A stretch of DNA of 63,949 nucleotides, the filler included, from Candidatus Woesearchaeota archaeon (GTDB taxonomy: Archaea > Nanobdellota > Nanobdellia > Woesearchaeales > WJIZ01): the NCBI GenBank assembly GCA_018221205.1. It is 8 parts of 8 records of this genome, joined end to end, with 100 filler letters (N's around TTAATTAATTAA, not from the genome) between each part and the next. Parts side by side here need not be neighbours in the genome. Positions count along the whole stretch, not along the records: positions 1 to 3,954 come from JAAOYF010000056.1; 7 more parts are not named here. One strand, 5' to 3'. Position numbers and translations under genes: made by a program. This document shows, piece by piece, positions 1 to 63,949 of this stretch. Under the pieces are notes generated by a model. It searched no databases. It saw only the letters and a program-made list of their open reading frames with translations, and was not told the origin of the DNA. Each line of letters starts with the position of its first letter. The first letter of the stretch is position 1.

Positions 1-188
1 TATGCTTTTGTCCGTGCTTCTCCAGCAACATGGACCGAACCTGTTGTTGTCAAACACTCTGCTGCACACCGTGATTCTGGATCCTGCTTGAGCATCTCAT
101 CAAGGATCGCGTCTGACACTTGATCGGCTATTTTATCGGGGTGGCCTTCCGTCACGCTCTCCGATGTAAAGTAACTTATTTTAGTCAT
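1..188 (-). CDS. metK: S-adenosylmethionine synthetase, bacterial/eukaryotic type; N-terminal part only, runs off the window
   Basis: Manual translation [50 protein letters not shown] contains the FTSESV-x-EGHPDK signature. A GGAGGT SD lies upstream, and the ATG overlaps the endonuclease stop (ATGA). Not in the ORF track. Confidence 0.95.
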
Positions 189-1042
189 TTTGTTTTACCT
201 CCTATATGAATATCATAAATTTTCTGCTTCCTCTCTAGGAAAATTGTAGCACCATCATATACATATTGCGCTAATTTTTTTCCTCGAGAGCAGGAATATT
301 GGAGAACATATACATTCTTACCAACTTTTCTAATATTTGCATTTATTCCAATTTTGTGAAGTATGACTTTTCTGAAATCTTCGCAAAAGTCTATTGAACC
401 AGATGCGATAGTTATTTCAAAGTAGGGGCTCCTTTTTCTCTGAACGTATCTAACATTGCCATCACCATCGATCACACCCCTAATGAAATGCCTTAATTGA
501 TTGTTTGGTATGTTTGGGAACCTTGCAGTGAGTGTTTTTCTAGGCAGTATTCCTAAGTTCATTAATCTTTTGCATAAATATTTACTATTCACAATTAAGC
601 GATATGAGTTCGTTTTAGGTGAATAAATTAAAGGTTTTGAACTTGATAGGATACCCCTAATTTTCTCCAGATGTGATCTATCCTTTGAAGCCGCAGTTAA
701 TGTCATGGCCCAATAACTTTTATTTTCATTCCATGAAATATTGCCATCTGCCATAATCAGACCTAGGATATATGTTGAATGCTCATTAAATGAATCAAAG
801 AACCGTTCATTTGCAGTATGGTTTTTATGTATTAGTCCTTCTTCGCGAGACCACCTATTTACTGTAGTTTTGCCTATCTTTAATCTCCGAGCAATCTCTC
901 TTTGAGAAATCCTCTCGAAATTGCTTCTAATATATGGTAAAAGTTCTTTCTTTTTCATCAAAGGAATTTTATTTGCCATAGATATACACTTCTGGGCAAG
1001 TGGAATTCTAAAAGAAAGTACTATCTCATTGTTAAAAAGCAT
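185..1042 (-). CDS. Free-standing LAGLIDADG homing endonuclease with N-terminal HTH (true start may be 979 or 958)
   Basis: Two motifs, [10 protein letters not shown] and [32 protein letters not shown]; visibly AT-rich; no intein splicing blocks. Confidence 0.9.
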
Positions 1043-1094
1043 TTGTACCTCTTATTCGAAAGATTTCTGATGTAAAGTATGTTATTTTTGCCAT
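1032..1094 (-). pseudogene. Vestigial original 5' end of metK (20-codon [23 protein letters not shown])
   Basis: GGAGGG SD followed by ATG. The first 10 codons match the metK start (8/10 aa, 24/30 nt), then the sequence diverges. Confidence 0.8.
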
Positions 1095-1208
1095 AGTAAA
1101 CCCTCCATCTGACACTCCTAAAAATAGAGCTTTAAATAGCTTTTTGTTCCTAATATTCTGATACGAATATTGCAAATTATTATATAGTTGAACACCTTGG
1201 ATGAGGAT

Positions 1209-1622
1209 ATGATAGCAAAAAAGGAATGGTTCAAGCCCCGCATACTCGGATGGGGCCTTTATCCTAAGATGTGGGAGGGATGGGCCTATATTTTCATAGC
1301 TGTCTTTCTGTTCATCGGTGCACTGAATCTCCCTGTGCAGGATGAGACCAAAACTCTCATTGCAGGCATCATCCTGGCTGTCTTTATCTTTGATACTTTG
1401 ATCGTGATGGTACAAGTCTATCGGAATCTTACTCCGGAGGAGAAGAAAAAGCAATATATCATGGAAGCTACTGCCAGCTATGTCGGTGTGACTGCTTTGG
1501 TGATTGCCTTGCTCTACAGGATTCTGGTGGAGAAGCAAATTGATTATCTTTTGATTGCAGTCCTTGTTGCAATGGCATTAGCTAAAGGCGCGACTGCTTA
1601 TTCCAAAAGTAATAAAAACTAG
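1209..1622 (+). CDS. Small integral membrane protein, about 4 TM
   Basis: WFKPRILGWGLYPKMWEGW motif followed by hydrophobic helices. Confidence 0.7.
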   Translation: MIAKKEWFKPRILGWGLYPKMWEGWAYIFIAVFLFIGALNLPVQDETKTLIAGIILAVFIFDTLIVMVQVYRNLTPEEKKKQYIMEATASYVGVTALVIALLYRILVEKQIDYLLIAVLVAMALAKGATAYSKSNKN

Positions 1623-1640
1623 GACAGATTATTCTTAGAC

Positions 1641-2189
1641 ATGGTCTTTACTATCAAGCAGATAAAGGATATCAGGAAGAAAGTAGGTATGACACAGTTC
1701 CAGCTTGCGAAGCATGCCCAGGTGAGCCAGAGCCTTATCGCAAAGGTAGAATCCGGTAAATTGGATCCGACGTATTCTAATGCCATGAAGATCATCGATG
1801 CATTGAATGATGTGAGCGAAAAGAAGGAGCATAAGGCAGATGAACTGATGAGCAAAAGCGTCATTTCCGTCTCCCCTACTGCACCTGTCAAAGATGCTAT
1901 CACCAAGATGAGGAAGCATGGTTTTTCCCAGCTGCCGGTCATTACGCAGCATAAGGCTGTAGGGATGATCACTGAGTCAACAATCCTTGATTCATTTCTT
2001 GGGCATAAAGGGAACGGAGTGGAGGACATCATGGAAAGTCCTCCTCCGGTTGTCAGCCATGACACCCCTATGGGCATGTTGACTCAACTTATCCGTTACA
2101 TACCTATGGTGCTGGTGTCGAGAAAAGGCAGACTTGTGGGTGTCATCACCAAAGCAGACATCCTCTCTAAGATGTATACCTCACCGTAA
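1641..2189 (+). CDS. XRE-HTH plus CBS-pair transcriptional regulator
   Basis: HTH TQFQLAKHAQVSQSLIAKVESG and two CBS domains (FSQLPV, LVGVITKADIL). Confidence 0.9.
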   Translation: MVFTIKQIKDIRKKVGMTQFQLAKHAQVSQSLIAKVESGKLDPTYSNAMKIIDALNDVSEKKEHKADELMSKSVISVSPTAPVKDAITKMRKHGFSQLPVITQHKAVGMITESTILDSFLGHKGNGVEDIMESPPPVVSHDTPMGMLTQLIRYIPMVLVSRKGRLVGVITKADILSKMYTSP

Positions 2190-2891
2190 ATTCTTTATCT
2201 TTCCGAAATCATACACTTTATCGCCGACGATAAATGCTTTGAACTGATCAATATCCTCCACAAAAGGGCTTAGATGATTCTCTTGCAGGACATCAGAGCC
2301 TTCCTGCACTGGTGTAAAAGCAGGCAAGACAATGAGATTATATCTTTTCCACTTTCCTTTGAGAAAGCACTTGAACTTCTCTGTTCTCGGGCCATCCTCT
2401 AATCTGATAGCAGGGTGCTCATGGCCGATGATGATTGTTTTGATCTTCTTTTGCTTGAGGAAGCGCTCTTCTACCAGATTATGGCCATGGACGATGAGGA
2501 TGTCTTTGAGGATCTCATGATCTTTTACTATAATATTCCTCTTTTTTGCTATCGGCCCTAGAATAGTATCATGATTTCCTCTTATCAGGATAAGTTTTTC
2601 ACATCTTTTTGCAAGAAAGTCTATCAATCTTAATGTATGACGCCATTCAGTCTCGGATATGGTGCCGAATTCATGCTTCAGGTCACCATTGATGATTATT
2701 CTTTTTAATTTGGGCAATGATGTGAACATTCCTTCCAAAGTCTTTGTCAGATCCTTGAACTGGAATCTCGGAACCAATACTCCTTTTTTGTTCAATGCCT
2801 CTTCATAGCCGACATGGATATCTGAGATGATCAGAGAGTCTTGAGTAAGCAGACCAAGTCCGAAGATTTCAATTCCTTTTTGAATTTCCAT
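2181..2891 (-). CDS. Calcineurin-like metallophosphoesterase (archaeal ICC-like)
   Basis: SDIHVG, NGDLKH, GNHD, HGH and GHEHP motifs. Confidence 0.9.
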   Translation of the reverse strand: MEIQKGIEIFGLGLLTQDSLIISDIHVGYEEALNKKGVLVPRFQFKDLTKTLEGMFTSLPKLKRIIINGDLKHEFGTISETEWRHTLRLIDFLAKRCEKLILIRGNHDTILGPIAKKRNIIVKDHEILKDILIVHGHNLVEERFLKQKKIKTIIIGHEHPAIRLEDGPRTEKFKCFLKGKWKRYNLIVLPAFTPVQEGSDVLQENHLSPFVEDIDQFKAFIVGDKVYDFGKIKNLR

Positions 2892-2934
2892 AATTCTTGG
2901 ATAATGGTCGTGTATAAAAATCTGCTGGCAAAAG

Positions 2935-3103
2935 GAAAACATTTAAATACTACATAATGAGTTTTATCTAATCCGATTTCCGTCGGAGAGGAATGGTTTT
3001 TATCGTAAAGAATGACTCAAACAGTGCGGACAAACACACCAACTTGTAGGTTGGATTCATTTGCGTATTCTCAAATATTTTTCAAACTCATGGAGGAGGA
3101 TGA
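2935..3103 (+). promoter_or_regulatory. BRE/TATA promoter followed by a ~130-nt structured leader with upstream ORFs
   Basis: GGAAAAC-A-TTTAAATA (TATA at 2942-2949); hairpins at 2972-2987 and 3039-3054; uORFs at 2993-3049 and 3012-3107. Confidence 0.5.
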
Positions 3104-3562
3104 ATGACCAGAACAATAATAAAAAAGAGCTACGATAAGCTCAAAGCAATTAAAGATAAGATTATGTGGACAAAGACAGAAGTAGGAAAACAAGTTGATC
3201 TTTCTAAGGTAAAGACAGACGGAAAGCATATTCGTGTGGAAGTATATAATGTACCGAGGGAGCTCACTTTTGATTACCATCTCTTTTACCGATTCCTTTC
3301 AGAACTGCCGGCTAAAGTGGGTATGGGTACGTTGACGCCGCCTATCATTGTTTCAGGCATCCCTACGAATCCAGGACTTACTGGTATTCTTGTTATCGAT
3401 TACTCTCATATCAGTTTTCATGCATTTGCGGAAAAGAACAGGATAAACTTTGATCTCTATTCCTGCAAAGATTTTGACCCTAACATTGTTATACAACACG
3501 CTGAACAGCATTTCAAGCTCAGCCGCGATAATATGATCATCAAGGAAGACTTCAGATTTTAG
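3104..3562 (+). CDS. Pyruvoyl-dependent decarboxylase of the AdoMetDC (SpeD) family
   Basis: GLTGILVIDYSHISFH and FDLYSCKDFD match the SpeD (E)SHxxxH and DxxSC motifs. Confidence 0.8.
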   Translation: MTRTIIKKSYDKLKAIKDKIMWTKTEVGKQVDLSKVKTDGKHIRVEVYNVPRELTFDYHLFYRFLSELPAKVGMGTLTPPIIVSGIPTNPGLTGILVIDYSHISFHAFAEKNRINFDLYSCKDFDPNIVIQHAEQHFKLSRDNMIIKEDFRF

Positions 3563-3571
3563 GTGTTTTTT

Positions 3572-3954
3572 ATGCATTATGGGGGGCCAGATATAGAACA
3601 TTGTACTTTTGACAAGGCTAAGATAGTGATTGTTCCAGTCCCTTATGACGGGACGAGTTCTTACGGTAAAGGGTCTGATAAAGGTCCGGAAGCGTTGATC
3701 CATGCATCTTCGCAGATGGAATTGTATGATATCGAGACTGATTCTGAAGCTTATTTAGAAGGTATTCATACTGATAAAGATGTTACTGAGAAATCTACTC
3801 CTGAGAAGATGGTGGAAGCGGTCAAGAAACGCGTTTCTGGACATCTTCAGCATGGTAAGTATGCCATTGTTCTCGGTGGAGAGCATTCAGTGAGCAACGG
3901 CACGATCCAGGCGCATGCTGAGAAGTTTGATGATCTTTCTGTGTTGCAGATCGA
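3572..3954 (+). CDS. speB: Agmatinase, truncated by the gap
   Basis: VPYDGTSSYGKGSDKGP and LGGEHS ureohydrolase motifs. Confidence 0.9.
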
Positions 3955-4054
3955 NNNNNNNNNNNNNNNNNNNNNNNNNNNNNNNNNNNNNNNNNNNNTT
4001 AATTAATTAANNNNNNNNNNNNNNNNNNNNNNNNNNNNNNNNNNNNNNNNNNNN
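3955..4054. other. Artificial contig spacer (others at 9007-9106, 13041-13140, 26051-26150, 39438-39537, 48603-48702, 54638-54737)
   Basis: Identical 100-nt N runs with a central TTAATTAATTAA, which gives stops in all six frames. Confidence 0.98.
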
Positions 4055-4179
4055 GAAAAGGAATCGATTCTTGACATTAATTGAGATTTTACTCAATCTT
4101 AAGCCAGTAACTTATTGATGATAAGTAACCACTGTCCTCCTCAGATAGTTTTATAAAGATGATTCGTTAAGAAAAGCGC

Positions 4180-4917
4180 ATGAAGGCGATAATTCTTGCA
4201 GGAGGCTATGCCAAACGGCTCTGGCCTTTGACAAAAGACACTCCCAAACCTTTGCTTAAGGTAGGAGACAAAGAGATCATTACCAGAATCATCGAAAAGA
4301 TCAATCTCGATCCAGGCATCGATGAGATAATCATCTCCACCAATGCTAAATTTGGGAAGAAATTCGAGGACTATCTGAAAGATCCTCCGACAAAGAAAAA
4401 GACAAGTTTGATTGTGGAGCCGACCATGGCAGAAGGCGAAAAACTCGGATCGATAGGCGGTCTGCAGTATATCATCGATCATATGAAGCTTGATCACGAT
4501 GCGCTGATCATCGGCGGAGACAATCTCTTTGAGTTCGACCTCAAGAATTTCATTGACTATCATAATAAACTAAAGGCAACAACAGTCGCACTGCGCGATA
4601 TCAAGGACAGGTCCAAACTGAAGAACTTTGGTGTCTGCGTCCTTGACAAGGACAAGAGGATCATCGAATTCCAGGAAAAACCCTCTGAGCCGAAATCAAC
4701 CTATGCATCTACAGCATGCTATGTGTTCACGAATGATGATCTGAAACTCATAAAGAGATATTTAGATGAAGGTAATTCTCCTGATGCCATGGGATTCTTC
4801 ATCACCTGGCTCATAAAAAAGAGCAAGGTCTATGGCTATCTCTTTGACGGCCTCTGGTATGATATCGGCAGCCTGGAAGGATTGGAAGAAGCAAGAAAGA
4901 TATATGCCAAAAAATAA
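4180..4917 (+). CDS. Sugar-phosphate nucleotidyltransferase (NDP-sugar synthase)
   Basis: ILAGGYAKRLWPLTKDTPKPLL, GDN, FQEKP and WYDIG motifs. Confidence 0.92.
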   Translation: MKAIILAGGYAKRLWPLTKDTPKPLLKVGDKEIITRIIEKINLDPGIDEIIISTNAKFGKKFEDYLKDPPTKKKTSLIVEPTMAEGEKLGSIGGLQYIIDHMKLDHDALIIGGDNLFEFDLKNFIDYHNKLKATTVALRDIKDRSKLKNFGVCVLDKDKRIIEFQEKPSEPKSTYASTACYVFTNDDLKLIKRYLDEGNSPDAMGFFITWLIKKSKVYGYLFDGLWYDIGSLEGLEEARKIYAKK

Positions 4918-4938
4918 GCATATTTTAACCATTCTAGA

Positions 4939-5253
4939 GTGATAAAAAAGAAAAAGCTTTTTAAAATAGATGAGTTGCCTAATCTTTTAAGCATGTTGAG
5001 AGGGGAAGTAAATCTTTTCGGTTACCGGCCAAGACCATGGAAAGAAGTAGCTGCACTGCCTGCAGATGTTCGGCGCATCAGGTCAAAGCATCGACCTGGA
5101 CTGGTAGATGCGATGGTAGGTTATCGTGGACCTATGGGCCTTGATTTTCTCGGCGCACACAGGCAATATGATGAAGATGTCAACAATGGTCATCGCTTCA
5201 GGCCTCTGAGCTATGCTATACGTGCCGCTGTCAAAGGAAAGCTTTTCGGCTGA
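4939..5253 (+). pseudogene. C-terminal fragment of a bacterial sugar (phosphoglycosyl) transferase
   Basis: IDELPNLLSMLRGEVNLFGYRP and RPGL resemble the Bac_transf DELPQLxNVLxGxMSLVGPRP motif; the N-terminal half is absent. Confidence 0.6.
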
Positions 5254-5354
5254 TATGTATAAAGAGATATTCTTAGAAGATAAGATAGAAGACTATGGGT
5301 GAGGCAGTGCCATTATTTGAAAAATTATATATAAGATAGTATCAAAAAACTCCT

Positions 5355-6095
5355 ATGGAAGAGAAAGAATGGAACAAATTAGCGTCCAAATATCATGAAG
5401 AGATCGTCAGCCCTTTCTATGGATCAGTAAAGAACCCGCTTATCAAGGAACTCAGAAAGATCAAAGGCAAGAAGAAGAGATCAGTGGCAGAGTTCGGCTG
5501 CGGCCTGTTCTATCTGATGGAAGAGTTGAAAGATTTCAAGAAGGTCCATGCCTCAGATTTCGCAGAGAACATGGTGAAAAAAGCCAAGAAAAAAAACAAG
5601 TATAAGCACATCTCGATAAAGAGAGAGGACATGAGGAAGATCCTCTATAAGGATGCTTTCGATATCATCATCAGCGTCAATGCATTGCTCATGCCCTCTC
5701 TTCCGGATATCAAGCAGTCAATCACTAATCTTCACAAGGCATTGAAAGAAAAAGGGACACTGTTCCTGATCCTACCGAGCATGGAAGCAGTGTTGTATCA
5801 TGGGCTGTTGATCCTTGATAACGAGCTCAAAGTGAAGCAGAAAGGTGCGGTCAAGAAAGCAAAACAGAGATTCGAGAACTCAAAATATGATCTGTTCTTA
5901 GGCCTCTATAAAGAAGGAGAAGAACATCAGAAATTCTATTACAAACATGAGATCCAATATTTCCTGAAGAAAGCAGGCTTCACCGATATATCATTCGAGA
6001 AAGTGCTCTATCCCTGGGACAAGAATGCATCTGATTACGAGCCTTTTCCAGGAGAAGAGCAGATATGGGATTGGTTTGTCAAGGCAACTAAATAA
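5355..6095 (+). CDS. Class I SAM-dependent methyltransferase
   Basis: VAEFGCGL motif I, ASDFAENM, FDIII. Confidence 0.8.
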   Translation: MEEKEWNKLASKYHEEIVSPFYGSVKNPLIKELRKIKGKKKRSVAEFGCGLFYLMEELKDFKKVHASDFAENMVKKAKKKNKYKHISIKREDMRKILYKDAFDIIISVNALLMPSLPDIKQSITNLHKALKEKGTLFLILPSMEAVLYHGLLILDNELKVKQKGAVKKAKQRFENSKYDLFLGLYKEGEEHQKFYYKHEIQYFLKKAGFTDISFEKVLYPWDKNASDYEPFPGEEQIWDWFVKATK

Positions 6096-6845
6096 TCATT
6101 CTCGATGGACATACATCTTGACAGCAGTGAAGATCATGATCAAGCCGAAGGTATACTCTAAGAAGGATGTAGGAAGGATATTGCTCAATACTGCCCCCAA
6201 AAATGCACCTACCAGGGCAGTAGGGACTATCCATCGCACTGTCTGGAAATTGAACTCATGAAAACGCTGCTTCAATACTGCCCCAAAGAGCGCAGTGGGA
6301 AAGATTACCAGAAGTGAAGTAGGGATAGCTTCTCTGATGCTGAAGCCGAAGAAAAGCGTGAGGAAAGGCACCAGCAGCACTCCTCCTCCGATACCGAAGA
6401 GAAAAGAGGCCATTCCTGCAAAAAGGCCGAGCAGGCCGAAAAGCAGAGGAGCATTTCCGTTCACCAATGACATGGTGGGGAGGTTGACCAATCCGATTAA
6501 TTTCAGCGACATGATGAGCAGCAAGATGACGAATAAGCGTACAAGGAGGTTGCTGTTCATACGATGCTCGATTCTGCTGATGAAGGCAACGCCTAGCAGC
6601 ATGCCGATGAGAAGATACACTCCATAGAGAAATTTGACATTCTGGATATGGAGGAATGCGTGGGTGAGAAAGCCGATGAACGCGATAGGAGCGATAGTAG
6701 CCAGAGAGGTCCCGGCTGCATCTTTTATCTTATAATTGAAGAGGATGACCAAAGCAGGGACAATAATGACTCCCCCGCCTATGCCCAGGGCAGCACTAAA
6801 TAATCCTTCAGCAAATCCAAGAAATAGGAATGGAGCTTTTCTCAT
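6096..6845 (-). CDS. TauE/SafE family membrane exporter
   Basis: Duplicated GIGGG(V)xxVP and A(x)GTSL repeats; about 8 TM. Confidence 0.9.
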   Translation of the reverse strand: MRKAPFLFLGFAEGLFSAALGIGGGVIIVPALVILFNYKIKDAAGTSLATIAPIAFIGFLTHAFLHIQNVKFLYGVYLLIGMLLGVAFISRIEHRMNSNLLVRLFVILLLIMSLKLIGLVNLPTMSLVNGNAPLLFGLLGLFAGMASFLFGIGGGVLLVPFLTLFFGFSIREAIPTSLLVIFPTALFGAVLKQRFHEFNFQTVRWIVPTALVGAFLGAVLSNILPTSFLEYTFGLIMIFTAVKMYVHRE

Positions 6846-6883
6846 ATCTCAGTTCTTAAAGAAATACTATAAAAAAGTGTTGA

Positions 6884-7015
6884 TTAATCCATGACAAGGC
6901 CGCATTTTTTGCAGAAAATCTCATTATCATGCCGCTCTATCTCACTAGAGCCGCATTCCGGACATTTTTTTGCGCCTTCTCCTTCGACACCTTGTAAAGA
7001 TTTTTGCGCTGCCAT
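6884..7015 (-). CDS. TFIIB-type zinc-ribbon microprotein, 43 aa
   Basis: Manual translation MAAQKSLQGVEGEGAKKCPECGSSEIERHDNEIFCKKCGLVMD. Confidence 0.75.
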   Translation of the reverse strand: MAAQKSLQGVEGEGAKKCPECGSSEIERHDNEIFCKKCGLVMD

Positions 7016-7153
7016 TCACTCTTCTCTTCTCGCGACTTCCTTCTTGCATTCGTCGCATTTCATATGGTGGTAAACCGTACCTGCTATCTCCTCATGGCGC
7101 AATTCTTTCATTCTTGCACCACAATCCTTGCATATTTTGTTGACAGGAGCCAT
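7016..7153 (-). CDS. Zinc-ribbon microprotein, 45 aa
   Basis: Manual translation MAPVNKICKDCGARMKELRHEEIAGTVYHHMKCDECKKEVARREE; GAGGTGGGG SD; its stop abuts the next ATG. Confidence 0.7.
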   Translation of the reverse strand: MAPVNKICKDCGARMKELRHEEIAGTVYHHMKCDECKKEVARREE

Positions 7154-7191
7154 TCCCCACCTCTCATTAATCCGTTCTAAGCTATATAAAA

Positions 7192-8568
7192 CTATCGCTC
7201 AAAGAGCTTTTTCCCTTCTCTTAATAGGGAATCAGTATACAATTCATCTTTTGAGTCAACAATCACTCTTGTTACTTTATCTTCGGTCTTGGACTGCCTG
7301 AACCATATCCAGCCTTTCTCGCCTATCGCCTTAAGGCCCCCACTCTCATCACCCGTTTCCTCAATGGTGAAGCCTTTGTCCAGATAGTGCTGTTTGATCC
7401 TCTCTCGTATATGGAAATCCTTCTTTATCTTCTCCTGTCTATAGAAATAAGAAGGCAGACCATCGATAAGTTCACTAAGTGATTTTTCTTTTCTCCCGAC
7501 CAGTGCAGCAATCTTGATTAGGGTGAGAATGCCGTCTCGGCATCTGGATGGAGGTAGTATGATTCCCCCATTAGAGCCCTCTCCACCGACAGGACTGTTG
7601 AAGGCGATCATCGTATCGACAACATTGATCTCTCCCACTTCCACTTCTTTCCACTTTGCATGATGATCATCCACAATATCCTTCACAACATAGCTTGTCG
7701 CATCATTGGCTACCACAGTCTCTTTCTCAGGGTCCTTCACTCTTGATAGAGCATCATCGACAATCAATGCGAGAAGCTCGCTTCCCCGGACAACTCCCTT
7801 TTCTGTGACCAATTCAACTCTGTCTGCATCGCAGTCAAATCCTGCTCCAAAATGCCCCTTGCTTATCTTCATTGAGGCTAATGATTTCTCATTCGGTTCA
7901 ATCAGCCTCTTGAATGTCCCTTCTTCCATATGGATATATTCGGCCTTGATGCCTAATTCGTCAAAGATCTCTTTGCAGACTGTTCCTGCCCCGCCATTAG
8001 GATCCACCCTTATCTTTGCTGTATCTCTAAGGGCATTTCTCTCCTCTTTCGATAAGAATCTGAGAAGGAACTTCTTATAGTGATGAAGGCAATCCTTATG
8101 CTTGATCTCAACCCTCTTGACCCTCTCCATCTTATTTTCCTTATAGAGCTTGCCCAAGAATTCCTCTTCCTCCAATTCATTGAATTGATGGAACAGGCCA
8201 ATCACTTGTTGGATATCCTTTGGCCGTAATACTGCGCCATCCTTATCAAGAAATTTAAAACCATTAAATTCTGGCTCATTATGCGAAGCAGTGATGATGA
8301 TGCCTCCATCTGCCTTGTATTTCCTGACTGCCAATTCCACAGCAGGAGTAGGTAATGCTCCAACATCAAGAATATCACAATCAAGACCTTCGATGAGCGC
8401 TTTTCTTAGCTGCTCTCCACTTTTCCTTGTATCCCTGCCGATAACAACCGTGATATCCTTCTTGTTCAAGAACTGGGCATACGAATAAGCATACCTCAAA
8501 GCAATATCATCAGTCAGATCCTTGCCATACACTCCTCTGATACCTGAAAAACTTTCCACTAAAGCCAT
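7192..8568 (-). CDS. Phosphohexomutase (PGM/PMM/GlmM family)
   Basis: SGIRG, TASHN and DCDADR motifs. Confidence 0.92.
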   Translation of the reverse strand: MALVESFSGIRGVYGKDLTDDIALRYAYSYAQFLNKKDITVVIGRDTRKSGEQLRKALIEGLDCDILDVGALPTPAVELAVRKYKADGGIIITASHNEPEFNGFKFLDKDGAVLRPKDIQQVIGLFHQFNELEEEEFLGKLYKENKMERVKRVEIKHKDCLHHYKKFLLRFLSKEERNALRDTAKIRVDPNGGAGTVCKEIFDELGIKAEYIHMEEGTFKRLIEPNEKSLASMKISKGHFGAGFDCDADRVELVTEKGVVRGSELLALIVDDALSRVKDPEKETVVANDATSYVVKDIVDDHHAKWKEVEVGEINVVDTMIAFNSPVGGEGSNGGIILPPSRCRDGILTLIKIAALVGRKEKSLSELIDGLPSYFYRQEKIKKDFHIRERIKQHYLDKGFTIEETGDESGGLKAIGEKGWIWFRQSKTEDKVTRVIVDSKDELYTDSLLREGKKLFER

Positions 8569-8604
8569 ACCGTTGAAGAGAATTAAAATGTTTATAAGGT
8601 TTAT

Positions 8605-8850
8605 CTAAATCTTTTTTTCTTGAAGCTCTGCCTTGAGCTGCAGCAGCTGTACCATCCGTAATGCAGAAATCTCTTCTTTCAACCTTTTTACTTCTGCTCT
8701 CGTCTCCTGGATAAGTTCATAATTATGGTCGATATTATCGGTATGCTCGTGAACAACATGAGGAACATCTCTGAGTTGGGTCAAGTCTCCATTAAACTGC
8801 TTAATCCAGCCATCAATGTCCGCCTTGAAAGACTCGAATTTTGCCGCCAT
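8605..8850 (-). CDS. Small coiled-coil hypothetical protein
   Basis: Clean ORF with heptad character and a TATA box upstream. Confidence 0.6.
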   Translation of the reverse strand: MAAKFESFKADIDGWIKQFNGDLTQLRDVPHVVHEHTDNIDHNYELIQETRAEVKRLKEEISALRMVQLLQLKAELQEKKI

Positions 8851-8926
8851 TTTCAGATTTCTCTACTAGTATACTATTTAGTATATTACAGATATATAAA
8901 TGTATCGGTTTTAGATAAACAAGTTT

Positions 8927-9006
8927 TTAATGCGAGCGTAGCGAGCACAGGGGTTTAATTCCCCGACCTTTAGGTCGACTTCTTAGAAATATTTTTACGC
9001 GGCTAC
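8927..9006 (+). repeat. Hairpin-rich repeat or non-autonomous mobile element, copy 1 (cut by the contig end)
   Basis: Matches the reverse complement of 13143-13222 with a single mismatch; begins at TTAA. Confidence 0.85.
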
Positions 9007-9106
9007 NNNNNNNNNNNNNNNNNNNNNNNNNNNNNNNNNNNNNNNNNNNNTTAATTAATTAANNNNNNNNNNNNNNNNNNNNNNNNNNNNNNNNNNNNNN
9101 NNNNNN

Positions 9107-9718
9107 CCCGTGCTCTAACTTGGCGCTTGTGGGCACTATAGCTACTTGTTTGGTGTAGCTCTCAACTCTATCAAACCGCTCAGATGCGAGTCCAAATCTT
9201 TCATGGAGGACTCCCACTATCTCGTACATTTTGGTCTCAAATGTGGTAATCCAGTTCTTGTCCTGGGATTTTATGTCTTGTAGAATGTGATCATTATTCT
9301 TGTGATATCCAGGTATACGGTCTATCTTGTTTGCAGCTATAACGAAAGGAGTCTTGGAATTCTTGAGAATCTCGAGAGCTTCTAGTGTCTGGGGTTTGAA
9401 TCCATCATTGATGTCTATGGTAAGGACTGCAATATCTGCAAGAGCACCGCCTCTTTTTCTTAGTGATGTGAATGCGGCGTGTCCTGGTGTGTCTATGAAC
9501 AGCAATCCAGGAATTGTTAGTTCTAATTTTAGCGCTTCCAACAGTGGCCCGCACTTCTTCTTGATGATGTGTATTGGGATGATTGATGCGCCTATTGCTT
9601 GGGTTATGGCTCCGGCCTCTGTGGCCAGGATATTCGTGCCTCTGATAGCGTCGAGTATGCTTGATTTCCCGTGGTCGACGTGACCGAGGACACTTACTAT
9701 CGGGGAGCGCGTTGCCAT
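9107..9718 (-). CDS. infB: Translation initiation factor aIF5B/IF-2, N-terminal G domain, truncated by the gap
   Basis: RSPIVSVLGHVDHGKS, EAGAITQ, DTPGH and NKID motifs. Confidence 0.96.
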
Positions 9719-9757
9719 ACTCGGGAGAACCGCTAACCGTTTTTAAAAGTTGAGCTA

Positions 9758-10744
9758 TTACGAGAACATTGCTTTATAGAATTCTTCTCGAGGTATATTT
9801 GAGAAAAGTGGGAGCCGGCGCATCATGGAGGTTAGTCCGTTCTGCAGGCCTGATTTATCAGGTGGAGCGTATGCGAGTGTCCATGTGCTGAAAAGACAAT
9901 ATCGGTACAGGAAGATATCATACAATGATTTTTTCTCGGTTTGGTTCAGTTCGCGAATTTTCTGGTATTCATCAAGAAGAAACCTGGCCCGATTCAAATT
10001 GAAAGATTTCTGTGACCTAAAGCAGTAGTTCTTCAGCAAATCGGCGATGTCGAACAAGAGAGGTTCGTATGAAGAATCGTCGAAGTCTATGATACCGCCA
10101 ATCTTTCCTTTCTTGAAGAGGATATTTGCCATGTCGTAATCGCCATGGATCATCCCGTAAGGTAACGTTTTGGAAACCTGAATGCTGTCGAGCGTGGATG
10201 TTATCAGTTCAATAGATTTCGAGTTGTCATACTTTTCTTTCTTGGCAGCTTTCTTCGCGATTCCCAACTGTGAGTCGATGTAAGGCCTGTCGTGTATCTC
10301 TCTTTGCTCGTAGCCTTTTGGTTTGAAGCTAATAGTTTCATTGTGAATTTTAGCTAAGAGACTCGCTATTTGTTTGAGTTGAGAATTTGTGAGCTTATCG
10401 GGAGGGATATGATCTCCTTCAATGTATTTGAAGACTGCAGCCACATGCTGGGCTATCAGTAAATGGTCTTTCCCGTCTTTTGTAATAAGAGGTTCTTGAC
10501 AAGGTATTCCTTTCTTGCTGAGATGCTCAAGCAATTCTAGCTCTGTTGGCACCACTTTGGGAGGTCTGGCGCGATAGTATCTTAAGACGTATTTTCCTTC
10601 CGATGTTTCGATTAGAATGTTGGTCTGAACAGCTCCCTTTGTGAAGGGGTTGGTTGCAGTGATAGTATTGAGGGGGTATTCAGATAAGATTCCAATAATT
10701 GTACTATTGTCCAGGGTCATAATTTCACCTTCGACATCGCCCAT
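9758..10744 (-). CDS. APH-family phosphotransferase (homoserine kinase type II-like)
   Basis: IHGDYDMANIL, IIDFDD and DIA motifs. Confidence 0.85.
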   Translation of the reverse strand: MGDVEGEIMTLDNSTIIGILSEYPLNTITATNPFTKGAVQTNILIETSEGKYVLRYYRARPPKVVPTELELLEHLSKKGIPCQEPLITKDGKDHLLIAQHVAAVFKYIEGDHIPPDKLTNSQLKQIASLLAKIHNETISFKPKGYEQREIHDRPYIDSQLGIAKKAAKKEKYDNSKSIELITSTLDSIQVSKTLPYGMIHGDYDMANILFKKGKIGGIIDFDDSSYEPLLFDIADLLKNYCFRSQKSFNLNRARFLLDEYQKIRELNQTEKKSLYDIFLYRYCLFSTWTLAYAPPDKSGLQNGLTSMMRRLPLFSNIPREEFYKAMFS

Positions 10745-11211
10745 TCATAAGCTTCATCTGCTGATGAGAATTCCTTCACGTCCATTTGCCTTATCTCGAC
10801 GAGTTTTTCGTGATAATATTTGGTCAGCCATTTCCATAGGCCTATGAAGTTTGCTATACTTTCTTTTTTGGTTTGTTCTAACCCTAGTTTTCCTTTGATG
10901 AATCTTCTTGTTATCCTGTATCTTGCTTTCAACAAAGAAGGCACTATGAGAACTGTGATTTCCGCATCCTTGTCAATTAGTTTGGCCCAGCCTTCATAGT
11001 AAACTCCCTCTATAATCCAGGATCTCTTCCTAAGAATATTCTTAAGGAGCTTTTCTCTCTTATTTTCAGGCATCCTGTGACTGTAAGAGTTTTTTGTGTT
11101 ATCCCAAAAGATGTCGTCGAGATCGTGGTGGGTGGTGCCGAGCTTATCGCTTAACATTTTCCCAAGGTAGGTTTTTCCACTTCCCGGTCCGCCGATGATT
11201 CTGATTCTCAT
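10717..11211 (-). CDS. Adenylate kinase-like P-loop protein (FlaR/topology-modulation family)
   Basis: GGPGSGKT, DLDDIFW and WIIEG motifs. Confidence 0.8.
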   Translation of the reverse strand: MRIRIIGGPGSGKTYLGKMLSDKLGTTHHDLDDIFWDNTKNSYSHRMPENKREKLLKNILRKRSWIIEGVYYEGWAKLIDKDAEITVLIVPSLLKARYRITRRFIKGKLGLEQTKKESIANFIGLWKWLTKYYHEKLVEIRQMDVKEFSSADEAYEWAMSKVKL

Positions 11212-11813
11212 TATTTCTCCAGATTCTTGTGCACTTTGCTAAGTATTAGTTTTGATTTTCCTTCAGTTGCTTCAACTATGCTGTACTCGCATGGTCTGAG
11301 CGAATAGCTTTTTGATTCTGACATATCAAATCCTAGCAAATGCTGGAGCATGTATAGAATTACAGTCCCATGGGATATAATCAGGACTGACTCGTATTCT
11401 TTTTTCAGAAGGTTCTCTATGAATTTCACACATCTTTTCTGAGAATCTTCCATGCTTTCTCCTTCTTCAGGTATGACCTGCCAGAATCCTATATTTTTTT
11501 CGGAGGCTATTCTTTTTCGCTCAGTATCTCTGTAATCGTAACTCTTTCCTATCCACTTGCCATTTTCTTGTTCTCTTATTTTATCTTCGTATTCAACAGG
11601 AGTATCTTTTTGATGAACGATTATCTTTTCAGATGTTTCTATGGCTCTTTGCATTGTGCTGACGAATATTCTGTCATAATGTTCATTTTTTAGGGCTTCA
11701 GCAACCTGCTGTGCGTGTGCATTCCCTTTATTACTTAGAGAATCGTCTGCTGACTGGCAGACTCTTTTCTCGTTCATTAGTGTCTCGCCGTGTCGGACGA
11801 AGGTGATTCTCAT
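11211..11813 (-). CDS. Histidine phosphatase (phosphoglycerate mutase family)
   Basis: VRHGET, RAIET, GES and SHG motifs. Confidence 0.9.
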   Translation of the reverse strand: MRITFVRHGETLMNEKRVCQSADDSLSNKGNAHAQQVAEALKNEHYDRIFVSTMQRAIETSEKIIVHQKDTPVEYEDKIREQENGKWIGKSYDYRDTERKRIASEKNIGFWQVIPEEGESMEDSQKRCVKFIENLLKKEYESVLIISHGTVILYMLQHLLGFDMSESKSYSLRPCEYSIVEATEGKSKLILSKVHKNLEK

Positions 11814-11862
11814 GAACTGATGAGGTGCACAAGAGTATAAGAAATTAATGGAGAGAAAAAAT

Positions 11863-12348
11863 TTACCAATCTCTCTCATATAGAATTACTGCTTCTTCAG
11901 AAGGTGGTAACATATCTTCGACAGATATATTTTCGTATTGCTCTTTAACCAATCTTCTGAGCACTTTTAGTCCTTTCCTGCTGTGCGCAAGTTCTTCGGG
12001 AGATAGGTGCACTTTTCCACTGTTTCCGTGTGCCACTGCGTAAACGAAATCATCATCTACGGTGATGAGTGTGCCTGATCTGATTTTTTTGTTGTTCCTT
12101 CTGACTCTAACATGAGAATGGAACCCAAACCCGTGATTTTCTTTGTTCTCGAGTAGGGGGGTTTTAGATCTACTTTCGTCGATATGTTCGGATGAACCGC
12201 AGTGCCCGTAGTCAGTAGACACGAACATATTGTAACCAAATATGTCGCTCTCTAGATATGGTCCGAGCAAGGGGTCATTTCCTATCTCGTATCCTTTTTC
12301 TATTCCGAGCTTTTCGCATATTTTGTCGACTGTATTATTGAGTCCCAT
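11863..12348 (-). CDS. Hypothetical protein
   Basis: Long ORF with a TATA box upstream; no motif recognised. Confidence 0.55.
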   Translation of the reverse strand: MGLNNTVDKICEKLGIEKGYEIGNDPLLGPYLESDIFGYNMFVSTDYGHCGSSEHIDESRSKTPLLENKENHGFGFHSHVRVRRNNKKIRSGTLITVDDDFVYAVAHGNSGKVHLSPEELAHSRKGLKVLRRLVKEQYENISVEDMLPPSEEAVILYERDW

Positions 12349-12484
12349 GATGTGTTTATTAATTAACAATTTATAAACCTTTCTATTTGTCACCACCATT
12401 TAGTGACTAATAATAGTTTAGAACTAATATTCTGGACATAGTTTCTGCGGCAAAGAATATATACCTCGCGATGTTTGCAGGAAT

Positions 12485-12748
12485 ATGAAAGCCAGAGTCG
12501 GATATAATAAGATAGCATCACAGTATCTGGATATTTCTGATAATTTCTATAACAAATATATTGAAATCCCTGCAGTGAAAAGTATGTGGGGGAAAGTAGC
12601 TAATAAGAGGGTTCTAGACGTAGGATGTGCTTCAGGGACGCATTCAAAGATTCTGATTGAGAAAAGAGCAAGGGTATCAGGTATTGACATCACGTTTTTT
12701 ATTGATTTTATTTTTTTCTTTTGCTTTCTCAAGCATTTTAGGGCTTAA
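12485..12748 (+). pseudogene. Truncated class I methyltransferase
   Basis: VLDVGCASG and VSGIDI, after which it reads into the antisense of the neighbouring gene. Confidence 0.7.
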
Positions 12749-12967
12749 ATCAATCCCAGTTACGTTTGCTTTGGAGTTATAATAAGGCAAGTTTTTCCCA
12801 GTTCCCACTCCGATCTCTAAGATGTTTCCAGTTAGTTTGCTTAATGTATGTTTTCTTAATTTCTTGAATAATCTTTTCTCTACTAAAGTTTCCATGCCAT
12901 CATAAAATCTGGCAAATCTATTATATCTTTTCTGAGTTTTTATTGTTGCCTCATCATACATTATCAA
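12677..12967 (-). pseudogene. Truncated class I methyltransferase (PmtA/UbiE-like)
   Basis: ILEIGVGTGKNL and GIDLSPKMLEKA; ends after motif II. Confidence 0.75.
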
Positions 12968-13040
12968 TTACCTTTTTTAGCTTGGCTTCAATATCTACTG
13001 CAATGTTTTTTAGATCATCATTGTTTACCATCTGCATTGC
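12957..13040 (-). CDS. C-terminal fragment, possibly DUF302 family
   Basis: Manual translation AMQMVNNDDLKNIAVDIEAKLKKVIDNV-stop; short match only. Confidence 0.35.
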
Positions 13041-13140
13041 NNNNNNNNNNNNNNNNNNNNNNNNNNNNNNNNNNNNNNNNNNNNTTAATTAATTAANNNN
13101 NNNNNNNNNNNNNNNNNNNNNNNNNNNNNNNNNNNNNNNN

Positions 13141-13222
13141 GCGTAGCCGCGTAAAAGTATTTCTAAGAAGTCGACCTAAAGGTCGGGGAATTAAACCCCT
13201 GTGCTCGCTACGCTCGCATTAA
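13141..13222 (-). repeat. Hairpin-rich repeat or non-autonomous mobile element, copy 2 (cut by the contig end)
   Basis: Reverse complement of 8927-9006; ends at TTAA inside the aldolase reading frame. Confidence 0.85.
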
Positions 13223-14108
13223 CATTTATGATTTACTTCAAGCTCCTGCCCTTGTAGCTTTGTCTGCAGAAACAGAAGTTCCCATCATCATCCAGGGTAC
13301 ACCCAAATCTTTGCATAATCTTAGTTTAAGTAGTGTTGCTGACGGTCTCGATCTTATTTCTTTTCACCTTGATCAAATAAGCACTAATGAAATGGTTTCT
13401 TTGGTACGGCCATCTGGGACTTATGAGCAACCAATTGAAGGTGCACGGATAGTTTTGGCACTTGACCATTATGAAATCACAACTGATGTTGATCATCGTG
13501 TCAAAGAACTTGAGCATATTATATCTCATACAGATGTCGGTTTGGTAAGGGTAGATGCATCGGCACTTGGTTTTGGAGGAAGCAAAGATGTCATGAGTCA
13601 TGTTGTTGATTATGCACGTGGAAAGAGAGTTGCTGTCGAAGGAATTTATGAGAGCGATAAACACGCTGAACTAACTGTTGATAGAATCGGTGAGTGGGTG
13701 ATGGATAGCGGACTTTCGATTGTTTATTTTCCTATAGGAACACATCATGGTGGAAAAACCAATGTGCCAATAGAGCCAAATACCATATTATTGCAGTGTA
13801 CAATAGAGAATCTTAATGCTATCAAGCCAGTTTATTTTATGCTTCATGGTGGCAGCAGTGTACCAATGCCTTGGGAATCTGATGATCCAGGAGTTTTGGA
13901 AGAACTTCTTGGATATGCTTCAGTGATAAATATAGCTACGAATACAAGTGAAGCATATTGGCGGGATCTTAAAAAATTAACTCTAGGGGCAGATGCAGCA
14001 GCTATCAGCGCAAGAAAAGGAGGCATTCCTATTGCTATTTTTGATGAATTCTATACATTAGCTAAGAAATATACTGAAGCGTTTGGTTATCGTGCTTCTG
14101 GAGGTTGA
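13221..14108 (+). pseudogene. Divergent class II fructose-bisphosphate aldolase-like gene, 5' end interrupted by the repeat
   Basis: NIYDLLQ...PIIIQ, LALDH, RVDAS, AVEG, IGTHHG, LHGGSS and INIAT motifs; in-frame TAA at 13164 inside the repeat. Confidence 0.7.
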
Positions 14109-14671
14109 GAACTTCCGTTATTCTGATAGATATACTGCAACACCCTTCTGACAACATCTACTGCAACATCGCCTTGTGTGATTGAAGCGCCTTCTACAAA
14201 CTCAAATGTTCCAGGTACGCCATGGAAATTAGTCACTCTTTTTTCTTTGAATTCTATCCAAGATTGATCAGGACCTTGTACATAGGGTTCAATTTCTTCC
14301 CACGTTCTTGGTGGCTGTTGGTCAATAGAATTGGAGAGGTAGATTGATATACGCTCTGTACCTGTTCCGTTTGTCCCAATACCAGATAGAACTCTATCGA
14401 TGGAAGATGATCTCAAGGTCGTCTCATCGATCCTATATTTGCCCTTTATCTCCGCGATTTCGTCAACCGTTAAGGATTTGGAATAAATAACTACTTTATC
14501 CCTCTCTTGGAGGATAGCTCGAGCCAAAAACATCGCATCATCTTCTTCCCAAGCAACAAAAGCGCCGCTGACATCACCTACTGTTTTTGCTATCTCTCTC
14601 TCAATGGGTGAAGGGTCATACTGACCACCTGCTCTTCCTTCAGTGTATCTCCAATTGACTTTTGCCATCAT
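14087..14671 (-). CDS. Hypothetical protein
   Basis: 194-aa ORF with a TATA box upstream; no motif recognised. Confidence 0.6.
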   Translation of the reverse strand: MMAKVNWRYTEGRAGGQYDPSPIEREIAKTVGDVSGAFVAWEEDDAMFLARAILQERDKVVIYSKSLTVDEIAEIKGKYRIDETTLRSSSIDRVLSGIGTNGTGTERISIYLSNSIDQQPPRTWEEIEPYVQGPDQSWIEFKEKRVTNFHGVPGTFEFVEGASITQGDVAVDVVRRVLQYIYQNNGSSQPPEAR

Positions 14672-14733
14672 CGTCTGGAATCAAAGATTGGTTTATAAAG
14701 CTTTTCTCTCTAACAAAACATATATTTACCATG

Positions 14734-15639
14734 CTAGCCGAGAATTTCTCGGATGTTTGATATGACTTTTTTTGGCCGATATTTTGCCATCTCAGCGACT
14801 CGATTCTCGGCGAATTCAGATGGTTTTCCCAAAAACTTTGCCCTATCTTGAGCTCTTACAATATATCTCCCTATATCATCTGCATGATCTACTCCGCATC
14901 TTGAGTCGAGGAGGACTGATTGAATGCCCACATTATTCGCCCCATATATATCAGTTTCAATACGATCCCCTACACCAAGCACACCATCATCAGGAGTAAT
15001 ATTAAATCGATCAAATACTACTTGATAAATCCCTTTTGCTTCTTTTCCCAGCCAAAACATCGGAGGATTGGCCTTTCCCATACGCAACCAACCGACATAG
15101 GACCCTGTCACAGCTTTGTAGCGTTTCCCTTCTTCATCTGTATGCATATCATATATATCACTATTCGTACCGACAATCGCTGCTCTGTACATCTGGACTG
15201 CATTGAATGCTGCATCCCTTTTCTTTTCAGTTCTGTCTTTGTCCAGTACCAATTCACTGACCACTACCCACCCTACTTCTTTTGGATCGTCCGAAATACT
15301 GAAACCTGCTTGTTCAATACGTTCTTCAAGCTCTCCTGTGCCCCCCCAGACCATCACTTTTTTCGGGCGATCATCATCTGCATGCTGCGTAAAGAACGGT
15401 ACAACTACATCAAGAGGAGTGACTACATGATCAGCTTGAAATACGTCTTGTTTATCAAAATAGAGGTTGTTAAGCCATGTTGCATAGTGTTGCGGAATTT
15501 TTACTGCATTATTAGTGAGCAAAACTGTTGTGATTCCCCTTTGCATAAGAGTTTGCAACGTTTCTTTGACTCCATCAATACGTTCAGTTCCACAATACAA
15601 GACGCCGTCTCCATCCAATAATACGGTGTGGAAGTTCAT
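14734..15639 (-). CDS. HAD subfamily IIA phosphatase (NagD-like)
   Basis: LLDGDGVL, LTNN, TNSD, GK and GDRIETDIYGA motifs. Confidence 0.9.
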   Translation of the reverse strand: MNFHTVLLDGDGVLYCGTERIDGVKETLQTLMQRGITTVLLTNNAVKIPQHYATWLNNLYFDKQDVFQADHVVTPLDVVVPFFTQHADDDRPKKVMVWGGTGELEERIEQAGFSISDDPKEVGWVVVSELVLDKDRTEKKRDAAFNAVQMYRAAIVGTNSDIYDMHTDEEGKRYKAVTGSYVGWLRMGKANPPMFWLGKEAKGIYQVVFDRFNITPDDGVLGVGDRIETDIYGANNVGIQSVLLDSRCGVDHADDIGRYIVRAQDRAKFLGKPSEFAENRVAEMAKYRPKKVISNIREILG

Positions 15640-18600
15640 GATGGAAATTCCCTCTGGTGTCTCGCTTGCATTTCTGTTATGCCGGCATGCATCTGCATAA
15701 GTGCATCATATATTGAAAGACTATAGGGTATTTCTCCACCTGGACCACTCTCTGCCGCATAGGATAATTCAGCATCGGTCAAATATTCACCTTTAACCTT
15801 TGTTTTACCATTCACTCCTAATGCCTCAATAAATTTATCTAGCCCATTCAGTGCTGAATGAAAGATATCCCTTTGTTCTTCCCTATAGTTCCTGATTTTT
15901 TCTTCATCTTTTTCAGGCCCTTTTTCTTCTTCTCCCCTAATATTACGCTCCCGTAATTCATAGTGACAAAGGGCTCGATGCACATCTGTCGCATAGCTTA
16001 GGTCTATAAAGGATGAAAAGTCATCTAGCTGTTCTATTCTTTGGTTATATAGTGAGTCTACAAATCGCTTCAATTCACCAAGGGCATAGTGTTCTTCTGA
16101 ATCTTCTTCACTCAGATGTTGACTTTCGTATTCTTTCAATATGCGACCGAAATGCTCATAACTAGTAAATGCCGGACGGTCCTCTTCTCTTTTCTCGATC
16201 AGATCTCCTGATCCGAAGAACCTATTTAGATTTGTCCACCAGCGTTTTAAATACAAACCCTCATTCATTACGATAGTTAGCAATCGTCTGTCTAGCACTT
16301 CTTTTCTTTCTCCAGGAGAGAGATAAGCGACACTTAAGAAAGTTAATTCCCGCTGTATTTCCCTTGCTTCACGTATAGCGACCTGATCCTTTGTCTTGAA
16401 TACTATGTGTGCCATACTATTCATTGTTTTCTCCAAATTTTCAGTATAAGCAAATTTTTTATTTGGGAAAACACTTTCTCCAGTATCAGTCTTTATCTCT
16501 TTAAGATACTCTATGATCTTTTTTCGTCTTATTGAAGTATTCTCTGAGAAATCTCTAGATTTAGTCTGAAGCCATAGAATGGCCTTGTTGTATTCTCGGA
16601 AATATCGGCGATAGAAAAGTTCTCTTTCAGATACTTTTGCGTCTGGTTCAAGTGCCGTAGGCATTTCGTATCCTAATTCTTCAAGAGATTTCCTACCTGT
16701 GCTTGATTGCACATATAAGTGAAAGTTATCAATACGTAGAGAGCATAATCCTTCAAGTCCTTGTTTCAGCTGAATGGTGGGTTCATCAGAGACATATCTT
16801 CCTAATGTCAACAACGTTGCTAGATCAGATTGGGGCGGCCCTTCATTAATACGGCCTTCATCTATCTTATTAATCTGTAATCCCCCAGGATAGATTATCC
16901 GTTCTCGTACAAAATTTGCTAAATAGGCGTCATTGAGTACAGTAGTCGGAGAACTCTCAAACGCTTTTGCTACAATAAGGTGTCCGAGCCTAATCGCATG
17001 ACGATATGAAGGTTCATCTTCCCCTAGAATCTTCTCTCGAACAAGACTTGTAGTAAATCTATCTTCATCAACCTTACGTGTGAGTTCAATCGATGAACGA
17101 ACAGGGGTTGCAAAATATGATGGTGAGGATGCATGTGTCCATACCAGCCGATCAATGGTCATTTTTAAATCATCTTGTATGCGTCTCGTCTTCTCTGGTC
17201 CATCAAGGTCACTTGCACGGGTCTCCCTAAACTGGTCCAAGAGATTTTTTTTACCTGTTGCACTGATGAGGCGAGTAAGAATATATTTTTTTGATGCCCC
17301 ATTTCCATTCGAAGGTGATTCAACCTCGGTTGCGATGACATTGTAATCTGATTCGGGAAATTGCCTCCGATAGAAACTCAACCTTCCTAATTCCAGCAGA
17401 AAGTCTGCTTGATGCTCAAAGATTTTATCGACAGTATACAGTTCCAATTCTGGGCTGATAGTTATATCTGAGAAAAATACGTCTTGACCAAATCTTGCTC
17501 TTGCTTCTTTTCTTTGAGGAAGAATCTGCTCTTCATCAACTCTCTTCTTGAGTTCATTAGCGATGTATTCTCCAACTCTTTCTCGTGCAACTTGGGTCGG
17601 TATGGCTAACCGGGGATCGTTTGGATTACCACGTCTTAGCGAGTCCAATGCTTCTGATTCCATTCCAACAGGCGGACGGTCCACGAATTTTTGGATTAGT
17701 TCATCTGAGATACCAGAGCCTTGCTCGAGCCATTTACAAAGGCCTCGATAAATGTTACGGAGATAGTCCTTGTCTGAAGCGCCTATTTTCGCGACCATCG
17801 GATATCGGCGTTTCAGAACTTCTACCCTTCCCTCTACCCTTTCTGCGTTTCCATAATGATTTCGCTGATGTTGTTCAGCTAAATATCCTATCACTCCATG
17901 TTTATTGTATGTTACCAGTACTGCTAAGTCATCATGGAATCGACGGTCTCTTTGTTCAAATGCATTTTTTACTGTCGTCCTTATTGTTGCTGCGAGCCAC
18001 GAAACAGATGGCCGTAAGAGGTAGGCTTTTGCACCCACTCTCGTTAATATCTGAGCATCCGTTTCTCTGCCTTGTTTTGTAGATGATTCATATTCTGCCG
18101 CGATAACTACAGGATGTTCTAAATGAAGGTCCCTAACAAAATCGATCTCTTTGGGATCAGCAGAATGGCTTAATCCTAGTATAACTACCTCTCCAGGCCG
18201 ATGATCAAGTTGCGTCCTATTTACATCACCTATATTGAATAGTTTTCGCAATAGGCTATTTGGAGGTATATGGTAGTTCAATACATTTATTCGATCTCGG
18301 CCTATATCGTCTCGTAATAATTGGTAGTAGTCTGAGAACAATGAGCTGATTTCTTCAAGCACCAGTCGAAATCTTCTAATTTCTGTTTCTGATGCGAATC
18401 TTTCCTCTTTAGTTACATTAGGTACTTGATCGAAAAAACTAAGCATGGTATTCCTTTCTCTTAGTGCGAGTGATATTTCGCCTTCAAGTTGGTCTGCATG
18501 TTGATAATGAGAAAGTTCTCTCTGTACTGCCTTCCGTTCATCATCAAAAAGCTCTTTTTGAATGGGCTCTGCTAGCTTTTCAGCATAGAGGTCAATATGA

Positions 18601-18821
18601 TCTGTTTCAATCTTTGCAATAAGCCCTTCTTCTTGGACAAAAAAACCTGCCCTTTGGTATCCTGTGAGCGAAGCCATCTCCTGTAGAAGTTTTCGAAATT
18701 CGTTTTCTTTTCTCACTACATATGCAGTATTTGTGATAACTCTCTCTAGTCCAGACTTCAGATTCTCCAGTCCACCTTCTAAGGCAAGCCACCTTTCAGG
18801 TGTGGATGCTTCAGTACTCAT
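15636..18821 (-). CDS. 1061-aa protein with a degenerate receiver-like domain and an APH/protein-kinase-like domain
   Basis: EVVILGL...PVVIA...VGAKAYLLRP (receiver-like); LNDAYLANFV, KIDEG and SDLATLL (kinase-like). Confidence 0.6.
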   Translation of the reverse strand: MSTEASTPERWLALEGGLENLKSGLERVITNTAYVVRKENEFRKLLQEMASLTGYQRAGFFVQEEGLIAKIETDHIDLYAEKLAEPIQKELFDDERKAVQRELSHYQHADQLEGEISLALRERNTMLSFFDQVPNVTKEERFASETEIRRFRLVLEEISSLFSDYYQLLRDDIGRDRINVLNYHIPPNSLLRKLFNIGDVNRTQLDHRPGEVVILGLSHSADPKEIDFVRDLHLEHPVVIAAEYESSTKQGRETDAQILTRVGAKAYLLRPSVSWLAATIRTTVKNAFEQRDRRFHDDLAVLVTYNKHGVIGYLAEQHQRNHYGNAERVEGRVEVLKRRYPMVAKIGASDKDYLRNIYRGLCKWLEQGSGISDELIQKFVDRPPVGMESEALDSLRRGNPNDPRLAIPTQVARERVGEYIANELKKRVDEEQILPQRKEARARFGQDVFFSDITISPELELYTVDKIFEHQADFLLELGRLSFYRRQFPESDYNVIATEVESPSNGNGASKKYILTRLISATGKKNLLDQFRETRASDLDGPEKTRRIQDDLKMTIDRLVWTHASSPSYFATPVRSSIELTRKVDEDRFTTSLVREKILGEDEPSYRHAIRLGHLIVAKAFESSPTTVLNDAYLANFVRERIIYPGGLQINKIDEGRINEGPPQSDLATLLTLGRYVSDEPTIQLKQGLEGLCSLRIDNFHLYVQSSTGRKSLEELGYEMPTALEPDAKVSERELFYRRYFREYNKAILWLQTKSRDFSENTSIRRKKIIEYLKEIKTDTGESVFPNKKFAYTENLEKTMNSMAHIVFKTKDQVAIREAREIQRELTFLSVAYLSPGERKEVLDRRLLTIVMNEGLYLKRWWTNLNRFFGSGDLIEKREEDRPAFTSYEHFGRILKEYESQHLSEEDSEEHYALGELKRFVDSLYNQRIEQLDDFSSFIDLSYATDVHRALCHYELRERNIRGEEEKGPEKDEEKIRNYREEQRDIFHSALNGLDKFIEALGVNGKTKVKGEYLTDAELSYAAESGPGGEIPYSLSIYDALMQMHAGITEMQARHQREFPS

Positions 18822-18875
18822 TCTTCATGAATTTTCATCACTCAGGAGGCGCAAATCGTTTATAAAGATATGCAC

Positions 18876-19478
18876 CTATACAAAGAAAACCATCACTAAT
18901 CCAATAGCCACAAGAATACCATATATCACCTTGTTCCAGTTCAGGATCTTCTTGCCATCGAACATGCCGAAGGGAAGCATGTTGAAGAGGCCGAGCCAGG
19001 CATTGATCCGGAAGCCGTAGAGGCTGATGAGCTGGATCATGGAGTTTTGATAGAGCATGCCTAATCCTAAGAATAAAGGTGCTAAGATAAAGTTCATTAT
19101 CGGTCCTGCTGCTGCTATCTTGCCATATCTTGATTTTCCAATGGTCCTGCCCTGGATCATGACTGCACCAGGAGCTGCGAAGATAAAGCCGAAGAAAGAC
19201 ATGATGATCGCGAATACGAGCATCTGCTTGAATGCCCTGAATTCTGCCCACGCACCATATCTCTGTGCCATGAATTTATGGCCTAATTCGTGAAAGATAA
19301 AACCTACTCCTACAGTAATTGAGGAAATGATGAAGCTCATATAGAGACTTCCTGTCCCCAGCAGATTACCAAAAGCAAAGCTGATGGCGAGCCATGCCAA
19401 AATCAGATCCTTGATCTCTATTTCAGAAAAGGAGAATGACCCTAGTTTAATCGCTGGTCTGTGATATGCTAATCTCAT
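18876..19478 (-). CDS. Site-2 (M50) membrane metalloprotease
   Basis: HELGH, AAAGP and FNMLPFGMFDG motifs. Confidence 0.92.
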   Translation of the reverse strand: MRLAYHRPAIKLGSFSFSEIEIKDLILAWLAISFAFGNLLGTGSLYMSFIISSITVGVGFIFHELGHKFMAQRYGAWAEFRAFKQMLVFAIIMSFFGFIFAAPGAVMIQGRTIGKSRYGKIAAAGPIMNFILAPLFLGLGMLYQNSMIQLISLYGFRINAWLGLFNMLPFGMFDGKKILNWNKVIYGILVAIGLVMVFFV

Positions 19479-19558
19479 AGAATCTTAGAGATAAAGTTGT
19501 TTTATAAATCTTGGGTTTAAAAGAAAAGTATATATAAGCTGCTTGGTTCATTCTGGAT

Positions 19559-20569
19559 ATGAAATTCACGCCAGACCAATTTGAGAAAGAAACAGATCGT
19601 CTGTATGATGAACTGCAGAAAGCAGGCTGGAGCAGAGAGGATTGCTTGTTGATCACTCCATTGACTTTAGAGATCAATGCATTGAAGAAAAAACAGGATG
19701 CGATCATCTTGGCGCATTCTTATCAGACTCCTGATATCATGTATGGTGTTGCTGATTTTATCGGAGATTCTTACGGGCTTGCCCGAAAGGCGATGGAGAT
19801 GGATTGCAAGAAGATTATCTTTTGCTCTGTGCATTTCATGGGAGAGACTGCTAAATTGTTGAATCCTGCTAAAGAAGTCTTGGTCCCTTCTGTCGCTGGC
19901 TGCTCATTGGCTGCTTCTATCACTCCAGAAGATGTCCGGAAATTACGGGAGAGACATCCAGATGCAGGAGTTGTCTGTTATGTGAATACGACTGCTGCTG
20001 TCAAAGCAGAGAGCGATGCCAGCTGCACCTCTGCAAATGTTGTTCAAATCATCGATGCTATGCCTCAAGATGAGATTATTTTCATCCCTGATAAATTGAT
20101 GGGCATCAATATGAAGAAACTGACGAAGAAGAAAATACATCTTTGGGAAGGGACATGCATTGTCCATGAGCGTTTTGATGAAGAGGCTGTCAAGGCTATC
20201 AGAGAACAATATCCGAATGCAAAGATATTGGCGCATACCGAATGCAATTCAGCGATTGTCGATTCAGTGGATATGGCAGGAAGCACATCCCAGATGGTGA
20301 AGTATATTGCAGAGAGTTCTGACAAAGAATTTATGCTCGTTACAGAATGCGGGTTGACTGATCGAATAAAAGTGGAGCAGCCTACTAAGAAAATTGTCGG
20401 TACGTGCAATCTTTGTCCTTACATGAAAGAGATTTCTTTGAAGAATGTACTTAAGGCTTTGAAGAATCCATCTGATGATCAAAAAATCGAGATTTCTGAA
20501 GACATTGCTGAAAAAGCTAAGAAAAGTTTGGATAGGATGTTTGAGTTGGAGAAATCAAGCAGCCTGTAA
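19559..20569 (+). CDS. nadA: Quinolinate synthase
   Basis: ILAHSYQ, VHFMGETAK, AGCSLA, CYVN, CIVHE and CPYMK motifs. Confidence 0.96.
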   Translation: MKFTPDQFEKETDRLYDELQKAGWSREDCLLITPLTLEINALKKKQDAIILAHSYQTPDIMYGVADFIGDSYGLARKAMEMDCKKIIFCSVHFMGETAKLLNPAKEVLVPSVAGCSLAASITPEDVRKLRERHPDAGVVCYVNTTAAVKAESDASCTSANVVQIIDAMPQDEIIFIPDKLMGINMKKLTKKKIHLWEGTCIVHERFDEEAVKAIREQYPNAKILAHTECNSAIVDSVDMAGSTSQMVKYIAESSDKEFMLVTECGLTDRIKVEQPTKKIVGTCNLCPYMKEISLKNVLKALKNPSDDQKIEISEDIAEKAKKSLDRMFELEKSSSL

Positions 20570-21949
20570 GCTAGCTATGTCAATCTGTTCTCCGTTTGGC
20601 AAGTACAATTCGACGTTTGGCGATACTCTCTTTCGATACTCAATGATATTTGCTAATTTGCTTTTCATTGCATCTCTCGTGGCAACAATAGCATCATGAT
20701 TCGCCTCTATCTTAGTATCTGGATTGACTACTGTTCCTTCTGCGATAATGACAAGGTTTCCATCAGGTGCTGTGACTTTGCTTCCGGCTCCGATTGTTAC
20801 TCGTTCGTCGACAATAGCGTTTCTTATGATTGCCTTATAAATCTCTGTCTTTCTATGGGTACCACCCATGACGATAGTATTGTATACATTTGAGTCATCA
20901 ATGACAGTATCTCCTGAAACCACAACATCAGTAAGTTCTGATTTTGATAGACGTACATTACCAGAGGAACTGTACACTCCTTTCTCAGTAACAACCCGAT
21001 GGATATATCCGTCACCGATCGCTTCAATCGACCAGTTCTGATCATTGAATAAAGCAGGGTCTTCTCTGATGAATACATCCATTGCAGCCTTGTGATATGA
21101 GTGTGGCTCTCCTACATCTTCCCAATATTGCCTATTTTCATGTACCCGTAGAACAATCCCTGTTTTTTTTCCAGTTGCCAATGCATGCGGAATAACATCT
21201 CCACCGATATCATATTTGGTCTGCGCTAGCGGATCCATCTCTTTTCGTGGTCCATCAAAGTGCATCTTATTCTGATCGGTCCTGAGCATATCCAACCATA
21301 CATCTAACGGGCCTAAATATATTCCTTCGCTCGCGAGTGCATTTTCGATAGGCTCTTCTGGCTTTTCAACGAATTGTTGAATTCTACTACCATTATGTTT
21401 GAGCATGCCAAATCTATGTTGCTGGTCTACAGATACGTCTCTTGCAGATATCACGAAATTATCTTTGTTTTTGAAGCTGTTGTATAGCTTGAGCATTTCT
21501 GTAAAATCATTCTGGTAGACATGATCTCCTGAAAGGCTAAGCACTAATTTAGGTGCTGCAGCATTTCCAGATATTCCAAGAATTCTCCTTGGTTTTCTTT
21601 CAAGAACGGTGAGTAGTGCTTGATACATCGCATCTGCAGTTCCTCGATAGTTTTTTCCTATGCCAAAAGAAGGAGGTACTACATCAATACCCTGTCCAGG
21701 ACCAAAATTTGCCCTATGGACATGAGCGAAGAATTCTTCTATCCTACGAGGTTGATATTGGGTCGCTAACACGATGGACCTCATATTGGAATTAATTGCG
21801 TTAGAGGTTGCGAATGCTCCTAGAATGCTTGGTCCGAATGGAACTCCTGGTTTGGCCCTGTACCATGTCAATGGACCTAGACGAGTTCCTGGTCCTCCAG
21901 CGAGCATTACTACCAATACTTCTCCGGTATGGATTATTTTCTCAAGCAT
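20555..21949 (-). CDS. glgC: Glucose-1-phosphate adenylyltransferase-like protein, divergent
   Basis: LAGGPGTRLGPLT-RAKPGVPFG, YRGTADA, LSGDHVY, FVEKP and YWEDVG motifs; C-terminal beta-helix. Confidence 0.85.
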   Translation of the reverse strand: MLEKIIHTGEVLVVMLAGGPGTRLGPLTWYRAKPGVPFGPSILGAFATSNAINSNMRSIVLATQYQPRRIEEFFAHVHRANFGPGQGIDVVPPSFGIGKNYRGTADAMYQALLTVLERKPRRILGISGNAAAPKLVLSLSGDHVYQNDFTEMLKLYNSFKNKDNFVISARDVSVDQQHRFGMLKHNGSRIQQFVEKPEEPIENALASEGIYLGPLDVWLDMLRTDQNKMHFDGPRKEMDPLAQTKYDIGGDVIPHALATGKKTGIVLRVHENRQYWEDVGEPHSYHKAAMDVFIREDPALFNDQNWSIEAIGDGYIHRVVTEKGVYSSSGNVRLSKSELTDVVVSGDTVIDDSNVYNTIVMGGTHRKTEIYKAIIRNAIVDERVTIGAGSKVTAPDGNLVIIAEGTVVNPDTKIEANHDAIVATRDAMKSKLANIIEYRKRVSPNVELYLPNGEQIDIASLQAA

Positions 21950-21993
21950 TTGTTTCTGGAGCTTTTTCCTATTTATAAACCTTTCCTTTATAG

Positions 21994-22458
21994 TTACTTA
22001 GAAGTAGTGTCAAGTCTGTCACAGTATTCATAGATGCGTTCTGAGATGCTTGCTACATAATATTTCATGATCTTCTCTTCCAAGACTTCTTTTAATGAGG
22101 AGAATTCACTTATCCTATATTCATTCTTTACTTTCTCAACTAGGAAAATGTCTCTTAACCTTCTGATCTGTCTTCTGATGTTTGAAGATGCGGTGCCTAA
22201 TGAGGAGAGATTATGTCTCTTTCTTTGTTCAATGACTTTTTTCTCGATGTCTTCTGCTTTGATGAACTTCTTCTGCTGAGAAGAGTGCAGCAAGACATCT
22301 AAAATATCGACAATGACATCTCTTGAGTCTCCTGGCTGCAAAACGCCTAAAGAAAGACAGAGTTTCCTCACCAATCCTCTTCTCTGCAAAGAGCCGGGCT
22401 TTTCATATCTTCTTAGCGTTATTTCAGACAAAGGAGTATCTTTGCTTATCTTTGACAT
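21994..22458 (-). CDS. Conserved archaeal winged-helix-like protein
   Basis: EITLRRYEKP, SLGVLQPGDSRD and SNIRRQIRRL segments. Confidence 0.65.
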   Translation of the reverse strand: MSKISKDTPLSEITLRRYEKPGSLQRRGLVRKLCLSLGVLQPGDSRDVIVDILDVLLHSSQQKKFIKAEDIEKKVIEQRKRHNLSSLGTASSNIRRQIRRLRDIFLVEKVKNEYRISEFSSLKEVLEEKIMKYYVASISERIYEYCDRLDTTSK

Positions 22459-22489
22459 ATAGATTTTCTAGAATAAGGACTATAAAAAT

Positions 22490-25400
22490 TTATACTTTTT
22501 CAAGCCAGATCTCGAATTCTTTTCCTTTGACTTTCTCTTGGGAATGATTGGAAAGCTCTTTTCCAGCTTCAGTCGCAAATACAATCTCTGCTGCGCCTAC
22601 TTTTTCTTTGATGTTGGATTTCCATTTCTCGAACATCTTCACCATCTCTGCATCTGCTCTGACGATGAGATTGATATGGTCTTTTTTCTCTAATCCTGAT
22701 TTTTTTCTCAGGCTCTGGACCCGTCTCATCAACTCTCTTGAAAATCCTTCTGCCTCTAATGATGGATTGAGCTCTTTATTAAGATAAATGAATCCATATT
22801 TGAATTCCATCTCCTGCAGATTCTCAGGGGAACTCCTGGCTGTGTGGAAATGATCCTGCTTCAGGCTGAATTTCGCTTCGTTGACCTTTACTTCATGAAC
22901 ATGCTTCTCTGCCAGATGTGTGAGAATGGTCTCTGCATTATCTTGGGTCAATTTAGCGATGATCGCAGCAGCATTCTTAGGAAAGTCCTCTTCGATCCTC
23001 TGGACATTGGGCTTTAGGTCGGACTTGACATGCTCGACCTTGTTGCTCACCTTCAGCAGTTTTACATTTGTCTGCGATTTGATCATCTTCTCTGATCTCT
23101 GCAGATACTCCCTTATCTCTTTATTCAAGGTCACAATCGTGACTTCTTTCAAAGGCCACCGCACACCTCTCTGGATCTTCTCTCTTCCGGCGAGAATATT
23201 CTGGATAGCGTTCTGGGAGACGTCCATCTCCTTCTCCAATTTTTCATTGATCAGGCTTTCCATGACCTTTGGCCACTCAGAGAGATGGATGCTCTCTCGT
23301 TCCAGGCTAAAAGCTTCTTTTAGATTCTGGAATATCTCCTCAGAGATAAAAGGAGAAACAGTCGCAAGCATCTTCACGGCCTCGATCAGACAGCGATAGA
23401 TAGTGAAGACAACCAATTCCTTGTCTTCTTTGCCCCCTAAAGCAGCCTTATCTCTGATCAATTGGATATACGTCCTACTTAAATCCAAATACAGCTGTTC
23501 TATAAGGTCAGGCACTTCGTTGAGCTTGTATTGATCATAGGCTTCAGTGGCTTTCTTGATGGTCGAGTTCAATCTAGAGAACATATACTGCTCTTCTCTG
23601 CCAAATGCCTTGACTTTTGATATCTTTGCAGGATTCAATCCATAATTCTTGGCAAGATCAAGCAGATAATTATGGACATTCCACAGGACAGTGAGATTCT
23701 TATGCCTGACCTTCATATCTTCGAAATTATAATTCAGGTCAACGCCTGGATTTGCGCCTGCAATCATATAATATCTGAACGTATCAACACCATACTGGTC
23801 TATGACCTCTTCTGGCAAAATATAATTTCCCAATGACTTGGACATCTTCCTTCCTTTTGCATCCTGGACAAAGCCATGCATATACACATTCTTGAACGAA
23901 GGCTTATCAAGAGCAATCATCGATGCGACCATCAATAGATTGAACCATCCTCTGATCTGATCCTTGCCTTCGAGGATGAACTCTGCAGGAAATAATCTGT
24001 CAAAATGCTCTTTATTCTGAGGATAATCAAGGCAATTCCAGGAGACAGTCCCTGCATCTACCCATACATCCAGGATATCCGGAATTCTCTTGTATTTTTT
24101 CCCGTTCTTCTCGAATTCAATCTTATCAACAGTGCTGATATGCAGATCATCAACTTTCTGGCCTGATAGCTCTTCTAATTCCTGTGCACTGCCTACGACG
24201 ATATAATCTTTCTCGTCTTCGACATTTCTCCAAATGGGAAGGGGAGTGCCCCAGAACCGTTGCTTGCTAATTGAATTATCCCTCAGATTCTTCAGCCAGG
24301 AATCGAATGCATTGAAGGCAGCTTTAGGCACCCAAGTGATATCATTATTGGCCTTGATCATCTTCTCTTTCAGATCTTCAACTTTGAAGAACCACTGCTT
24401 TGTTGTCCGGAAGATGACCGGTTGGTGATGCCGCCAGTCATGAGGATATTCATGCTCAATCTCTGTCTTGGCTATCAAATCACCAGATTCTTCTAATGCC
24501 TGTATGAATTTATCATCATCTTTCTTTGCAGTCAATCCTGCAAATTTTCCCATCTCTTCTGGAAATATCCCTTTCCTGTCCAAGTTGTTGAATGGAGGGA
24601 TACCATTTCTGTGACCTATCTCGTAATCTTCTGGACCGCAGCCAGGAGCGCAATGCACCAGACCAGAACCGGCTGTTGTGTCGACATATTCTGTCGATAA
24701 CAAGATAGTATGGACTTTCTTTGATCTTTTCTTCAGCCCATCATAGATATGGCCTAATTCATCCTGCATCGGATGGATGTATTCCATGCCTTCCATCTTC
24801 TCTCCTTTGAACTGTGATTCTACTTCGAATTTCTTTCCTACTACGCTGCTGATGAAGACATTTGCTAAAGCGGAAGCGACAATCCAATATTCATCCCCTA
24901 CTTTGACCTTGAGATATTCGATGTCTGGATTGACCATCACCGCAAGGTTGAAGGGAATGGTCCAAGGGGTAGTAGTCCAGATGACCAAGAACTCCTTCTC
25001 TTTTCCTTTGATAGGGAACTTTACGAAGATGGAATCATCTTTGACTGTCTTATACTCTAATTCGTGCTTTGCCAATGCAGATTCTGAGATCTGGCACCAG
25101 GTCATGGTCCTTAAACCTTGATACAGCCTGCCTTTCTTGTGGGCCTGCTTGATGAGCCACCATTCAGATTCCATGAACTCTTTCTTGATAGATTGATAGG
25201 CATTCTCAAAGTCCATCCATACACCTAATCTGAGAAAGTCCTCATTCATGATCCTCATATTGTCTATGCAGAGCTGTTTACACTCTTCGATAAATTTAGG
25301 GACACCATAATCCTTGATCTCTTGGTTAGTCTTCAATCCTAATTTTTTCTGAGCAGCATTCTCTGTAGGCAAGCCGTGCATGTCATAGCCAGCCCTATCC

Positions 25401-25627
25401 CAGACATCAAAGCCTTTCATCCTCCTATAGCGGAGAATGCAATCTTTCAATGATTTGTTCCACGCTGTACCCAAGTGGACTTTTCCAGAGGTATAAGGAG
25501 GGCCGTCAAGAAAGTAGAAAGGCTTCTTTCCTTTGTTGCTGTCTTTTGCCTTCTGGTAGATAGAGTTCTCTTTCCAGAATCGCATTATTTTAGGCTCTAC
25601 CTGCTTGAAATCGTATTTTGAAGGCAT
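22490..25627 (-). CDS. ileS: Isoleucyl-tRNA synthetase
   Basis: DGPPY..HLGT, WTTTPWT, EGKDQIRGWF and KMSKS motifs. Confidence 0.97.
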   Translation of the reverse strand: MPSKYDFKQVEPKIMRFWKENSIYQKAKDSNKGKKPFYFLDGPPYTSGKVHLGTAWNKSLKDCILRYRRMKGFDVWDRAGYDMHGLPTENAAQKKLGLKTNQEIKDYGVPKFIEECKQLCIDNMRIMNEDFLRLGVWMDFENAYQSIKKEFMESEWWLIKQAHKKGRLYQGLRTMTWCQISESALAKHELEYKTVKDDSIFVKFPIKGKEKEFLVIWTTTPWTIPFNLAVMVNPDIEYLKVKVGDEYWIVASALANVFISSVVGKKFEVESQFKGEKMEGMEYIHPMQDELGHIYDGLKKRSKKVHTILLSTEYVDTTAGSGLVHCAPGCGPEDYEIGHRNGIPPFNNLDRKGIFPEEMGKFAGLTAKKDDDKFIQALEESGDLIAKTEIEHEYPHDWRHHQPVIFRTTKQWFFKVEDLKEKMIKANNDITWVPKAAFNAFDSWLKNLRDNSISKQRFWGTPLPIWRNVEDEKDYIVVGSAQELEELSGQKVDDLHISTVDKIEFEKNGKKYKRIPDILDVWVDAGTVSWNCLDYPQNKEHFDRLFPAEFILEGKDQIRGWFNLLMVASMIALDKPSFKNVYMHGFVQDAKGRKMSKSLGNYILPEEVIDQYGVDTFRYYMIAGANPGVDLNYNFEDMKVRHKNLTVLWNVHNYLLDLAKNYGLNPAKISKVKAFGREEQYMFSRLNSTIKKATEAYDQYKLNEVPDLIEQLYLDLSRTYIQLIRDKAALGGKEDKELVVFTIYRCLIEAVKMLATVSPFISEEIFQNLKEAFSLERESIHLSEWPKVMESLINEKLEKEMDVSQNAIQNILAGREKIQRGVRWPLKEVTIVTLNKEIREYLQRSEKMIKSQTNVKLLKVSNKVEHVKSDLKPNVQRIEEDFPKNAAAIIAKLTQDNAETILTHLAEKHVHEVKVNEAKFSLKQDHFHTARSSPENLQEMEFKYGFIYLNKELNPSLEAEGFSRELMRRVQSLRKKSGLEKKDHINLIVRADAEMVKMFEKWKSNIKEKVGAAEIVFATEAGKELSNHSQEKVKGKEFEIWLEKV

Positions 25628-25715
25628 TTCTATAAGGAGAAAAACACGATTTAAAAAGGTTCCCAAAATCTTTATATACCCATCAGCCGGATTTGGGTAT
25701 ATAAGAGGTAGATAG

Positions 25716-26050
25716 ATGCCGGAAAGCTTTAATCCTCCTATTCAGGAGAAGCCAAAATCAAAACCGCCTAAATTCAGCACTTTCTCAGGGGTGTTTGTCC
25801 CTAGTGTCTTGGCTATCCTAGGAGCGGTCATGTATCTCATCATGCCCAAGGTCTTGGGAGGGGTCGGCATGATCAAGATGCTCCTCATCATCTTGCTTGC
25901 GCATTCTGTCACTATCGCCACTGCTTATTCACTTTCTGCTATCGCTACTAACATCAAGGTCAAGGGAGGGGGATTATATTATCTTATCTCACGCAGTCTG
26001 GGGAGTGAATTCGGAGGCAGCCTTGGAGTACAGCTCTATCTTGCCCAGAC
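25716..26050 (+). CDS. Amino acid permease/cation-chloride cotransporter, truncated by the gap
   Basis: FSGVFVPS..ILG and GGGLYYLISRSLGSEFGGSLG motifs. Confidence 0.88.
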
Positions 26051-26150
26051 NNNNNNNNNNNNNNNNNNNNNNNNNNNNNNNNNNNNNNNNNNNNTTAATT
26101 AATTAANNNNNNNNNNNNNNNNNNNNNNNNNNNNNNNNNNNNNNNNNNNN

Positions 26151-26336
26151 CATGAAATCCAACAGATATTTAGATATCATTACAAAGATGAATGGGTAAA
26201 TCAAGCATTCATCAATTCTCACAGCAGATTATGGATACAGGCATTCAATGATCTGGTGAAGCAAGGTTTTATTCAGCGAAAAAAAACAGGGGAAGGCTAT
26301 AAATACAAGTGGATTGCAGCTTTTCCTGAACTGTGA
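26151..26336 (+). CDS. C-terminal fragment of a hypothetical protein
   Basis: Open frame HEIQQIFRY...AFNDLVKQGFIQRKKTGEGYKYKWIAAFPEL-stop, with a winged-helix-like end. Confidence 0.5.
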   Translation, partial: HEIQQIFRYHYKDEWVNQAFINSHSRLWIQAFNDLVKQGFIQRKKTGEGYKYKWIAAFPEL

Positions 26337-26400
26337 CCATTCTTGAAACATAACAAAACCTTTTATATGGGCATATATAAATAGGGTATAGGGGTGGCCC

Positions 26401-28998
26401 TTGAAGGCTATTATAGAATCTGAAAAGGAAATGAAGAGTTTTGAGAAGCTTCTTTCTCATAAAGATAAAAGTATTGATTTTCTGAATAAGCAGCATAGCC
26501 ATACCAAACACTCTTTCAAAGAGATGGAAAAATATCTCAAGTATAAGCATCAACTCATCCAGGAGAAGGAGCAGCTGCTTAGAGACTTTGAACACAAAGT
26601 GCTGAGTAAAGAGGGAGTGATGAAGGATCGTCTGAAAGAGGTGCATCAACTGACTGTACGAGCGGAGCAGCAGGCTGCTGAACTGTCTAAGAAGATCCAG
26701 GAGCAGAAGAAAGCGAAAACTAAACTGCGCACATGGCAAAGTTCCCTTTCATCAAAAGAAAAGAACCTCAAAAGCATGCAGGAACTGGTGAAGAAGAAGA
26801 AAAGTGAATTTAAGACAAGACTTGCTGATTATAACAAAAAATTGATGCTAGAGAAGGCAAAGCTTTCTACTCTGGCGAGAGAAATTGGCACGAAGGAGAG
26901 ATCTTTGATGCAGCACCAGTCTAAATTAGGGAACATTCTCGATGATCACAAGAAAATGCGCATAGAGGTGGAGCAGCTTTCGAGCAGGAAGGAAACCTTG
27001 CAGATCAATGTGAAGAAGAAAGAGCAGCGTCTTAATCAGCTGATCAAGGATATCGAAAGCCATCAAAGAAGGAAAACAGATGAACGAAGCAATTTAGCAA
27101 AGACTTTGAGCGAGATGAAACAGGAGCTGAACAGCATCTCAACCCAAGTGGGATCTGAGAAAGAAGAATTATTGTCTTTACAGCAGTCGGTGAGCGCTAA
27201 GAAAGAGCAGCTCAAGTCAAAATCCATAGAACTGAACGCTTTGAAAAAGAAATTGAAGGGTGAGCAGAGCAAATACGGCCTGCTGACAAAGAAGCTGGAT
27301 AAGAAAGAAGGGCTACTCATGATCAAAGAGGAAAGACTTACAGTGAAGGAACGGCAGCTTATCGCCAATGATAAAGGGCTTGCTGCATTGAAACAATCAC
27401 ATATGCAGGAATCAAAGGAGCAGGACAATCGGTTCAGTGCCAGATTGAAGTCTCTTCAGCATAAAGAGGATGTTTTGCAGGAGAAGAAGCAGAACCTGGA
27501 GCAAGAAAGAGAAACATTGGTGCTGCAGGAAGGAGAGCTGGCTGAGACAAGAAAAGATCTTGAAGAGAGAGAAGAGAAACTTGTTGAGATGAGACAGCTC
27601 GTCGCGCACAAGAAGCAGATCCACGACGCCATCTCTCAGAAACGTGATGATCTGGTCAGGAAGAAGAAAGATGTCAAAGCAATGGAAGAGGATCTCGGAA
27701 AGAAAGAACAAAGGCTTCTGAGCGCGACCAAAAAGCACGATGCTGCCCTGGACAGACTCCATGAGCGGGAGAAATCACTTTCGTCATTATCAAAAGAGCT
27801 CCATAAGACCATGGAGGAGCAGAAGAACAGAGAACAGAATCTTGTTCTTCTGGAAAAATCGACGACAGAACAGGTAGGAAAGAAAAAGACCAGACTAGAT
27901 GAGATGAGGGTGCAGGAAGAGGAGAAGAGGAAACTGCTCCATTCTTTGCAGAGGGATATAACCCAGATACGTAGAGAGCTTTCAAATGAAAAAAGGACGA
28001 TCCAGACAAAGAAGAGTTCCCTACATAGCTCTCTTGCTTCTATCCGAGAAACAGTCACGAAAGAAGGTTCAGCACTGAAACGGAAAGAGTCCCACTTAAA
28101 AACATTACAGGCAGAGCTTATGCAGCGAGAGAATGATATCTCTGCACATGAATCACGTATGCGGGCGATGGAGCAGAACCTCAAGAAGGGGCATCATCGC
28201 TATGAGAATAAAGCAAAACGGGTCGATGCTAGGCACATTGACATCAAGAAGAGAGAAGAGCTACTCAAAGGCAAGGAGAAGAAGGCAGATGAACGGGAGA
28301 AAGCCCTTCTCAATCTTTCGAAGAAACTTGATGAACAGCAGCAACATATACGGGGACTGCATACCAAAGAGAAAGAGAAACTTAAGCTTGATCAGGATCA
28401 TCTTACGAAGACGAGGAGGGATGTCCAAAAAAGAGAAGGCGACCTACAGCTCAAGTCTTCCCGGATAGAGGGAAGAGAGGGTGCGTTGATGACCGAAGCC
28501 AAGAAGTTGGCAGCGAAGGACAAGGAATTGAAGAAGAGGGAAGATACTCTTGAAGAGAATGAAAAAGAGATCAAGGAATTCTCTACGACAATTCGCCGGA
28601 AAGAAAAGAAAATCACCCAGAAAGAGCATCATGCGAAGAAAAGCCTTGAGAAGCTCCAGAGCAAATATCAGACCCTCAACACCATGCTCAATAGTCTGCT
28701 GAGAAAGGCAGAGAAGGTCGAGTCTGCACCTAAAATGAAAGTGCCTAAGACCAAGGAGCCGAAAGCACAAGAAAAACCAAAGCAAGTTTCACTTCAGGAT
28801 CCAGTCTATTTCACCCAGATGTTCTCTTTGATGAATGATGCATATGAATATCTGAAGCAAGACAAGCCAAAAGATGCTTTGGATAATTATGATATCATCC
28901 GCACCTTATATCCGAGCCTTACCCCCGATGAGAAAAGGAAGATGTATCCAGAACTTCTTTCTCTGAAGCAGAAGATTGAAGAACATATGCATAAATAA
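26401..28998 (+). CDS. Long coiled-coil protein, 865 aa
   Basis: K/E/L/Q-rich heptads over about 780 aa, no Walker motif, short helical C-terminal domain; TTG start with a GGGGTGG SD. Confidence 0.85.
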   Translation: MKAIIESEKEMKSFEKLLSHKDKSIDFLNKQHSHTKHSFKEMEKYLKYKHQLIQEKEQLLRDFEHKVLSKEGVMKDRLKEVHQLTVRAEQQAAELSKKIQEQKKAKTKLRTWQSSLSSKEKNLKSMQELVKKKKSEFKTRLADYNKKLMLEKAKLSTLAREIGTKERSLMQHQSKLGNILDDHKKMRIEVEQLSSRKETLQINVKKKEQRLNQLIKDIESHQRRKTDERSNLAKTLSEMKQELNSISTQVGSEKEELLSLQQSVSAKKEQLKSKSIELNALKKKLKGEQSKYGLLTKKLDKKEGLLMIKEERLTVKERQLIANDKGLAALKQSHMQESKEQDNRFSARLKSLQHKEDVLQEKKQNLEQERETLVLQEGELAETRKDLEEREEKLVEMRQLVAHKKQIHDAISQKRDDLVRKKKDVKAMEEDLGKKEQRLLSATKKHDAALDRLHEREKSLSSLSKELHKTMEEQKNREQNLVLLEKSTTEQVGKKKTRLDEMRVQEEEKRKLLHSLQRDITQIRRELSNEKRTIQTKKSSLHSSLASIRETVTKEGSALKRKESHLKTLQAELMQRENDISAHESRMRAMEQNLKKGHHRYENKAKRVDARHIDIKKREELLKGKEKKADEREKALLNLSKKLDEQQQHIRGLHTKEKEKLKLDQDHLTKTRRDVQKREGDLQLKSSRIEGREGALMTEAKKLAAKDKELKKREDTLEENEKEIKEFSTTIRRKEKKITQKEHHAKKSLEKLQSKYQTLNTMLNSLLRKAEKVESAPKMKVPKTKEPKAQEKPKQVSLQDPVYFTQMFSLMNDAYEYLKQDKPKDALDNYDIIRTLYPSLTPDEKRKMYPELLSLKQKIEEHMHK

Positions 28999-29059
28999 AT
29001 CCTTTTAGTTCAACATTCTCTTTATTAATCTCTTTGGCTTGTCTTTTCTTGGTGATATC

Positions 29060-29440
29060 ATGGACAAAGTACAACATTTTGAGATACCAGCAGATGATAC
29101 AAGCAAAGCAGAGAAATTCTATACAAGCGTTTTTGGCTGGGATACTAAAAAAGTGGATGATTTTGATTATATTGGTTTGATGGCCACTACGACAGGAGAA
29201 GATGGCAGAGGAAATGAAGTCAATGCCATCTCTGGCGGGATGTTCAAACGTGATACGAAAGGAATGCAGCCGATTGTCGTTATCTCTGTCGATAATATCA
29301 AGAAGGCTCTTGAAAAGATCGAGAAACAAGGCGGAAAGACTGTTCTTGAGACCCAGAATATCGGCGAACACGGGCTGTATGCACGTTTTGAAGATATAGA
29401 AGGAAATATTCTTGGATTGTGGGAGACTGTTAAGAAATAA
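29060..29440 (+). CDS. VOC/glyoxalase family protein
   Basis: VQHFEIPADD..AEKFY..VFGW and FEDIEGN motifs. Confidence 0.92.
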   Translation: MDKVQHFEIPADDTSKAEKFYTSVFGWDTKKVDDFDYIGLMATTTGEDGRGNEVNAISGGMFKRDTKGMQPIVVISVDNIKKALEKIEKQGGKTVLETQNIGEHGLYARFEDIEGNILGLWETVKK

Positions 29441-29611
29441 AGAATTGTTAAGGACTTTCGAGATTTGATTTTTCTTTTATATTTTACATCTACATAGATG
29501 TTCAACTACTAAATTATAATTTTAGCACTGGCACTGGACATTTCTGTACACGTGAGCTATATAAATATAAAATCATTTACGCAGTATCGCTGGCTAGAAT
29601 ATGGACGTAAA

Positions 29612-30280
29612 ATGAGAAAAATTAGAAATCTAACTCAGATAGAACCGAAATATGAATTTTATATTCTTTACGGAACAATGCTTGGAGATGGTTGCTTGAG
29701 TAGATTTGGCAAGCACCATTATGCGCTGTCCATTTCGGGTCATTTGACCGATGATTCCCCTTTTCTGAACAAAATTGCAGGAATTCTTACTAAAATCAGG
29801 GGGAAGGCAACGCCTGTTAGAAATCGGCCAAAAGAGGGAAAAGTGGAGATAAATATTGCCGATAAGGAATTGTTTACTACCTTTCAGAATCTTGGTTTTC
29901 CAGTAGGAAAAAAAGGAAATACTCTTCATATCCCCACTTTAATTAACACGGATAAATATAAATATCTAATTCAAGGCTATTTCGCTACTGATGGTTGTTT
30001 AGTGATTGCAAACAATAATGGAATAGCATATCCTAGAATTGAGTTTTCTGGAATATCTAGAAAATTGCTTGAGCAGGTACTACATTATTTAATTGATATA
30101 GGGATGCAGGGGGATTTGTATGTCAATAAAGTGTATTCTAATCATTATTTTACAAAATATCGCTTGCAGTTCAGCGGGAAGCGCAATTTGAGTGTATTCA
30201 TATCAAAAATTGGTTTTATCAATCCCAAACATGTTGAGAAGTATAGTAATTGGAAAAATGATGGCGGTGAGGGGATCTGA
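29612..30280 (+). CDS. Free-standing double-motif LAGLIDADG endonuclease (ORF open from 29552)
   Basis: ILYGTMLGDG and LIQGYFATDG motifs; FISKIGFINP; AT-rich. Confidence 0.88.
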   Translation: MRKIRNLTQIEPKYEFYILYGTMLGDGCLSRFGKHHYALSISGHLTDDSPFLNKIAGILTKIRGKATPVRNRPKEGKVEINIADKELFTTFQNLGFPVGKKGNTLHIPTLINTDKYKYLIQGYFATDGCLVIANNNGIAYPRIEFSGISRKLLEQVLHYLIDIGMQGDLYVNKVYSNHYFTKYRLQFSGKRNLSVFISKIGFINPKHVEKYSNWKNDGGEGI

Positions 30281-30395
30281 ACCCCTGACTTCTAGATAGC
30301 CCGGTTTGAGTTTGGTCATCGGCAAACGCCTCAGCACTCAAACATATGAGTATCGCCATTGTTCTAGCGCTCTAACCAGGCTGAGCTACACCGCC
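30262..30395 (-). tRNA. tRNA with CAU anticodon (probably elongator Met) carrying two introns, 30352-30363 and 30298-30344
   Basis: Stems GGCGGTG/CACCGCC, GCTC/GAGC, CTAGA/TCTAG and AGGGG/CCCCT; the loop reads CT-CAT-AA once both inserts are removed; G1-C72 argues against initiator. Confidence 0.9.
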
Positions 30396-30450
30396 ATAGT
30401 ATAAGAAGAAAATATAGTCTTTTTTAAAGTTAACTAAACAATCATTCTTT

Positions 30451-30969
30451 TCAATTGCCCATTATCGAGACAAATTGACCTTGCCCAATCAATTTTGCAA
30501 TCTCGCCAGGACTGAAAATCCTACCATTCATACAAACATGGATACCTGGCTTAAGATGGAAGATTTCTGCGATAGAATATCCTAGATTGAAAAGAGCATC
30601 CGAGCCCGCAAATGCTTCAAGTGGAATCAAAGAACCAGTCAGCAAAATCACTGCATTTTTTCTTTTGAGACGTTTCTCTAAATATCTGCCTGTATCGGGC
30701 ATGCAATATGTTCCATGCGTTACGATAAAGTATTTATCCTTTGATTTATCAATTGTTGATCTTACTTTCTCCATATCTTCAATCTTTAGATCTCTACTAT
30801 CTTTCATACATATTTGCGTATACTTTGCATCAATATGGAGTTTTAGATTCTTAAGATATTTGGGGATAATCGATTGTTTATGGGTTACGACAGTATCTTT
30901 TGTGCCGTCATAATAAGAATCAATAGTCCCTCCAGTTATGATGAAGTGGATTTTCGGATTTTTAGGCAT
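30451..30969 (-). CDS. Asparaginase N-terminal-domain protein
   Basis: TGGTID, THGT, LTGS and SDALFNL motifs. Confidence 0.88.
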   Translation of the reverse strand: MPKNPKIHFIITGGTIDSYYDGTKDTVVTHKQSIIPKYLKNLKLHIDAKYTQICMKDSRDLKIEDMEKVRSTIDKSKDKYFIVTHGTYCMPDTGRYLEKRLKRKNAVILLTGSLIPLEAFAGSDALFNLGYSIAEIFHLKPGIHVCMNGRIFSPGEIAKLIGQGQFVSIMGN

Positions 30970-31012
30970 ATATCCACTAAAACTTGATGATATAAATACT
31001 TTTCCATGCAAT

Positions 31013-31423
31013 TTATGAGAGATTTGCCTTCAACTTCTCGAGAACTTTGTCCTGTTCGCCTTCTTCATATTTCGTCGTTGACCATTCCAAATTGATCTCT
31101 GATTTGTCTTTTCTCGGTATGATATGGAAATGGACATGGGGCACGATCTGATCGGCACTAGCACCGTTATTGTTGATTATATTATAATCTGGGCCAAATG
31201 ATTCTGCGACTGCTTGCGCGACCTTCTGCACTGTCCTCATCAATGCCTCTGCATCTTCATCATCTAATTCATGGAACTTTTCCACTTGCTTTTTTGGAAT
31301 AACAAGTGTATGTCCTTTATTCACTGGTGAGATGTCAAGAAAAGCAAACGTCTTTTCGTCTTCATAGACTTTTGCACAGGGAATCTCTCCTTTCACAATC
31401 TTGGTAAAAATAGTGTCTTCCAT
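31013..31423 (-). CDS. HIT family hydrolase
   Basis: GHTLVIPK and HVHFHIIPR motifs. Confidence 0.95.
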   Translation of the reverse strand: MEDTIFTKIVKGEIPCAKVYEDEKTFAFLDISPVNKGHTLVIPKKQVEKFHELDDEDAEALMRTVQKVAQAVAESFGPDYNIINNNGASADQIVPHVHFHIIPRKDKSEINLEWSTTKYEEGEQDKVLEKLKANLS

Positions 31424-31501
31424 CTCTCTAAAGTAAGCCAACAGCATATTTAAATTTTTTCAATAGTAAACTATTTATACTCCTTTTTCTCAGAAGAGAA
31501 T

Positions 31502-32245
31502 ATGGGGAGGTTTATCTATGAGATTTCATTAATTGCTGTGCTAGTTTTCATTGTAGTCATCTTCGCCACTACAGGTGTACAGAAGGATGAAGGGGGTGAA
31601 CGGATAGACGGCGTGTATGAATACCTTTCTTTTGTCAAGAACCATCCGCAGCAATTCATGGTCGTGGTCGGCGCACATGCCCTGGATCATGAACGCGTCT
31701 ATGGAGAGAAGATCGCTGGCTTTTTAGGGACGAGAATAAAGCGGGCAGATAGTGTAGAATCAAGACAGCACCTCATCTTAGTGGGGAATCCTTCCACTAA
31801 CCTGCTTCTCGACAAGCTCATCACTAGTTATCCAAAAGGATCTTCTTTGCACGTACGGGGCAATAACCTTTTCATCTTCCTCAATGATGAGCAAGAGGCG
31901 CAAGTCTTAAGCGAGGTCATCGAGAATTTTGTGGGTGAGAGAAACCAGCTTTCTCCGAGCACCGTGAGAGTAGGCTTGGAAAAGATATTGAATGTCCTTG
32001 GAGTGATCATCGTCCTCATACCGTTATTCATCTTTCTTTTTGAGCGATTACGGAAAAGGCCGCTGCATGAAGACAGAGAAGACGACGAACGCTACAAGAT
32101 GCAAGTGCTGATGCGATATATCAAGAAATATGAGGAAGAAGGGCATTCTGAGGAGCAGATCAAGGAATGGCTCATGAAATTTGATTATCAGGAAGAGTTG
32201 ATCAATCGTTCGTTAGATGAGCTGCACGCTATTCAAAAAGAGTGA
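31502..32245 (+). CDS. Membrane-anchored protein with an S-layer-like extracellular domain
   Basis: N-terminal TM, LILVGNPSTN motif, second TM, helical cytoplasmic tail. Confidence 0.6.
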   Translation: MGRFIYEISLIAVLVFIVVIFATTGVQKDEGGERIDGVYEYLSFVKNHPQQFMVVVGAHALDHERVYGEKIAGFLGTRIKRADSVESRQHLILVGNPSTNLLLDKLITSYPKGSSLHVRGNNLFIFLNDEQEAQVLSEVIENFVGERNQLSPSTVRVGLEKILNVLGVIIVLIPLFIFLFERLRKRPLHEDREDDERYKMQVLMRYIKKYEEEGHSEEQIKEWLMKFDYQEELINRSLDELHAIQKE

Positions 32246-32981
32246 GCAGCACCATCATACCGATGCCTAAAAGAAGCCAGGCGAACTGCTGAAAATTCTT
32301 CTTCACTGAATCTGAATCTTTCTTCAGCTCTGGAATGAGGTCAGAGCCAGCTATATAGATGAAGCCGCCTGCAGTGATGGGAATAAGGGCTATGGTCAGG
32401 CCCTGCACTTTCGTGCCGAGAGAGAGCACAATGACTGCCCCTAAAAGGGCACTCAATCCAGAGAGGAAATTGAAGACCAACGCCTTTGTCTTCGAATAGC
32501 CCGCATGGACCAACACTCCGAAATCACCGATCTCTTGGGGAATCTCGTGCAGCATGACTGCAAATGTCGTGGCTATGCCGATGGGGACTGCTGCAAGATA
32601 GGCGGCAGCGATGATCATGCCGTCTATCAGATTATGGAAACCGTCTCCGATAAGATTCATCATGCCGAATGGGTGAGGATGCCCTTTGGAAGTGGGGATA
32701 TGGCAATGACGCCAATGGATGAATTTCTCAAGGATGAAGAAGAGGATAATGCCTAGGAGAATATAGAGGGAGAGGGCCAATCCTACTCCTAATTCTTTAG
32801 CTGCCTTGGGAATGAGGTGGATAAAAGCGCCTCCGAACAATGAACCTGCAGAGAAGCTCACCATGAAGAGAAGGATCTTATTCAATTTAGATTTCTTCAC
32901 AGCCATAGTGATGACGCCGATAAGAGAGATCAAGCTCACTACCATGACACTCGAGATTGCGTATATCCACTCATGAACCAT
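32229..32981 (-). CDS. ZIP family metal transporter
   Basis: HWRHCH, GDGFHNLIDG and HEIPQEIGDF motifs. Confidence 0.93.
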   Translation of the reverse strand: MVHEWIYAISSVMVVSLISLIGVITMAVKKSKLNKILLFMVSFSAGSLFGGAFIHLIPKAAKELGVGLALSLYILLGIILFFILEKFIHWRHCHIPTSKGHPHPFGMMNLIGDGFHNLIDGMIIAAAYLAAVPIGIATTFAVMLHEIPQEIGDFGVLVHAGYSKTKALVFNFLSGLSALLGAVIVLSLGTKVQGLTIALIPITAGGFIYIAGSDLIPELKKDSDSVKKNFQQFAWLLLGIGMMVLLTLFE

Positions 32982-33006
32982 GGCCTGATAGAACTCTTGC
33001 TAGTAT

Positions 33007-33681
33007 TTATATGTTAGCTTCCTGGATGAGATATGCTCCTGTTCTTGCGTCTTCCATCACTACTGAAGCTTTCTTGATCAAGAGCTTTTTTTTGAATAAA
33101 GGACAATCCAAGACAAGAGATTCAAACTCTCCTCCTTCTCCGGCTATATTGATCTTATACTGCTTATGCAATTGAACAAGTGCATCTATGTCTTTTTCAG
33201 TCATGATCCGGCCAAGCCATGATGCATCAAGGCCATCGGCCGCTACCTTGGTCAGGATTACAGAAAAGCCTTCTTTCAATAATTCTCTCATCTCCTGCTC
33301 CTGCTCCATTCCCCATAAAGGAGAGATCATCTTAAGTTTCAGATCATCGCAGATCCTCTCAATCCTCTCTTTCTGATATTGAGAATGCAATGCTCCTGTT
33401 ATGATGCCCTCTATCTTATGCTCTTCAATCGCTTTCTGGATCAGTATCTTCAATTCGTTCAATTCTTTCTCTTTCTCTCCTTTGGTGAGGCCCCATACTA
33501 ATGGAAGGGCCATTGATTCTGCCTGCAGCTCTACAAGGTGGATATTAGGGGTGTGAAACATATAAGAATCAGGATTTTCAGATCTCATCGAAAGCACACA
33601 TATTATCTCATTCTCTTTGGAGGCTTTATACAATGCATAGATGGAATCTTTGCCTCCTGATACTAATGCCCCTAATCTCAT
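33007..33681 (-). CDS. Diphthine-ammonia ligase (Dph6 family)
   Basis: SGGKDS, SYMFH and GEGGEFES motifs. Confidence 0.9.
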   Translation of the reverse strand: MRLGALVSGGKDSIYALYKASKENEIICVLSMRSENPDSYMFHTPNIHLVELQAESMALPLVWGLTKGEKEKELNELKILIQKAIEEHKIEGIITGALHSQYQKERIERICDDLKLKMISPLWGMEQEQEMRELLKEGFSVILTKVAADGLDASWLGRIMTEKDIDALVQLHKQYKINIAGEGGEFESLVLDCPLFKKKLLIKKASVVMEDARTGAYLIQEANI

Positions 33682-34493
33682 CGTAGACTCTCCAGATAAT
33701 CTTTTTTGTATCTATATCCATTTCTTTTTGCTAATCGGAGTATGGCTCTATCAAATTTAGAGCCGTATTGGGCTGCTTTTTTCTTCCTTTCTGCAATCTC
33801 CTTCGGAATGCCCATCTCTTCTGCTATCTTCCTCAGAGGAACCTTCTTCAGGCCATCTTTTATCTTTTCGCTGCCTTCAATAGCCATTGCTTCGACGATA
33901 ACTTCTTGATCGAGAAAAGGCACTAAGAACGTAACACCCAATGCTTTTGAGATAGCATTGTCTCGCAGCATATCTCTTTCATACATATTGACTAATCCTT
34001 TCCAGCACTCTTCATTGATATCTTTTGATTCTTCATGCCGCTGATAGCCAGCAAAGATCTCCTCGCTGCCAAGTCCGGAGAATAATAAAGGAGTGTTGTC
34101 TTTCAGGGCAAGTTCTGCTGCTGCACTGATGGTGCTGCCGACTCCCACCTGCATGACATCTGCACTACCAAGCATCTTGACTGTTTTTCTTATTATCTCT
34201 TCTGCTTCATCAAGCGAAAATATCCTTTTCTTCAATTGCAGATCCAATTCCTTTGCAACTTTCTCTGCCTCAATGATATCTTCACTGTTTTCGAGGCCCA
34301 CACAATAGCACGTAAATGACTTTCCTAGCTGTTTGCATACAAAGGCGATAAAAGTGGAGTCTATGCCGCCTGAAAACAGCACACCATATCTCTCAGAAGG
34401 GATCATCTTTGTAATGGCATTATTCAGACTCTCTTTCAGGGTTCCGGCTGCTTTTTTCTTCTGAAGATCCTCTATATGCTTCTTCCATTCCAT
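33678..34493 (-). CDS. Asparagine synthase C-terminal-domain protein (no glutaminase domain)
   Basis: FSGGIDS, SGLGSEEIFAGY, PFLD and KKAAQYGS motifs. Confidence 0.88.
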   Translation of the reverse strand: MEWKKHIEDLQKKKAAGTLKESLNNAITKMIPSERYGVLFSGGIDSTFIAFVCKQLGKSFTCYCVGLENSEDIIEAEKVAKELDLQLKKRIFSLDEAEEIIRKTVKMLGSADVMQVGVGSTISAAAELALKDNTPLLFSGLGSEEIFAGYQRHEESKDINEECWKGLVNMYERDMLRDNAISKALGVTFLVPFLDQEVIVEAMAIEGSEKIKDGLKKVPLRKIAEEMGIPKEIAERKKKAAQYGSKFDRAILRLAKRNGYRYKKDYLESLR

Positions 34494-34525
34494 ATGCTAT
34501 TGGATCTGAGAATTCTTTAAAAAGC

Positions 34526-34738
34526 TTAGTGCCACTTCCTGAAGAGATATACCAGGACAAGAGCATAGCCGATGATGAACGTAAAGAGGGCAGTGACCAT
34601 GCCGCTGATGCTGCCAGGACTCAACCTGATATCGGGATTGGCGCTCTGCAGGTCCAGTATAAGGACACCCATCCAGACGAACGCAAGGAACAGCGGAGCC
34701 ATCAAAGTCACTTTTTCTGATGTGTTTTTGAGCTTCAT
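34526..34738 (-). CDS. Small 2-TM membrane protein
   Basis: Two hydrophobic helices and a TATA box upstream. Confidence 0.55.
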   Translation of the reverse strand: MKLKNTSEKVTLMAPLFLAFVWMGVLILDLQSANPDIRLSPGSISGMVTALFTFIIGYALVLVYLFRKWH

Positions 34739-34773
34739 ATCCTTGCTAGAATCTAGAAATATTTAAAGATTGC

Positions 34774-35505
34774 CTATTTCATGAAGTTTCTTATGGTCTC
34801 TGCGGCAAATGAGCTCTTGAACCACAAGGCAATCTCTTTATCAGGAGTGACGTCATGCTGAGAGGTGAAAATGAGCAATTGATCATCGGCTGCCACACAT
34901 CTCATCTTTGGAGAGGCCTTGACGAACGCGATGTTCTTCATCTTCTGGCTGTCGACAGGCGCATGAATCGTGATAGGGACTTTTGGGGAGGCTTTTTTCA
35001 GTATCTTACTCTTCCTTTTCATCCCTTCTTTTGTTGTGTGGATGACGATGCTATCAGAAGCACCCGTAAACATCTCTTTCAGGAAGAGGTTGATATTATG
35101 CTTTCCTACTAATGCAGTGGAGATCTGATCATTATTGATATAGGTGATGCCAGTGTCATACAGGCTCTTCAGCTCCTTAAAGACCTCTGTGTTCTGGAAC
35201 TCATCAAAGAGAGCGATCATCCTCTTCTCTTCGATTCTAGCCTGCTTCTTGAGCGTCTCCAGCACCTCTTCAGGAGGGATGGAGATATACTTGATCGGCT
35301 TTCCGATCTTCATGAAGACAAATCCTTTCTTCTCTAAAGTCTCAAGGACATCGTAGCATCGTGATCTTGGCACTCCAGAAATCTCAGCCAATTCGCCGGC
35401 TGAAGAGATCCCTCTTGATAAGAGTGAAGTATATATCTTAGTCTCGTAGATATTCAGATTGACTGTATTTTTAAGCTTCTCTATGGTTGATTTCTTGATT
35501 GCCAT
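34774..35505 (-). CDS. TrmB family transcriptional regulator
   Basis: LNIYETKIY and SGVPRSRCYDVLETLEKKG motifs. Confidence 0.92.
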   Translation of the reverse strand: MAIKKSTIEKLKNTVNLNIYETKIYTSLLSRGISSAGELAEISGVPRSRCYDVLETLEKKGFVFMKIGKPIKYISIPPEEVLETLKKQARIEEKRMIALFDEFQNTEVFKELKSLYDTGITYINNDQISTALVGKHNINLFLKEMFTGASDSIVIHTTKEGMKRKSKILKKASPKVPITIHAPVDSQKMKNIAFVKASPKMRCVAADDQLLIFTSQHDVTPDKEIALWFKSSFAAETIRNFMK

Positions 35506-35568
35506 GCTGTGAGTAAAACCACTCTACCTTTAAAAAGCTTTCTGTTTGTAACCACTCTTTAGTAGAAA

Positions 35569-36537
35569 TTATCTTCTTTTAACTATGATCACCATGACCA
35601 AGATGGCGAGAACGATAAGGATCAATAGGAAGAGGAGCAGGAGAAGCTGGGGTGCTGCAGATTCCGCTGTCTTCTTTGAAGCAACAGGAGCAGTCTTTGC
35701 AGAGGTTTTTGTTGATTCTTTGACTGTCTGGGGTTTCTCAACTTTTCCATTTATATCCTGGACAATGATCTCTTCTCCACAATTGATTAAAAGTGCAGGT
35801 ATTTCTGTGTCAATACGCGTGCCTTCACCATACGCGACCCTGATCTCAAATTCTGCCTTGCCTGAGGCTTCAGTGGGGATGAGTATAGGGAATCTTTTCC
35901 GATAGACATCATCACCAGGGTAGGCTTCCAGAGCAACGCCGCGTTCAACCAAGAATCCAATGTCCTTGTTCTCAATGGAGAGGGTGATCTCTTCATCGCT
36001 CAGTCCTATGTTGAACAGGTCGAGATCAAGGGTAGCGACCTCACCACAATTGACACTTTTTTGCGTAAACTCGGCTTTTTCAAAGTAGAGATTATGCCTT
36101 TCTTTTTCGATATTGATCTGGAATTCTTCTGTCAGTGAGAATGAAGAGCCTGCTTCATCTGCTTCTATATCTATGACTGCAGTATAGGAATCAGCTTCAA
36201 TCCTTATGGGGACAGTGAAGCTAAAAGGAAGATTCTTTTTCCTTGTCGGATTGAGATCAAAATCATCAAAATCTTCATCAACATCCTGATCGAAGAGATC
36301 ATCAATCGCGAGTATGGCATCAATATCAGTTATTTCCTCATCTTCATTGTTTCGGTCTTTGTTTCTGTTCTCTATCTGGATGAACATATCAACTTCTTCA
36401 CCAGGTACGACATCGATATTACCATAGAATCTCACTAGATCATCGGTCTGCTTATAGATCCTGACATCAAGGTTGTCTGCAGAGGCAACGCTAGCGAGAA
36501 TTACTACTATGGTTATAAAAATAAATGCCCCCTTCAT
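35569..36537 (-). CDS. Acidic cell-surface protein with Ig-like domains and a C-terminal TM anchor
   Basis: Signal peptide, beta-rich acidic body, Cys pair, linker, TM followed by KRR. Confidence 0.75.
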   Translation of the reverse strand: MKGAFIFITIVVILASVASADNLDVRIYKQTDDLVRFYGNIDVVPGEEVDMFIQIENRNKDRNNEDEEITDIDAILAIDDLFDQDVDEDFDDFDLNPTRKKNLPFSFTVPIRIEADSYTAVIDIEADEAGSSFSLTEEFQINIEKERHNLYFEKAEFTQKSVNCGEVATLDLDLFNIGLSDEEITLSIENKDIGFLVERGVALEAYPGDDVYRKRFPILIPTEASGKAEFEIRVAYGEGTRIDTEIPALLINCGEEIIVQDINGKVEKPQTVKESTKTSAKTAPVASKKTAESAAPQLLLLLFLLILIVLAILVMVIIVKRR

Positions 36538-36579
36538 ACATGCTTAAAATGAAGGATTTTATATAAATGTTGCTATTAT

Positions 36580-37134
36580 TCAATGGTATCTTTTGGCCAG
36601 AAAATGGGAAATTCCCTTTAGCAGAGACTCAGTCTCTAAATGAGGATTGTCTACCACCCAATTATAGAGTACTGGAGAGATCAAGGCAGCTAAGATGACA
36701 TTTCCTGTCAAATGGATGAGCGTGTAAGGAATCTGTCCTAGGAGAGTAAGCATAAATGTCTGCTTGAACACCAGCATACCTACACCAAAGCCAGTTATGA
36801 CATCATAGATGATCGTACTTATCACTGCAAATCCCACATAGTTGCCTATGGAGCTTTTTCTTTTCTTCAGATAGAGTCCTGAGAGGATCCCTAATAGGCC
36901 ATAGGTTCCTGCAGTGAAGAAGGACCAGGGGCCATAGAGTCCTGTAATAAAATCATATGCTAAGATAGATGCTACTGAGAAAAGCAATCCTGCGAGCCAG
37001 CCCCACCTCTTGGAGAAAGGCATCATGGTGGCCATTATAGGTTCGACATTCTGAGGGCCGGGAATCAAGCGTAAAAGGATGACTGTCACCAATCCGATGA
37101 GATATTTGAAGATATTCTTGGGTCTTTTCATCAT
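36580..37134 (-). CDS. ECF transporter S-component-like membrane protein
   Basis: RLIPGPQNVEPI and GQIPYTLIHLTGN motifs; 5-6 TM. Confidence 0.7.
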   Translation of the reverse strand: MMKRPKNIFKYLIGLVTVILLRLIPGPQNVEPIMATMMPFSKRWGWLAGLLFSVASILAYDFITGLYGPWSFFTAGTYGLLGILSGLYLKKRKSSIGNYVGFAVISTIIYDVITGFGVGMLVFKQTFMLTLLGQIPYTLIHLTGNVILAALISPVLYNWVVDNPHLETESLLKGISHFLAKRYH

Positions 37135-37184
37135 AAAGCCTATTTTTAGGAACATTTATAAAATTACTTTTTCTGCATAGAGGT

Positions 37185-38075
37185 ATGATTATCATCGGCT
37201 GTTCTCATGGAAAGCATCTTGCTAAGAAGATCGCCAAAAAAGCAGGCCGACCCTATTCTGAGCTTTTGGTAAAGAAATTTCCTGATAATGAATTATGGGT
37301 GAAGATCCAGGCTAAAGATGTGAAACGCAAGAAATGCGTCTTAGTGCAGAGCTTTTATGGGGAGGTAGACTCTTGCCTTATTGAGGTGATGTTTGCTGCA
37401 CAGACCCTGCATGAGATGGGAGCTAGCTCTGTTTCGTTGATGGCACCGTTCTTTCCTTATATGCGCCAGGATAAGATGTTTACCCATGGAGAGGTCGCTT
37501 CTATCCATGTTCTGGGAGAGATATTAAGCAAATTCCTTGATGAAGTGTATATCCTTGATCCTCACTTGCATCGGGAGAAGACTTTGGGGCATATCTTTCA
37601 AGTATCTGCTCATCGTCTTACTGCTAATCCCCTTATCGGTGAGTATATCAAGAAACATATTCCAAATGCATTGATTGTCGGGCCTGATTGGGAGAGCTAT
37701 AAATGGGCGCGCAAGACTGCTGAGCTTATCGGCTGCGAAAGCACGATTTTATTGAAAGAGAGGCATTCTGCACGTAAAGTGTCTGTCCGTTTCCAGGAGA
37801 AAGTTGATGTCAAGGACAAGAACATCGTTTTAGTGGATGACATGATCTCGACGGGAAATACGCTTCTGAAGACCATCATCGCCCTTAAGAAACTGGGAGT
37901 GGAGAAAGTGATTTGCATAGCTATCCACGGCATCTTTGTTGAACAGGCCTTAGAGAAATTGCAGAAAGTGTCTACTGTCATCACCTCTAATTCTCTTCCT
38001 AATAAAGTTGCTAAAATAGATGTCTCTTGGCTGTTCGCGCAGAAGATTGCGCATGATAAAGTGTATAAGAAGTAA
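37185..38075 (+). CDS. prs: Ribose-phosphate pyrophosphokinase
   Basis: FPDNE, PYMRQDK and VDDMISTG motifs. Confidence 0.93.
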   Translation: MIIIGCSHGKHLAKKIAKKAGRPYSELLVKKFPDNELWVKIQAKDVKRKKCVLVQSFYGEVDSCLIEVMFAAQTLHEMGASSVSLMAPFFPYMRQDKMFTHGEVASIHVLGEILSKFLDEVYILDPHLHREKTLGHIFQVSAHRLTANPLIGEYIKKHIPNALIVGPDWESYKWARKTAELIGCESTILLKERHSARKVSVRFQEKVDVKDKNIVLVDDMISTGNTLLKTIIALKKLGVEKVICIAIHGIFVEQALEKLQKVSTVITSNSLPNKVAKIDVSWLFAQKIAHDKVYKK

Positions 38076-38081
38076 TTTCTA

Positions 38082-38114
38082 GGTGTCTACAACTGTGAAT
38101 TTTTTGTAGACACC
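38082..38114. repeat. Perfect 11-bp inverted repeat (terminator, operator or element remnant)
   Basis: GGTGTCTACAA-N11-TTGTAGACACC. Confidence 0.6.
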
Positions 38115-38165
38115 CCTATACTTATCCATAAACTATATATATTAGGACGGGCAGATGGGAGTTAC

Positions 38166-39437
38166 ATGAGCATCTTCAAAGCATATGATGTCAGAGGAGT
38201 GTATCCTGATCAGATCAATGAAGAATTGATGGAGAAGATCGGAAGAGCATTTGCTGATTTCATCCCTGGCATGAGGATTGCTGTCGGGCATGATATGAGA
38301 ACTTCTGGACCTCAATTGTTTGAGGCTTTTTGCAAAGGAGTGATGAAGCAAGGCAAGAACGTGATTGATTTCGGTCTGACTTCTACACCGATGAGCTATT
38401 TTGCCTGCAACCATCTTGAAGCGGATGGGTGTGCTATGATCACTGCTTCCCATAATCCTAAAGAGTATAATGGCGTCAAATTCACCCGTGAGAAAGCAAT
38501 CCCCATCTCCGGAGATACGGGCATAAAAGAGATTGAGGAGAAAGTGAGGGGTGATGATTTTAAACGAGTGGATAAGATGGGCAGCATCATCAAGGCAGAG
38601 GTAAAAGCGGAGTATAAGAAGCATCTGCTCTCTTTTGTCAAGGATATCAATGAATTAGATGTCGTTGTTGATTGCGCCAACGGCATGGGCAGCCAGGATT
38701 ATTCTTTGATCAAGGATGATATCTCTGTCAAGACAATTCCTCTCTTCTTTGATATCGACGGTACTTTTCCTAATCATGACGCTAACCCCATGAAAGAGGG
38801 TGCGATGGACCAGTTACGCGAAACAGTCATCAAAGAGCAGAGCGATTTAGGCATAGCATTTGATGGCGATGCAGATCGGGTGTTTTTTGTAGACGATACT
38901 GGAAATATAGTGGATTCCGGCTTTATCACTGCGTTAATCGCAGAAGAGATGCTGAAAGGCAATCCTCAAGCGACCATTCTCTATGATCTCCGAAGCAGCT
39001 GGATCGTGCCTGAGAAGATACTTGAATATGAAGGCAAGCCAGTAGAATGCAGAGTGGGGCATTCATTCATCAAAGCGCAGATGAGAAAGTATGATGCTTT
39101 TTTTGCTGGTGAGCTTTCTGGACATTTCTATTTCAAAGATAATTTCTATACTGATTCTGGCATCATGACTGCCATCTGGGTACTTAATCTGCTTTCTGCA
39201 TCAAAGAAGAAGTTCTCTGAATTGATTTCTCCGATGAGGAAGTATTTTGCCTCTGGCGAGATCAACTCTAAAGTCTCTGATAAGGATGCGAAGATGAAGG
39301 AATTGGTCTCTAAGTATAAGGATGGCAATGTTTCTTATCTGGACGGTATCAAGATTGTCTTTGATGATTGGTGGTTCAATGTACGTCCTTCCAATACTGA
39401 GCCGTTATTACGTCTTAATCTCGAAGCTACATCAGAA
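38166..39437 (+). CDS. Phosphomannomutase/phosphoglucomutase, truncated by the gap
   Basis: FKAYDVRG, TASHNP, FDGDADR, GELSGH and RPSNTEP motifs. Confidence 0.95.
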
Positions 39438-39537
39438 NNNNNNNNNNNNNNNNNNNNNNNNNNNNNNNNNNNNNNNNNNNNTTAATTAATTAANNNNNNN
39501 NNNNNNNNNNNNNNNNNNNNNNNNNNNNNNNNNNNNN

Positions 39538-39633
39538 GAAGATGATAATGTTTTGGGCATGGTGAAAAAAGGGACATTGATAGTCGATATCTGGAATACT
39601 CAGAAAAAGAACGAAGTATTCATCATCGCTTAG
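39538..39633 (+). CDS. C-terminal fragment, probably a nucleotide-sugar dehydrogenase
   Basis: Manual translation EDDNVLGMVKKGTLIVDIWNTQKKNEVFIIA-stop; the IVDIWN end and the context support it. Confidence 0.4.
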   Translation, partial: EDDNVLGMVKKGTLIVDIWNTQKKNEVFIIA

Positions 39634-41902
39634 CTTTCTTTCTCCACCATCTATATCCCAGATAGATCGCTATGAGCACAAGAGTGAGGCCAGTGATTAT
39701 ACTTCCCTGGACGAATTCGTTTGGCCGGTAGAAGAACCTGGCTTCTTTCGCATTTTCCAGAGGTACAACGGCACTGATGCCGTTTCCTCTCCAAGATTGT
39801 GTGTCCTTACCATCTATGACAGTATGCCAGCCCTCGAAAATAGGGAATGTGCTGCTATAGACGAGGAAACCATCATCACCATCCAGATCCACCCTCACTT
39901 CATTTTGAGTATACAGTGAGAGTGGTTTCTTCTCTACTTCTTCATATGTCTTTCTCGATGAACCAAGGAGAGCATCAATATCTTCTTGTGTTATCTGTGT
40001 TGAACCGCTGACAATATCTGGCAAGAGAGTCCCACCCCCTTCAACATATCTCTTTAGTATAGGATCACTCATTGAATCTAGGGCACCAGGCGTCAGGAGG
40101 ATGTAGTCAAATTTTTTCAGCATAACACTTTCGTATTGGGATACTGTTTTCCCCTCATCCATCACGATGACCATATTGGTGGGATTGAAGAGAGGAGAGA
40201 GCAGAATGGCATACATGGTATTTTTTGCATTATCTCCTATGATAAGTACACTCTTATTGACGACATATGCCCGAGGAAGGAACCTTTCGTTTTGATACAC
40301 ATACTTTCCACTCGCATGTTCCTCATAGCATGTCGGGCAGCCCTTCAAGGGGCCTGCCACCAGGTGGAAATCTGATATGTTCAAAGGAGTCAGCGAGGTG
40401 AGATATTTTACATTGAGCATCCCCCAGAAAGCAGCTGGAGACCTCAAGGCGATGGAGAGGTGTACGTTGAGGTATTCGGGTACCCATAGGCCGCCAAATC
40501 CACCATAGAGAGTCTCGATGCCTTCAAAACGACTCACACCGGTTATGGTATGATCTATCCCGTTCACTTCGTTCACTTTTATCCGGAAGATATCATTATC
40601 CTTGGCGATGAACTGCAGCGCTTCTGCATCATTGAATTGCTCATGGCAGTCCTTTAAAGGCTGAAAGTAGTAGCTCGTATAGAGTCTGAATACCATGAGA
40701 TCCATTATGAGCAAGAGGACAATCGCTGAAAATATTATGATCTGGGAATTCTTTTTCCATAGTCTTTTTGACTTATCGAGGAGAAGTTTCGCTCCGAATC
40801 CACTCAACGCTGCCCCTGCCAACACTGCGATGATGAACATCCTTGTGATATTCTTCTGCTTATCGAAGAATGGGAAGAATTTCCAGAGCGGATAGTAAAG
40901 AGGTATAGGACTGGTGATCAATAACGTCGCGATGAACACCATGAGGAAAAATATCACATTTTTATTCTTTATTCTCGGAAGAGAGAGCAGCATGAGCAGA
41001 AGCGCCACAATACCCAACATCGCATTGAACTCACCGGCCCGGCGATTGCCTTTGAAGATGTATTTGAAGACATCACTAAACGACATGAGCACATCTCCCC
41101 GGGAGCGCTCATAACTATACGGCTCTACCCTGTTGGTGAGCTTCATGAATTCCAGCGTGGGCAAGAGTTTTATTGCGATGAATCCGAAGGTCAATAGCCC
41201 GACCAGAACCCCGATGATGATCACTTTGAGGAAACGCTGCCGTATATTCTTACCAAATAATTTGTATATCAAGACATAGCCGAAAAGGAGAAGGCTATGG
41301 ATGAAAATCACCGTGCTTCCGGAGTGGAATATCATCGCAATGCTCAACGCGGTCAGCAGCGAGTATAGAACAAATCTTTTCTCTGTACATGCTTTAAGGG
41401 CAAACAACACTATCAGAGGGAGATAAGGGACACCGCTGCCTTCCACCAGATTGAAGTTCCATAGGACAGAAAAACCAGAATAGGCGTAGATCATCCCGGA
41501 TATGAATGCAGCATATCTATTACGCAGCAGGTGGTACGCCAGAAGATACATCCCAATCCCGGATAGGGCAAGGTTGAAGAGGAAGATTGCATTTGATGCA
41601 CCGCTAAAGCCGAAGGGGATCATGAACAAGAGAAAAGGAGGGTATAACACAGGTTTAGTACCCATCGCAAGAAAAGGGTTTCCACTCATCCGATAGTTGG
41701 TCCATAGGGGAATCTGACCGAATTTCATGAAAGATTCCCATATGGTATACGCTGCAGGAAGGTGGTCATTTCTTGAGTCACCTTCGACGAGACAATCACC
41801 TGTCATAAGATTGGGTGTTTCAGGAAACAGTCCACTGAAATAGATCAAAGGAATAAGTATAAACGCTGCAATAAACAGAAGATGGGAGTCTTTCCAATTC
41901 AT
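39623..41902 (-). CDS. YfhO-like polytopic membrane protein (GT-C glycosyltransferase)
   Basis: PLWTNYRMSGNPF, many TMs, MLNVKY, YQNERFLPRAY and GWH motifs. Confidence 0.8.
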   Translation of the reverse strand: MNWKDSHLLFIAAFILIPLIYFSGLFPETPNLMTGDCLVEGDSRNDHLPAAYTIWESFMKFGQIPLWTNYRMSGNPFLAMGTKPVLYPPFLLFMIPFGFSGASNAIFLFNLALSGIGMYLLAYHLLRNRYAAFISGMIYAYSGFSVLWNFNLVEGSGVPYLPLIVLFALKACTEKRFVLYSLLTALSIAMIFHSGSTVIFIHSLLLFGYVLIYKLFGKNIRQRFLKVIIIGVLVGLLTFGFIAIKLLPTLEFMKLTNRVEPYSYERSRGDVLMSFSDVFKYIFKGNRRAGEFNAMLGIVALLLMLLSLPRIKNKNVIFFLMVFIATLLITSPIPLYYPLWKFFPFFDKQKNITRMFIIAVLAGAALSGFGAKLLLDKSKRLWKKNSQIIIFSAIVLLLIMDLMVFRLYTSYYFQPLKDCHEQFNDAEALQFIAKDNDIFRIKVNEVNGIDHTITGVSRFEGIETLYGGFGGLWVPEYLNVHLSIALRSPAAFWGMLNVKYLTSLTPLNISDFHLVAGPLKGCPTCYEEHASGKYVYQNERFLPRAYVVNKSVLIIGDNAKNTMYAILLSPLFNPTNMVIVMDEGKTVSQYESVMLKKFDYILLTPGALDSMSDPILKRYVEGGGTLLPDIVSGSTQITQEDIDALLGSSRKTYEEVEKKPLSLYTQNEVRVDLDGDDGFLVYSSTFPIFEGWHTVIDGKDTQSWRGNGISAVVPLENAKEARFFYRPNEFVQGSIITGLTLVLIAIYLGYRWWRKKAKR

Positions 41903-44178
41903 TTCTTCCACTTCCAGATCAATAGCAGAACAAGCAGGACAATAGTGAGGAGAGTGATGGTGAGGCCTATACGGTAAGAGCCTGGAGAATATGAAAATGT
42001 CACTGAATCTTGGCCGTCGACATAAACTCCGGTTATGACACCGTCTGCGTTGAGCAGCTCTAAATCATTTTTTGAACTGTCTTTTACTCTCCATCCATCA
42101 AACAATGAGAATTTTTCACTGTATACCATAAAACCTTTCTGATCTTTTAACAAGATCTCTCGCTTGTCGAAACTATGCATGATGACATCAGCATCATCTA
42201 TCGGCTCAAAAGATCCGTTCAATGATTCAAAGAACGTATTCACTTCTTCCTGACCCATCGTATTCTGTCCTGCAAGGATATCGGGCATAAGAACGCCGCC
42301 CTGAGCCTTATATGCTTCTAGGATTGGTGGAGAATCGGAGCCTATGGTACCAGGTGTCAAGACGACAGCGGCATACCTAGCAAGCTCTTCACCTGAATAA
42401 TGGTCTATAGTCTGCCTGCCTTTTATCATCACTGCCTTCTTAGGATCGAATGAAGGCGAGAGCATCATCCCATATATTGTCTGCAGGACAGCGTCGTCAG
42501 AACCAATCACTAAAACAGCATCATCGACAATATATGCCCGCGGCAGAAATCGCTCGTTCTCGAACAGATAGGGCCCCCATGCCTTTGACCAGGGCTCTGT
42601 GTCTGGGAAACAATCTGCACAGTCAGGGAACTTTTTCTTGAAAGTGAAGCCCGTCATATTGACCTGCTGTTGGGAGGTCACATATTTCACATTGAGCATC
42701 CCCCAGAACTTCGCAGGGTCGCTGAACGATACACCCAAATAAGTATTCATGTATGGGGGGTACCACATGGTATCATACTGATAGATATGCTCCAACCGGA
42801 ACGGCACGTTCCAGAAATCCGTTCCCCAGTCTATACCTCGTGTCTCGAGTGTTTGGATACGGAATAGGCCACCCTTTTCACTCAATTCCTTGAGGATATG
42901 GTTGTCTTCTATTGCTTTATCTGCATCGGACCATTCTTCTCTGCCATAGGTGTATGGTGAAAATCCGAAGACTGCTAGATTGACCACAATGAGAATAACC
43001 ATACCGATATAGACGGGTCTCTTCGGCAGCTTAATCTTGTCATAGAGCGCCTTTGCTCCGAATCCTGCAAGAATGGACATGCAGAAAGAGAACAAGAATA
43101 GGCTCCTGTCCATATATCGAAGGCTTTTGAACAACGGCAGGATGTTCCAGAAGATACGATAAAGAGAGAAGGTATTTGAGGTTATCATAAGAGAGAAGAG
43201 CGCTCCGAGCGTGAAGAACAGGACTCTCTTATCTCTTATCCGGTAGAATATTGCAGCCAACGCGAAAATGAAAGCGATAATGCCTAGATGGTCACCTGTA
43301 CCTACCCTTCTCACTTGAGGCATCCCTTCATATACCGGTTCGACAAGGCGGTTCCACATACTGGTGTATTGAAGCTGTCTTGTCGAGGAAAGTTCCCAAG
43401 GAGTGTCTCCCCTGCTCGAGTCCTTGATAAAGTCGATGTTCGGCAGGATGCGATGAGCAGACAAGCCGAAAAAAACCAGGAACATAAGTGCTGCGACGAT
43501 GACAGTCTTTTTCAAAAGCTGTTTTGAAGGGGAGGTGATGAGATTGTAGACCATATAGAGCCCAAAGAGCAGGGCAAACCAATAAGGGACTTTCATATCT
43601 GTGCTGAATCTGAGGAATATCGCAAGAATCACCCCAGTTATCATCCCATTTTTTATCCATCCCTTCTCTTTCAGCGTCTTCATGCCGAACAGGAAGGCAA
43701 GGGGAAGAATCGCATAGCCTCCTACGGTCGTCATCCAGCCCCACGTCATTATCTTTGACATATGGCCATTGAGCATATAGACGAGGGCAGCGATAAGCGC
43801 GAATCTTTTATCTACCTTAAGATAGACCATAAATGAAAACATGGATATGCCGGCAAGAAGGAAATAGAGGACAAAAGTCCATTTGACCGCAAAGACAGTC
43901 GGCATGAGGAAGAGCAGAATCCCAAGGAAACTATCAGGACCAGGTACAGGCTTCATGAGAAAAGGAGAGCCACTGAATCCAAAAGGATACCACAAGGGCC
44001 ACCAGTCACCATGTTCTTGTATAGATATTCTCAAGGCTTCAGCACGGGGAAAATGCACTGCCGCAAGGTCATGCGCAGGAACCTCTGCATTGAAGAAGTA
44101 GAACAGGTGCACAACAGTCACAATAATCAATACCAGCAGATACGGCCAATATTCCTTTATCTTGTCTTTTACACCCAT
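41899..44178 (-). CDS. YfhO-like polytopic membrane protein, paralogue
   Basis: PLWYPFGFSGSPF, FWGMLNVKY and ENERFLPRAY motifs. Confidence 0.8.
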   Translation of the reverse strand: MGVKDKIKEYWPYLLVLIIVTVVHLFYFFNAEVPAHDLAAVHFPRAEALRISIQEHGDWWPLWYPFGFSGSPFLMKPVPGPDSFLGILLFLMPTVFAVKWTFVLYFLLAGISMFSFMVYLKVDKRFALIAALVYMLNGHMSKIMTWGWMTTVGGYAILPLAFLFGMKTLKEKGWIKNGMITGVILAIFLRFSTDMKVPYWFALLFGLYMVYNLITSPSKQLLKKTVIVAALMFLVFFGLSAHRILPNIDFIKDSSRGDTPWELSSTRQLQYTSMWNRLVEPVYEGMPQVRRVGTGDHLGIIAFIFALAAIFYRIRDKRVLFFTLGALFSLMITSNTFSLYRIFWNILPLFKSLRYMDRSLFLFSFCMSILAGFGAKALYDKIKLPKRPVYIGMVILIVVNLAVFGFSPYTYGREEWSDADKAIEDNHILKELSEKGGLFRIQTLETRGIDWGTDFWNVPFRLEHIYQYDTMWYPPYMNTYLGVSFSDPAKFWGMLNVKYVTSQQQVNMTGFTFKKKFPDCADCFPDTEPWSKAWGPYLFENERFLPRAYIVDDAVLVIGSDDAVLQTIYGMMLSPSFDPKKAVMIKGRQTIDHYSGEELARYAAVVLTPGTIGSDSPPILEAYKAQGGVLMPDILAGQNTMGQEEVNTFFESLNGSFEPIDDADVIMHSFDKREILLKDQKGFMVYSEKFSLFDGWRVKDSSKNDLELLNADGVITGVYVDGQDSVTFSYSPGSYRIGLTITLLTIVLLVLLLIWKWKK

Positions 44179-44272
44179 CCCCGTCTTCGATAAAAAGGAG
44201 GTCTTATAAAATTTTTGTTTATCAAATAATGCATACAAAAACTATATAAATCTCTTAAAAACCATTTTCTCG

Positions 44273-45250
44273 ATGGGGAAAGTACTCTTAGTTGGAGGGG
44301 CCGGTTTTATCGGCGTCTATTTAGCAAAGGAACTGCTCAACGCAGGAGATGAAGTTGTCATCTATGATGCTTATCTGAACTATATCGATCCGGCAAAGAG
44401 CAACTATGATACATTTTTACATCTTCGGTTGGAGGATATCCGAGATAAAGTCAAGATCATCAGAGGAGACATCAGGAACAAAGCGAGATTCTTTACTGTA
44501 CTCAAAGAGGAAAAGCCAGAGAGTGTCGTCCTTTTGGCAGCACTTCCTATCGCTTCCGCGTCAAATACATATTCAGAGGATGCAATGGATATCAACCTTC
44601 ATGGTACCGTCCAGATACTGGAGTCGTTGAGGCAGGTCGATGGCATCAAGCGATTCCTCTACACTTCCTCAAGCATGACCTATGGAAATTTCGAGTATGC
44701 GCCGGCCGATGAGAAGCACCCCACCAATCCGATGGGAGTGTACGGCGGAACAAAGCTCGCGGGAGAGATCCTGACAAGGGTCTACAGCAAGCAATTTGGC
44801 ATCGATTATACCATCATCAGGCCATCTGCAGTGTATGGCCCAACAGATGCGAATAGAAGGGTTTCACAGATTTTTGTCGAGAATGCCATCAAGGGCAAGC
44901 CGCTTGTCCTGCATGATGGAGGGTCCTCTAAACTTGACTTCAGCTATATTGAGGACGTGGCAAAGGGTTTTTTCCTTGCTTTGAAATCTCCCAAAGCAAT
45001 CAATCAGACATTCAATATCACGAAGGGGGAGGGTAGGAGCCTCAAGGAACTGGCAGAAATCATCAAGGAACTTGTACCGAATACCCAAATCATCTCTAAA
45101 CCTCGGACAAAAGCAGAAAAGAGCCCTGAGAGGGGAGCTTTAGATATCTCAAAAGCCAAAAAATTGCTCGGTTATGCTCCTAAGTATTCCCTTGAAGAGG
45201 GCATGAAAAAATATGTGGAATATGTCAAATCATCTGGTGTTCTGAAATGA
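44273..45250 (+). CDS. NAD-dependent epimerase/dehydratase
   Basis: GGAGFIG, SSS and YGGTK motifs. Confidence 0.92.
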   Translation: MGKVLLVGGAGFIGVYLAKELLNAGDEVVIYDAYLNYIDPAKSNYDTFLHLRLEDIRDKVKIIRGDIRNKARFFTVLKEEKPESVVLLAALPIASASNTYSEDAMDINLHGTVQILESLRQVDGIKRFLYTSSSMTYGNFEYAPADEKHPTNPMGVYGGTKLAGEILTRVYSKQFGIDYTIIRPSAVYGPTDANRRVSQIFVENAIKGKPLVLHDGGSSKLDFSYIEDVAKGFFLALKSPKAINQTFNITKGEGRSLKELAEIIKELVPNTQIISKPRTKAEKSPERGALDISKAKKLLGYAPKYSLEEGMKKYVEYVKSSGVLK

Positions 45251-46365
45251 AAATCCCGCTCTGTAAAGCGAGCATAGGGAAAGAAGAAAAAGCACTTGTT
45301 CTGGAGGTTCTTGAATCGGGATGGCTGGCACACGGCCCAAAAGGGAAGGAGTTCCAAGATCTTTTCTCGAAATACGTCGGTGTGAAGCATGCCTTAGCAC
45401 TCAATTCCTGTACTTCAGCTTTGCAGGTAGCCCTTCAAGCAAAAGGAATCACTGGCGAAGTCATAGTACCAAGTTTCACTTTTGTCGCTTCGGCAAACGC
45501 AGTTGTCACTGCAGGCGCCAAGCCTGTCTTTGCAGATATTGATTATGAAACTGGAAATATCGATCCAGCGAGCATAAAAAAATACATCACACCAAAGACA
45601 CAGGCCATCATGCCCGTGCATTATGCAGGTCTGCCCTGTAAGATGGATGAGATTATGGAGATCGCAGAGGAGCATAGCCTTCTTGTTGTCGAAGATTCTG
45701 CAGAATGTCTTGGCGGAGAGTTCCAGAAGAAAAGAACGGGTAGTTTTGGAGTGGGATGCTTCTCTTTCTATCCGACGAAAAATATCACCACAGGGGAAGG
45801 AGGTATGCTCACTACCAATGATGAAGATATTGTCAGGCAAGTCGAGATGCTCAGAGCACACGGAATACCTTCTTCAACATTCGCACGAGAGAAACTGAAA
45901 ATGCCATGGCAGCGCGCAGCTGAAGTGGCAGGATATAATTTTAGATTGTCTGATGTCTTAGCAGCTTTAGGAGTCGTACAGATGAAGAAGATCGACTCAT
46001 TGAATGAGAAGAGAAGAGAGCATGCAGCCTATCTGACGAAATCATTTTCATCACTTTCCGGAATAGAAACGCCTGTTGAACCTTCTGGCACAAAGCATGT
46101 CTATCAGATGTATGTCGTGAAGCTTGAAGGGGATAGGGATAAATTCATCTCTTATCTGCGGGAAAAGGGCATCGGAACAAGTGTCCATTTTGATCCACCG
46201 GTGCATATGCAGCCATATTATAAAGAATTTGCCAAGCCCGGAAGCCTTCCTCTGACAGAAAAGATTACACAGTCGATCGTCACTTTGCCTATGTTCCCTG
46301 ATCTGACGCAAGAGGAACTTGATTATATGATTGAGCATGTCGAACAGGCTTTGAAGGTATCATGA
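45247..46365 (+). CDS. DegT/DnrJ/EryC1/StrS sugar aminotransferase
   Basis: NSCTSAL, VEDSAE and SFYPTKNITTGEGG motifs. Confidence 0.95.
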   Translation: MKIPLCKASIGKEEKALVLEVLESGWLAHGPKGKEFQDLFSKYVGVKHALALNSCTSALQVALQAKGITGEVIVPSFTFVASANAVVTAGAKPVFADIDYETGNIDPASIKKYITPKTQAIMPVHYAGLPCKMDEIMEIAEEHSLLVVEDSAECLGGEFQKKRTGSFGVGCFSFYPTKNITTGEGGMLTTNDEDIVRQVEMLRAHGIPSSTFAREKLKMPWQRAAEVAGYNFRLSDVLAALGVVQMKKIDSLNEKRREHAAYLTKSFSSLSGIETPVEPSGTKHVYQMYVVKLEGDRDKFISYLREKGIGTSVHFDPPVHMQPYYKEFAKPGSLPLTEKITQSIVTLPMFPDLTQEELDYMIEHVEQALKVS

Positions 46366-46709
46366 ATCTGACCAATATCATTTCTATCATCCCTCAGGAT
46401 GAACAACAGGAGAAGCGCGTCCGTAATCTGAGAAGCGCTTCCCGGATATACACCCGGAAAAAAGGAACAGAAGTCCAAGGAGTGGTCTTCGTGAACCGGC
46501 TTTTCTTCTTCTTGCCCAATATAACCTGGATCACCTCTCCGAAACATAGGAAAAAGGGTGTGGCTACCGCTTTGATCGAGGAGGCGAAGAAAGATTTTTT
46601 TATTCTTACAGCAAAGACAAAGAATGACGCATCGCACCATCTCGCAAAGAAATCAGGATTCAAAGAACTCTTTTCTCACCATTGGATATGGTTCCGTCAT
46701 CTGAAATAA
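46362..46709 (+). CDS. GNAT acetyltransferase
   Basis: HRKKGVATALI and NDASHHLAKKSGF motifs. Confidence 0.75.
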   Translation: MNLTNIISIIPQDEQQEKRVRNLRSASRIYTRKKGTEVQGVVFVNRLFFFLPNITWITSPKHRKKGVATALIEEAKKDFFILTAKTKNDASHHLAKKSGFKELFSHHWIWFRHLK

Positions 46710-47398
46710 CCGAATTTAAAACGAAGCCAGGCAAAGATGATCTCTGGACCGCCGCGGATATATTTCGGCAAGGCCTTGTATTTTGATTTTCCTGTCTTGC
46801 GGCCTTTATGTTCGACAATCACTTCACCAATCCTTTTTGCACCCCTTTGCATCACAATGGGCACGATATAGCGATGATCGTTTCCTCTCAGGCTGAGATT
46901 TTTCACATACTTTGATTTCACTGCCATATAATTCGATGCTGCATCCAAGACAGGAGAGTCAAAAAATATGAGCATAAGGAGGTTATAGATCCGAGATGCG
47001 AGCCTTATCCAGAACGGATGCTTCCTATGCTCACGGATACCATTCACTATATCATATCCTTCTTTCATCTTATCGAGGAAAAGCGGGATGTCTTCGGGCA
47101 TCACCTGGAGATCGCCGTCCAGCGTCACTATGATAGGGCCTTTGGCATTTCTGAAGGCAGTCTTGAAGCAGCCAGCTTGACCTCCTCTGGTCTTATGGCG
47201 GATACTCTTGAGCAGGGGATATGCCTTCACCAGCTTCTTGATAATCATAGACGTGCTATCAGAGCTTACATCATCGATGAGGAGAAATTCCCAATCGTTC
47301 TTCGCATATCTTTTCATCACTTTATCCACTCTTGATACCAACTCAGAAAGAACAGCTTCTTCATTATGGATCGGAGAGATGATAGAGTACTTTATCAT
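46697..47398 (-). CDS. GT2 polyprenol-phosphate glycosyltransferase (DPM/ArnC-like)
   Basis: PIHNEE, DDVSSD, DGDLQ, HRY and GKSKY motifs. Confidence 0.9.
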   Translation of the reverse strand: MIKYSIISPIHNEEAVLSELVSRVDKVMKRYAKNDWEFLLIDDVSSDSTSMIIKKLVKAYPLLKSIRHKTRGGQAGCFKTAFRNAKGPIIVTLDGDLQVMPEDIPLFLDKMKEGYDIVNGIREHRKHPFWIRLASRIYNLLMLIFFDSPVLDAASNYMAVKSKYVKNLSLRGNDHRYIVPIVMQRGAKRIGEVIVEHKGRKTGKSKYKALPKYIRGGPEIIFAWLRFKFGYFR

Positions 47399-47429
47399 TG
47401 CAGTTCTTGTTGTCAGACGGTTTATATAA

Positions 47430-48383
47430 TTATTGCTTCCAGAAAAACCGCTTAGCGAAGCCATAAAGCCCGAGCCACGTAAAAAAGACAATCTGCAGAA
47501 GATGGAGGACAAAACCAGCACTTATCGCAGGGACCTTTCCAATGCCGACGATGATCAACGCAATGGCCCAGATCCCTTCAGCTGTGCCGATGTTTGCAAA
47601 CGCCTGTATGGGTATAAGGAAGCTGATATTCACCAAGGAGCCGGCGACGAGAATCTTCCAGATAGATATTGTCGTAAGGCTCGATATCACCGTATAGAAG
47701 AACGCAAATGAGATCAGCCAGATAAGGAAAGAATGCAAAAATATCTTAAGATGCATTGATCTAGGGATAGATAAGGTCATCTCTTTCCTGAACTTTTTCA
47801 ACTGCTCTATCCATCTTAGTTTTACTAAACCGATTTTCTTGAGATGCAGAAGAAATCGGTTAGCAAGATAGAGCACTGCACGTCTTTTTATGATAATAAT
47901 AATGAGGCTTATACTGATCACCACCAATAACACTCCGGCAATCATCATATATCTGAAGATGAGCTGGTCGATACCTGTCACGAATATGAGAGAGACGACA
48001 AGAAAGAGCACCATGGTGATGCCATCATAGAAACGTGCCAGAAACAACGTTATGGTCGCCTGACCAGTGTTCTTTTCTTTTCCCATGAAGTAGATATAGC
48101 TGAGCTCTCCAAGCCTTACTGGAAGAAGCTGGTTGAAGAAGTTATGGATGCACGTAATTGAAAACATCTTGCTCAGAGAAAATTGGTCTTTGAACATCAC
48201 TTTGAATCTCCATGCCCTGAAGACATATGTCAAGAAGTAGAGCAAGAAAGCGATGAGCAGTGTCAATATGCTTATTTTCCCTAATGCATCAAGGATATCC
48301 TGAAGGGAGATGATCCTGAAAAGAATGATGAGCAATACAGCAGAAAAAACAATGCCGAAGACAATCTTAAGAATCTTTTTCAT
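47430..48383 (-). CDS. UPF0104/lysylphosphatidylglycerol synthase TM-like flippase
   Basis: RAWRF, NQLLPVRLGE and IGTAE motifs; about 8 TM. Confidence 0.85.
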   Translation of the reverse strand: MKKILKIVFGIVFSAVLLIILFRIISLQDILDALGKISILTLLIAFLLYFLTYVFRAWRFKVMFKDQFSLSKMFSITCIHNFFNQLLPVRLGELSYIYFMGKEKNTGQATITLFLARFYDGITMVLFLVVSLIFVTGIDQLIFRYMMIAGVLLVVISISLIIIIIKRRAVLYLANRFLLHLKKIGLVKLRWIEQLKKFRKEMTLSIPRSMHLKIFLHSFLIWLISFAFFYTVISSLTTISIWKILVAGSLVNISFLIPIQAFANIGTAEGIWAIALIIVGIGKVPAISAGFVLHLLQIVFFTWLGLYGFAKRFFWKQ

Positions 48384-48392
48384 TATGTGAGA

Positions 48393-48602
48393 TTATCCAG
48401 GAGCGTATTTAAATTCACCGATTATTTTTGTTGTGGAATGTCCCTCTACCAGTTTTACGATATGGATCTTTCCTCCGTATTTCTTAACTATCGGAGCTTC
48501 TATACAATCTTCTCCATATTCAGAGCCATTGACATGCACATTCGGTTTGATCTCTTCAAGCAGCTTCAACGGGGTTTTTTCATCGAATATTACTACATAA
48601 TC
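48393..48602 (-). CDS. C-terminal part of an RfaE/HldE-domain-II-like adenylyltransferase
   Basis: Manual translation DYVVIFDEKTPLKLLEEIKPNVHVNGSEYG...VEGHSTTKII. Confidence 0.8.
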   Translation of the reverse strand, partial: DYVVIFDEKTPLKLLEEIKPNVHVNGSEYGEDCIEAPIVKKYGGKIHIVKLVEGHSTTKIIGEFKYAPG

Positions 48603-48861
48603 NNNNNNNNNNNNNNNNNNNNNNNNNNNNNNNNNNNNNNNNNNNNTTAATTAATTAANNNNNNNNNNNNNNNNNNNNNNNNNNNNNNNNNNNNNNNNNN
48701 NNCAAAATTTAGCAATATGATAAGTTTATTATATAAAACTTTATAAAGGGGAATCACTCATCTTATTTAAAGCTTTGGGTCTCTTTACGCATAGTCACTG
48801 GACATTTTTTCCTTCTGTAGGGTATATAAAGCAGCTTTCTAAGGGAAGATATGGTGATATC

Positions 48862-48984
48862 ATGGATAAGATTGAGGCTGAGGAATTGGTGAATGTGTTG
48901 AAGAAATTGACAAAATTGGAGAAGCAGCTGCTCGAGGAAGATCCTGAGCGGAGATATGAGCTTCTCGAGAAGGCTCTTTCTTAA
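48862..48984 (+). CDS. Small helical protein, 40 aa
   Basis: GGTGA SD, TATA box upstream, T-rich end. Confidence 0.5.
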   Translation: MDKIEAEELVNVLKKLTKLEKQLLEEDPERRYELLEKALS

Positions 48985-49061
48985 TTTTAACTAATCGATA
49001 GATTTATATATCAGTATACACTTTCGTATACTTTAATTATTATCGTCAGGGTGATAGAGAA

Positions 49062-49859
49062 ATGAGAAAGATCTGTGTTATCAACCAAAAAGGTGGAGTA
49101 GGAAAGACAACAACGAGTGTAAACTTAGCAGCTGGGCTGAGCAGGAACGACAGAAAAGTTCTTCTGATTGATATGGACCCTCAGGGTAATATCGGTGCGA
49201 GCTTACATTTTGAGGGCAGGAAAGATATCTATGATCTGTTGATCGGCAATGCTAAGATCCAGGAATGTATCACTCCTCTGGGCAAGAATCTTGACCTCAT
49301 CTCAAGCAAAGAAACGCTGACTAAAGCAGATGCTCTTCTTTCAAGAAAAGAGAACAGCCAATTCTTATTGAGCGAGAAGCTCAAGAAGATAAAGAACTAT
49401 GATTATATCATCATCGATGCTTCTCCATCATTGAGCATTTTAAACCAGAATGCATTGATCTATTGTGACGAGGCATTCATCCCTGTTCCGACAGATTATC
49501 TAGGATTTGATGCGTTGAAGAAGATGATCAAAGCCGTCTTAACGATCAACCATGTCTTTGAGACTGACACTAAGATAACTAAAATCATCCCTACGATGTA
49601 TGATAAACGAAACAAGATCTGCAAGGAGTTTCTGCAGAAGATGAGGAATGAGTTCTATGATATCTTAGCAGAGCCTATCAGGGTTAATTCAAAATTGAAG
49701 GAAGCGCCAAAATATGGGCAGTCGATCTTCCATTATGACGGAAAATCAAGAGGGGCCCATGACTATATGCAACTTGTCAAAAGTGTCTTCAACGACGAGA
49801 AGCAGCCTGTCGAACTGGCTCCGATCGAGGCCACTCCTAAAGTAGCGAGTGCTTCTTAA
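49062..49859 (+). CDS. ParA/Soj family ATPase
   Basis: NQKGGVGKTT, DMDPQGN and EAP motifs. Confidence 0.95.
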   Translation: MRKICVINQKGGVGKTTTSVNLAAGLSRNDRKVLLIDMDPQGNIGASLHFEGRKDIYDLLIGNAKIQECITPLGKNLDLISSKETLTKADALLSRKENSQFLLSEKLKKIKNYDYIIIDASPSLSILNQNALIYCDEAFIPVPTDYLGFDALKKMIKAVLTINHVFETDTKITKIIPTMYDKRNKICKEFLQKMRNEFYDILAEPIRVNSKLKEAPKYGQSIFHYDGKSRGAHDYMQLVKSVFNDEKQPVELAPIEATPKVASAS

Positions 49860-49905
49860 TTTTTTTCTCATAACATTTTTATACTAGGCAGAAGGTCTAG
49901 GCATT

Positions 49906-51342
49906 ATGGAAAAAGACGAGAAAGGCATCACTGTCAAAAAAGAACAAGATATGCCCGAGTGGTATGGGCAGGCCGTCTTTAAAGGGCAATTAGCAGATTA
50001 TTCTCCTGTCAGAGGAACGATGATCATCCGGCCTTATGGCTATGCGATCTGGCAGAATATCATGGATTACTTTAATGGTCGTCTGAAAGAATTAAAGGTC
50101 GACAATGCATACTTTCCCCTTTTCATCCCTGAAAAATTTTTCAAGAAAGAAGCAGAGCATGCCAAAGGATTTGCTCCTGAAGTTGCCTGGGTAGAAAACA
50201 AAGATGAAGGTGCTACAGAACGATTAGCGATCAGGCCCACTTCTGAGACCATCATGTATGATGCTTACTCTCGATGGATACGGTCGCATAGAGACCTGCC
50301 TTTACGGATCAACCAATGGTGCAATATCGTCAGGTGGGAAGTGAAGGATGTGAAACTGTTCTTACGCTCACGGGAATTCTTATGGCAGGAAGGCCATTGC
50401 GTCTATGAGACTGAAGAAGAATGCGATAAAGAGACGATGATGTATTTGGATGAATATACGAAGATGATCCAGGATGTTCTTGCTATCCCTTTGATCACTG
50501 GCAAAAAATCTGACAAAGAAAAGTTTGCTGGCTCTAAGTATACGACGACCATTGAAGCATTCATGCCTGATGGAAAGTTTCTGCAGTGCGGCACTAGTCA
50601 TAATCTTGGCCAAGGTTTTGCGAAAGCTTTTGGCATCTCTTATATCGGCAAAGATGAGAAAAAACACATACCATGGCAGAATTCGTGGGGCTTCACTACC
50701 CGGCTCGTAGGGGCATTAGTGATGCAGCATGGTGATGATAAAGGATTGGTCCTTCCTCCGAAGATAGCACCCATCCAAGCAGTCATTGTCCCTATCCTTT
50801 TTGAGAAGACTAAAGAAGCTACGTTGAAAGAGACTGAGAAGATCAAAAAAGCATTAGCCGGCTATCGTGTCCATGTCGATGATCGAGATGAATATTCTGC
50901 TGGCTGGAAATACCATGAGTGGGAGATGAAAGGCATTCCTCTGCGGATTGAAATAGGACCGAAAGATATCGAGAAGAAACAGGTTGTTATCGTACGAAGA
51001 GATACCGGTCAGAAAGAATTTGTCAAAGCGGATAAAGTGAAGGAGACAGTTAAATTATTGCTTGAGGAGATCCAGAATCATCTTTTTGATAAGGCTCATG
51101 AATTCATGAAGAGACAGATTGTCGAGACTGACAATTGGGATATGCTCATGAAAGCGATTGATGCCCGGAAGATCGTGTTTGCGCCGTTCTGTGGGAAAAA
51201 AGATTGTGAAGACTTGATCAAAGACAAGACTAAAGGGGCTAATTCGAGATGCTTTCCGTTCGACCAAAAGAATGTCGATAAGAACTGCGTCCATTGTGGA
51301 AAGAAAGCTTCTCAATATGCTTATTTTGGGAAGAATTATTAG
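49906..51342 (+). CDS. proS: Prolyl-tRNA synthetase, archaeal/eukaryotic type
   Basis: RPTSET, REFLWQEGH, GTSHNLGQ motifs and a C-terminal Zn domain ending in Y. Confidence 0.97.
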   Translation: MEKDEKGITVKKEQDMPEWYGQAVFKGQLADYSPVRGTMIIRPYGYAIWQNIMDYFNGRLKELKVDNAYFPLFIPEKFFKKEAEHAKGFAPEVAWVENKDEGATERLAIRPTSETIMYDAYSRWIRSHRDLPLRINQWCNIVRWEVKDVKLFLRSREFLWQEGHCVYETEEECDKETMMYLDEYTKMIQDVLAIPLITGKKSDKEKFAGSKYTTTIEAFMPDGKFLQCGTSHNLGQGFAKAFGISYIGKDEKKHIPWQNSWGFTTRLVGALVMQHGDDKGLVLPPKIAPIQAVIVPILFEKTKEATLKETEKIKKALAGYRVHVDDRDEYSAGWKYHEWEMKGIPLRIEIGPKDIEKKQVVIVRRDTGQKEFVKADKVKETVKLLLEEIQNHLFDKAHEFMKRQIVETDNWDMLMKAIDARKIVFAPFCGKKDCEDLIKDKTKGANSRCFPFDQKNVDKNCVHCGKKASQYAYFGKNY

Positions 51343-51453
51343 GATTATTTTTTGGTTCTATTCTTTTCTATATAGAAAGTATACAATCTTTGTTACTGTT
51401 TGATAAGAGCGAGGATTTATATAGGAGCTCCTATCCTTACTCAGAGGGGGAAG

Positions 51454-52509
51454 ATGATACCACATAAGAAATATATGCAGCAGGCGATAGCTCTTGCCCA
51501 GAAAGGGGACCGGAAAGTCTCTCCAGACCCAAAGGTCGGCTGCATCATCGTCAAGAGGGGCCAAGTCATCGGAAGAGGCTATCAAAAAGCTCAAGGACAG
51601 GAGCATGCTGAGATTATCGCTCTGGAACAGGCCCAACATAAAGCCAGAGATTCTATCATGTATATCACTTTAGAACCTTGTTCTCAATGGGGAAAGAAAG
51701 CTCCTTGCACTGAGAAGATTGTCGGCTTCGGAGTGAGGGAAGTTGTTGTCGGCATGAGGGATCCGACTAAACACATCGATGGTTATGAGATCCTTAAATT
51801 ACGAGGAATCAAGACAAGGATAGGCATATTGCAGGATGAGTGTGTACACTTGAATGAGGCATATATCAAATACTCCAAGAAGAAGATGCCTTTTGTCACC
51901 TTAAAAGCAGGGTATGATGGCAAGCTTTCTGCAGCTGTCGAAAAGAGCAAGATCGTCAAGGGAAAAGAAATCATGAAAGTGATCCATACCCTGAGGGATG
52001 AGATCGGTGTGAGCATGATGGATTTCCAGTCGATAAAGAAAGAGAATCCTACAGTAGATGCGAAGATTGTCAGGGGTGATGATCTCATGAAATTGATTAT
52101 CGATCCGCAGCTTAGCATCAGTCCAAAAGCAAAAGTGATGGACAAGCCTGATTTGGTCATTATCGCCTGCTCTGAGAGGGCACCTAAAGCGAAGATCAAG
52201 AAGTTTGAGACTATGGGTGTCCATTTTATCCTGACGAAAACAAAGAACAAGATGGTTGATCTGAAGAAAGTGCTCAAGCAGGTCGCGAAACATGGCTATA
52301 ATCATGTCTTGCTTGAAGGCGGGCCAGAATTGACTGCAGCCATGCTGAAAGAGGGGTTTGTGGATAAAGTAGCATTATTCGGCTCTCCTAAGATTGTGAA
52401 TGAGACAGTAGAAAAGATCAGTGTCAAAGAGCTTGGCAGGGATATTCCTATCCAGGATTTCTCTATCGAGAAGATAGGGAAGAACAACCTTCTGATAAGT
52501 TATTTATAA
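51454..52509 (+). CDS. ribD: Riboflavin biosynthesis deaminase/reductase; reductase half divergent
   Basis: HAE, TLEPC..PC and LEGG motifs. Confidence 0.88.
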   Translation: MIPHKKYMQQAIALAQKGDRKVSPDPKVGCIIVKRGQVIGRGYQKAQGQEHAEIIALEQAQHKARDSIMYITLEPCSQWGKKAPCTEKIVGFGVREVVVGMRDPTKHIDGYEILKLRGIKTRIGILQDECVHLNEAYIKYSKKKMPFVTLKAGYDGKLSAAVEKSKIVKGKEIMKVIHTLRDEIGVSMMDFQSIKKENPTVDAKIVRGDDLMKLIIDPQLSISPKAKVMDKPDLVIIACSERAPKAKIKKFETMGVHFILTKTKNKMVDLKKVLKQVAKHGYNHVLLEGGPELTAAMLKEGFVDKVALFGSPKIVNETVEKISVKELGRDIPIQDFSIEKIGKNNLLISYL

Positions 52510-52572
52510 TTTATATAAAAAGGGAAAGGCCTAAAAGATAAAAGGCGTTTCTGAGTTCTCAGAGTTGATATT

Positions 52573-53280
52573 ATGGATTATCTTAGAGCAAAACTTCAGG
52601 ATTTGGGGCATAAAGTCGAGGCTGTTTCAGATAGTGGAATAGGTGATTTAGTTACCAGACAAGGAATGAAGTTTTCTGTTGTTCCTAAAGGAAATATGAC
52701 CCCTCAACAAGCACTCGATGCTGCATTGGCAGATTATGATAAGCTAGACATTGCTTCCTATTTTGGAACACATAGAGAAGCCCAGCTGGCTTTAGTTGAA
52801 AGACTCTCGGTTGGGATGAGTGTTTGGGGCAAATCAAATGGACATGTGTTTATGGCTTCCAGTCCTGAGGCGTGGAGAGAAGTGGATATTGCAAATGGTG
52901 ATCCGGTTGAACTTCGTATACACTCTCCTACTGCAAATGAAGCTGGAGATACTGAGCTCTACCTTCAGAGAGCCCTAACTTATAATGTATTTGCTATCCG
53001 TGTGGAAAACGAGCTCGGCTTACATACTCGGCCATCAGGAGAGATCATGGGAAAATTAACTGAGGGATATGAACGGGGACAAGTGTATGTTACTAAAAAT
53101 GGTGACCACCCTATGGTTAATGCAAAATCAATGATGGAACTGATGTTGCTTGAGGCTGGAAAAGGATCCACTCTTTATTTCCTCTTTGAACCGAAAGGTG
53201 AGGAACAGGAGTCAAGTAGTGTTGCTCTCGCATCCTGGATTGAAACTCGATTGGGTAGAGATTCACCCGTTTCTGAGTAG
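52573..53280 (+). CDS. HPr-domain protein: a canonical C-terminal HPr preceded by a degenerate HPr-like repeat
   Basis: VENELGLHTRPS and VNAKSMMELMLL motifs. Confidence 0.8.
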   Translation: MDYLRAKLQDLGHKVEAVSDSGIGDLVTRQGMKFSVVPKGNMTPQQALDAALADYDKLDIASYFGTHREAQLALVERLSVGMSVWGKSNGHVFMASSPEAWREVDIANGDPVELRIHSPTANEAGDTELYLQRALTYNVFAIRVENELGLHTRPSGEIMGKLTEGYERGQVYVTKNGDHPMVNAKSMMELMLLEAGKGSTLYFLFEPKGEEQESSSVALASWIETRLGRDSPVSE

Positions 53281-53324
53281 CTCTTACCAATAATCTTTTA
53301 AAGCGATTTCTTTCACTTGCGATT

Positions 53325-53939
53325 ATGGTTTTTTCGACGATCGATGAAGCAGTGAAGGATATGCAAAGAGGGAGATGCGTCATCGTGGTTGATGATGAGA
53401 ATAGAGAGAATGAGGGTGACTTGATCCTTGCGGCAGAGAAAGCCACTCCTTCGAAGATCAATTTCCTTATCAAGAAAGGAGGGGGTCTGATCTGCGTTCC
53501 GATGCTGGGACAACGACTGGACGAACTGCAATTGCCTTTGATGGTCGCCGATAAAGATAACACTGAAGTTACGAAATGCAGATTCACGGTTTCTGTTGAT
53601 CTGAAGAATAATATCACGACCGGCATCAGTGCCCAGGACAGGAGCGCGACAATCAAGGCATTGATCAATCCTTCGATGAAAGCAGGAGATTTTGTTCGGC
53701 CGGGACATGTCTTTCCTTTGCGTTATTCAAAAGGAGGTGTGTTGATGAGAGAGGGGCATACTGAAGCTGCAGTCGATCTCTGCAAACTGGCTGGATTGTA
53801 TCCTGCTGGTGTTCTTTGTGAAATCTTGAAAGAGAATGGAGAGACGGCAAAGCTGGAAGACCTGAAAGGGTTTTCCGAGAAATATGAACTGAAGATGATT
53901 TCTATCAAAGATTTGATCGACTATAGGAAAAATATTTAA
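53325..53939 (+). CDS. ribB: 3,4-dihydroxy-2-butanone 4-phosphate synthase
   Basis: DDENRENEGD, RPGHVFPL and GHTEA motifs. Confidence 0.96.
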   Translation: MVFSTIDEAVKDMQRGRCVIVVDDENRENEGDLILAAEKATPSKINFLIKKGGGLICVPMLGQRLDELQLPLMVADKDNTEVTKCRFTVSVDLKNNITTGISAQDRSATIKALINPSMKAGDFVRPGHVFPLRYSKGGVLMREGHTEAAVDLCKLAGLYPAGVLCEILKENGETAKLEDLKGFSEKYELKMISIKDLIDYRKNI

Positions 53940-53962
53940 AACGGGTTTCAATTAAGGAAGAA

Positions 53963-54637
53963 ATGCAAACAATCGGCATCATCTGGGGATTAGAGAAGAT
54001 TCCCAAAGGCTACAGCCAGGAGATTGTCAAGACCATGTACGGCAATGTCCTCCTGTTCAAGAAGAAGAAAGTCATCCTCCTGCCAAGGCAAGGCAAGAAT
54101 GCTTCTATCCCTACACATCGTATCAACCACAAAGCGAATATGTGTGCATTGAATCTCGGAGGAGTAGAGGCAATCTTCGGCATCCATCGTGTCATATCTT
54201 TGAAAGAGGCATTCAGGCCTGGAAACCTTATCCTACCTGATGATTATGTGAATTTCTTACCAGAAACGTTCTTTGATGTCGAACATAAGAGCATCACTCC
54301 GGAAATCTCAAAGCAAAACCGAGAGCGAATAAAGAAAATGGCTAAAAAATTAAAGATTGTTCTTAAGCCCAAAGGGATATATGTACAGATCAGGGGGGCA
54401 AGAAAAAATACCAAAGCAGAAATAAGCATTGTGAAGAAATGGGGAGATGTTTTAGGGAGGAGCATGGCCAGCGAAGCTACTCTGAGCCAAGAATTGGGCA
54501 TACCCTATGCGAGCCTTTGTGCTGTCGAGGATTATGCTTCTGGCATTGGAAAGAAGGTTGCTGCGAAAAGGCTGTTGAAAATCTCTCAAGATAATCTGAA
54601 GAAATGTGAGAGACTAGCCAAAGCATTTCTGACATAA
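53963..54637 (+). CDS. MTAP/PNP family nucleoside phosphorylase-like protein, divergent
   Basis: HRINHKAN, PDDYV, TKAEI and ELGIPYASLCAVEDYA motifs. Confidence 0.8.
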   Translation: MQTIGIIWGLEKIPKGYSQEIVKTMYGNVLLFKKKKVILLPRQGKNASIPTHRINHKANMCALNLGGVEAIFGIHRVISLKEAFRPGNLILPDDYVNFLPETFFDVEHKSITPEISKQNRERIKKMAKKLKIVLKPKGIYVQIRGARKNTKAEISIVKKWGDVLGRSMASEATLSQELGIPYASLCAVEDYASGIGKKVAAKRLLKISQDNLKKCERLAKAFLT

Positions 54638-54737
54638 NNNNNNNNNNNNNNNNNNNNNNNNNNNNNNNNNNNNNNNNNNNNTTAATTAATTAANNNNNNN
54701 NNNNNNNNNNNNNNNNNNNNNNNNNNNNNNNNNNNNN

Positions 54738-54952
54738 CTCAGGCCCCTATCAGTATAGCTTCCTGTCTCGTTCTTGACTGAAACGACCTTGAAATCTGAC
54801 AGGACATACTGAAGATCCATGCGGTCGAGGAGATCGAGAAAGGCATCATTGCTTCCGATTATCCTTGCTACAGGTTTTTGAGATTCCTTGACATAGAGGA
54901 TATCGAGTGCTTTTGTTAACGAGTGCAATGCATCTTTTAAGGCAATTAGCAT
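54738..54952 (-). CDS. Hypothetical protein, truncated by the gap
   Basis: AAGGAG SD followed by an open frame. Confidence 0.45.
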
Positions 54953-55046
54953 ATGCTCCTCTTATCGGAGTTTTATTTAATTGTTTGGGTATACTATCTC
55001 GAAATAGTAACTAAGCTTTATATACATTCTTCCTCTTTAGAGGAAT

Positions 55047-55838
55047 ATGGAGTTTGATATTCCTAAAAGGCCAACCCCTCAGAAGACAGAGCAGTATATG
55101 ATTGCGCATCGTTTTGCGAAAGCAGTGCATAAAGAGCTGGGGAGATTCCTGAAAGGAGTCGTTCTTTTCGGATCAAGCGCACGAAAGACAGCAAAACCCC
55201 ATTCTGATATCGATGTTCTCCTGCTTGTTGATGATGTCTCTATACTCATGACTCGGGATGTTGCAGATGCCTATCGGATGATCCTCCAGAAGATCGTGGC
55301 AAACGTATCCAGAAAGCTGCATGTTGTTACGGTCCGTATAACCGCATTCTGGGATTATATGAGGAATGGTGATCCCATAGGTATCAATATGCTGAGAGAT
55401 GGGATATCACTCTATGATACCGGCTTCTTTGAGCCCCTGCAGCTGCTGCTGAAGAAAGGCAAGATCAGACCATCTAAAGAGAGCATCTGGAACTATTATA
55501 TGAGGAGCCCAGCCACCTTATCCAATGCGAGATGGCATGTCATGCAGGCCACTGTCGACCTGTATTGGGCTGTCATCGATGCTGCTCATGCTGCTTTGAT
55601 GAGCCATGATGCAATTCCGCCAACTCCTGAGCATGTGGCTGACATGCTTGATGATCTGCTTGTCCGAAAGGGCAAGCTTGAGAAAAAATACTCACGGATC
55701 ATGAAGAATTTCTATTATCGAGCAAAATCAGTGATGCATAGGGAAGTGCATAGCATTAGCGGCAAAGAATTTGATAAATATCTCTATGAAGCAGAGTCTT
55801 TTGTAGAACGGATGAAGCAATTCATAAAAAAAGTTTAA
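55047..55838 (+). CDS. Minimal nucleotidyltransferase fused to a HEPN-like domain
   Basis: LFGSSAR..SDIDVL; YWAVIDAAHAAL and RAKSVMH in the C-terminal half. Confidence 0.82.
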   Translation: MEFDIPKRPTPQKTEQYMIAHRFAKAVHKELGRFLKGVVLFGSSARKTAKPHSDIDVLLLVDDVSILMTRDVADAYRMILQKIVANVSRKLHVVTVRITAFWDYMRNGDPIGINMLRDGISLYDTGFFEPLQLLLKKGKIRPSKESIWNYYMRSPATLSNARWHVMQATVDLYWAVIDAAHAALMSHDAIPPTPEHVADMLDDLLVRKGKLEKKYSRIMKNFYYRAKSVMHREVHSISGKEFDKYLYEAESFVERMKQFIKKV

Positions 55839-55855
55839 AAAAAGAGATAAAAAAA

Positions 55856-57172
55856 TTATTCTTCCTTCTTCACCAAGAAGATAATTATCGCTACAATCAA
55901 TCCGATCAGGACGACTGCTGCAATGCTGAGCAAGACTACATATGCTGTAGACTGGGTGAAGGATCCTTCTTCGACCTGTGCCAAGACAGGGAACTCGTCG
56001 AATCCATCTTCATCTGAGACATCTACAACGTCAACATCTTTCTCATCATCATCATCTTCTACGACAGGCGGAACGAACACTTCCTCTCGGCACTCTTCGA
56101 CTGCCAGGATGACAGACTCAGCGTCCTCAAGCTTTGTTTCGTCTCTATACACTTTGACTTCGATGACATAGCTTCCAGGATCAACATCAGTCGCATCCAC
56201 TGGAATATTCACCCTATACTCAGCATCTTCATCGGTGCCGGTCTCAAGGCTGATATCTCCATCATCAAACTCTTCAAAGTCAATGCCAAGATCATCGTTC
56301 ATAACAGTAATCCTGACTTCATCCTCTTCCTCGCTTCCAAGGTTGAGGACCAATACATCAAGCTCGGTGATCCGTGAGCAGCTCAATCTTTCGCTTCTCA
56401 ATTCAGCTCTTTCGACCACGATATTATGCTTCTGCTTGTCAACAGTCAAGAATATCTCTTGGACTATATCTATCCTGTCGCCATCTTCAGGGTCGCCTTC
56501 AATCTCGATAAGGACCTTATAGTCATCATCATCAACCCTTCTCGGAACCTCGAATTCAAGGTCAAAGTCTTTATTCCTTCCATCTCTGATGTCTTCTTGA
56601 TCAGACTCTTCTTCTAGGTCATCTCCATCATCGATGTCTAGGATGGTAATGGTTACGGTGACATCTTCGATGTCCTGATCATCATATAAATTTTCCAATT
56701 CAATGCTGAATTTAATCCTATCACCAGGCTCAGCATCGTCACTTATGGTATAACCGTCTCCTTCGTCCTCGATGTTGTTGTCAGATTTGGAACCGACTTT
56801 TACGTCAAAATCTGAGATAACCATCCTTGGATTATCGATAACGGTAATGGTGATGGTCTCTGTCTCGAAATCTGTTGGATCTGTTCCATTCGTTGCTGTG
56901 AATGTCACAGAGAATGTTGCATTCTGTGTTGAACTGGATGCAACGTCAAAGTCAGGTGTATACGTAAAGGCACCTGTGGCAATGTTCAATGTCCCAACTG
57001 AGCCGTCATCCTTGCTGTAGGTCACGGTTCCAGTTGTTGCACTGGTAGAAAGCGTAAACGACAAAGCTTCGCCTTCATTAATATTCTTATCGCCAACCGA
57101 ATCAAGAGTAAAAGCACTTACTAATCCGACTAGAAATACTATCATCAAACCCAAAATTGTTAACTTTTTCAT
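55856..57172 (-). CDS. Acidic surface protein (cadherin/Ig-like domains, C-terminal TM)
   Basis: Signal peptide, INEGEALSFTL..GAFTYTPDF, Cys pair, TM followed by KKEE. Confidence 0.8.
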   Translation of the reverse strand: MKKLTILGLMIVFLVGLVSAFTLDSVGDKNINEGEALSFTLSTSATTGTVTYSKDDGSVGTLNIATGAFTYTPDFDVASSSTQNATFSVTFTATNGTDPTDFETETITITVIDNPRMVISDFDVKVGSKSDNNIEDEGDGYTISDDAEPGDRIKFSIELENLYDDQDIEDVTVTITILDIDDGDDLEEESDQEDIRDGRNKDFDLEFEVPRRVDDDDYKVLIEIEGDPEDGDRIDIVQEIFLTVDKQKHNIVVERAELRSERLSCSRITELDVLVLNLGSEEEDEVRITVMNDDLGIDFEEFDDGDISLETGTDEDAEYRVNIPVDATDVDPGSYVIEVKVYRDETKLEDAESVILAVEECREEVFVPPVVEDDDDEKDVDVVDVSDEDGFDEFPVLAQVEEGSFTQSTAYVVLLSIAAVVLIGLIVAIIIFLVKKEE

Positions 57173-57255
57173 ATTAGCATACCCCACTAGTTGTTATTGG
57201 ACAGTTAGAATTTATTCTTATTTATAAAGTTTTCTATTTCTAAGTAGTTACAGAT

Positions 57256-58635
57256 TCAGTGCTTTTTCCTGAGCACAATCAGCAATACGATGAGGGAAAG
57301 GCCTATTAATATAATAAGGCTGATGATAAGGACCATAAGGGAAGCAGACGATCTTTCCACTAAAGCTGTCCCTACGATCGCAGGAGAGTCTGAGATCTGC
57401 ACAGCAGGAATATCAGATCCCTGCTCTTCAGGCTGTTCTGTCTGCACAGGCTGATCTATCTCTTTCTTTTCCTCCACAGGCGGAGGTACTGGATTTGTTT
57501 TGCTGCATGATGTCACTTCAAGGTCTATGGTAAGGAGCTCTTCTAAGAGGTCAAAGTCCCTATAGACCGCAAGTTCGATAGGGTAGGTGCCAGGCTCGAT
57601 GATTGGTACGCTTGCAGGCACGCTTGCGCGGTAGACATTCTCGTCATCATCAGGATCAGCGCTTATCTCAAACCTAGTCAATTCTTCATCTATACCTAGC
57701 GAACTGCTCTTTAAGGTATAGTGCACATAATTCTCATCTGTTTTCCCTATGTTGACAATCTCGAAATCCAGGATGATATTCGCATCGCACTTGACTGAAT
57801 CAGGATCTACAGAAAACTCGGGAACAATAAGATTATAGGTCTCTCTCTCTACTTCCAAGATAAGGATCCAGATGATCTCATAATCATTATCATCATCGTC
57901 TTCTCCTGTTATCTCGATCTCGACTTCATATAAGTCTTCTTCTGCTCCAACAGGCACATCCAGTTCAAGCTGGAAGGTATGGGTGCGGCCGTTCCCTTCA
58001 TAATCAAGATCGATAGTCTCAGATTCTAATTCAACTTCGTCACCATCATTGCCTATGCCGTTGATGGTTATCCTTACACTAACATCGTTTATCTCAATCT
58101 CTTGGTCTGCCTCTGTATTGAAGAGATTTTCCACCTCTATCTCGAAACTGACTGTTTCCAATGGGTTGACTGGCTCATCAATCCGGGTATCTGTTTCGGT
58201 CGCGGTCTGCACTTCATTGTCTATCTCAACACGTATCTTTTCGACATATAAGAGAGATCTTGGACTGAGTATCAAATCTGAAAGATCAAAGTCATCCTTG
58301 TCTGTCTTGAGGATAATCTTTCCTATAGTGACATCTTCCTTGTCGATCACATCAAAGGGCACGGTTATCTTTATATCCACATCAAGAGTTTCGTTCTCTT
58401 CCAAGCTATCCCACGTTTCAGGATCGAATTCAATGATATAATTGCCATCAACATCTGCAATGAACAGTAGATTCGTGAGATCTATCCCTTTATCATTCGT
58501 TATGATGAAATCTTTCTTTCCAGTCTCGTTAGAAAAGAGTTCGCCGAAATCGAGCTCATCAGGTGCATCCAAATCTGCTGCAGAAAAAACTGAAACAAGC
58601 AAAAGAGATAGTATAATAGTATAGAGTTTTTTCAT
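57256..58635 (-). CDS. Acidic surface protein, paralogue
   Basis: Signal peptide, Ig-like repeats, PGTYPIELAVYRD, TM followed by RKKH. Confidence 0.8.
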   Translation of the reverse strand: MKKLYTIILSLLLVSVFSAADLDAPDELDFGELFSNETGKKDFIITNDKGIDLTNLLFIADVDGNYIIEFDPETWDSLEENETLDVDIKITVPFDVIDKEDVTIGKIILKTDKDDFDLSDLILSPRSLLYVEKIRVEIDNEVQTATETDTRIDEPVNPLETVSFEIEVENLFNTEADQEIEINDVSVRITINGIGNDGDEVELESETIDLDYEGNGRTHTFQLELDVPVGAEEDLYEVEIEITGEDDDDNDYEIIWILILEVERETYNLIVPEFSVDPDSVKCDANIILDFEIVNIGKTDENYVHYTLKSSSLGIDEELTRFEISADPDDDENVYRASVPASVPIIEPGTYPIELAVYRDFDLLEELLTIDLEVTSCSKTNPVPPPVEEKKEIDQPVQTEQPEEQGSDIPAVQISDSPAIVGTALVERSSASLMVLIISLIILIGLSLIVLLIVLRKKH

Positions 58636-58737
58636 GGATACCCCTTTTTGTTATTATTCGCCAGTGATATATAAACTTTTTGGTGAAGCAATAGGTTTAT
58701 TAAGGAGCCATTCTTCAATCCTGGGAAGGGGTACCAG

Positions 58738-59469
58738 ATGATATGGCTCATTTATCTCGTCATTGTTATCATTCTTTCTAGTATCAAGATTGTGTACCAG
58801 TATGAGCTGGGAGTGAAGTTCACTTTAGGAAAGTATGCCGGTCTCATACAGCCTGGCCTGAGATTAGTCATTCCCGTCATCCAGTCCTGGCGAAGAATCG
58901 ATATGAGAGTAAATGTCATCGACGTACCAGACCAAGATTGTTTAACGAAAGATAATGTCTCTGTCAGAGTAAATGCGGTCCTGTACTTCAAGGTCGGTGC
59001 AGCAGAGAAAGCAGTTATCCAAGTTGAAGACTTCATCTATGCTGTTTCTCAACTTTCCCAGACAACCATGAGAAATGTTGTAGGAGAAGTTGATCTGGAC
59101 GGGCTCTTGAGCAACCGTGATCAAGTAAGCGATAAGATACAGACCATCGTCGATAAGTCGACAGATCCGTGGGGGATCAAGGTTGTTGCTGTTGATGTGA
59201 AGGATGTTGTCTTGCCTGAACAGATGAAGAGAACTATGGCTAAACAGGCAGAATCTGAGCGAGAGCGAAGAGCATTGATTCTTACTTCTGAAGGTGAAAA
59301 AGCAGCTTCGATGAACATCATGAAGGCAGCTGAGATCCTGAGCAAGTCAAAAGGAGCAATCCATCTAAGAACACTGCAGAATTTCAATGATATCAGCTCG
59401 GATCAGACCAATACGATCGTCTTTGCTGTTCCGATAGAATCTTTAGGAGCATTAGAGGGGTATAAATAA
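58738..59469 (+). CDS. SPFH/stomatin family protein
   Basis: TKDNVSVRVNAV, QTTMR, WGIKV and QAESERE motifs. Confidence 0.93.
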   Translation: MIWLIYLVIVIILSSIKIVYQYELGVKFTLGKYAGLIQPGLRLVIPVIQSWRRIDMRVNVIDVPDQDCLTKDNVSVRVNAVLYFKVGAAEKAVIQVEDFIYAVSQLSQTTMRNVVGEVDLDGLLSNRDQVSDKIQTIVDKSTDPWGIKVVAVDVKDVVLPEQMKRTMAKQAESERERRALILTSEGEKAASMNIMKAAEILSKSKGAIHLRTLQNFNDISSDQTNTIVFAVPIESLGALEGYK

Positions 59470-59470
59470 T

Positions 59471-60250
59471 ATGGAGATCCTCCCTTTGCTCTGGTCATTC
59501 GGCTTTGGCTCAATCATTGGAATAGTGGCTATCCTCTATGTGCTTTCAGGCCTGAAAGTCGTGAATGAGTATGAACGAGGAGTCAGATTCACTTTAGGAA
59601 AATTCACCAGCATGATGAAACCTGGCCTGAAGATCGTCTTTCCGATCATCCAGAGCTGGGAACGGATCGATATCAGAGTAAAAGCGATCGATGTGCCGGA
59701 TCAAGAGACCATAACAAAAGACAATGTCTCTGTCAGGATCAATGCTGTATTATATTATAAGGTGACAGACGCTAAACTGGCTGTTTTGGTCGTCCGTGAT
59801 TTTATGTTCGCTACCAGCCAAATTGCCCAGACCACGATGAGAGATGTCGTAGGTATGGAAAGTTTAGATAGTGTCCTCTCTAGCAGGGAAGACATATCAA
59901 AGAGAATTCAGGGAGTAGTAGATAAAGCGACAGACCCATGGGGCATCAAGATTGAAGCAGTTGAGCTAAAACATATCGAAGTGCCTCAAGAGATGAAACG
60001 AGTCATGGCTAGGCAGGCTGAAGCTGAACGAGAGAAACGAGCAGTCATCATCAAATCAGAAGGAGAGGTCACTGCTGCTTCGAATCTATCTGATGCTGCT
60101 AAAAATCTGGTCAAATTTCCGGGTGCACTGCATCTTCGGACTTTGCAGAGCATCAATGATCTGAGTTCTGATAAAAGCAATACTATCGTGTATGCTCTTC
60201 CTAAAGAGCTGCTTTCTACCCTGAAAAAGATGAGCGGCGGCAAGATTTAG
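59471..60250 (+). CDS. SPFH/stomatin family protein, tandem paralogue
   Basis: TKDNVSVRINAV and QAEAEREKRA motifs. Confidence 0.93.
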   Translation: MEILPLLWSFGFGSIIGIVAILYVLSGLKVVNEYERGVRFTLGKFTSMMKPGLKIVFPIIQSWERIDIRVKAIDVPDQETITKDNVSVRINAVLYYKVTDAKLAVLVVRDFMFATSQIAQTTMRDVVGMESLDSVLSSREDISKRIQGVVDKATDPWGIKIEAVELKHIEVPQEMKRVMARQAEAEREKRAVIIKSEGEVTAASNLSDAAKNLVKFPGALHLRTLQSINDLSSDKSNTIVYALPKELLSTLKKMSGGKI

Positions 60251-60285
60251 TAATCTTTATATTTAGTATTCTTTTAAGTTTGATT

Positions 60286-60636
60286 ATGATCACTTCAGAC
60301 GATTTTAAATGCACGTTTTGCGGGAAATGCTGCATTGAACTGACAGTGAAGATCTCTGATGAGGATATCAAGAGAATAAAGAAAGCCGGCCATAAGAGAA
60401 AGGATTTTGCTGTCAAGGATATGTTTGACTTGCGCACTGGCAAATATGCTTTGAAGAAACAAGAAAATGAATGGTGCGTGTTCTTGAGAAAAGAAGGGGA
60501 GAAATACCTTTGTTCAATCCACGAGCATCGTCCTGAAACTTGCAGAAAGTATCCTTTTTTTGATGACACACCATTGAAAAGCTGCCTGCCTGAAGATGTA
60601 CTGCATTGGCCTGCGTATTGGAGAAAAAATAAGTAA
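60286..60636 (+). CDS. YkgJ-family cysteine cluster protein
   Basis: CTFCGKCC, CVFL and CSIHEHRPETCRKYPF motifs. Confidence 0.9.
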   Translation: MITSDDFKCTFCGKCCIELTVKISDEDIKRIKKAGHKRKDFAVKDMFDLRTGKYALKKQENEWCVFLRKEGEKYLCSIHEHRPETCRKYPFFDDTPLKSCLPEDVLHWPAYWRKNK

Positions 60637-60690
60637 GCTTTTTAAATGCCCTATTGTTTCTAGAGAGCTATATATAAGGAGGTTTTTACG

Positions 60691-61254
60691 ATGGCAGATT
60701 TCAAATTATGCATCGCTGATTCAAAATCAGGAAAGACATATCAAAAGGAAGTAAAGGGAGATGAAGCAGCTGAATTCATGGGAAAGAATATCGGCCATTC
60801 ATTCAAAGGAGAGCTTATCGGAGCCACTGGAACAGAATTCCAGATAACAGGCGGCAGTGATAAATGCGGCTTTCCTATGCGGAGCGGCATCAAAGGCAGA
60901 CGAAAGAGACTGAACTTGCTCGGCGGAGTCGGCTTGAGGAAGAATTTATCTAAAGGAGTCAAGAAAAGAAAGACTGTCTGCGGCCACAAGATCAATGAGA
61001 CGATCTCTCAGATCAACATCAAGGTCACTAAAGAAGGCTCTAAGAAATTAGACGATATTTTCGGCGCTGGCAAGGGTGAAGCACCTAAAGAAGAAAAGAA
61101 GGAAGCTCCAGCAGAGAAGGCTAAGAAAGAAGAACCAAAAGAAGCTCCAAAAGCAGAAGAGAAGCCTAAGGAAGAACCGAAGGCTGAAGTGAAGTCACCA
61201 AAAGAAGCTCCAAAGGAAGAAAAGCCTGAAGAGCCGAAGGAAGATGCTAAATAA
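60691..61254 (+). CDS. rps6e: 30S ribosomal protein S6e with a K/E/P-rich tail
   Basis: ITGGSDKCGFPMR and KRKTVCG motifs. Confidence 0.95.
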   Translation: MADFKLCIADSKSGKTYQKEVKGDEAAEFMGKNIGHSFKGELIGATGTEFQITGGSDKCGFPMRSGIKGRRKRLNLLGGVGLRKNLSKGVKKRKTVCGHKINETISQINIKVTKEGSKKLDDIFGAGKGEAPKEEKKEAPAEKAKKEEPKEAPKAEEKPKEEPKAEVKSPKEAPKEEKPEEPKEDAK

Positions 61255-62465
61255 TGGGAGCAAAGAAGAAAAAAGCAAAGGAAGTCCAATCTGAAGTAAA
61301 TATAGGGTTGATCGGACATGTCGATCACGGCAAGACTACTCTTCTAGAGCGATTATCAGGCAAATGGGCTGATACACATTCTGAAGAGATCAAAAGAGGC
61401 ATCACTATCAGATTAGGTTATGCAAATTCTTCATTCTATAAATCCAAAGAAGGCTACAATGTAAAGGACGGAGACTTTCTCAGAACGGTCAGTTTCGTCG
61501 ATGCACCAGGCCATGAATCGTTGATGGCTACGATGTTAGCAGGCGCAACCATAATGGATGGCGCTTTATTATTGGTCGCAGCCAATGAGCGATGTCCACA
61601 GCCGCAGACCAGAGAGCATCTGATGGCACTGCAGATCATCGGCATCAAGAAGGTTGTTGTGGTGCAGAATAAAGTTGATTTAGTCTCTGAAGAAGAGGCA
61701 CTAAAAAATCATAAGCAGATCAAGGAATTCCTGAAAGATTCTCCATATAAAAACGCACCTATCATCCCTATTTCAGCACAGCATAATGTAGGCATATCGG
61801 CATTGATTGAGGCTATTGAAGAACAGATCCCTACTCCGAAGAGAGATGCTTCTGTACAGCCACGGTTCTTTGTAGCGAGAAGCTTTGACATCAACAAGCC
61901 AGGATCCAAATCAAAGGATATTGTAGGAGGAGTCTTAGGGGGGGCTTTAGTCCAGGGTGAACTGAAAGAAGGGATGGAGATCGAGATATTGCCCGGTTAT
62001 GAAGTCCTGGAGAAAAACAGGAAGATATTCAAGCCTGTAACCACCACTATAACTGGTCTGCGAAGCGGCCAGATGAAAGTTGAACATGCGCAGCCAGGGG
62101 GCTCAATAGGGATAATGACAAATCTAGACCCGGCTGTTGTCAAATCTGACAAACTTTCTGGCAGTATTGTCGGCCTTATCGGTACGCTTCCAGAAGTGCA
62201 TTATTCATTGAAATTAAAAGTGCATCTGCTCAAGCGGGTTGTCGGAGTGGAGAAAGATACCATTGTCGAACCCATCAAAAAGACCGAGGCATTGATGCTG
62301 AATGTCAATTCTGCCTCTACTGTCGGCATTGTTACAGAACTCAAGAAAGATAGTTTTCTTTGCAATCTTAAATTACCAGTCTGCGCAGATGATGGTGCAC
62401 GGGTCACCATCTCTCGGATGATCGGCAACCGTTTTAGGTTGATCGGCTACGGCATTATCGAATGA
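61254..62465 (+). CDS. eif2g: Translation initiation factor aIF2 gamma
   Basis: GHVDHGKTT, RGITIRLGY, DAPGHE and RSFDINKPG motifs. Confidence 0.96.
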   Translation: MGAKKKKAKEVQSEVNIGLIGHVDHGKTTLLERLSGKWADTHSEEIKRGITIRLGYANSSFYKSKEGYNVKDGDFLRTVSFVDAPGHESLMATMLAGATIMDGALLLVAANERCPQPQTREHLMALQIIGIKKVVVVQNKVDLVSEEEALKNHKQIKEFLKDSPYKNAPIIPISAQHNVGISALIEAIEEQIPTPKRDASVQPRFFVARSFDINKPGSKSKDIVGGVLGGALVQGELKEGMEIEILPGYEVLEKNRKIFKPVTTTITGLRSGQMKVEHAQPGGSIGIMTNLDPAVVKSDKLSGSIVGLIGTLPEVHYSLKLKVHLLKRVVGVEKDTIVEPIKKTEALMLNVNSASTVGIVTELKKDSFLCNLKLPVCADDGARVTISRMIGNRFRLIGYGIIE

Positions 62466-62481
62466 TCATCTCAATGGACTA

Positions 62482-62589
62482 TTAGAACTTAGACCGTATA
62501 TCAATAAAACTAAAGCCTTTCCATTCATCCTCTTCTTCTTTCTGCTGTTCTGCTTTCTTTCTCATCTTATATCGGTGTATGCGCATCAT
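62482..62589 (-). CDS. Possible microprotein, 35 aa
   Basis: MMRIHRYKMRKKAEQQKEEEDEWKGFSFIDIRSKF; ATGA overlap with the upstream ORF. Confidence 0.4.
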   Translation of the reverse strand: MMRIHRYKMRKKAEQQKEEEDEWKGFSFIDIRSKF

Positions 62590-62702
62590 ACAGCTTCACC
62601 ATACCCCCGCATAAATGCTTCCTCAAAGGCATCTATCTCATCGTTGTCAGACAGATCCTCAAGGTACGCATCATTGTATATATCTTCTACTTTCATGTGC
62701 AT
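62586..62702 (-). CDS. Small acidic protein, 36-38 aa
   Basis: (MH)MKVEDIYNDAYLEDLSDNDEIDAFEEAFMRGYGEAV; TATA box upstream. Confidence 0.6.
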   Translation of the reverse strand: MHMKVEDIYNDAYLEDLSDNDEIDAFEEAFMRGYGEAV

Positions 62703-62824
62703 CCCCAGATTATGGGAGAATTAGAAAGTTTATATAATCGATTCTTAAATATTATAAATATTATAAAAGAAAGAAAGGTTTATAAATCTGTATATATCAC
62801 CTTAGATATAGGGGGTTATATATA

Positions 62825-63739
62825 ATGAGAAGAAAAGTCATACAGATTGCGAATTCTACTCAATTAGTCAGCTTGCCTCGAAAATGGGCAGTGAAGCACG
62901 GCATCAAGAAGGGAGATGAACTTGAGATTGTTGAACATCAGAATTTCTTAGAGATCAAGGCTGGAGATGGAAGTGTTGTCGACAGAGTCGAGGTTGATTT
63001 TGATAAGTTCAGTCCTCTTACGGCAAAATGTGCGTTGGATGTCCTTCATAAGTGTGGTTATGAGGAAATCGAGATCAATTACACTGATAAAGTCGTTTTT
63101 CAGGCGATTCAAGACAGGCTTCTTCAGCTTATCGGATGTGATGTGGTCGAGCAGACTGATAAAAAAGTCGTCATCAAAGACATCACCAAAGGCTCATTAG
63201 AAACTGAGTTTGATTCTCTGCTGAAGCGCGTGTTCACTATCACGTTATCCATGGCCAGGAATGGCCTGAATTCTCTGCAATCTGGCAATTATAAGGAACT
63301 GAGCGAGTTTGCATTGATGGAGGCGACAAACAATAAACTTGTCAACTACTGCCACCGTATTCTTTCTAAGAAAGGCTACAAAGATGATAGGAAAGCCTAT
63401 CTTTACTATGTTGTCTTGTGGTATTTTGAGAGCTTTGCTGATGATTTTAGGGATCTATTCCTCAATATCTCCTCTAAGAAGAATCCTAAAGTGAGCAAAG
63501 AGTTTATTGATTTGTACAAGCAGGTCTTCAACTATTTTGAGATGTTCCATGAGGTGTTCTTCAAATATGATAAGATGAAATTGGATACACTCTATGGCAA
63601 CAGGAGCAAACTTATCAAGCGAGGAGAGCAATTATGCCGGACGCGAACAGACGATCCTGAGATTCTGCGGCTGTTACTGGCCATCCCACATAATCTGTTT
63701 GATATCCTGCCTACGATCAGCAGCATTTCAGCGTTGTAA
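62825..63739 (+). CDS. Archaeal phosphate-uptake regulator (AbrB plus PhoU-like)
   Basis: RRKVIQI..VSLPRKW..GIKKGDEL; helical PhoU-like C-terminus (ESFAD). Confidence 0.88.
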   Translation: MRRKVIQIANSTQLVSLPRKWAVKHGIKKGDELEIVEHQNFLEIKAGDGSVVDRVEVDFDKFSPLTAKCALDVLHKCGYEEIEINYTDKVVFQAIQDRLLQLIGCDVVEQTDKKVVIKDITKGSLETEFDSLLKRVFTITLSMARNGLNSLQSGNYKELSEFALMEATNNKLVNYCHRILSKKGYKDDRKAYLYYVVLWYFESFADDFRDLFLNISSKKNPKVSKEFIDLYKQVFNYFEMFHEVFFKYDKMKLDTLYGNRSKLIKRGEQLCRTRTDDPEILRLLLAIPHNLFDILPTISSISAL

Positions 63740-63878
63740 CTGCTTATTTTATAAATTCTTTTTTATTCTCGATAGTTATGGAGATACTCGATGGCGACCA
63801 ATTAACTGAGATTTTGGCGAGATCCTTTGCTAGCAGACATACTCCGCGTGCTTTTGCCATTCCCGCATATGACCTCCT

Positions 63879-63898
63879 CCCCGACTTGAAAGTCGGGG
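63879..63898. mobile_element. IS200/IS605-like terminal hairpin remnant
   Basis: CCCCGACTT-GA-AAGTCGGGG in a CCTCCT...TATCC context; no transposase visible. Confidence 0.5.
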
Positions 63899-63949
63899 TA
63901 TCCGCTTAAGCTTCTGCGTGGTGTTGTTCTTGATTTACTATGTACTTGA

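Follow-up and report, generated by a model that had tools for sequence, protein, structure and literature searches.

A putative free-standing homing element that carries a replacement metK start in Woesearchaeota and related archaea

In a Candidatus Woesearchaeota archaeon (assembly GCA_018221205.1), metK is preceded by a gene for a protein with a helix-turn-helix (HTH) region and two LAGLIDADG motifs, and this gene is itself preceded by a second, stranded copy of the first metK codons. We consider it probable that this arrangement represents a free-standing homing element, which would cut unoccupied metK near the codons for EGHPDKxCD and be copied in together with a replacement start that is predicted to resist cutting. 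The comparison of occupied, empty and remnant-bearing loci on which this reading is based is described below, together with the alternatives.

Organization of the metK locus

Positions refer to the window, i.e. the whole stretch of 63,949 nt that was analysed, which has seven N-spacer gaps; metK lies on contig C40 (window 1-3954). The features are listed in Table 1. On the minus strand, the native promoter is followed by the old start, the endonuclease gene, the new Shine-Dalgarno sequence (SD) with its ATG, and metK. The reading frame of the old start, hereafter the stub, ends at 1032, overlapping the endonuclease start, and the DNA after 1065 is unrelated. At the other end, the endonuclease TGA (187-185) overlaps the metK ATG at 188. 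The earlier note had described two metK starts flanking an HTH and double-LAGLIDADG gene, and this description is confirmed: stub and downstream start are identical at 24/30 nt, a value that was reached in 0/2000 shuffles of the 1196-nt region. Its further proposal, a free-standing and unspliced cassette that brings its own replacement 5′ end, is supported by the endonuclease having its own ORF and stop, by the second SD and ATG, and by the lack of an intron signal.

Table 1 Features of the metK element in the window, and loci of related elements
Feature	Position or loci	Strand	Basis or remark
Palindromic operator-like motif TATTC-N6-GAATA, native metK promoter	1154..1169	.	75 nt before stub ATG; putative function
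TATA-like box TTTAAA	1131..1136	-	Sequence; putative function
Original SD GGAGG	1102..1106	-	Sequence
Stranded original metK start, 10 codons (MAKITYFTSE)	1065..1094	-	ATG at 1094
SD-like GAGGT ahead of endonuclease ATG (1042)	1047..1051	-	Sequence
HTH and double-motif LAGLIDADG endonuclease gene, 285 aa	185..1042	-	PF14528 twice, HTH families
LAGLIDADG motif 1	769-743	-	Catalytic-position Asp present
LAGLIDADG motif 2	484-458	-	Catalytic-position Asp present
New SD GGAGGT within last endonuclease codons	197..202	-	Sequence; GGAGG at 202-198
Replacement metK 5′ end, 21 codons	126..188	-	Probably reaches at least Ala codon 128-126, beyond 159
Predicted target region, codons EGHPDKIAD	123..149	-	Altered, predicted resistant form; Ala vs Cys in empty alleles
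Host metK body, cut off by contig end	1..125	-	Nearest to same-family empty alleles L025, L005
Divergent HTH-CBS regulator gene	1641..2189	+	Syntenic with metK in empty and occupied loci
BHB-type inserts in metK of relatives	L032, L033, L055-L057, L059, L062, L065, L071, L148, L149, L157, L163		Candidate mRNA introns
Extra base in metK of relatives	L054, L063, L064, L072, L146, L154, L156, L161, L162, L164, L165, L167		Candidate +1 frameshift
EGHPxYLCD look-alike	L054, L059, L061, L063-L065, L072, L157, L162, L166, L173		Possible self-repression site
pth2 loci	L039:1092-2458, L041:1003-2461, L043:1123-2467		Distant homologue between stub and full gene
topA loci	L074:2659-5852, L078:2737-5746, L086:2686-5950		Distant homologue upstream of topA

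The downstream copy ([19 protein letters not shown]...) matches PF00438 (E 1.9e-26), and the MetK it begins is of the bacterial/eukaryotic type. It ends with the contig after 62 codons, and a search of the remaining assembly (94.8% complete) gave no MetK C-terminal domain. The GC content of the insert is 29-38%, compared with 42% for the genome. As to the read support on which the earlier note made its proposal depend, contigs of run X1 cross both junctions (54-315 and 975-1251) with zero differing letters; each junction is covered by a separate piece and none spans the whole element, and X1 may be the source sample, so that it is not independent. The metK-like pieces in run X2 are all short and unrelated. 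End overlaps of about 80 nt (e.g. window 8927-9006 and 13143-13222) recur in many contigs and point to collapsed repeats. The metK contig also holds an S-adenosylmethionine decarboxylase gene (PF02675; window 3104-4006) and an ORF in the same interval (window 3104-4006) that we take to be agmatinase-like, the two making up a SAM-polyamine cluster.

The palindrome TATTC-N6-GAATA, a pattern chosen by eye, has three exact copies in the genome, the other two at G000:C13:3242 and G000:C72:8563. With at most one mismatch, it lies 58-98 nt before metK in 15 of the 27 loci of relatives without a whole endonuclease gene, and it precedes the endonuclease in 29/52 occupied loci. Its place ahead of the stub and endonuclease in occupied loci implies that the native promoter remains with the stub. 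Throughout the order, metK promoters bear this motif, in most cases next to an HTH-CBS gene in divergent orientation, and the gene and the palindrome are likely to form a regulator-operator pair. The best matches of the stub are empty alleles of the same family (L018 with 26/30 and L005 with 25/30), and that of the downstream copy is the remnant-bearing L016 (25/30), margins of only 2-3 nt in 30 that hint weakly at a native stub and a foreign downstream copy. The metK body past the altered site (39 aa) is closest to the empty alleles L025 (85%) and L005 (79%).

The 285-aa ORF, which has a conserved alternative Met at 979, matches PF14528 (LAGLIDADG_3) twice (E 6.5e-16) and HTH families at residues ~30-89. 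Both LAGLIDADG motifs are present, with acidic residues at the catalytic positions, and D71 and D166 (P0001 numbering), at the catalytic position of each motif, are invariant in 50/50 aligned homologues. The sole PDB match of the endonuclease profile is the homing endonuclease 2dch (E 3.4e-10). The AlphaFold model (pLDDT 93.5) has a three-helix N-terminus, then the order alpha-beta-beta-alpha-beta-beta-alpha twice; on this model and the 2dch match, the predicted fold is that of two LAGLIDADG-type domains, and sequence and model together place the protein in the LAGLIDADG family. In 8 of 13 pairs, those without saturation, dN/dS is 0.08-0.18. We predict that the endonuclease is active.

Distribution of the element and its fate in relatives

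Homologues of the endonuclease that pass E 0.001 number 279, and the 120 listed ones are 55-68% identical to it; the records of close homologues are labelled Woesearchaeota, Nanoarchaeia, Aenigmatarchaeota, Micrarchaeota or unclassified archaea, which makes a DPANN archaeon the probable host. A single-protein search of genome contigs gave no confirmed relative, while an alignment-based scan did find relatives. Viral contigs gave three distant matches (28-34% identity) and no close relative. Among 82 loci with an endonuclease match of at least 45% identity, metK is immediately downstream in 72, and the other 10 end within 85 nt of the match; dropping exact duplicates and the 10 loci without metK left 55 distinct occupied loci. 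Presence is patchy. A match of at least 55% identity occurs in 8 of 401 sampled genomes of the order, with 16 passing E 1e-10, and none of the six same-family genomes passes E 1e-10 for the endonuclease, all six having metK.

Empty alleles of the kind predicted by the earlier note exist in the same family: in L005, L018, L020 and L025 the metK start runs straight into SVTEGHPDK. In L005 the HTH-CBS neighbour is kept and the start continues directly into [13 protein letters not shown]. In two further loci, L016 (same family) and L024, the endonuclease is reduced to a remnant of its final 25-42 codons, followed by an altered metK. Stubs undergo erosion, and some loci have lost the endonuclease gene and retain the altered allele.

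The duplicated metK starts that the earlier note expected beside homologues of the endonuclease were found as well. Significant stubs occur in 12/53 loci, and their ends range from -2 to +32 nt relative to the first base of the Ser codon, +32 lying within Asp-Lys; homologous proteins fused to ...SVTEGHP also show variable stub ends. Counting nine loci recognized by a target look-alike in addition to these 12, a trace of the old start is found in 21/53 loci, and 32 are without one. Stubs either extend no further than the GATAA of Asp-Lys or, in 11/58 loci, retain the EGHP and xD flanks around a changed centre. An origin of the window stub by one clean 24-nt deletion between repeats was dropped, as the spacing does not fit exactly. 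The look-alike EGHPxYLCD stands 54-69 nt before the endonuclease in 11 loci, in frame in 10 and out of frame in one, and is absent from the window; it is possibly a binding site through which the endonuclease represses itself.

The endonuclease and MetK trees conflict. Endonuclease presence requires 10 changes on the 68-row MetK tree, of which at least 7 are forced by well-supported branches; the MetK trees leave out 13 of 81 rows under 250 aa, the window's own among them. For the 40 loci having both proteins, the state with one extra base in metK (see below) changes three times on the endonuclease tree and five times on the MetK-body tree. In AU tests on these 40 loci, run under LG+G4, a model that rejects true clades more often (5/71), the MetK data reject a single clade of the extra-base loci (10 members; p-AU 9e-11), which the endonuclease data allow (p-AU 0.39). 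Clade A had been named after the endonuclease tree was seen, and we therefore rely on the AU test defined by label. The extra-base state thus tracks the endonuclease and not the MetK body, as predicted by co-transfer of the enzyme and the 5′ end into different hosts. Patchiness, tree conflict and remnants together reflect horizontal spread and loss at one locus.

These observations bear on a different reading, in which the protein is a domesticated HTH-LAGLIDADG regulator, the first gene of a metK operon, which binds DNA and no longer spreads, the duplications being relics of one old insertion. WhiA provides the comparison for such a regulator. The invariant catalytic Asp residues, the patchy presence with remnants, the conflict between the trees and a metK site altered in 53/55 loci all argue against domestication, even if the fixed position under the metK promoter, the purifying selection, the N-terminal HTH and a conserved upstream look-alike that could be a binding site (11/58 loci) would suit a regulator. 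We think domestication unlikely.

Target region and altered alleles

In 53/55 distinct occupied loci, the working copy of the metK start has an alteration in the region of EGHPDKxCD, 10-35 bp beyond the FTSE/SV junction. Among endonuclease-free relatives, 20/25 are unaltered there and 5/25 are altered, Cys being kept in 23/25; these 25 alleles exclude L012 (a motif variant that has Cys), L016, L024 and L027. Fisher tests of alteration against endonuclease presence ignore kinship. Once kinship is removed, seven independent pairs remain, of which on average 6.1 follow the association and none runs against it (sign test median p 0.03, range 0.016-0.063).

Three types of alteration are found in the 53 loci: an amino-acid change in 28, a small BHB-type insert in 13, and one extra base in 12. 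The uninterrupted copies have an amino-acid change in 28/30 (20 Cys to Ala, 4 Cys to Ser and 4 others), and the remaining occupied alleles L153 and L160 have an unaltered amino-acid sequence. The change in the window is Cys to Ala at 128-126, which is non-synonymous. Ala at this MetK position is a common natural variant (PDB 5t8s), so that Cys to Ala alone is weak as evidence of resistance. Cys is kept in 12/13 insert alleles, as expected if either change alone suffices. From the clustering of the alterations we infer a target centred near window 137-132, at the Asp-Lys codons.

The inserts of 21-38 nt all fit a BHB best at one register inside the Lys codon (13/13). The central helix is 4/4 in 12/13, with letters that co-vary, and excision would restore the frame, which makes these inserts candidate archaeal mRNA introns. 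In the 12 extra-base loci, the additional base follows the Pro codon and brings a TGA into the reading frame (CCT or CCC, then TGA C; 12/12), the rest of MetK being intact, and the Gly codon is GGG in 9/12. This context, which we take to resemble the prfB signal, suggests a candidate +1 programmed frameshift. A search of the 401 order genomes for the exact pattern gave three matches, all in unrelated genes and none in metK, and the form is thus absent from endonuclease-free metK among the genomes searched.

The earlier note had placed the invaded site at FTSE/SV, with resistance provided by the synonymous changes in the Ser and Glu codons. In the window, the Glu codon is indeed the exact end of the similarity, the Ser and Glu codons each differ between the copies, and the HTH domain could widen the footprint upstream. 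Nevertheless, across relatives the stub ends are scattered over the -2 to +32 range given above, and the inserts, extra bases and amino-acid changes all lie further on, clustering at EGHPDKxCD (149-123). The stub's own codons, TCA GAA, are carried by 12/55 replacement copies, including 4/5 of the nearest endonuclease relatives, and the Ser/Glu codons do not separate the occupied from the endonuclease-free group. FTSE/SV is where the window's stub happens to end, and neither the proposed site nor the proposed mode of protection is supported; we give a homing cassette with this target very little weight.

The 906-nt insert could also be read as an endonuclease-bearing intron (BHB or group I) that joins the upstream start to SVTEGHPDK, the second start being incidental. 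Splicing of this kind would preserve the frame, a tRNA splicing endonuclease is encoded in the genome, and small BHB-type inserts do occur in relatives' metK, but a BHB test of the whole cassette was negative, with none of the 63 registers that keep the MetK motif having a 4/4 central helix. Rfam gave five matches at E up to 10, none to an intron family and none to the group I covariance model. Since, in addition, the downstream copy comes with a separate SD and ATG in those relatives that were inspected and the stubs are mostly eroded or undetectable, we consider an intron very improbable. An assembly artefact or chance similarity, for which one could cite the fragmented assembly and the contig end inside metK, is largely refuted by the shuffles, by the X1 contigs across both junctions and by the recurrence of the layout in dozens of other records.

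Under the homing reading, the enzyme would make its cut close to the Asp-Lys codons of an empty allele (corresponding to ~137-132 in the window). The downstream side would be repaired by homology with donor metK past the altered site. The upstream side would join at the donor stub or, between species, at a point that varies once the end has been resected, and the old start would be left stranded. Endonuclease and metK would then be co-transcribed from the old promoter, with translation of metK starting anew at the second SD by way of the overlapping stop and start codons, making splicing of the cassette unnecessary. The carried copy is altered at the target (Cys to Ala in the window, BHB-type insert or extra base in relatives), which would confer resistance; the association is observed and the protection is presumed. 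Later, as seen in relatives, the stub erodes and the endonuclease is occasionally deleted, an altered allele being left. Against the homing reading stand the 32/53 loci without a detectable old start, the unaltered L153 and L160, and the five altered alleles among the 25 free of endonuclease.

Comparison with known systems and other genes

Among known systems, fungal mitochondrial mORFs, which form gene hybrids with atp6 in Allomyces macrogynus and with atp6, atp9, cox2 and nad3 in Glomus, share several features with the metK element (PMC3630166): in both, the endonuclease is free-standing and lies within an essential gene but outside any intron, a replacement end is carried along, and the native end persists as a duplicate. 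In the same account, mORFs involve the 3′ end of genes in a eukaryotic organelle, whereas the metK element lies on an archaeal chromosome, replaces a 5′ end, SD and start codon included, and, unlike mORFs, leaves the native promoter ahead of the endonuclease. The metK element may thus be viewed as working like a fungal mORF in mirror image. Of the defining features of mORFs, it has the location outside an intron or intein and the duplicated host gene end (a weak test of origin for the window copy), and it lacks the 3′-end mitochondrial setting. The 5′ form is not wholly without precedent, as fungal GIY-YIG genes duplicated with the atp9 N-terminus are mentioned in the accessible text of PMC7487136.

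The T4 seg/mob genes, as far as the accessible text of PMC2988022 describes them, are likewise free-standing and often promoterless, use a host promoter, have signals for the downstream gene inside their coding region and co-convert their flanks. They are GIY-YIG or HNH enzymes in intergenic positions that cut hundreds to thousands of bp away, whereas the metK enzyme is a LAGLIDADG protein with a predicted site ~50 bp from its stop, within the duplicated gene start. The metK element has none of the T4-type characters of GIY-YIG or HNH family, intergenic position and distant cut. It is outside both the mORF and the T4 groups as these are defined.

Archaeal intron-encoded double-motif LAGLIDADG enzymes, I-DmoI being one, sit in rRNA introns. 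The 2dch enzyme, which we take to be I-Tsp061I, has the same two-motif monomeric fold and catalytic positions as predicted here; the metK endonuclease differs from enzymes of this type by its N-terminal HTH and by having no intron. For the 21-38 nt inserts in 13 relatives, the cbf5 pre-mRNA intron of Crenarchaeota is an archaeal mRNA intron precedent and a model, judging from the accessible text of PMC2738675, although the inserts differ from it in being tied to the predicted site of an adjacent endonuclease, and the window has no such insert. Free-standing homing endonucleases are described as generally restricted to intergenic targets in a 2026 paper (PMC13619312), whose accessible text does not mention metK, and the coverage of CPR in the accessible text of PMC11270868 consists of rRNA insertions only. 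A literature search, thin in subscription journals, found no description of the metK element.

A similar layout is also seen at other genes. A screen of 66 distant loci found the order of stub, enzyme and gene at pth2 and topA, the latter in CPR bacteria, most Bacillaceae loci being without it. At pth2 (PF01981), a distant homologue (~30% identity) lies between a stub of 12-18 codons and the full gene in 3/3 loci. Upstream of topA, distant homologues are found in CPR bacteria (Staskawiczbacteria and Doudnabacteria records), with a topA stub of 9-10 codons in 2/3. We lean, by a narrow balance, towards a wider reading in which the chromosomes of DPANN archaea and CPR bacteria hold widespread, unpublished, splicing-free homing cassettes that enter essential genes (metK, pth2, topA) at their first codons and supply these genes with a new start. 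At metK, according to this reading, an arms race over one 25-bp site would have produced three escape routes that travel with the nuclease: recoding of amino acids, the emergence of BHB introns in the mRNA, and the insertion of a single base, which would force a +1 ribosomal frameshift for active MetK.

With neither an intron nor an intein, the metK element apparently gains access to a conserved catalytic motif in an essential gene of the chromosome. It offers a mapped predicted target together with natural candidate sensitive and resistant alleles, as a possible natural counterpart of recoded gene drives, and would make it possible to test directly if archaeal mRNA introns and programmed frameshifts arise under pressure from a nuclease. 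The element would also account for the broken- or truncated-looking annotations of some DPANN metK genes.

Many of the distant homologues in Bacillaceae records (L079-L128) lie ahead of a single conserved ORF (~125 aa), a pairing of another kind in which no duplicated start was detected. In L046, an exact 23-nt repeat that resembles a tRNA 5′ end flanks the distant homologue, and in L096 the homologue lies between two genes that are presumably rpoB-like and rpoC-like.
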